A stretch of 20,000 nucleotides of DNA, taken from an uncultured virus (IMG/VR IMGVR_UViG_3300025011_000039) (taxonomy: Duplodnaviria > Heunggongvirae > Uroviricota > Caudoviricetes). How positions within the stretch are numbered: position 1 is the first letter of the stretch; each line of letters starts with the position of its first letter. Below, piece by piece: positions 1 through 20,000 of this stretch. Both the position numbers and the translations under genes were made by a program. The notes under the pieces are model-generated. The model was given only the letters and a program-made list of their open reading frames with translations. It did not search any database and was not told where the DNA came from. The stretch lies in the IMG/VR virus record IMGVR_UViG_3300025011_000039; one strand, written 5' to 3'.

Positions 1-1496
1 CCCACGGCAAGAGATTTAACAGTTAGACTCGTACCTGCCCCTGCTGTAGAAATTACCGCCCTCACGGATTTATAGCCGGATACGTTGGTAGAGTAAATTC
101 CTTCCGCTGTTGCCGTTGTCGCTTCCACACCCGTATCTGTTTTTGTGGCACTAAAAGCCGTATAGTTTGTACCGTCAACAGAACCTTCCCAAGTTACTGT
201 TGCACCATCAGGGGTTCCGGTAATCTGAAAAGATATCGGCCCATACCCGCTTACCGTAGCGGCGGTACCATTGCCGTCTGTCGTTGCTGCGTTTTGGTGC
301 GTGGTTTCCAGAGTTGTTGCCGGGATACCGCCTTGTGCTAATGTGGCCTGTACAGCCGCTAAAGTCGCCTCAGTCGCCGGTGCCGCTATAATCTTAGCCA
401 GTATAGCGGCCAAAGTTGTCTGTGTAGCGAAGTCTTTTGCTATAAGCGTGTCCTGTTTAGACTCGGTAGCCGGGGAGGCGATAATTTTAGCTAAGACTGC
501 TGCAAGAGTTGTTTGAGTTGCGAAGTCTTTATCCTCGAGTTCCGCAAGAGTAGTTTCGGTTGCAGCGTCAACAGGCAAAGCAGTCAATACAGCAGGTATC
601 GGGTTTCCCGCTGCAACGTCAGCATTACCTACTTGCAGATTGGCGTTGGCGTTAAAGTTGTCGTGTATAGACTGATCAACAGTAATACTACCGCCACCAT
701 CAGCAATAACATTCTTCCGCATAATCTGATATACAGAACCGGAGGAGGCGCTTACAACTGCAACACCACCAGAAAATTCAACGGGAGTAACGGTAACAGG
801 TACAACCCCATCAGAACCAGTCATGGTTGCGGTAAATTCTGCTAATTCATCAATCTTAACTGCAACGAGAGTGGCAGTATTTTTGGTATCGTCTAATTCT
901 CCGGCAGTTTTACCAAGATAAACAGTAAGAACATTATCGGTAAAAGATGCCGACAGGTTGTCATTATCCCCTGGTGCTGCCACTACTTCAGCAGTTATCG
1001 AGTTACCTGCAACTCCCTCATTTACATAAACTACCGTAACTTCTGCTGTGTCGAGAGTGCCAACAATAGCACTTGCCGCCGCACCAGGGAGAGTAGCAAT
1101 TGTCAAAATTGTTGCTGTATTACTCGCTACTGTGCGGTAATAGTCAACTCCGCTAATGGTAACTCTCGCCACATTCCCGGCGAACATATTAGTTTCAAAG
1201 TTTTTCGATGTATCGGCAATGGTAGTTTTACTTCCACCAGTCGCTATGCCGCCGTCGAAATTACTGTCAACTATTGCCGGATTAGTAGTAGTAAACTTCT
1301 CTGTACCGTCCGCATCTACAGGAATAAACTTACCTACTATCGACGTACCTGCACCCAATTTTGCAGTTACTGAACCGTCTGAATTTAGGACTAGACAGAC
1401 TATATCATTGTCACCATCAACTCCGCCAATAGTGACGGGGTTAGTATTAGCCGCAGTTACGCCAACAGGGTTTTTCCCTTGAATGTTAGTTGCTAT
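1..1496 (-). CDS. Virion structural/fibre-like protein, Ala/Thr/Gly/Val-rich, 3' end runs off the window (>498 aa)
   Basis: Not in the ORF track; translated by hand as an open frame (M)ATNIQGKNPVGVTAANTNPVTIGG...GTSLTVKSLAV. SD GGTGGTG at 1509-1503 favours ATA at 1496; in-frame GTGs at 1508 and 1505 are alternatives. Contains an internal KDFATQTTLAA repeat. Confidence 0.8.
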   Translation of the reverse strand, partial: MATNIQGKNPVGVTAANTNPVTIGGVDGDNDIVCLVLNSDGSVTAKLGAGTSIVGKFIPVDADGTEKFTTTNPAIVDSNFDGGIATGGSKTTIADTSKNFETNMFAGNVARVTISGVDYYRTVASNTATILTIATLPGAAASAIVGTLDTAEVTVVYVNEGVAGNSITAEVVAAPGDNDNLSASFTDNVLTVYLGKTAGELDDTKNTATLVAVKIDELAEFTATMTGSDGVVPVTVTPVEFSGGVAVVSASSGSVYQIMRKNVIADGGGSITVDQSIHDNFNANANLQVGNADVAAGNPIPAVLTALPVDAATETTLAELEDKDFATQTTLAAVLAKIIASPATESKQDTLIAKDFATQTTLAAILAKIIAAPATEATLAAVQATLAQGGIPATTLETTHQNAATTDGNGTAATVSGYGPISFQITGTPDGATVTWEGSVDGTNYTAFSATKTDTGVEATTATAEGIYSTNVSGYKSVRAVISTAGAGTSLTVKSLAV

Positions 1497-1755
1497 CTTT
1501 AACACCACCCTTACAGTTCTTTTCGTGGTTAGTGCGGACACGGGCATTATCAAACTCCCTGCCGCACTTTCTACACGAATACTTTTTTGTTGACTTAGGT
1601 TTCTTTACCGATACAGTACGCACAATATCTTTCTTGGGCGTTTCAACTGCTTTTGGTGTATGTAAAAGTGAGGATATTTTACGCAATTCCTCCAATATGC
1701 CTAAAAGCAATCTCTCTGTATCGGTAAAATTTTCCGGTTTTTTGGTGTATTGCAT
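1486..1755 (-). CDS. Small basic protein with C-terminal zinc finger (CRKC-x12-H-x3-C)
   Basis: ORF track 1486..1767; GAGGTG SD favours ATG at 1755; CxxC...HxxxC motif. Confidence 0.7.
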   Translation of the reverse strand: MQYTKKPENFTDTERLLLGILEELRKISSLLHTPKAVETPKKDIVRTVSVKKPKSTKKYSCRKCGREFDNARVRTNHEKNCKGGVKDSN

Positions 1756-1765
1756 AAAGCACCTC

Positions 1766-1797
1766 AAAAATAAAGTAGGGGTATTTACCCCTACTTT
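1766..1797 (-). terminator. Intrinsic terminator-like hairpin
   Basis: AAAGTAGGGGT/ACCCCTACTTT inverted repeat followed by a T-run on the minus strand. Confidence 0.65.
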
Positions 1798-2750
1798 TAG
1801 TCGTTAACCGAAGCAGTACCAATCAGCGCACCAGTCTCAGGGGCAACCTCACTGTAGTAGTTCTCAAACAACCAACAACCATCAGCAACAATGGATGCGG
1901 CAATAGTAGTTAAGTTTGTTGCAATATAGTTATTCGCTATAATACCAGTTGTACCAGTAAGCAATTCAATCCCTGGTTCTGTTGCTCCTTGCTGCATAAT
2001 GTTATCTTTTATGAGTAGATTAGTGCTAAGTGTGGTTATGCCGTTAATGCAGGCGGTAGAATGTGCGCCGGTAAAGCGACAATTTTTAATGGTTACATCG
2101 TCAGAAGCACCAGTAATGCTTATTGCTGTTACTGCTGCCTGTGCCCCTGCCCCGAAGAAACAACCGTCAATTACTGTACCGTCACAACCTGCGTTATTTC
2201 TCAGGGCAATTGCAAACTCGTCCGTTGCTGTTTCGGCAAATCCAAACTCACAGTCTAAGACTTTTGCATAGTCTTTTCCTGCTTCAATGTCAAGTCCAAC
2301 AACCACCGCATTAGCTGAAGTTCTGAACCTAATATTGCTGATAGTTACATCGTTGGCCCCTATCGCTACACTAGCTGCGGTATTGTCGAAGTCGATTGTG
2401 GGTTTTAGGGAACCGCTACCTAAGCCAATAACGGTTATTCCTGCTACATCAAGGTCGATGTTGGCGGCAGTAGTTATGCCCTCGTTATGACCTGGTGCTA
2501 CCCAAATAACGTCTCCCTTGCTGGCAGTACATTTTCCTACTGCTGAGTCGATACTTGCCAGTGCTGTTGCCCATGTTAATCCATCATTGGTTGCGCTGCC
2601 TGTGGCAGAGTCAACGAAGAATTGGCTGCCGGGTTCAAAGTTAAGATACATTCTTCCGAGTGCGTCAACTACTGCTTTCTCAGAACCTACGGCACCGACG
2701 TATAAACCTTCAATACCGCATACCTTTTTGTTGTGTGAATATGTTGCCAT
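1797..2750 (-). CDS. Right-handed beta-helix (pectin-lyase-like fold) virion-associated protein
   Basis: AAGGAGG SD before ATG 2750; FFVDSATGS..DG..W..A...I..A.....GDVIWVAPG motif and repeating (V/I)xIxNC/IxxN units typical of beta-helices; position downstream of the capsid gene. Confidence 0.7.
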   Translation of the reverse strand: MATYSHNKKVCGIEGLYVGAVGSEKAVVDALGRMYLNFEPGSQFFVDSATGSATNDGLTWATALASIDSAVGKCTASKGDVIWVAPGHNEGITTAANIDLDVAGITVIGLGSGSLKPTIDFDNTAASVAIGANDVTISNIRFRTSANAVVVGLDIEAGKDYAKVLDCEFGFAETATDEFAIALRNNAGCDGTVIDGCFFGAGAQAAVTAISITGASDDVTIKNCRFTGAHSTACINGITTLSTNLLIKDNIMQQGATEPGIELLTGTTGIIANNYIATNLTTIAASIVADGCWLFENYYSEVAPETGALIGTASVND

Positions 2751-2774
2751 TTTGTACCTCCTTGTGGGAAAATT

Positions 2775-2795
2775 AAAAGACACCGTTAGGTGTCT
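2775..2795 (-). terminator. Intrinsic terminator-like hairpin after the HNH gene
   Basis: AGACACC-TAAC-GGTGTCT then TTT on the minus strand. Confidence 0.5.
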
Positions 2796-3618
2796 AGTTT
2801 GTTGATTGCTTATTTGTCCAAGCGTAACCTGCTGCTCTGCGACATTCCATGCTATCGTATTTTACCTTACCCCTTTTATATCTCGATAGTGGTACTGTAA
2901 ATTCCTTACCGCAATATTCGCAGTTTAAAGTTACTGTATTGGTTTTTGAGTTACGTTTCTTTTGACACTCCGCACTACAATACTTACCCCTGCCACCCTC
3001 TATGAGGTAGGTTGTTGTATTAAACTCCTTACCACAAACACCGCATACCGCAATTATATGTATTTCTTGATTAATTGGTTTGCCGTGCTGTTTGCCGTGA
3101 CAAGATGAACATAGGGTAATTAGGTTGCTAGGATCATCGTTGCGGTTTTCTGTTTGTCCGGTATGGTCCTTGTGGTGGACAGCAAGTTTTTCTACTGCAC
3201 CACATTCAACACATTTATATCCATCACGCTCCAAAACCAATTCCCTATTTCCTGAGAATCTTGTTTTGTCGTGATTTTTTGCATCACTCGCCCTTTTATA
3301 ATCCATTCTTTTAGCGTTACGCTCCCTATCTTTTAGGCGAATAGCATCAATATTTTTAAGTCTATATTCACGAGACTTCTCTTTCTTTTCTTCGGCATTT
3401 TCAAGGTATATTCCCTTAAACGTATGCTCTTTGCAGCAATATTTTTGCTTACCAGACGAAGGCATAAAAACTACACCACAATATTTACACTTTCTTTCAG
3501 TTAGGGGTGGTCTTAAATGCCTTTCTTTCCTTGAATTTTCCCTGCACTCAGAACTACAATACTTCTGCGATCTGGTTGCATTAAATTCCTTGCCGCATCT
3601 TGGGCATTTCTCTATCAA
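2794..3618 (-). CDS. Freestanding HNH endonuclease with four flanking Cys-rich zinc-ribbon repeats (putative homing endonuclease)
   Basis: RDGYKCVECG...LAVHHKD...NDDPSNLITLCSSCHGKQH HNH core; repeated CxxCGKEF...KYCSxEC units; GGAGGTG SD 6 nt before TTG at 3618 (the track's GTG 3627 overlaps the SD). Confidence 0.88.
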   Translation of the reverse strand: MIEKCPRCGKEFNATRSQKYCSSECRENSRKERHLRPPLTERKCKYCGVVFMPSSGKQKYCCKEHTFKGIYLENAEEKKEKSREYRLKNIDAIRLKDRERNAKRMDYKRASDAKNHDKTRFSGNRELVLERDGYKCVECGAVEKLAVHHKDHTGQTENRNDDPSNLITLCSSCHGKQHGKPINQEIHIIAVCGVCGKEFNTTTYLIEGGRGKYCSAECQKKRNSKTNTVTLNCEYCGKEFTVPLSRYKRGKVKYDSMECRRAAGYAWTNKQSTN

Positions 3619-3627
3619 AATATACAC

Positions 3628-3676
3628 CTCCGATATGTGTTTTATTTATTATATCACATATCGGAGTACATTTCAA
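3628..3676 (-). promoter_or_regulatory. sigmaA-type promoter nested in an RBS-sequestering hairpin upstream of the HNH gene
   Basis: TTGAAA (3676-3671), 17 bp, TGnTATAAT (3653-3648); 12-bp inverted repeat CTCCGATATGTG/CACATATCGGAG (3628-3639 and 3655-3666) covers the GGAG of the SD. Confidence 0.8.
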
Positions 3677-3691
3677 TATAAATATTTCACA

Positions 3692-4663
3692 TTACACAGG
3701 AATACTGAATTGGAAAGGCCTCCACGACTTACTGCCACAAGAATACCACATTATGGAACCTACTTTCCAGACCTGATTCTCCATATTCTTCCAAGAGATA
3801 ATATCGTATTTATCCCCAGATTCTAGGCGATTAATCCACTTCATGGATTTTTTAGCCATCTTAGAGTCCATAACACACCATGGTTGACCGGTCTTTCCTG
3901 CTTGACGACGGAATTGCTTATAGACAATCAATTTCATCGAACCGTTGTAAATGTTCGGGTTGTTGTCGGAAGAATCTACTTTACCTTCACCGCCGATTAA
4001 TTCCAAACCTTTCTTGCGAAGGGCTGTAGGCACAATTAAAGTATCAGGTTGAAGATTTGCGTCCTTGCCCGAACTGTCCTTAACATCAAACATTTTTTGA
4101 CATAAAATTTCGAGATTCTCGTCGTTGAGTTCTAGGGCCTCTAAGTTATCCTGAGTGCTTCCATAGTTAGCAGAAGTCTGAGCGTTTGAAGCAAGCGGCA
4201 ACCCATTGGCTGTCAAAGTCCAGTTAACAGGAGTTCCGTTAACCATAAAACTTGTCTGGTCGGCATAAGTAAGTAAACCGGATGCGCACGCTTCGCGGTG
4301 TCTTGCTGCGCCAATAGAGAAACCGGAAAAATCATCCTTTAAATTAATAAGTTTAGCATTAGACAGTAAGAATCTGTCATACTCCATGCCCGCCTGCCAC
4401 ACGATTGGGGTCCAGATCTTCGTATCGCCTTGTTTCATGGTGCCATAAGTGAATTCACCGTTCCACTTACTGTAGTCAATCGCCCCAACCATCTCACCGA
4501 TTGCCTCAGTGGGGTTATCTGATTGCTCAGGAGTATACAACTCGTCAATCATACTATCTTGAATAGCATCGGTAAAACCGTCCTGCCAAAATTCCAAGAG
4601 CGCATGTTCATATTTCCCAACTAACTGTTCAAAATCTCCGCTTTCTTGAATTAAAACTGCCAT
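3692..4663 (-). CDS. Major capsid protein (HK97 fold, Mu gpT-like)
   Basis: 323 aa, follows scaffold and a 141-aa gene; LQPDTLIVPTAL and WCVMD motifs typical of this capsid class. Confidence 0.85.
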   Translation of the reverse strand: MAVLIQESGDFEQLVGKYEHALLEFWQDGFTDAIQDSMIDELYTPEQSDNPTEAIGEMVGAIDYSKWNGEFTYGTMKQGDTKIWTPIVWQAGMEYDRFLLSNAKLINLKDDFSGFSIGAARHREACASGLLTYADQTSFMVNGTPVNWTLTANGLPLASNAQTSANYGSTQDNLEALELNDENLEILCQKMFDVKDSSGKDANLQPDTLIVPTALRKKGLELIGGEGKVDSSDNNPNIYNGSMKLIVYKQFRRQAGKTGQPWCVMDSKMAKKSMKWINRLESGDKYDIISWKNMENQVWKVGSIMWYSCGSKSWRPFQFSIPV

Positions 4664-4690
4664 TTCATATCTCCTCTCAATTTACAAAAT

Positions 4691-4715
4691 AAAAAGACCA
4701 ACTAATTAGCTGGCC
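4691..4715 (-). terminator. Terminator-like hairpin between decoration and capsid genes
   Basis: GGCCAGC-TAATTA-GTTGGTC followed by TTTTTATTTT. Confidence 0.5.
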
Positions 4716-5131
4716 TCAGTGAAATTCTTTTTGACAATCATCTTTACTTTCAGTCCAACGGTATCCTTTTCCAAGATGACCGCATGACCACCAGTAACGG
4801 TTGCGGCATCCACATTGTCTCCATTAGAATCCAAAATTGCTACAGTAAGACCTGGCAAAAATGCTGCATCTGCGGTTCCTGTGTAATCTGCCTCAATAAT
4901 GTCACCAGTCTTAACGACCGCCATAATCGGCAATACATCGGTACCGGCATCTGCCGCCTTAACGCAAATTGCCTCAATTGCTGCGGTTGTTGCGGATTTA
5001 GTCCATCTACCTGAGGCAAGATAATAACCACGCCCCGCTACTGCCGCCTCCGAATCGGTCATATAGATGTTATCAATAAACTTATCCCTCGAAGCACCAG
5101 TCAAAATGCTCCCAATAATTCTTAATGCCAT
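4706..5131 (-). CDS. Head decoration/capsid cement-like protein (141 aa)
   Basis: Small Ala/Gly/Thr-rich ORF between scaffold and capsid genes; AGGGGG SD before ATG 5131. Confidence 0.65.
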   Translation of the reverse strand: MALRIIGSILTGASRDKFIDNIYMTDSEAAVAGRGYYLASGRWTKSATTAAIEAICVKAADAGTDVLPIMAVVKTGDIIEADYTGTADAAFLPGLTVAILDSNGDNVDAATVTGGHAVILEKDTVGLKVKMIVKKNFTEAS

Positions 5132-5141
5132 GATAAACCCC

Positions 5142-5972
5142 CTATTTCTTCTTAACGTATTTTGCGGCACGTTTTTTAAGTTGTGCCTCTGTTTCGCCAG
5201 GAAACATTGACTTCCAGGTTTTCATCTGCTCCGCGCTCAAACTAACTTGAGTACCCAAATCCGTACTATCATTAGATTTCTCAGTACCCAAGTGCGCCTT
5301 ACTGCCCACCTGCTTAATCGCCTTATGCGCCGCTTTTTTCTGCAACGCCTCGGCAATAGCATCCTCGTTAGCAGTCAACCATGCTGATTTAAGCGGCATA
5401 CCGCTATACAGCATATCAACGGTTGCTTGGTCAAGATTATTCAAGTCGGGAACAATGTCACCGTACTTACCCTTTAAATAGGCATGGTCCTTCACAATCT
5501 GCTGTTCTGCCTCCTGCCTATTTCTCAGGTGTCTTTCTTGCTCTAACTGCTGCTTATTGGCGTTTAGCTCTGCCTGCATCTGCTGAAAAGCAGGGTCCAT
5601 TTTCAGATATTTGTTAATTTGACTAACAGGAAATCCCTGTTCTTCTAACTCTGCGGCAAGTTTTTCCCTCTGAGCATCCATATCTGCCTGCAACTGTCTC
5701 TGTTGCTGTGCGTTATTCTTCTGCTCAAAGTCACGTTTCCACTGTTCAAGTTCATCTGCCTTGCGCTTAGCCTCTTGTGCTTCTCTGCGCATTTGAGCAA
5801 ATGCCCTGTTTTGTTCCTGTGTTTGTTTCTGCTTCTGCTGTTCAACGACTTCAGCATCACTCATTTGTTGAGTGCCGGTTACGTCCCCGGTATCGGTTTG
5901 ATCGTTAGTGTCAATGTCTGTTTGAGGTGAAACGACTTCCTCTGTTCCTGTTTCTAATACTTGATCTTCCAT
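5142..5972 (-). CDS. Capsid scaffolding protein
   Basis: Acidic N-terminus, NRAFAQMRR motif, long Q/E/K coiled coil, short basic C-terminus; position upstream of the capsid genes. Confidence 0.8.
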   Translation of the reverse strand: MEDQVLETGTEEVVSPQTDIDTNDQTDTGDVTGTQQMSDAEVVEQQKQKQTQEQNRAFAQMRREAQEAKRKADELEQWKRDFEQKNNAQQQRQLQADMDAQREKLAAELEEQGFPVSQINKYLKMDPAFQQMQAELNANKQQLEQERHLRNRQEAEQQIVKDHAYLKGKYGDIVPDLNNLDQATVDMLYSGMPLKSAWLTANEDAIAEALQKKAAHKAIKQVGSKAHLGTEKSNDSTDLGTQVSLSAEQMKTWKSMFPGETEAQLKKRAAKYVKKK

Positions 5973-6085
5973 ATTTACACCCCACGTTTACGCTCGTCAG
6001 CGATATATTCACCGTCTTTCCGGCGTGTCTGTTGTCTATTCCCAACTGCCACCCTAAAGCGGAACAATGTTATGTAGGATAATAG

Positions 6086-6108
6086 AAAAAGCAGGTTTTA
6101 CCCTGCCT
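6086..6108 (-). terminator. Intrinsic terminator-like hairpin
   Basis: AAGCAGG-GTAAAA-CCTGCTT followed by TTT. Confidence 0.6.
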
Positions 6109-6111
6109 TAA

Positions 6112-6258
6112 CTATTTAACAGCACCGTTGTTTTTGCCGGGGCGTGAACGCAGATCGCCGCCTTTTATGACACGGGTAACATCTGCTTGCCGACTGCCAG
6201 TATTTCCATAAGTAAAAGTACCGCTACAAGGCATAGCTTTGTCGAGATTTTTAGCCAC
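6112..6258 (-). CDS. Small basic Gly-rich protein (48 aa) of the head module
   Basis: AAAGGAGGTG SD before GTG 6258 (MAKNLDKAMPCSG...). Confidence 0.7.
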   Translation of the reverse strand: MAKNLDKAMPCSGTFTYGNTGSRQADVTRVIKGGDLRSRPGKNNGAVK

Positions 6259-6289
6259 GTCTAACACCTCCTTTCCTGAATTTAGGCAA

Positions 6290-6348
6290 TAAAAATAGGG
6301 ATAGTGCATGAGACAATGCGGTTAAGCACTCTCTCGTACACTATCCCT
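6290..6348 (-). terminator. Long hairpin with T-tract (terminator or processing site)
   Basis: AGGGATAGTG (6297-6306)/CACTATCCCT (6339-6348) plus further inner pairing, then ATTTTT on the minus strand. Confidence 0.6.
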
Positions 6349-6371
6349 GTGGTTTTCCTACTAAGGATTGG

Positions 6372-6668
6372 TTATTTAGTTACTTTTTCCTGCTCGTACC
6401 TGTCAATCCAAGGTTTTATTTTGTCATACATAAACGGAGGAAGCATTGGAACACCAATACTACTTCCTCCTATCGAGACAATTATTTCGTCATTACAGTT
6501 ATCCTTCAACCAATTGTAAAAATCAAAGGACTTATTTATTCTTTCCCTTGTTTCTTCTTCGTATTTTCTAAAACTAGAACCATCAATCACACTATCTAAA
6601 AAACTTTTTAGATTATCAGGATTTAGCTTAGCAACAGTATTATTATCCCAATTAGCATTATCATTCAA
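6372..6668 (-). CDS. Hypothetical AT-rich accessory protein (98 aa)
   Basis: ORF track; GAGGACGGTGAG SD-like sequence upstream. Confidence 0.65.
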   Translation of the reverse strand: MNDNANWDNNTVAKLNPDNLKSFLDSVIDGSSFRKYEEETRERINKSFDFYNWLKDNCNDEIIVSIGGSSIGVPMLPPFMYDKIKPWIDRYEQEKVTK

Positions 6669-6690
6669 TATATCTCACCGTCCTCGGCTA

Positions 6691-6792
6691 TTATTTCATC
6701 TTTTTACCGTAACCCTTACCCATGCCCATTTCTTTCTTGTCGGACTTAGGCATACCCTTCATACCTTTGCCCTTGACCTTACAACCTGCCAT
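6691..6792 (-). CDS. Lys/Gly/Met-rich micro-protein (33 aa) MAGCKVKGKGMKGMPKSDKKEMGMGKGYGKKMK
   Basis: Below the track cutoff; AGGAGG SD overlapping the previous stop; hand translation. Confidence 0.65.
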   Translation of the reverse strand: MAGCKVKGKGMKGMPKSDKKEMGMGKGYGKKMK

Positions 6793-6804
6793 AGTTGTCG
6801 CCTC

Positions 6805-6933
6805 CTAATCAAGTTTAATATCCTCAGTCACACTCAGCATAACAGGTTTACCGCCCTTCATCTTGACGATGATAGTTCCCCAAGGAGTAGACTTCATTTT
6901 GTCGATTACTTTCTTTTCTTTGTTAGTTAGCAT
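6805..6933 (-). CDS. Small protein (42 aa), resembles DUF2292/YezD-type proteins
   Basis: GGAGGT SD; MLTNKEKKVIDKMKSTPWGTIIVKMKGGKPVMLSVTEDIKLD; family call from pattern only. Confidence 0.6.
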   Translation of the reverse strand: MLTNKEKKVIDKMKSTPWGTIIVKMKGGKPVMLSVTEDIKLD

Positions 6934-6946
6934 TGCTTACCTCCGG

Positions 6947-7465
6947 TTATCCGTTATTTGTTATAAAATCAGGTATTACATAAGAGCATATAACATTGTC
7001 CTGCGGTATAACTATCCTGTCACTAAAAAACATATCCTTGCTATCATCAATAACAACATTTAAGATAACTGCATTTCCGTCCCCTTCCATGTAGTATTTA
7101 TTGCTGAAATAAACAGTAATATCTTTAATTAGTTTCATTTCAACTACTTCAATTGCTGGACTTATGGAATATCTTAAATTCCTCAAACTTTGATAATTTA
7201 AGGGAAGTCCGCAAATATGCAATGCCTCTTTAATTGTGGTCATTTCGGAACCGTTCTTTACCTCAATAGCATAGACAGGCACGATGTTATGTGACCAACA
7301 TTTTTTACAGAAAACGCGGTAGCACATTTCAAGTTTTATCGGAAATTTAGAAGATATTTTACCATAACCTCCGACAATAAACTCTTTTCCATTACCTCCA
7401 TTACCTATTTTCTGGTCACAATTACTGCACTTAACAACATCCATGTCTTTTTTCTTGAAAAACAT
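6947..7465 (-). CDS. Hypothetical AT-rich accessory protein with two CxxC motifs (172 aa)
   Basis: ORF track; GGAGG SD; CSNC and CKKC motifs. Confidence 0.7.
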   Translation of the reverse strand: MFFKKKDMDVVKCSNCDQKIGNGGNGKEFIVGGYGKISSKFPIKLEMCYRVFCKKCWSHNIVPVYAIEVKNGSEMTTIKEALHICGLPLNYQSLRNLRYSISPAIEVVEMKLIKDITVYFSNKYYMEGDGNAVILNVVIDDSKDMFFSDRIVIPQDNVICSYVIPDFITNNG

Positions 7466-7491
7466 TGCTTATCCTCCCCGGTTCTCCGTTA

Positions 7492-9606
7492 CTAACCTAC
7501 CATACTCATTACCGCCTGCACCTGCTGTTCTGCCGGTAGTTGCATGATTTGAACAAAGGTATCAGGATCGTTCTCTTTAATCTGATTTAACTTGTCCACA
7601 AAACTCATAACTGCGCCCTGTTGCAACTCGCCGCTCATAGCCTCTTTACTACTTTCAAGGTCGTGCGATTGCTGCTGGCGGTTTAGTTCTCCCTGCTGTT
7701 TCGTAACAGCAAGTTCTTTCTCATGCTGCTGTTTAGCAAGCATCATATCGGTACTCTGCTGTAGTTGCTGTTCCTGTATCTGCTTCGCCTGCTCTTCCTG
7801 CTTTGCCTGCATCTCCTGTGCCTGCTGTATATCCTGCTCCATTTGCCCAATAACTTCCTTAAGGTGCGGAACACCGATTTTATCAAGAATTTTCAGTATC
7901 AGCATATTTCCAGGAGTAGGTTCAAAACGTCCCTGCCCTGCAAGAGACACGATAGAATTCATCATTTCCGACTTATTCTTCATGAATCCGACTTCTGCAC
8001 TAATCTCAATATCGAAGTCTGGATAAATTAAGTCACCGTTAACGTCACGAAGCATAGACAAGCGGTTAAACTGACCGTATTTATTCTCGCCCTTCTCTCC
8101 TGTAATACGAAAAGGTCTATCATCATCACAGAACGCCAATGCAAACTCGGCAATAGTGCGGTAAAGAGTCTTGTATGAGGTTGACTTATAGGCAGACTTA
8201 ATCGCTAATTTATTACTTGACTGACTGATATATGCCTGCGCTTGATCTCCGGAAGTTACTCCTGGTTGATGAACTCCTAATGAAGCATCGGTTACGCCGG
8301 TAATAAGTTGCATCCATTCTTTGAATTTATCAACCAATTGAATACCGTCAATATTGGTACTTAAATCAACTTCCTTGACAGAATTCGGATCATTAACATG
8401 GATTATCTCTGATGTTGGGTCCATAAGTTTTCTTTGCACTTCAAGAGAATCGGTTAAAATCTTCTTCCTACCACGAAGGAAAGATTCTTCATACATATGC
8501 ACTGCTTTCTTAATACTCTCCTGCAAGTCCCAAACATCTTCCATAATAGATATACCCCAACAACATTTATCACGCATAATAAACGGTTGGTAGACTATAT
8601 CCCAGCAAGTAGGTATGTAGTGTTCTGCTTCAATATCGCTGTCTATTTTCGAGTAGATAGGATTACCTTGCTCGTCTATACTCTTTCTCAACATAGATCC
8701 TGCTTCAATAGTTTCAGTCATATAGGGTTCGCCTGTTTCCTCGTCCCTACGATAAAAGAACTTCGGCAGGTGCTTAATCAGTAAATCACCGGACCACCAC
8801 AACTTACAAATATCTCCGTCATCGTCGCGGTAGGTAGTCTCAATAATTGTATACTTGCCAAGTCCCGTATCCTTAGAAACTCCGGTAGTGTCGGTAACGG
8901 TAGTTATTCTTTGGTCGCCCAATATCTCGTCATACTCGGCATACAGAATTGCCTTTTCTTCCAGCATGTCACTCGTTATATCCTTCCATTTGCGAAGAAT
9001 ATACTTTTGTGTACGGTTAACCGGATGATGATAATGCTCCATGTCGTCGCCGAAGTTAATAGATGATTTGTTAGGTATAATATCCTTCGGGTGAGGGTTG
9101 CTAATCTCAATCTCACCGACATATCCAGCACGTTTAATGTTGTTATTCCAGTGAACCTTTTTGAATGTACCGCCAAGTTTACTTACTCTGCGCTCGTCTG
9201 ACATATTCATTTCTTCAAGTGAAGGTGAAGAACTTCTCAGCACATAACCGACGTAACTTTTTAAAGCATTAACCGGCACTTCATCGGCAGCGGTAACAGG
9301 TTTAAAGTCATGGTCAGGAATAGTCATGTCAATTAACGCTTCTATAATTAGGCGAGGGAAGTTAACAACTGTTCTCGCTTCCTTATCTTGCCTATTGTTG
9401 ACGTTCTCGAATTCGCGATTACCGTTATACATATTTTCCCACGAATCCATAAGAAGATCGTACTTTTTCTTCGTTTGACGGTCAATCTCGAACTGATCTT
9501 GCCAGTATTTCAGCAAATCAAGGGTCTCTTGATCGTATTCTACAGCAGGTGCTACTATTTCTCTCACCTTCTTTTTTAACGCACGAAATGGTTTTTTCCA
9601 GTCCAT
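7492..9606 (-). CDS. Portal protein (P22-like, long Gln-rich C-terminal coiled coil)
   Basis: 704 aa following terL; RTVVNF, GGTFKKVHW, WGISIMEDV, ITGVTDASLG..PGVTSG and DFDIEI motifs. Confidence 0.88.
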   Translation of the reverse strand: MDWKKPFRALKKKVREIVAPAVEYDQETLDLLKYWQDQFEIDRQTKKKYDLLMDSWENMYNGNREFENVNNRQDKEARTVVNFPRLIIEALIDMTIPDHDFKPVTAADEVPVNALKSYVGYVLRSSSPSLEEMNMSDERRVSKLGGTFKKVHWNNNIKRAGYVGEIEISNPHPKDIIPNKSSINFGDDMEHYHHPVNRTQKYILRKWKDITSDMLEEKAILYAEYDEILGDQRITTVTDTTGVSKDTGLGKYTIIETTYRDDDGDICKLWWSGDLLIKHLPKFFYRRDEETGEPYMTETIEAGSMLRKSIDEQGNPIYSKIDSDIEAEHYIPTCWDIVYQPFIMRDKCCWGISIMEDVWDLQESIKKAVHMYEESFLRGRKKILTDSLEVQRKLMDPTSEIIHVNDPNSVKEVDLSTNIDGIQLVDKFKEWMQLITGVTDASLGVHQPGVTSGDQAQAYISQSSNKLAIKSAYKSTSYKTLYRTIAEFALAFCDDDRPFRITGEKGENKYGQFNRLSMLRDVNGDLIYPDFDIEISAEVGFMKNKSEMMNSIVSLAGQGRFEPTPGNMLILKILDKIGVPHLKEVIGQMEQDIQQAQEMQAKQEEQAKQIQEQQLQQSTDMMLAKQQHEKELAVTKQQGELNRQQQSHDLESSKEAMSGELQQGAVMSFVDKLNQIKENDPDTFVQIMQLPAEQQVQAVMSMVG

Positions 9607-9618
9607 TTGTTCACACCC

Positions 9619-9768
9619 TTAAAAATCTAACTTAATATCGTTAATAAAAAAGCACCTTCCGAAAAACATTCTCCATTCGGTAAAGTGCCATACATCGTTT
9701 TCTTTATATACTGTTTTGTATTTAAGAGGTAAAATCTGTTTTGCATACCACATTAATTTACTGAACAC
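9619..9768 (-). CDS. Small hypothetical protein (49 aa) between terL and portal
   Basis: GGAGG SD, GTG start; MFSKLMWYAKQILPLKYKTVYKENDVWHFTEWRMFFGRCFFINDIKLDF by hand translation. Confidence 0.65.
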   Translation of the reverse strand: MFSKLMWYAKQILPLKYKTVYKENDVWHFTEWRMFFGRCFFINDIKLDF

Positions 9769-9781
9769 ATATGTCCCTCCC

Positions 9782-11380
9782 TTAAAAACCTACAATATGT
9801 TCCTGTAACTTCTCGTATTCTTTCTCAAACGCAATGTTATTTAAAACTGCTGACTGCTCAGATAACGACATATCATCGGGAAAGTTAAACTTTTCATCCT
9901 TAGAAATGGGAGGTCTTGACATTACGCAATAGCGTAAACTTTCGTTGCTGTGCGTGACCTCGTGTGGAGTATCTGCCGCATCCTCAGAGTCGTTTTTATC
10001 ATGTTCAAGTAACGGCAAGCAACGTATCATATTTTTACAGGTATCAAATATTTTTAGTTTAGCAGTAAAAATAGTCTCCGTCTTAATACCTTCATCTGTC
10101 ATAATATCCTGCTTTTCTTCCCTAGCTAACAGATACTCTCTTACCGCCCTCCACCCTGCCTTACGCTCATGCTTTGCTTTTCTCAGGTTATTTAGCCCGG
10201 CACGGTTCATTATCTCCCTGCCGCTTGTCCCTGTCTCTTGCCGTCTATTCCATAAGTCAGGAGAAGCAACCGTATAACTTATTTTCTCGTCTTTGGGTGT
10301 CATGGAGATAATCTTTTTCGCCGCCTGACTAAGTGTTAAGTTTGGTTGATATAACTCACGATAAGCATACATAATCCCTTCTGGTGATACTGCCCACCAG
10401 TGACAAGAACACATATCAAGTCCATAGTCTAAAGAGCAGAACCGTTTCCACCAGGACGGTATCTTAAACGGTTTAACGACATGCACATCACGACGAAACT
10501 CTTTAAAGAACTGCCCTTCACCGGCAGTAAACGCCTCTTCTGGAGTCGCTGGATACTCTGCCATATAACTATGAGGTAAGTCTTTTTTAACCTGCTCATA
10601 CCACTCCTGGGTACGTCTAGGGTCGGTACTCCAAGGCATAAATATAGGCGTAAACGTATTTTCACCGTTGTACGCCTTCCAAAATATTTCCTCAAATAAG
10701 GTACCTTTTTTAGCGGTAGACAACCCAATAACCTGCCCACCAGTAGGACGATTAATAGTCGGGTAAGCAGCAGACCAAATATCTCTAGCGAACATCTGAA
10801 ACGCCCATTCGTCGAGTATTACGAGGTTTGCCGTGAAAGAACGTCCACTGTCAGGACCAGCAGACATAGCGTTAAAAACAGCAGGTTCCTTGCCCTTATG
10901 GTAGATAGTAACCGACAATACTGTTGAATCCCATGTAGGGTTAGGGTATTGCTTAGGAGTACCCTTAACGTGACGAATCATCCATGAAGGTAGGTACCTA
11001 AGAATAAAGCATATACGCCTAATAAGTTCCTTAGCATCTTCTTCCCTCTTAGATAGAGCAACAACAGAATATCCAGGTCTAAATATAACCCCGTGCAATC
11101 CGTAAATAAGAGATAGCCAAGTAAAACCTAACTGCCTAGCTTTAAGAATAATCGACAACTTACTGTCAATAATCTTCCTTAACGCTTCCTTCTGACCGTC
11201 CCATAAATTAAGTTTAGCAACTAGGTCAGGAACATCTCTATCCTCAATATAAGCGTATTTATCTATGAAATACTCTACACTCTTAGAGGATTTACGATAT
11301 TCTAATTCAACTTTCGCTGCCGCTTTTTCCCTTAACTTCTGAGCGGATAGTTTTTTCTTTTCCTTCTGTTGGTCAGTCAT
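9782..11380 (-). CDS. terL: Terminase large subunit
   Basis: Walker A ILKARQLGFT, Walker B LVILDEWAF, coupling motif LST, nuclease SLDYG and C-terminal acidic/His motif. Confidence 0.95.
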   Translation of the reverse strand: MTDQQKEKKKLSAQKLREKAAAKVELEYRKSSKSVEYFIDKYAYIEDRDVPDLVAKLNLWDGQKEALRKIIDSKLSIILKARQLGFTWLSLIYGLHGVIFRPGYSVVALSKREEDAKELIRRICFILRYLPSWMIRHVKGTPKQYPNPTWDSTVLSVTIYHKGKEPAVFNAMSAGPDSGRSFTANLVILDEWAFQMFARDIWSAAYPTINRPTGGQVIGLSTAKKGTLFEEIFWKAYNGENTFTPIFMPWSTDPRRTQEWYEQVKKDLPHSYMAEYPATPEEAFTAGEGQFFKEFRRDVHVVKPFKIPSWWKRFCSLDYGLDMCSCHWWAVSPEGIMYAYRELYQPNLTLSQAAKKIISMTPKDEKISYTVASPDLWNRRQETGTSGREIMNRAGLNNLRKAKHERKAGWRAVREYLLAREEKQDIMTDEGIKTETIFTAKLKIFDTCKNMIRCLPLLEHDKNDSEDAADTPHEVTHSNESLRYCVMSRPPISKDEKFNFPDDMSLSEQSAVLNNIAFEKEYEKLQEHIVGF

Positions 11381-11398
11381 AAGATCACCTTATTGTGA

Positions 11399-11731
11399 CT
11401 AGATTAGTTTAATGTCGCCGATTTCTTTTTTAAGTCTGTCGGATAGATCCCATAATGCCTTGTTATTGTCTACCATAATTCCGGCCAAAGTGTATAGTTT
11501 TTCATACAATGTAACATCGTTATTCTTTGAACCACTTTCGCATGATACAGGATATGGTTGCCGCACAACTCCTTCGAGTATAGAGATAACATTGCTGTTT
11601 TCATACACAGATTGGGTTATTGCCTCCAATGTGCTTTCTAGTGGGGTTAACTCCCTAGCGCATACAGGTTCATTCATCGGTGTAGATATATTACTATAAC
11701 TTTTTAATTCATTATTCTGCGGAAAATTCAT
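11399..11731 (-). CDS. Hypothetical protein (110 aa)
   Basis: ORF track; GGAGG SD; co-oriented with neighbours. Confidence 0.7.
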   Translation of the reverse strand: MNFPQNNELKSYSNISTPMNEPVCARELTPLESTLEAITQSVYENSNVISILEGVVRQPYPVSCESGSKNNDVTLYEKLYTLAGIMVDNNKALWDLSDRLKKEIGDIKLI

Positions 11732-11749
11732 TTCAATTCCTCCATGTTC

Positions 11750-11983
11750 TCATTTAGTTTTCAGTATCAATTCATTATCGTGAGACAATTTATGGATAGT
11801 ATCCTTACTTATCTCAGTTATTGCTAGCGCATTAAAGTAACTATAAACATCATAGACAGTCATTGTAGTGCCGTCTTTAAGATGAAAGGTAACAATAAAC
11901 TCGTCTATACTGTCAAAGTTTTCTTCCATCCAATTGATTAGTCCATTGACGGGGCCGGGAAATATGCGCTTAATATTATTCAT
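11750..11983 (-). CDS. Hypothetical protein (about 77 aa; alternative start 11995)
   Basis: ORF track; GGTGA SD before ATG 11983. Confidence 0.7.
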   Translation of the reverse strand: MNNIKRIFPGPVNGLINWMEENFDSIDEFIVTFHLKDGTTMTVYDVYSYFNALAITEISKDTIHKLSHDNELILKTK

Positions 11984-11984
11984 C

Positions 11985-12398
11985 TCATTCACCATCTAAT
12001 TTACTTCTTGGTTCTGCCAACAACATTTTTGGCTTTTCCGACCACCACGTATCAGGACACACTTTAATATCTAAATGGTAGTCAATACAAAACTGTAAGT
12101 GTTTATGCACTTTTTCATATGATCTATGAAATACTCTGCCTAAATAAGCACCGTAATACTCCTGCTTTATAGGTAGTTTTTTGAACATTTCTTCATATTT
12201 GTCAAGTGGCATTATTACCGATATATCTATATCCCTTGGAATTTCTTTATATAGAACTGAACCAACCAGATAAACAGGATAGCCAAAATCATCCGCTGCT
12301 TTCTGAGCAAATTCTCTCAGTTTCAAAAAGTCACTCCAAGTAATAGGTTTATGATCATATCCATGCGGTTCTGCTTTACCTAAAATTGGTTCGTTCAT
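11985..12398 (-). CDS. Pol beta-superfamily (minimal) nucleotidyltransferase-fold protein
   Basis: VYLVGS...PRDIDI (hGS + DxD) motif and a later LDIK; ATGA overlap with the upstream stop. Confidence 0.7.
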   Translation of the reverse strand: MNEPILGKAEPHGYDHKPITWSDFLKLREFAQKAADDFGYPVYLVGSVLYKEIPRDIDISVIMPLDKYEEMFKKLPIKQEYYGAYLGRVFHRSYEKVHKHLQFCIDYHLDIKVCPDTWWSEKPKMLLAEPRSKLDGE

Positions 12399-12784
12399 AA
12401 ACATTCCTCATATTTACAATCACATGCCCAACCAGTAAACCAACCACTACCATCACTTAACTCGATATGAGTTTTGACCATAATGGTTTTACAGTCAGGA
12501 CATATGGGGCGAGTGTCTTTGAGTATAATTTCACCAGAACCGTCACAGTTCAATAATGGAGAATATGCAGGAACACTTCTGGTAAAATATGAACACAAAG
12601 GAATATTTTTTTCGACTGGATTTTTCGAAACGTCACTATCTATGGGGTCAATTTCACCCGCCGCCAATAGTTCCTGAGTTTTCTTAACGATAGCGGCGGT
12701 TGCGTTGGAAAGAGTCTCGTGCTTTAAATTCATAAAAGCGTTTACATATTCCTCAATTGATGATTCTTTGATTTGTTCTGTCAT
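12395..12784 (-). CDS. Hypothetical protein with C-terminal zinc ribbon (CPDC...CDC)
   Basis: ORF track; Cys motifs; SD-like GAGGACGGTG. Confidence 0.7.
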   Translation of the reverse strand: MTEQIKESSIEEYVNAFMNLKHETLSNATAAIVKKTQELLAAGEIDPIDSDVSKNPVEKNIPLCSYFTRSVPAYSPLLNCDGSGEIILKDTRPICPDCKTIMVKTHIELSDGSGWFTGWACDCKYEECL

Positions 12785-12808
12785 TATTTACACCGTCCTC
12801 GGTTAAAT

Positions 12809-13129
12809 TTATTCATATTGTGGCAAGTACACAAAACTAGCACTAACAAATCTTCTAGGTTCAGACTTCTTGTCCATATGCACACCGGGAATAAAGGTAA
12901 GTGCCTCAGCAACCGCATAACTTCCGTCAGGATTCTTCTGTTGGGTAGATACCTGCACGATACAACCACCAAATACATTACATACCTTAGTTGATTTCAT
13001 CCATCCCTGAGACTCGCTAGAAGCCTTACAGAGCAGGGCAAATGTATCTCTATCACCGAACACTTTAATGTCAGAGATATTTGCTTTTGCTGTTTTGATG
13101 CAGTCAATATCAAGGGTTTTACTTTCCAT
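12809..13129 (-). CDS. Hypothetical phage protein (106 aa)
   Basis: AAGGAG SD before ATG 13129; globular-looking sequence (KASSESQGWMKSTK...AEALTFIPG). Confidence 0.75.
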   Translation of the reverse strand: MESKTLDIDCIKTAKANISDIKVFGDRDTFALLCKASSESQGWMKSTKVCNVFGGCIVQVSTQQKNPDGSYAVAEALTFIPGVHMDKKSEPRRFVSASFVYLPQYE

Positions 13130-13482
13130 TATCAGATCTCCTTTTTCCACTTAATTACATAACATTTCGGAGTTTAGTAAAATACGTAACTGTCTGGATG
13201 GTGATAGTATAAGGTACTGTTACCCGCCGCCGGAGTCCCGCCAATCCATACCGGGGGTGTTTGACCCCCACCCCCTCTTTTTGGCGAATATCCTATCTAA
13301 ATACGTGCGCTTGCGTCCCTGCTCGCGTATGCGCTGCGCTCTGTGCGTACAATACAGTGTCGCAACCCTGCGCCTGCGAAGGTGGGTAGATACGGTAAAA
13401 CGTCCACCAGTGCAGGACATGGAACCAACAACCAAGCGAATATCCAAAAAACCCAGGAAATACGGCACTTTTGGCCTTATCT

Positions 13483-13510
13483 AGTTGACATAATGCTCAT
13501 TATGAGAACG
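13483..13510 (-). other. dif-like XerC/XerD recombination site
   Basis: Minus strand CGTTCTCATAA-TGAGCA-TTATGTCAACT: 11-6-11 layout; compare E. coli dif GGTGCGCATAA-TGTATA-TTATGTTAAAT and the B. subtilis right arm TTATGTAAACT. Confidence 0.8.
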
Positions 13511-13554
13511 TAAATAGGTACAGCGCGTACATAGCTAAACGACTTTCGGGGTAA

Positions 13555-14016
13555 TTAGTCCTCCAACAACTGCTCCAACTCCGCATCCGACATACCAGCT
13601 ATGCGAACATCTACAGGTCCGCCGTCCGCGCCTGTCAACTCCAATTTTTGTGTATCAGACCACGAATCAGGTTTCCGATTTTTTAGCCAGGCCATGGCTG
13701 CGCCCGTGTCTGGTGGATAGTGCTTTTCTGTTGGCACAATAACCGGCAGACCATCATGGACAAATATTTTGTCCTCCGGATGTGAGTAACCTTTCGCTCT
13801 TTGATACAGACTTTGCGCTATTTCCGTGTCAGCAATTACCTTCCCTCTCTTTAAGGACTCGCAAAATAATGGATATTCCAGCTTCCATCTATTTACAGTA
13901 GCTTCGTCAACCTCAAAGAAATCAGCTAAACTTTTGTCCGTTGCTCCCAACAGGCACAATTTATACGCCTGTTCGTTGTATTCTTCCTTGTACTTCGTCG
14001 GTCTTCCTGCTGGCAT
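13555..14016 (-). CDS. terS: Terminase small subunit
   Basis: GRPTKY N-terminus, HTH (ATDKSLADFFEVDEATVNRWK), PPDTGAAMAWLKNR and ELTGADGGPV motifs. Confidence 0.92.
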   Translation of the reverse strand: MPAGRPTKYKEEYNEQAYKLCLLGATDKSLADFFEVDEATVNRWKLEYPLFCESLKRGKVIADTEIAQSLYQRAKGYSHPEDKIFVHDGLPVIVPTEKHYPPDTGAAMAWLKNRKPDSWSDTQKLELTGADGGPVDVRIAGMSDAELEQLLED

Positions 14017-14076
14017 TCAACTCACTTCCTTCCTATAATACGAAAACTCACCTTCACCATCGGCAAAGGTCAATTC

Positions 14077-14187
14077 TCACATAATCTGTATCAGCTTCAA
14101 AACTCCTGCACCTGCCAATGCTGACACAAAAACAAGTACAACTACAACTTTAAGTATGTCCTTGCCTGTCGGAAAACCAAATCCCAT
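14077..14187 (-). CDS. Small single-pass membrane peptide (36 aa)
   Basis: GAGGTGA SD; MGFGFPTGKDILKVVVVLVFVSALAGAGVLKLIQIM. Confidence 0.6.
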   Translation of the reverse strand: MGFGFPTGKDILKVVVVLVFVSALAGAGVLKLIQIM

Positions 14188-14256
14188 GCTTTTCTCACCT
14201 CTCACAGCCTCGTACAGCCGCTTAAAATTGTTTTAAGTGGTTTAGTACCTACAAAA

Positions 14257-14460
14257 TCAATCAGGCATTTCTATTTCCATTTCCATCAATGCCGTATTTT
14301 TCTTTGCTAATTTATGTCCTGCTTCTCTCAAACAGTCATTGCACGTAAAATAACACTGAAATATATTAGAAACAAATTTTACATAACTTTTCTTTGTTAG
14401 CGTTACTTCCATTGCATTATTACATTTCACACAATGAACTTTGGCTTGAAATAATGTCAC
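14257..14460 (-). CDS. Small zinc-ribbon protein (CVKC...CNDC)
   Basis: ORF track; two CxxC motifs; GGGAGTG SD. Confidence 0.6.
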   Translation of the reverse strand: MTLFQAKVHCVKCNNAMEVTLTKKSYVKFVSNIFQCYFTCNDCLREAGHKLAKKNTALMEMEIEMPD

Positions 14461-14583
14461 TTTTCAGCACTCCCAACACTTTAAAACATAGTTACCAAAA
14501 CATCTTAGAGTAATAAGAGGAGTCTATTGCGTTCAAAACACCTTCTAGTCGTTGTCGCTATTGGCCTAAGAGGTATCTTTGAT

Positions 14584-14658
14584 ATGTAGTCCACAGACTA
14601 CATGAAATGCCACTATAGGTATACTACAGACTACATGTTATAAGTCGGTTGTAGTCCA
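14584..14658. repeat. Cluster of four TGTAGTC/GACTACA sites (iteron/operator-like)
   Basis: Palindrome ATGTAGTC-CACA-GACTACAT (14584-14603); direct repeat ACAGACTACATG (14593 and 14626); TGTAGTCCA (14585 and 14650). Confidence 0.7.
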
Positions 14659-14726
14659 GCAAACACAAGGCATGAGCGACACTTTTTAGGCTTTAGATGC
14701 CTCTATTAACTCTAAGATACCGCAAA

Positions 14727-15245
14727 CTAACTATCATTAGCGTTGTAGGTTTTAAACATATCCACCAGAGTCGCGTTTATAAACCGGCCCCGGAAAAAGA
14801 TGTACGGATTTGCGAAGTATTGATAACTTTTGCCTACCTTGTTACGAGCGAAAACTTTTTTACGAACTAACCTGTCCATGCTCTTAACAACGGTAATCCT
14901 ATTAAACCCGGTAATCTTTTCAATGTCTGATTGACTAACCGGGTTACCGCCGCCTTTTGTCAACATTCCGCTGTTGTAGCTGATATGTCCCATGAGCAAC
15001 ATGACAATAGCCAGCTCTGCACCGCTGAGGCGTTTTCCTTCATCGTCAAGCATCGTTACAACATTAGCCAGTTCGTCAGGAAAAACTTTTACGAATTTCT
15101 TTTCAGGCTGCCAGAGAACGCGATCCTGCTCTTCGGAAATATCCTCGCGGAAACCATAATAGGTATTTGTCAAGTCAACGCCCTTTGATTTCAAACGATT
15201 CACCGTTTTGGCGAACTCCTGTAAAACAATATCTTTGTCAGACAC
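14727..15245 (-). CDS. RepL-like (Firmicute plasmid replication/maintenance) winged-HTH protein
   Basis: FVKVF, HTH SQSDIEKITGFNRITVVKSMDRL and YFANPYIFFRG signature typical of the RepL family. Confidence 0.7.
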   Translation of the reverse strand: MSDKDIVLQEFAKTVNRLKSKGVDLTNTYYGFREDISEEQDRVLWQPEKKFVKVFPDELANVVTMLDDEGKRLSGAELAIVMLLMGHISYNSGMLTKGGGNPVSQSDIEKITGFNRITVVKSMDRLVRKKVFARNKVGKSYQYFANPYIFFRGRFINATLVDMFKTYNANDS

Positions 15246-15271
15246 AAATTCACCTTCCTTCTATGTAAAGC

Positions 15272-15292
15272 AAAAAGCACCCTCTCAGGTGC
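15272..15292 (-). terminator. Terminator-like hairpin in the leader of the RepL-like gene
   Basis: GCACC-TGAGAG-GGTGC followed by TTTTTGCTTT, between promoter and start codon. Confidence 0.5.
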
Positions 15293-15361
15293 CTCGAAAA
15301 CGATATATCCCTACTCAATACAGTAGGTAAAAACAACATGGTATAAAACCCCCACACTACC

Positions 15362-15390
15362 ATTTTACCACGGCCAAAGCCCATTTTCAA
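15362..15390 (-). promoter_or_regulatory. sigmaA-type promoter (leftward)
   Basis: TTGAAA, 17 bp, TGnTAAAAT. Confidence 0.7.
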
Positions 15391-15457
15391 GCAAAACTTT
15401 CCGTTTTCCTTCTATATATAGCATTTCCGGCAAATGCAGATCCGTCTAATGGCTGGG

Positions 15458-15486
15458 TTGCCATATGGAAGCCCATGTAGTATACT
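15458..15486 (+). promoter_or_regulatory. sigmaA-type promoter of the RHH gene, overlapped by an operator-like palindrome
   Basis: TTGCCA, 17 bp, TATACT; TGGGTTGCCA-TA-TGGAAGCCCA at 15454-15475. Confidence 0.7.
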
Positions 15487-15505
15487 GTCTTTGGAGGTGG
15501 TCAAA

Positions 15506-15706
15506 ATGTCGGCAAAAAGAAAAGAAAAATATAGAGATGGCTGGGAAAGTTTTAACCTGCGCCTGTCAACCGAGGATAAAGCAAAACTAGCCGAAATATC
15601 AGCAGATACGCGGGTTCCAGCATCCGAAATAGCCAGAAATGCTATCAAAAAAGAACTTGCGGAACTTCAAAAAACGCTGAAAAAGGCAGATACAGCTAGT
15701 ATTTAG
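15506..15706 (+). CDS. Ribbon-helix-helix (Arc/CopG/MetJ-like) transcriptional regulator (66 aa)
   Basis: GGAGGTGG SD before ATG 15506; SFNLRLSTEDKAKLAEIS...PASEIARNAI pattern. Confidence 0.8.
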   Translation: MSAKRKEKYRDGWESFNLRLSTEDKAKLAEISADTRVPASEIARNAIKKELAELQKTLKKADTASI

Positions 15707-15717
15707 CAGGCAGGATA

Positions 15718-15790
15718 ATCTGGATACCCATAAATGGCTGAATATAAGGTTATTTGAGGCTTTACGGCATGGGTATCCAGATGATAGTAT
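15718..15790 (+). promoter_or_regulatory. 14-bp inverted repeat operators and probable promoter of the early gene string
   Basis: ATCTGGATACCCAT (15718-15731)/ATGGGTATCCAGAT (15769-15782); TTTACG, 18 bp, TGnTAGTAT. Confidence 0.55.
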
Positions 15791-15832
15791 AAGCACATGG
15801 AACACAGCAACACACGAACGGGAGGCGCAGAC

Positions 15833-15958
15833 ATGAAAAAACTTCTTAAATACACCGCCACAGCATTAGCAGTAACTACAATGTTTCACCCGGTAGGAAT
15901 GGGAATCGCTCTCCTGGTAGGAATCGGATACATGGGTTACTTATTAGCTACAAATTAA
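15833..15958 (+). CDS. Small hydrophobic membrane peptide (41 aa)
   Basis: GGAGG SD; MKKLLKYTATALAVTTMFHPVGMGIALLVGIGYMGYLLATN. Confidence 0.65.
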   Translation: MKKLLKYTATALAVTTMFHPVGMGIALLVGIGYMGYLLATN

Positions 15959-15974
15959 ATAAGGGGGAAACAAA

Positions 15975-16106
15975 ATGACCAAACAGCTAAAGCGCAAAAT
16001 CAAGCAGTACACCAAATCGGTAGGACTAGAAAAAGCGGTAAACCTAAACAGAACTAAGTTAATCGACTTTTGCAACTTCTGCGTATTTCACAGCATTAAA
16101 TTCTAG
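15975..16106 (+). CDS. Small basic protein (43 aa)
   Basis: AAGGGGG SD; MTKQLKRKIKQYTKSVGLEKAVNLNRTKLIDFCNFCVFHSIKF; stop abuts hammerhead 1. Confidence 0.65.
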   Translation: MTKQLKRKIKQYTKSVGLEKAVNLNRTKLIDFCNFCVFHSIKF

Positions 16107-16157
16107 CCTGCCTGATGAGCTGTAGACAGCGAAATGGGGATAAAACCCCATAGCAGG
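16107..16157 (+). ncRNA. Hammerhead ribozyme, type I (HHR1)
   Basis: Stem I CCTGC/GCAGG; core CTGATGA; stem II GCTG-TAGA-CAGC; GAAA; stem III TGGGG-ATAAAA-CCCCA; T-A cleavage site (AUA, cut after 16152). Confidence 0.92.
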
Positions 16158-16209
16158 ATGAAAGTAAGCTGCACAACACGAAAACAGAATATCGAAGGAG
16201 GCAGACAGT

Positions 16210-16494
16210 ATGAAAACAGCCGAAAGCATCAGCATAAAAAAACTAAACAAAGCTGAAAACGCATTATTACAGGAAGAACTGGAGTTGGCGGCAAGAAAGT
16301 TTAATGAAAACTTCGACTACTACACCAAAAATAGAAAAAACCCAATCGAACTAATGGTTTGGTACGGAAGATATGTAGCAATAGACAGATTGTTCGGAAC
16401 TTCAAGTCTAGTAGAAAGTTGGAAGTTAAGTCACATGACAAACCTGTTAATGCAACTTAGCACAGGAGCGATTGAACACTATAGGACAGCATAA
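16210..16494 (+). CDS. Hypothetical protein (94 aa) bracketed by two hammerheads
   Basis: ORF track; AAGGAGG SD. Confidence 0.8.
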   Translation: MKTAESISIKKLNKAENALLQEELELAARKFNENFDYYTKNRKNPIELMVWYGRYVAIDRLFGTSSLVESWKLSHMTNLLMQLSTGAIEHYRTA

Positions 16495-16495
16495 A

Positions 16496-16553
16496 CCCAC
16501 CTGACGAGACTTGACGGTAACAAGTCGAAATGGCCGAAAGTGGCCATAGTGGG
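16496..16553 (+). ncRNA. Hammerhead ribozyme, type I (HHR2)
   Basis: Stem I CCCAC/GTGGG; core CTGACGA; stem II GACTTG-ACGGTAA-CAAGTC; GAAA; stem III TGGCC-GAAAGT-GGCCA; T-A cleavage site (AUA, cut after 16548). Confidence 0.93.
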
Positions 16554-16601
16554 AAACCACAGCAACAAAGCGCACCGCACACGCAGAAAAGAATACAAAA
16601 A

Positions 16602-16704
16602 CCCCACAGCGCGAACCAGCGAAGTCGGCATAATCCGAAAGGGCCAGCCAAGGCAAGCGAACACTGGACCCGAAGGGATATCCGCTAGAGGTGCAGAAAA
16701 GGGG
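16602..16704 (+). ncRNA. Candidate structured RNA of unknown class
   Basis: Nested pairings CCCC/GGGG, ACC/GGT, AGCG/CGCT and CCAG/CTGG, plus TCC-GAAA-GGG and CCC-GAA-GGG hairpins in a GC-rich intergenic stretch; stems are short. Confidence 0.35.
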
Positions 16705-16712
16705 AAGCATGG

Positions 16713-16764
16713 TAGTTTAGGTTTGCGTGAGTACCCACAAGGGAATTGACGTGAATTTAAACTA
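16713..16764 (+). repeat. Pre-RBS long stem-loop element (copy 1)
   Basis: TAGTTTAGGTTTGCGT/ACGTGAATTTAAACTA 16-bp stem with four G-U pairs, capped by CCC-ACAA-GGG. Confidence 0.65.
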
Positions 16765-16781
16765 AAAGGAGATTGATGATT

Positions 16782-17096
16782 ATGCCGAAAGTAAACATTA
16801 AGGAACTTCAGGTTTGCAATTCTTACGGTGAAGAACAAAACACGCAGTCGATAAAAGAAGCGTTACTGCGCGAAGCGGTTAAGCAATGCGACTGCTACTG
16901 TACAGACTTGTTAATTTTCTTTGACTACACATGGAAGGACTTGCTTAAGGGTGATTTGACCGAAGTAACATTATATTTTCGCCAAATGGGTATTGATTGG
17001 AAAGAGGAAAATAAAGACTGTAGGAGTACGGCAAAATTAAGGAGAGATGTCGAAAAGGACACTTTAGAATTAACCATAGAATATGGCAGGCACTAA
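16782..17096 (+). CDS. Hypothetical protein (about 104 aa; alternative starts 16773/16776)
   Basis: ORF track; AAGGAG SD. Confidence 0.75.
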   Translation: MPKVNIKELQVCNSYGEEQNTQSIKEALLREAVKQCDCYCTDLLIFFDYTWKDLLKGDLTEVTLYFRQMGIDWKEENKDCRSTAKLRRDVEKDTLELTIEYGRH

Positions 17097-17150
17097 CCTA
17101 GCACTCGCTAGGTTTTACCTCTGGTCCCTGTAGGGGTTGGACGTAAAATC
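17095..17150 (+). repeat. Intergenic double-hairpin element (copy 2)
   Basis: AACCTAGC/GCTAGGTT, then GGTTTTAC...CCC-TGTA-GGG...GTAAAATC. Confidence 0.7.
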
Positions 17151-17167
17151 TAAGGAGGATGATAATT

Positions 17168-17395
17168 ATGTTTGAGGAAAAAGTAATATTCATGGAATCT
17201 ATTTGGAAGCACCTTGAGACGCTTCAAGATTCAGAAATACTGCAAGAAAAGAAGGATGCGCTTGAAATTCTGGAAATTGTCAACGATCCGCAAGTCCCGG
17301 CACATTGGGATCAAAAAGTAGAAGCATACTTGGAACTTGCTACTATAGAAATGCAAATACACAAGCGACAAGTTTCTGGGATGTGCAAGGAATAG
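17168..17395 (+). CDS. Hypothetical acidic protein (75 aa)
   Basis: AAGGAGG SD favours ATG 17168. Confidence 0.75.
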   Translation: MFEEKVIFMESIWKHLETLQDSEILQEKKDALEILEIVNDPQVPAHWDQKVEAYLELATIEMQIHKRQVSGMCKE

Positions 17396-17449
17396 GGACT
17401 CCGGTCCCTGCTTCGCCAAAACTCCTTTAGAGAGGGGTTTTGTTGAGGT
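17394..17449 (+). repeat. Intergenic double-hairpin element (copy 3)
   Basis: AGGGAC-TCCG-GTCCCT, then GCTTCGCCAAAACTCCT...AGGGGTTTTGTTGAGGT. Confidence 0.7.
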
Positions 17450-17467
17450 AAATATAGGAGGGATATT

Positions 17468-17659
17468 ATGATAGTAAACGAGTTCAAGAGTTTTAAAAAT
17501 ATATTCACCGTATTTTCATATGGTAATAAATTCCTACTTCAAGTAAAAATAGGAAGGTCGGGCAATTACTACAATTATAATTCCTTACTTAACATTGCTC
17601 CAACCGAATCTCAGGCATTTAGTTTATGGCAAAATCAAAGGAAATATTGGACTAGGTAG
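17468..17659 (+). CDS. Hypothetical protein (63 aa)
   Basis: ORF track; AGGAGG SD. Confidence 0.72.
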   Translation: MIVNEFKSFKNIFTVFSYGNKFLLQVKIGRSGNYYNYNSLLNIAPTESQAFSLWQNQRKYWTR

Positions 17660-17666
17660 CAGGTCC

Positions 17667-17726
17667 GCGACTACCTAAAGTCGCAGTTTTACCTAAATCC
17701 TTTTGCGAGAGGGTTTAGTTAAAACT
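17667..17726 (+). repeat. Intergenic double-hairpin element (copy 4)
   Basis: GCGACT-ACCTAA-AGTCGC, then AGTTTTACCTAAATCC...GGGTTTAGTTAAAACT. Confidence 0.75.
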
Positions 17727-17744
17727 ATGAGGGAGGCTAAAATT

Positions 17745-18371
17745 ATGAAAACTTTATATTTTGAAGGTGCCGGATGCGTACCGCGCGGAATGGTTGAAAA
17801 TTGCCGCATTAGAACAGCTTTTCACAATGACAAAGGGGAGGCAATCTACTTAGAAATGTCTGGTTTTGAAGTAACCAAAAACAGCGTCAAAAGCGTTAAA
17901 CAATTTACCTTTGCCGGGATAGTTGACCATTGCCATTATATCCATAATGACGACGATTGTAACAAGCACAGCATCGTCAGTATGAGACACAAAACTTTTA
18001 AGTACACCAAATCCGAAATTCTCAGTATTGTAAATTCTCTGGGTTGCAGTTTTGACGAGGTTGTTATTCTTCCTGACTTGGCCGGTTATCGAGTTTTTAA
18101 AGACCGCGAGGGTCATAACTTCGGGGATGAATTCAAATTTAACGCAGAACTTACCGCCCGCGCAGAGGAAATTAAAGCCTATTTTTACGCCTTGGAAAAA
18201 AGCGAGGGCAAGCAATACCCTAACTTTTCCTTATGGGTAGATCAGGATAACCGCGAAATACTCCATTTATTGAGGCATTTTAACGGCTATAATAAACATT
18301 GGTCGATAATAAATAGCGCAAACTGGAAGGAAAATACAACTAAAACCGTACTGGGAAAATACGCCTGTTAA
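17745..18371 (+). CDS. Hypothetical protein (208 aa)
   Basis: GGGAGG SD before ATG 17745 (MKTLYFEGAGC...NCRIRTAF). Confidence 0.82.
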   Translation: MKTLYFEGAGCVPRGMVENCRIRTAFHNDKGEAIYLEMSGFEVTKNSVKSVKQFTFAGIVDHCHYIHNDDDCNKHSIVSMRHKTFKYTKSEILSIVNSLGCSFDEVVILPDLAGYRVFKDREGHNFGDEFKFNAELTARAEEIKAYFYALEKSEGKQYPNFSLWVDQDNREILHLLRHFNGYNKHWSIINSANWKENTTKTVLGKYAC

Positions 18372-18385
18372 TATACAAATTCAAA

Positions 18386-18422
18386 CTCCCCGGTAGCTGT
18401 TGTGAGCAGTAAAACCGGGGAG
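18386..18422 (+). other. Intergenic hairpin
   Basis: CTCCCCGGT/ACCGGGGAG with inner GCTGTT/AGCAGT stem; no T-tract. Confidence 0.6.
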
Positions 18423-18469
18423 CAGGGAAAATATATGTCCACCGATATTATAACATAGGAGGTCATACC

Positions 18470-19102
18470 ATGACAAAGATAATAAATTTCTCTAACGCTC
18501 AAATGCCGATTATCACAGCAACAGCACCACGGCAAGAGGTCAAAACTGGATATGTGCAGGAGTTCGACGGTTGGAAGGTTGGTCAGGAGTGCCAGGTCAA
18601 GGAGTGGAACGGCACTTACCGCATTGACCATATTTATTGTTACTCTACATTTACTCAAGTTAGAGTTTTAAAGATTGCTCGCAACGGTAGCACAAAGGGA
18701 AGTAATACCACAGACATTAACAACCTATTACCGATAGGCGCAGCACAACCGACAACCGACAAGGACGGCAAAACAGCTTTACAGAAGGCACAGGAAATAT
18801 TAAAAATAAACGGTTTTGCGGTTAAGGACTGGTACTACACGACACAAGAATCACTTGTAGTAGTTATCAGTCACACAAAAACCGGCAGGGTTAAAATCCA
18901 GAGGGCGCGAATTATTCAAGGCGAAAAGATGCAGAAGGACATGGAAACATTTTCACTTGATATGGATAATCTTAGGTACACACTAGACAAAGAACAGCAA
19001 ATTTTCATTCCTAAACTTTTCGGGGGAGAATGGCATTGGTGGAACGATAGTGAAACGCTAAAGCCATTCAAGGGAAATAAATTAACACGTTTACTGGATT
19101 AG
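18470..19102 (+). CDS. Hypothetical protein (210 aa)
   Basis: ORF track; AGGAGGT SD. Confidence 0.82.
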   Translation: MTKIINFSNAQMPIITATAPRQEVKTGYVQEFDGWKVGQECQVKEWNGTYRIDHIYCYSTFTQVRVLKIARNGSTKGSNTTDINNLLPIGAAQPTTDKDGKTALQKAQEILKINGFAVKDWYYTTQESLVVVISHTKTGRVKIQRARIIQGEKMQKDMETFSLDMDNLRYTLDKEQQIFIPKLFGGEWHWWNDSETLKPFKGNKLTRLLD

Positions 19103-19119
19103 CAACAAGTATGAGGCAA

Positions 19120-19178
19120 GCGGCACCTTAACGCCGCAGTTTTACCAAAGTGTCACAAGAGGGGATTTTGGTAAAATT
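19120..19178 (+). repeat. Intergenic double-hairpin element (copy 5)
   Basis: GCGGC-ACCTTAAC-GCCGC, then AGTTTTACCAAAGT...AGGGGATTTTGGTAAAATT. Confidence 0.75.
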
Positions 19179-19195
19179 AAAAGGGGGTTAGATTT

Positions 19196-19435
19196 ATGAC
19201 TAATACATATTTAATCTATGATGGAAACAAAGGTTTATTTAATGATGATGCGGTAGTAATAGCTAAAAATGCAACCGAGGCAGTAAAAAAGTATATGAAA
19301 GGAAATAACATTTCGGGCAGTGTTAGAAGGGATGGAAGTAATTATGTAAGGTTTAAAGTTACTAAGTTTGTAACCAAGGAAAACAAAAGATATAAGTCTG
19401 GTAGATCAATTTGGTATTTGCATCTTACAGGATAA
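19196..19435 (+). CDS. Hypothetical basic protein (79 aa)
   Basis: ORF track; AAGGGGGT SD. Confidence 0.75.
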   Translation: MTNTYLIYDGNKGLFNDDAVVIAKNATEAVKKYMKGNNISGSVRRDGSNYVRFKVTKFVTKENKRYKSGRSIWYLHLTG

Positions 19436-19439
19436 TTGC

Positions 19440-19499
19440 AGGGACTAACGTCCCTTGCCTAAACTCTCTAGCAGGAGGGTTTCGGGAGGGGATTACCCC
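19440..19499 (+). repeat. Intergenic hairpin element (copy 6)
   Basis: AGGGAC-TAAC-GTCCCT, then AAACTCTC-TAGCAG-GAGGGTTT, then GGGG-ATTA-CCCC. Confidence 0.7.
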
Positions 19500-19522
19500 A
19501 ATACTATGAGGGAGGTCGTTAT

Positions 19523-19720
19523 ATGCGGGAATACATAGAGATTTTAATCCAAAACTACGCCACGAGTTCTATAAATGCTAAGACCGAAATGGAAATAATG
19601 AAACGTAATAACCAAGAGTACCTAGAAGGTTATTATCGTGGTAAGTCGGATGCTTTGGGTAACGTGGCGAGGGAACTTAGGAAGATGTTAGAGGAAAGCA
19701 CATTGGAGGCAACACAATGA
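19523..19720 (+). CDS. Hypothetical protein (65 aa)
   Basis: ORF track; GGGAGGT SD. Confidence 0.75.
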   Translation: MREYIEILIQNYATSSINAKTEMEIMKRNNQEYLEGYYRGKSDALGNVARELRKMLEESTLEATQ

Positions 19721-19953
19721 CCATAAACACGTCTAGCAACCCGATACAGCGGGGCAAAACGCCGACAGGTACAAATACACCTGGGTTAAGCAAATACCGA
19801 TTGTCAGTCCATTTCCCCGACTTACGCATAGGCAAAACTACTATCCCTGCTGGGGTGGATCGGAAGGAAGTCTGGGGAACTTCGCCGTTGGATGCCTGTC
19901 AGTGGACGGCAGAGCATTTTAGAGCGGCAGAGTGGGTGGAGGTGGTACAGTGA
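19717..19953 (+). CDS. Hypothetical protein (78 aa)
   Basis: ATGA overlap with the previous stop; GGAGG SD. Confidence 0.7.
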   Translation: MTINTSSNPIQRGKTPTGTNTPGLSKYRLSVHFPDLRIGKTTIPAGVDRKEVWGTSPLDACQWTAEHFRAAEWVEVVQ

Positions 19954-20000
19954 TTAATCCTAATCAACCAAAACCACAACCGCAACGCTTCGATGAACTA
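19950..20000 (+). CDS. Start of a further ORF, truncated by the window edge
   Basis: GGAGGTGG SD, GTGA overlap; MINPNQPKPQPQRFDEL... Confidence 0.5.
   Translation, partial: MINPNQPKPQPQRFDEL

Follow-up and report, generated by a model that had tools for sequence, protein, structure and literature searches.

Why does an uncultured groundwater phage carry a folded RNA signal in nearly every gap between its small early genes? We studied this in a stretch of 20,000 nucleotides (the window) from the IMG/VR record IMGVR_UViG_3300025011_000039, a phage whose host is probably a Gram-positive anaerobe. The plus strand encodes ten small ORFs of 41 to 210 aa between 15833 and 19720, all with a strong Shine-Dalgarno sequence (SD): 15833-15958, 15975-16106, 16210-16494, 16776/16782-17096, 17168-17395, 17468-17659, 17745-18371, 18470-19102, 19196-19435 and 19523-19720. 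The gene map shows eight non-overlapping junctions of 71 to 281 nt each between 16107 and 19522. Searches with Pfam and PHROG revealed no family accounting for any of the ten ORFs. Only two matches were obtained, one sub-threshold with a Pfam DUF (17168-17395) and one weak with a PHROG of unknown function (19523-19720).

The conserved left anchor of the operon is a ribbon-helix-helix (RHH) regulator gene (15506-15706, plus strand; matched by RHH_3 in Pfam at E 0.0014, which does not reach the curated cut-off, and by a repressor in PHROG), whose protein is 71-97% identical in the five relatives compared. As context, a promoter-like site upstream of this gene (TTGCCA-17-TATACT, 15458-15486, plus strand, 10 of 12 matches) would mark the start of the rightward operon. 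A divergent promoter-like site lies on the minus strand at 15390-15362. Comparison with the related loci L131 and L136 revealed a 17-nt inverted repeat (GGGTATCC-type half-sites) and a conserved leader at 15715-15785. These are probably DNA operators, because the orientation of the half-sites flips in relatives.

The original prediction held that all eight junctions were structured. Each of them folded more stably than its dinucleotide shuffles, with z-scores that were all below -2 (in order, -3.83, -5.05, -2.34, -2.74, -3.66, -4.78, -2.95 and -2.08). In a separate test, z was below -2 in 10 of 11 junction pieces vs 2 of 34 coding windows of 80 nt (mean z of the latter, -0.14). The seven long stem-loops that had been listed were all found (16713-16764, 17097-17149, 17394-17449, 17667-17725, 18383-18425, 19120-19177 and 19438-19510), and every one was more stable on the plus strand than as its reverse complement, by 2.3 to 13.3 kcal/mol. 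The order of stop codon, structure, strong SD and small orphan ORF also holds.

Hammerheads had been noticed in the first two junctions, and both contain full type I cores on the plus strand. HH1 (16107-16157, predicted cut 16152/16153) begins at the first base past the stop codon, and HH2 occupies 16496-16553 (predicted cut 16548/16549). Their cores are complete (CUGAUGA / CUGACGA, GAAA, A15.1-U16.1, H17 = A), and each has three stems with Watson-Crick pairs adjoining the core. Our hammerhead descriptor matched only these two sites in 192,938 bases of the window and its relatives; unrelated phage loci (448,277 bases) gave no match, and 100 block-shuffled windows gave one. Rfam searches called neither HH1 nor HH2. 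On a short stretch the cores were aligned, with HH9 giving 16.8 bits against a threshold of 52 and RAGATH-1-hammerhead 18.5 bits against 56.3; these scores are far below threshold and count against our preferred explanation. HH2 is partly conserved in L130 and L131. In the L130 copy U-A replaces A15.1-U16.1, hence not all hammerhead copies are necessarily active.

Five other junctions share a conserved module, in which the stop codon is followed by a hairpin (P1), an abutting hairpin of 38-40 nt (P2), UAAA, a strong SD and ATG. P1 overlaps the stop codon or lies directly behind it. P2 has a conserved base (GUUUYNCC...RAAAY) and ends 1-9 nt before the SD, with a UAAA-type spacer. We distinguished several subtypes, all on the plus strand. 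Subtype b (P1 17097-17112, P2 17112-17149, then CUAAGGAGG) has HSPs in 9 of 21 comparison loci. In subtype c (17394-17449, 57.1 bits) P1 overlaps the stop codon UAG and P2 spans 17410-17449; 60 nt at this site are 100% identical to L001/L130. Subtype a (P1 17667-17684, P2 17686-17725) scores 56.5 bits on the plus strand vs 31.8 on the minus strand, and other sites show a similar bias. Subtype a2 (P1 19120-19137, P2 19139-19177, 27.4 bits) has HSPs in 5 of 21 loci. Subtype d (19438-19510, 19.4 bits, E 0.094, HSPs in 3 of 21 loci) combines a P1 of AGGGAC/GUCCCU with a P2-like hairpin (19453-19490) and a small third hairpin.

The pairing of P2 is preserved by compensatory change. In the A6 alignment (15 sequences), 93.3% of the cells were paired and 10 of 18 pairs had both-sided changes, a level reached by none of 500 shuffles (slid controls, 2-5); G-U made up 58 of the 252 paired cells (23%). 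The A7 alignment (10 sequences) gave 94.7% and 7 of 17 pairs, again with 0 of 500 shuffles. Long G[UC]UU-based hairpins with an SD and a start codon occurred 29 times on the plus and once on the minus strand of the window and its relatives, vs eight times in unrelated loci (896,554 strand-bases). The covariation, the G-U pairs and the preference for one strand show that these are RNA-level elements. An abutting P1 of at least 5 bp accompanied 26 of the 46 distinct P2. The elements are restricted to this operon: in a complete relative of 69,948 nt, all seven model matches fell within 2.8 kb of it. Among the more distant relatives L005-L010 the model gave a single match, at E about 1; a 70-kb provirus record and the 150 scored of 1591 candidates in a Pelotomaculum MAG gave none. 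Judging from these searches, the family is confined to one phage clade.

The second junction is the most elaborate. Behind HH2, an A/C-rich, G-poor unstructured leader (16554-16601, plus strand, HSPs in 5 of 21 loci) precedes a conserved branched RNA of about 103 nt that we call R (16602-16704, plus strand), with a closing stem CCCC/GGGG, two arms and 25 predicted pairs. Among 18 distinct sequences of R, 96.0% of the cells were paired and 12 of the 25 pairs showed both-sided changes, vs 0-3 in slid controls. What lies ahead of R differs between loci and may be a hammerhead of type I or type II, a pistol or a promoter. In the window R is followed by a 24-bp hairpin (16713-16764, plus strand, z -6.06), an "f" form of P2 with outer stem AGUUUAG/UUAAACU, and then by the SD. 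Neither the modules nor R matched any Rfam 15 family, RAGATH included; the supplements of the 2015 and 2017 papers may list similar motifs.

One listed stem-loop fits less well. The GC-rich hairpin after the 208-aa gene (18383-18425) is present, with only three sequences. It has no U-run on the plus strand. On the minus strand it is followed by UUUGAAUUUG and preceded by an extended -10 (TGTTATAAT, 18455-18447). Hence, it may be the terminator of an antisense RNA of about 60 nt, part of a minus-strand unit.

Relatives place different RNAs in the same slots. Genes of the 107-aa family have module b behind them in the window and L131, where L136 has a pistol. Behind the 208-aa family, the window, L130 and L136 have a hairpin and L005 has a pistol; behind the 77/80-aa family, L131 has a pistol and L136 a type II hammerhead. 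Orthologous junctions of related uncultured phages thus contain ribozymes of the pistol, twister or type II hammerhead kind in place of the window's elements, and hairpin modules and ribozymes are, as far as position goes, interchangeable punctuation of a hypervariable cassette region. In this respect the original prediction is supported.

The genes themselves are exchanged. In the five relatives with an RHH protein, 4 of 12 window ORFs have a homologue and 8 have none. Each module recurs in 3-11 of the 21 loci; counted by HSPs, the modules occur in 3-9 of them and six window ORFs in none. As a limitation, RNA R served to retrieve 14 of these loci, together with 1.5-2.5 kb on either side, and they are short and not independent of the region. 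Of the 132 HSP ends across the 21 loci, 115 fall inside a junction or up to 12 nt from it, zones that represent 31% of the length. HSPs of modules start at the first base past the stop codon (17097 in five loci, 17660 in five loci) and end at the start codon. The module-bearing blocks (60-90 nt, 82-100% identity) are flanked by unrelated ORFs, and relatives contain hybrid junctions whose break points fall inside a module. Fixed gene content would have spoken against the original prediction; content varies and homology breaks at the elements, so this objection does not apply. Swaps also occur at the plain 16-nt junction 15959-15974 and beside an overlapping junction. Modules are thus not required for shuffling.

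These observations favour, by a little over an even chance for the whole, an explanation in which the plus strand from about 15.46 kb is a rightward (early-type) operon whose small ORFs are exchangeable cassettes, each delimited by RNA-level punctuation. HH1 and HH2 would cleave the growing transcript without a host factor, behind positions 16152 and 16548 respectively, and the module would do an equivalent job at five junctions with host help. A structure-specific endoribonuclease, most likely RNase III, would cut in P2; P1 would stay behind as a hairpin that caps the 3' end of the upstream cistron, and a ribosome at the strong SD would protect the new 5' end of the downstream one. At the minimum, the module would shield each ribosome-binding site from whichever ORF adjoins it. 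Modules could also be a source of homology for ORF exchange, because co-circulating relatives keep them nearly identical. On the original prediction, the pieces would be separately stabilised mRNAs, and the ORFs, all of them orphans, would encode host-takeover or anti-defence proteins. Several facts weigh on this explanation. With only 16-18 pairs, P2 falls short of the roughly two helical turns of a classical RNase III substrate. Its base is conserved in sequence across subtypes with differing interiors, which points to a reader with sequence specificity, and RNase III is such a reader only weakly. In Bacillus subtilis, RNase J1 degrades the product that the glmS ribozyme leaves with a 5'-OH, so cleavage does not necessarily stabilise an RNA. 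The individual steps have reported precedents: B. subtilis RNase III cleaves early mRNA of phage SP82 (PMC4838370), mutations of the ribosome-binding site reduce the half-life of SP82 mRNA (PMC7509114), a strong SD occupied by initiating ribosomes stops RNase J1 (PMC5737220), and clustered prophage hammerheads cleave in vitro (PMC3088659). The original prediction is supported in part, namely by the RNA-level elements, the equivalence of slots and the gene swapping at the elements.

The short helix and the 1-9 nt between P2 and the SD would suit modules that remain uncut, i.e., passive intercistronic insulators and exonuclease barriers, with cleavage left to the ribozymes. P1 and P2 would then block 3'-to-5' decay, as REP elements do in Escherichia coli operons, and keep the upstream ORF from pairing with the ribosome-binding site. 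The interior of P2 varies freely while pairing is kept, and the modules accompany unrelated ORFs, where context-independent translation matters. Yet, this leaves unexplained the ribozymes at orthologous junctions, whose only known act is cutting, as well as the presence of two abutting hairpins rather than one and the sequence conservation of the P2 base. We regard it as unlikely, though a serious contender.

That conserved base could instead be the binding site of a sequence-specific protein, either a phage or host endoribonuclease other than RNase III or a translational regulator of all cassettes together. Eight of the 40 columns are invariant across subtypes a, c and e (G1, U3, U4, C7, C8, G33, U35 and A37 in A6), GUUUUACC/AAAA is invariant in subtype b, hairpin length is constant at 38-40 nt in four subtypes, and the restriction to one clade would fit. 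However, none of the window ORFs can be recognised as encoding a candidate nuclease or RNA-binding protein, and recent common descent with gene conversion between modules could also explain the conserved base. We find this reading doubtful.

The modules might be mainly DNA-level linkers for cassette exchange between co-infecting phages, with an incidental RNA fold. The near-identical blocks beside unrelated ORFs, their limits at stop and start codons and the hybrid junctions would agree with this. It is nevertheless very improbable: compensatory changes and G-U pairs keep the fold on the transcribed strand only, all sites are on the sense strand, and swaps occur without modules too. There is hardly more than a slight chance that either the two-hairpin module or R itself represents a self-cleaving ribozyme of a new class. 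The slots are ribozyme-enriched, the same logic reportedly having led to pistol, hatchet and twister-sister (PMC5737381, PMC6765202), and R is a multi-stem junction with highly conserved unpaired bases. But P2 pairs almost throughout, apart from a single conserved C-U mismatch and a variable tetraloop, so that no catalytic core is obvious, and R always lies behind a ribozyme or promoter, which makes a second cutter redundant. Intrinsic terminators or attenuators grading expression along the operon, like T4 PeSL stem-loops, are scarcely credible: in subtypes a and b (A)GUUUU comes directly after P1, and the hairpin at 17667-17684 satisfies a terminator scan, but it is the only one of seven window elements to do so, subtypes c and d lack a U-run, the run itself forms the 5' arm of P2 and persists without P1 (f form), and no promoters follow the elements to restart transcription.

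Early transcripts of T7 carry the RNase III processing sites R0.3-R1.3. Like these and the SP82 sites as reported (PMC4838370), our modules are imperfect hairpins between cistrons of an early polycistronic RNA, with a 3' hairpin left on the upstream product (here predicted) and a strong SD near the new 5' end. They differ in their shorter helix, conserved base sequence and putative cleavage, and in the separate P1 that abuts the presumed target. PeSLs of T4-type phages are described as a strong sigma-70-like promoter with a terminator stem-loop, and recombination between them is said to explain insertions, deletions and replacements among close relatives (PMC2839356, PMC4122927). The original analogy with PeSLs holds for shuffling, both being small conserved intergenic cassettes in hyperplastic ORFan-rich regions. 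It fails otherwise, as our modules join cistrons of one transcript, lack promoters and are terminator-like in only one of seven cases. RiboJ is a synthetic insulator, a ribozyme and then a hairpin before the ribosome-binding site. Like it, the module lies between upstream context and ribosome-binding site, where it would make cassette expression independent of the neighbour; unlike this engineered part, it would be a natural counterpart, with a ribozyme or hairpins. Weinberg et al. in 2015 reportedly described the gene neighbourhoods in which twister, pistol, hatchet and twister-sister ribozymes occur, and RAGATH motifs. According to reviews, ribozymes of unrelated classes can stand in for one another in the same phage-like settings, and it seems to matter little which motif is present (PMC6765202, PMC5737381). 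Class interchange and nearby structured RNAs of unknown function are thus shared with our locus, whereas the modules and R fall outside Rfam 15. In the prophages of Perreault et al. 2011 (PMC3088659), clustered hammerheads are reported to flank short gene blocks or single genes of varying identity, which was interpreted as the cutting of long phage RNAs into gene-length mRNAs. Both cases have several self-cleaving ribozymes at gene junctions of one phage transcription unit with inconstant genes. Here, ribozymes occupy only two of eight junctions, the others holding the two-hairpin module or other structures, and relatives place pistol, twister and type II hammerheads at orthologous junctions. 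The original prediction knew of no description of the mixed layout: ribozyme-flanked phage genes were already known, whereas the hairpin stand-ins are absent from the 2011 account as available to us and fall outside catalogued RNA families.

Phage structural genes occupy the minus strand at 1-15.2 kb. On this strand, Pfam profiles matched a Mu gpT-like head protein (3692-4663), a P22-like portal (7492-9606) and, below threshold, a terminase-like protein (9782-11380, 21.4 bits for a curated cut-off of 22), with an HNH endonuclease gene among the head genes (2794-3627, Pfam HNH, E-value 4.9e-07). A divergent promoter pair (~15.36-15.49 kb, both strands) precedes the gene of a ribbon-helix-helix (RHH) regulator (15506-15706), the first of a plus-strand series; 3' of it come small ORFs, each with a strong SD. 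None of the ORFs at 15833-19953 received a function from Pfam or PHROG. A contig from a Pelotomaculum sp. MAG encodes a relative of the portal (54% identity), which points to a Gram-positive anaerobe as the probable host.

Three DNA runs from one groundwater study contain 0.89 of the window's words, and no RNA run among the sequencing runs listed contains the window. Comparison of 15700-19600 with a cultured-phage collection (blastn) gave no match, and the nearest record, a 7.9-kb fragment, did not match the operon. The operon gene with the widest distribution (17745-18371, plus strand) encodes a 208-aa orphan protein, outside any Pfam or PHROG family, that is 44-87% identical in 10 viral contigs; its carriers include phages of 100-138 kb with pistol ribozymes at the neighbouring junctions. 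The 210-aa ORF has no relative among viral contigs. Downstream of the RHH gene, GGGTATCC-type half-sites (15715-15785) are an inverted repeat in the window and a direct repeat in the related locus L131. This flip argues against an RNA hairpin, and the half-sites look like DNA operators for the neighbouring regulators. The leader behind this repeat, GCACATGGAACACAGCAACA, is 100% identical over 24-26 nt in two other related loci (L142 and L159).

The original prediction held that all eight non-overlapping junctions of this operon are structured. This was borne out: the eight gaps between 16107 and 19522 (71-281 nt each) all beat their dinucleotide shuffles (z from -2.08 to -5.05), and the seven proposed stem-loops are all present and all more stable on the plus strand than as reverse complement. 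An independent run gave z < -2 in 10 of 11 junction pieces, versus 2 of 34 coding windows of 80 nt (coding mean -0.14). When relatives were included (six early regions), z was below -2 in 32 of the 51 junctions of at least 25 nt, which is an undercount because pseudoknotted ribozymes and junctions clipped by gene calls score poorly.

The first two junctions hold the two hammerheads noticed initially, HH1 (16107-16157) and HH2 (16496-16553), both on the plus strand with complete type I cores and three stems. Every core position listed in the methods of PMC3088659 (C3 U4 G5 A6 N7 G8 A9, G12 A13 A14 A15.1, U16.1, H17) is present, N7 being U in HH1 and C in HH2, and H17 being A in both. The core-adjacent pairs G10.1-C11.1, G1.1-C2.1 and A15.1-U16.1 are found in both, stems I/II/III have 5/4/6 pairs in HH1 and 5/6/7 in HH2, and the ends lie in stem I. 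Both start at most 1-2 nt past the upstream stop codon. A strict descriptor retrieved only these two in the 192,938 bases of the window and its relatives, being strict enough to miss type I/II copies of relatives with a bulge or mismatch; unrelated phage loci (448,277 bases) gave no match, and 100 shuffled windows gave one. Neither hammerhead reached the Rfam gathering thresholds. On a 681-nt stretch, the models HH9 (16.8 bits, threshold 52) and RAGATH-1-hammerhead (18.5 bits, threshold 56.3) aligned the cores correctly; the Rfam hammerhead models were trained on other subgroups. We therefore file HH1 and HH2 as hammerheads by motif rather than by model score. The predicted ribozymes very probably cut, at 16152/16153 in HH1 and 16548/16549 in HH2, which would leave a 2',3'-cyclic phosphate and a 5'-OH.

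The minimum-energy structure of junction 1 pairs the 5' strand of stem I (CUGCCU, 16108-16113) with AGGCAG (16199-16204), part of the following ORF's SD region; in this fold of a single sequence, HH1 cleavage would free that SD. HH1 has no copy in the 21 related loci. At the position of HH2, L131 has a hammerhead with a canonical core and a mismatch in stem II. The copy of L130 (9746-9800, on a contig shared with L001) has U-A in place of A15.1-U16.1, next to stem III, and this core variant may be weak or dead.

Five other junctions follow a single plan: the stop codon is followed by hairpin P1 (5-6 bp), by hairpin P2 abutting it, and by a short A-rich spacer that leads to a strong SD and ATG. 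These two-hairpin modules lie at 17097 (subtype b), 17394 (c), 17667 (a), 19120 (a2) and 19438 (d). P2 starts with G[UC]UU and ends with an RAAY-like sequence, and in four subtypes it spans 38-40 nt with unrelated interiors. In the gapless alignment of 15 distinct P2 of types a, c and e, 93.3% of the cells are paired and 10 of the 18 pairs changed on both sides; none of 500 shuffles reached the real value, and slid controls gave 2-5. A second alignment (10 distinct P2, nine b and one a2) has 94.7% of cells paired and 7 of 17 pairs changed on both sides. P1 shows compensatory changes between copies as well (GCGAC/GUCGC vs GCGGC/GCCGC, and CCUAGC/GCUAGG vs CCUAAC/GUUAGG). It is present at 26 of the 46 distinct P2, most of the others being the f form, a P2-type hairpin that comes after RNA R (see below) and has an outer stem instead (16713-16764 in the window, plus strand). 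The P2 fold is selected in RNA, since about a quarter of the pairs in the a/c/e alignment are G-U (58 of 252) and the covariance model scores the sense strand far above the antisense (e.g., 56.5 vs 31.8 bits).

The module family is confined to this operon and phage clade. In a complete relative of 69,948 nt all seven matches of the module model fall within 2.8 kb, and the model matched neither the 70-kb provirus of a more distant relative nor any of the scored candidates of the Pelotomaculum MAG. The modules match no Rfam family and, together with the RNA R described below, gave no match at E ≤ 10 to covariance models of pistol, twister, hatchet, twister-sister and HDV-like ribozymes; the same library does find pistol, twister-P5 and type II hammerhead ribozymes in the relatives. 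Weak Rfam matches were taken as chance (drum, 19.9 bits over a 41-aa ORF; BLV_package; PreQ1; Plastid-rps12; BsrG; Glutamine-II). The pattern GTTTTACC..GGTAAAA occurs in at least 119 stretches of viral contigs, almost all by chance, and served as background only.

We collected the related loci using the 208-aa protein, the RHH protein and RNA R. Rfam gathering thresholds were passed by six pistol, one twister-P5 and two type II hammerhead ribozymes in L001-L010, and by six pistol and one type II hammerhead in L130-L137, some of these loci being overlapping pieces of one contig. All these ribozymes are located between genes of this operon, and orthologous junctions can hold different kinds of element. 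Behind the 107-aa gene, the window and L131 have module b but L136 has a pistol. A pistol also follows the 208-aa gene in L005, and behind the 77/80-aa gene L131 carries a pistol and L136 a type II hammerhead.

The genes themselves are exchanged. Only 4 of the 12 window ORFs have homologues in five relatives in which the RHH protein is 71-97% identical. Among 21 related loci, 14 of which came via RNA R and are short, six window ORFs are absent throughout, whereas module b is present in 9, c in 7, a in 6, a2 in 5, d in 3 and R in 11. A comparison for ORF swaps, suggested with the original prediction, placed 115 of 132 HSP ends at junctions ±12 nt (31% of the region length) and revealed hybrid breakpoints inside the elements. 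HSPs of modules extend from the first base past the stop codon as far as the start codon. In one hybrid (L131, 7395-7488), the 5' 46 nt of a pistol are joined to a second copy of the -10 and leader of the early promoter. In another (L132 9118-9241 and L133 3742-3865), a type II hammerhead with an A/C-rich leader runs into a c-type P2, with the join in the middle of that hairpin. The plain 16-nt junction at 15959-15974 is a homology break too, and for this reason we regard the modules as sufficient markers of cassette borders and as no more than a possible cause of exchange.

Junction 2 is a composite of, in plus-strand order, HH2, an A/C-rich leader, RNA R (a branched RNA of ~103 nt, 16602-16704), the 24-bp f hairpin and an SD. 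RNA R was aligned in 18 distinct relatives, with 96.0% of cells paired in 25 predicted pairs; 12 of these changed on both sides, for 0-3 in slid controls. It is non-coding, because copies differ by insertions and deletions of 8-9 nt. A pattern search returned 27 viral stretches, of which 15 were true and included several duplicates, and 28 from metagenomes, of which 4 were false; false stretches, with unalignable flanks, were removed by eye. In the window, the element 5' of R is the type I hammerhead. In other loci a pistol or a type II hammerhead takes this place, and two distant members have a promoter-like TTGACA...TATAAT there. The leader ahead of R (16554-16601) is a conserved ~45-nt A/C-rich and G-poor stretch (CACAGCAACAAAGCGCACCGCACACGCAG...) that recurs in hybrid junctions, and the operon contains three copies of CACAGCAACA (at 15803, 16558 and 18514). 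The recombinant junction of L179 (1370-1495) carries a copy of R without ACAGCGCGAACC; this deletion variant was omitted from the R alignment (A5).

The hairpin of junction 6 (18383-18425) lacks a U-run on the plus strand. Read on the minus strand, it has UUUGAAUUUG after it and an extended -10 (TGTTATAAT) before it. The extended -10 and the hairpin are kept in L130 and L136, the only two relatives with junction 6; the -35 is not conserved. The window has here (18375-18476, minus strand) a promoter-like TTGTCA-18-TATAAT with TG (11/12 matches), ~20 nt before the GC-rich hairpin and UUUGAAUUUG. Going by these three sequences, the hairpin may be the terminator of a candidate antisense RNA of ~60 nt, or it may simply be the 3' hairpin of the 208-aa gene.

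How might the modules work? We propose that they are processed endonucleolytically, because ribozymes sit in the same slots and because an abutting hairpin pair is sensible if one of the two gets consumed. A structure-specific RNase would cut in P2, P1 would stay behind as a 3' cap, and the ribosome-bound SD would serve as a 5' shield. Precedents in Firmicutes also led us to this proposal: SP82 early mRNA carries RNase III sites (PMC4838370), the stability of SP82 mRNA depends on the RBS (PMC7509114) and ribosomes at strong SDs are reported to block RNase J1 (PMC5737220). Two points stand against processing. The P2 helix is short (16-18 pairs with one mismatch), and its sequence-conserved base suggests a more specific reader. 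The f hairpin has 24 pairs, and the abutting P1 (5-6 bp) could stack on P2. The main rival is that the modules are passive insulators and exonuclease barriers, a reading that predicts different end maps from those of processing. A switch sequestering the SD was rejected, as the b-type copies do not preserve base pairs between P2 and the true SD. Mimics of CRISPR repeats were discarded, the interiors being unconserved and the ends pairing with each other.

Processing could be taken further, in a version that we consider rather unlikely: the module would be a nuclease-dependent functional equivalent of a self-cleaving ribozyme, its conserved base would be recognised by a single dedicated endoribonuclease from host or phage, and R would be a small RNA with its 5' end fixed by the preceding ribozyme or promoter. 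The natural replacement of modules by pistol, twister or hammerhead ribozymes at orthologous junctions would then show that phage ribozymes serve the release and insulation of single-gene messages in a region made for rapid cassette exchange. More generally, this phage clade offers a natural swap experiment, with three ribozyme classes and one hairpin module at the same junctions beside shared genes. Should a host RNase prove to cut the module, the function common to all of them is to release and insulate cistrons. The modules would serve as compact natural insulator parts for Gram-positive hosts. They also mark a hypervariable block of orphan early genes, the kind of place searched for anti-defence and host-takeover genes. 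As far as our searches of the literature and of Rfam 15 go, three features are new, namely a conserved two-hairpin module in the place of ribozymes, the confinement of this module to one hypervariable operon, and homology blocks that run sharply from stop to start codon; the 2015/2017 motif supplements of the Breaker lab could contain such motifs.

Several known systems resemble parts of this arrangement. The attC sites of integrons are imperfect hairpins bounded by the outer boxes RYYYAAC...GTTRRRY, and an integron integrase is encoded close by. The modules have the opposite arrangement at their base (GTTT...AAAC, GTT outermost at the 5' end), the Pfam matches of the window include no integrase, and the G-U pairs indicate an RNA rather than a DNA fold, which rules out attC-like sites. 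The processing signals of RNase III are duplexes of about two helical turns, and the modules resemble those of T7 and SP82 in being imperfect hairpins that separate the cistrons of an early polycistronic transcript. A study of this enzyme describes a 2-nt 3' overhang and preferences in proximal, middle and distal boxes (PMC11780869). The PeSLs of T4-type phages lie in ORFan-rich regions, where they delimit the insertions, deletions and replacements by which close relatives differ, as the modules do. This shuffling role is all they have in common, since the promoter and terminator that define PeSLs are absent from the modules: no strong sigma-70-like promoter was found inside them (matches reach only 9 of 12 positions, overlap the SD regions of three modules and are unconserved in relatives), and one of the seven window elements passes a plus-strand terminator scan. 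The initial interpretation is partly supported: ribozymes and hairpins share slots and genes are exchanged, and the PeSL analogy fails beyond shuffling. The original prediction also knew of no earlier description of the mixed layout. We found no paper on hairpin modules replacing ribozymes at phage gene junctions in the literature searched, which is no proof of absence; ribozyme-flanked prophage genes are published, together with the idea that long phage RNAs are cut into gene-length messages, in Perreault et al. 2011 (PMC3088659). The biological role of many self-cleaving ribozymes near phage genes was still called undetermined in a 2019 review (PMC6765202), which also describes ribozyme classes as interchangeable in phage-gene contexts.

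Follow-up and report, generated by a model that had tools for sequence, protein, structure and literature searches.

Paired type I hammerhead ribozymes at the boundaries of a small phage gene, and the possible punctuation of a mosaic polycistronic transcript

What purpose do self-cleaving ribozymes serve in phage genomes? The role of the thousands of such ribozymes found in bacteria and phages is still regarded as an open question (2019 review, PMC6765202). The locus described here raises this question in a compact form. It lies in 20,000 nucleotides of DNA (hereafter the window) from an uncultured virus, IMGVR_UViG_3300025011_000039, where two hammerhead motifs in the same orientation, HH1 and HH2, stand on either side of a single 94-aa ORF. 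We asked whether both motifs are complete ribozymes, which RNAs they would produce, what occupies the same gene boundaries in related phages, and which function best fits these observations.

Sequence, fold and genomic setting of the two hammerheads

The window is phage DNA whose terminase, portal and head genes, according to Pfam and PHROG matches, are on the - strand (Table 1), while small + strand ORFs run rightward from ~14.7 kb. Upstream, a gene for a ribbon-helix-helix protein (to 15706) is followed by an inverted repeat of 17 bp, then by a small membrane-like ORF, and finally by the 43-aa ORF and HH1. Onward from HH1 come the 94-aa ORF, HH2, ~230 nt free of ORFs, and an ~104-aa ORF from ATG 16782. 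A consensus scan, the sole basis for both statements, gave one best upstream promoter candidate and no terminator-like site on the + strand from this candidate to HH2, nor before 17667. The other gene gaps of the operon hold long hairpins, and since these fill the remaining gaps, every gene boundary of the operon appears to be marked at the RNA level. Judged by sequence, HH1 and HH2 are thus sense-oriented elements within a rightward operon of small genes. A blastn search of 14500-20000 against GenBank phages gave no match.

Table 1 Features of the window and gene orders in related loci
Feature	Position	Strand	Basis or remark
HNH endonuclease	2794-3627	-	Pfam/PHROG scan
Mu-gpT-like head protein	3692-4663	-	Pfam/PHROG scan
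Portal protein	7492-9606	-	Pfam/PHROG scan
Large terminase	9782-11380	-	Pfam/PHROG scan
Small terminase	13555-14016	-	PHROG 309, E 4e-55
Sigma-70-like promoter candidate, best upstream	15458-15486	+	TTGCCA-17-TATACT; consensus scan alone
43-aa ORF	15975-16106	+	TAG stop abuts HH1; conserved in L062 and L070
HH1, type I hammerhead ribozyme	16107-16157	+	Strict descriptor, MFE fold; predicted cut after A16152
57-nt leader of the predicted released RNA	16153-16209	+	Shine-Dalgarno GAAGGAGG at 16194-16201
94-aa ORF, orphan, predicted helical	16210-16494	+	Family, cluster and structure searches
HH2, type I hammerhead ribozyme	16496-16553	+	Strict descriptor, MFE fold, covariation; predicted cut after A16548
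A/C-rich leader of the predicted downstream product	16549-16601	+	Conserved in relatives
Module A, Y-shaped structured RNA (~100 nt)	16602-16704	+	Alignment A2, RNAalifold
Long hairpin	16714-16763	+	Ends just 5' of the Shine-Dalgarno of the next gene (ATG 16782)
L062: 43-aa ORF, pistol, 72-aa ORF, type II hammerhead			ORF map and Rfam
L079: 104-aa ORF, pistol, 80-aa ORF, type II hammerhead			ORF map
L044: pistol, 72-aa ORF, type II hammerhead variant			ORF map
L063: type II hammerhead, 54-aa ORF, uncatalogued element			ORF map
L001/L074: type I hammerhead, two ORFs, pistol			ORF map
L070: 43-aa ORF, HH1-type hammerhead, 61-aa ORF, type II hammerhead			ORF map

Published criteria for hammerheads (Perreault et al. 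2011, PMC3088659) specify the core C3 U4 G5 A6 N7 G8 A9, G12 A13 A14, the pair A15.1-U16.1, a position H17 that is not G, and three helices with no mispair at 10.1-11.1, 1.1-2.1 or 15.1-16.1 and without multiple mispairs in short stems. HH1 and HH2 both show this core and these helices. HH1 consists of stem I CCUGC/GCAGG (5 bp), core CUGAUGA, a 4-bp stem II with loop UAGA, GAA, A15.1-U16.1, a 6-bp stem III and A16152 as H17. HH2 consists of stem I CCCAC/GUGGG (5 bp), core CUGACGA, a 6-bp stem II, GAA, A15.1-U16.1, a stem III of 6-7 bp and A16548 as H17. Every stem pair in both motifs is canonical or G-U, and the core-adjacent pairs contain no mispair. The cleavage triplet is AUA in both, and no stem sequence is common to the two; reading the sequence directly thus bears out the initial annotation, in which all three stems were said to differ. 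The spacing after the upstream stop codons, given there as 0-1 nt, is likewise correct: HH1 abuts TAG at 16104-16106 (0 nt), and HH2 begins 1 nt past TAA at 16492-16494.

We searched both strands of the 20 kb with a strict type I descriptor, requiring the full core, stems of at least 4/3/4 bp, A15.1-U16.1 and an H17 other than G. Exactly two matches were found, HH1 and HH2, both on the + strand, and 2000 windows simulated with a first-order Markov model gave a chance rate of 0.0015 matches per 20 kb for both strands. A loose core-only pattern found the same two against 4.17 expected, with at least two in 94 of 200 shuffles, and is non-significant taken alone. The hammerhead three-way junction is the minimum-energy fold of HH1 and of HH2 with 10-nt flanks (z -3.4 and -3.0, respectively). 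Descriptor and folds agree with the earlier view that these are two complete sense-strand type I hammerheads with intact cores and AUA triplets.

The proposed check against the Rfam hammerhead models counts against the assignment. At gathering thresholds, Rfam 15 gave no match anywhere in the window. In E-value mode, Hammerhead_HH9 (16.8 bits, cut-off 52) and RAGATH-1-hammerhead (18.5 bits, cut-off 56.3) overlap the motifs, and these sub-threshold alignments position the hammerhead core correctly. We note that the gathering score is a database threshold and not a class-defining feature of hammerheads. Two other low-scoring Rfam matches, drum (19.9/43 bits) and PreQ1 (14.8/39 bits), both overlap ORFs and were judged to be chance. 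An AUA triplet is allowed for hammerhead cleavage, though it is not the fastest, and fast cutting at cellular Mg2+ requires stem I and loop II to make a tertiary contact, of which HH1 and HH2 give no more than a hint. In HH2, GGU of loop II and ACC on the 3' side of stem I might pair; this possibility is kept in 19 of 20 sequences, with ACC fixed by the search pattern. For HH1, a pseudoknot UAGA/UCUA is possible in the window and was discarded as support because the pairing is missing in its relative L078.

To place HH2 among other hammerheads, its first 13 nt and last 10 nt were used as a search pattern. The pattern matched 20 stretches on viral contigs, with 19 unique sequences beyond the window copy, and 5 stretches in three MAGs (Oscillibacter, Candidatus Avimonas and Dysgonomonadaceae). 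Across 20 sequences including the window copy, 98.2% of cells are paired, compared with 28-47% in slid controls. Compensatory changes occur in 9 of the 20 pairs, including all 7 of stem III, and for four of the five measures 0 of 500 shuffles reach the observed value. Because stem I and the 3' tail were part of the search pattern, covariation there is uninformative. One member, L221, has 15.1/16.1 swapped. By these sequence comparisons, HH2 is a member of a type I subfamily with stem I CCCAC/GUGGG that is present on many viral contigs. Three HH2-type copies are located on one Oscillibacter MAG prophage contig, unrelated to the window phage, where a hammerhead is followed by a 313-aa ORF and then by a second hammerhead directly after the ORF stop.

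HH1 has only two clear relatives, L070 and L078, and stem I is the same in both. A scan with an HH1-type pattern gave 85 stretches, and the 80 retrieved ones comprise 50 unique sequences, almost all of them chance matches in coding DNA; the hammerhead-like ones are L281 (identical to L070), L304 (identical to L078), and perhaps L244 and L285. In L070, core position 4 is occupied by C; in L078, 10.1/11.1 is a U-U mismatch. Because both closest relatives are defective in or beside the core, the HH1-type lineage may be decaying. Six type I hammerheads were also aligned with MAFFT (A3), and this alignment was set aside as it is not structure-aware.

Predicted products of cleavage

Cleavage at the two predicted sites would free an RNA of 396 nt (16153-16548) holding the Shine-Dalgarno and the 94-aa ORF. 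The proposal that the cuts release a monocistronic message with its own ribosome-binding site therefore stands, as a prediction. The 94-aa protein is an orphan: it has no Pfam or PHROG family, its sole match among 5.8 billion clusters is itself, and no related locus was found among viral contigs. Its Atlas model is helical, and the structural look-alikes are also helical, unnamed, and without a named family. The 396-nt piece has a minimum-energy fold in which its 5' end is paired close to the 5' part of HH2.

The RNA downstream of HH2 is structured and conserved. The cut would leave a 5' end at which the first 12 nt of the leader are predicted to form the hairpin GUGG-GAAA-CCAC, and the two bases that complete this hairpin are kept in 15 of 19 HH2 subfamily members. 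The leader is followed by a Y-shaped structured RNA, which we call module A, closed by the helix CCCC/GGGG and with covariation in both of its arms. RNAalifold on 12 sequences (alignment A2) gave 25 pairs, 8 of them compensatory, and 97.7% of cells are paired, compared with 27-42% in slid controls. Module A has no Rfam family at E up to 10, and a scan of genome contigs gave 0 matches. The region 16556-16771 is conserved at 72-88% identity in six loci (blastn).

Ribozyme classes at the same boundaries in relatives

Relatives were collected via the two terminases. By blastn, these loci share the rightward region in parts, and the HH1-ORF-HH2 stretch itself is not conserved in them. In the 13 terminase-found loci, Rfam at gathering score reported eight pistol ribozymes and one RAGATH-18, and all eight pistols are on the strand equivalent to the + strand of the window. 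A scan of viral sequences with a 17-mer from the leader gave 18 loci, 14 of which are true relatives; the other four (L064, L065, L068 and L077) are unrelated, GC-rich sequences matched by chance and were left out. With a leader 15-mer in metagenomes, one of the 80 loci with DNA among the matches listed was a true relative (L148), the rest being chance. Rfam found eight pistols and six type II hammerheads at E<=0.0012 in the 18 loci of the 17-mer scan. Four of the six type II hammerheads reach the gathering score of 37 bits, and those of L062 (36.2) and L078 (35.7) are just under it.

The element directly upstream of the leader and module A differs among the 13 distinct sequences: it is a type II hammerhead in eight, a pistol in three (L066, L067 and L074), the type I hammerhead HH2 in the window, and an uncatalogued element of ~85 nt in L063 (1383-1466). 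The type II assignments come from Rfam for L062, L070, L076, L078 and L079, and from inspection by eye or regex for L148, L069 and L072, the last two with core CUGAGGA. Loop I of the type II copies co-varies with the bases after stem II (GGCU/AGCC, GACU/AGUC and GUCU/AGAC), in agreement with the pseudoknot described for type II hammerheads (PMC3088659). The distance from the cut to the conserved 17-mer is nearly the same for both hammerhead types, 52 nt for type I (window) and 50 nt for type II (L070 and L076). The ribozyme start is also tightly placed, within -2 to +1 nt of the upstream ORF stop in 17 of 18 cases examined; L076, the one exception, retains no more of the upstream ORF than its last codons, the rest being deleted.

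The genes next to the ribozymes vary as well. A check for different ORFs between the ribozymes of related phages, suggested by the initial annotation, showed that unrelated small ORFs are likewise enclosed by a ribozyme on each side (Table 1). Conversely, one ORF family can precede different ribozymes. The 43-aa ORF is followed by a pistol or an HH1-type hammerhead depending on the locus (L062 and L070, respectively), the 72-aa ORF family by type II hammerheads or a pistol, and the 54-aa ORF family by a type I hammerhead (L002) or the uncatalogued element (L063). Because one ORF family or one leader adjoins different ribozymes, recombination break points appear to flank the ribozymes on both sides. 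A DNA contig from a sequencing run of the habitat (X3) shows similar mosaicism: 16102 is joined to 16492 plus one extra base, so that a 43-aa-type ORF leads directly into an HH2-type ribozyme. This evidence is a single contig at depth 4.25 with 85% likeness to the window, for which reason we assign the contig to a relative and not to the window phage.

The L063 element has no Rfam match at E up to 10. A pattern made from it gave nine matches, of which two are real (L063 and L203); they are identical to each other, and the element is therefore without covariation. We tentatively consider, at low probability, that a single slot exists past the stop codon and before the Y-shaped RNA, and that this slot is indifferent to class, accepting type I, type II, pistol, or the ~85-nt three-way-junction element of L063/L203. 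If the slot always needs a self-cleaver, the L063/L203 element would be a new self-cleaving class, and the Y-shaped RNA may depend on a 5'-OH end made by a ribozyme. If this picture of the slot is true, the natural swaps would be a ready test of the purpose of phage ribozymes.

Punctuation of the transcript and its alternatives

We favor, at a probability of about 60%, protein-free punctuation of a mosaic polycistronic transcript by two active type I hammerheads. According to this model, a single polycistronic RNA transcribed rightward from the small phage genes would contain both HH1 and HH2, and each would fold on leaving the polymerase and cut itself after 16152 or 16548, so that the RNA would be divided at two gene boundaries. 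Between the cuts, a message of 396 nt would encode the 94-aa protein and have a 5'-OH and a 57-nt leader at one end, and the folded body of HH2 with a 2',3'-cyclic phosphate at the other. The downstream product would begin with the small GNRA hairpin and continue through the A/C-rich leader and the Y-shaped RNA into the next gene. The ribozymes would thereby uncouple adjoining cistrons, so that each would have a constant 5' leader and finish in a structured 3' end, whatever neighbor cassette recombination brings. It is inferred that transcription runs through HH1 and HH2, that they cleave in vivo, and that stability or translation is affected.

Two features of the relatives point to this model. 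Because classes interchange at the same boundaries, the cut appears to be the selected property and not the ribozyme sequence, and the tight join to the stop codon together with the conserved leaders suggests punctuation or insulation of shuffled cassettes. There is also precedent: in prophages, clusters of hammerheads surround single genes, and every one of these hammerheads cleaved in vitro from native transcripts of ~2 kb (PMC3088659), and processing of polycistronic transcripts is a suggested role (PMC6765202). A point against punctuation comes from the 5'-OH of the glmS ribozyme product, which is attacked by RNase J1 in Bacillus subtilis (PMC3328962); in Bacillota, an RNA with a 5'-OH can be open to degradation by RNase J1. 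The earlier suggestion that the 5'-OH slows decay is not upheld for the same reason, as the effect depends on the host.

This decay route leads to a different explanation, in which the ribozymes act as timers or off-switches: the 5'-OH would open the RNA to a host 5'-3' exonuclease of the RNase J type, or a protective context would be lost, and early messages would be short-lived. Besides the glmS precedent in B. subtilis (PMC3328962), the occurrence of the HH2 subfamily in MAGs of Oscillospirales (Bacillota) and the reported prevalence of pistols in Firmicutes (PMC4604425) are in line with it. We consider it unlikely, since the stable GNRA hairpin at the 5' terminus of the HH2 downstream product, kept in most subfamily members, looks protective rather than exposing, and constitutive ribozymes offer no obvious timing. 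A somewhat less improbable, still minority explanation is that HH2 mainly makes the 5' end of the downstream RNA, which may be a separate small RNA or the regulatory leader of the next gene, and that the bracketing of the ORF is a by-product of an unrelated upstream ribozyme. All 13 leader/module A versions are preceded by a ribozyme (12) or by the uncatalogued structured element (1), the ribozyme class and the upstream ORF both vary before them, the type I and type II cuts fall at almost the same distance from the 17-mer, and the module A fold covaries. This account leaves unexplained why L076 keeps its ribozyme although the leader enters an ORF without module A, and why other ribozymes have no module A behind them, namely HH1 in the window, the pistols of L044 and L079, and the hammerheads of L002 and L001. 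End formation by HH2 is compatible with punctuation.

Two further explanations are much less probable. RtcB joins 5'-OH and 2',3'-cyclic phosphate ends, and the 396-nt piece could become a circular, translatable RNA through an RtcB-type ligase or the reverse reaction of the hammerhead, as the initial annotation had proposed; its ends match RtcB chemistry, and its 5' end folds back near the 5' part of HH2. We find this very unlikely. The stem I duplex across the junction is predicted at -1.0 kcal/mol, compared with -6.8 kcal/mol for the native stems, and the joined junction pairs into the catalytic core instead. The relatives bracket their ORFs with unlike classes (pistol and type II hammerhead), so that no ribozyme could be rebuilt across the junction, and a search for circular or spliced RNAs from clusters of prophage hammerheads found none (PMC3088659). 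No ligase gene was found among the 32 window ORFs scanned (Pfam, PHROG). Self-ligation by the ribozyme is thus disfavored on these modeled energies and folds, and protein-made ligation is unsupported. That HH1 and HH2 are inactive relics or chance look-alikes is equally hard to maintain. The sub-threshold Rfam scores, the core-adjacent defects in HH1-type relatives and the swapped pair of L221 would fit such a view, which must then accommodate two matches on one strand, 390 nt apart, where 0.0015 per window are expected for one, flawless cores and stems in the window copies, strong compensatory change in the HH2 subfamily, and conserved placement. From sequence, HH1 and HH2 are genuine, complete type I hammerheads, and self-cleavage is predicted.

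Hammerheads flanking single phage genes are an arrangement known in prophages since 2011. Clusters were described in Clostridium scindens, Azorhizobium caulinodans and Agrobacterium tumefaciens (Perreault et al. 2011, PMC3088659); several hammerheads often flank individual genes, the genes vary, and three clusters cut in vitro (PMC3088659). HH1/94-aa ORF/HH2, with at least two coding-strand hammerheads round a gene in phage DNA, is a gene-flanking cluster of this kind: the hammerheads lie on the same strand among phage genes, the flanked genes are not constant, and those clusters were proposed to divide long phage transcripts into mRNAs of single genes. It differs in that both members of the pair are type I with AUA, come from an uncultured groundwater phage and are known here from sequence alone, and in that relatives fill the same boundaries with other ribozyme classes. 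Weinberg et al. reportedly noted in 2015 that hammerhead, twister, pistol and other self-cleaving ribozymes are co-located near phage genes. As in such known co-location (Harris et al. 2015, PMC4604425; PMC6765202), pistols and hammerheads are close together in the phage DNA studied here. The window family differs in showing replacement at one gene boundary before one conserved RNA, and not proximity alone. The points added here, from sequence comparison, are this slot-wise class replacement and the ribozyme-headed Y-shaped RNA. A literature search, with Weinberg 2015 and Roth 2014 outside its scope, found neither described. Searching for 'functionally interchangeable' twister and hammerhead ribozymes yielded no paper, and no newer work on phage-ribozyme function beyond the 2019 review was found, a 2026 'body plans' preprint being irrelevant.

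Other systems resemble the proposed model in mechanism. The early polycistronic transcript of phage T7 is processed by RNase III. There too, cleavage separates the cistrons of a long early transcript and leaves every message with a structured 3' end, an analogy of mechanism without family kinship. T7 uses a host protein that leaves 5'-phosphate and 3'-OH, whereas here the RNA would cut itself, leaving 5'-OH and cyclic phosphate. RiboJ is an engineered ribozyme insulator that gives a constant 5' leader whatever lies upstream. The proposed working is alike, with a self-cleaving ribozyme before a gene setting a constant leader; RiboJ is an engineered part, while insulation here is inferred from natural cassette shuffling. 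In retrozymes, viroid-like RNAs and satellite RNAs, paired hammerheads yield circular RNAs (PMC5680766, PMC6765202), and two direct-orientation hammerheads a few hundred nt apart would likewise release a unit-length RNA here. The hammerheads of retrozymes and viroid-like RNAs are near-identical repeats whose halves re-form across the junction, mostly without an ORF. In contrast, HH1 and HH2 share no stem sequence, are not repeated hammerheads that re-form across the junction as in circular RNAs, and enclose a protein gene in a DNA phage.

The window locus alone is one further example of gene-flanking hammerheads. Its relatives provide a natural experiment, in which the same boundary and the same downstream RNA are combined with three or four different self-cleaving elements. 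They supply matched constructs with which message stability, translation, and the insulation of shuffled gene cassettes can be compared.

Other elements of the phage genome

The remaining gene gaps of the rightward operon, the run of small plus-strand genes starting at ~14.7 kb, bear hairpins (five gaps in the table). Each of the five has the same layout, in which the stop codon is followed by a small GC hairpin and then by a long A/U-rich one that reaches to the Shine-Dalgarno sequence of the following gene. Relatives conserve these gaps, while the intervening genes differ. An inverted repeat lies between a ribbon-helix-helix gene, directly 5' of it, and a conserved leader. No U-run follows this repeat, and it is therefore not an ordinary terminator. 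An HNH endonuclease gene sits amid the head genes.

Features of the phage window and of relatives.
Feature	Sequence	Coordinates	Strand	Description
HNH endonuclease gene	window	2794-3627	-	PHROG 1271, E 1e-31; Pfam HNH
Inverted repeat	window	15715-15785		17 bp, near-perfect (94%)
GAAA hairpin	window	16549-16560		4-bp stem, GAAA loop
Y-shaped RNA	window	16602-16704		~100 nt
Operon gene gaps	window	17097-17165, 17390-17452, 17656-17736, 19109-19188, 19436-19516		hairpin-bearing
Uncatalogued element	L063	1383-1466		~85 nt, three-way junction predicted
RAGATH-18 RNA	L046	11078-11141	+	62.2 bits (cut-off 44.9)

Ribozymes and mosaicism in relatives

In L046, a relative of 59.7 kb, a RAGATH-18 RNA is found on the same strand as the terminase gene. 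A single 52.6-kb contig carries three HH2-type hammerheads on one strand, all inside a 1.9-kb stretch (loci L209-L211); an Oscillibacter MAG contains it too (L314, L316 and L317). On this contig, HH2-type hammerheads bracket a 313-aa ORF, and the second ribozyme is located directly 3' of the ORF stop. In a single DNA contig (depth 4.25) from run X3, a DNA sequencing run from the phage's own habitat, window position 16102 is joined to 16492 with one extra base. A relative there is thus without HH1 and the 94-aa ORF, and its 43-aa-type ORF leads directly into an HH2-type ribozyme.

RNA elements at and behind the ribozyme slot

The downstream product of HH2 opens with the GAAA hairpin, and a 5'-terminal GAAA hairpin is kept in 15 of the 19 HH2 subfamily members. 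This hairpin may be a trap for the cleaved state, or a shield of the new 5' end. Behind HH2 lies a conserved Y-shaped RNA with invariant junction bases and covariation in both arms, which matches no Rfam family. All 12 distinct relatives having this RNA carry, directly upstream of it, either a ribozyme or the uncatalogued L063 element.

The L063 element, also without an Rfam match, occupies the slot held elsewhere by ribozymes. It is located directly 3' of the stop of a 54-aa ORF, and in another contig (L002) the homologue of this ORF is followed next by a type I hammerhead. The copy in L203 is identical; in the absence of any variant among the copies found, this element shows no covariation. 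We consider it a candidate for self-cleavage.
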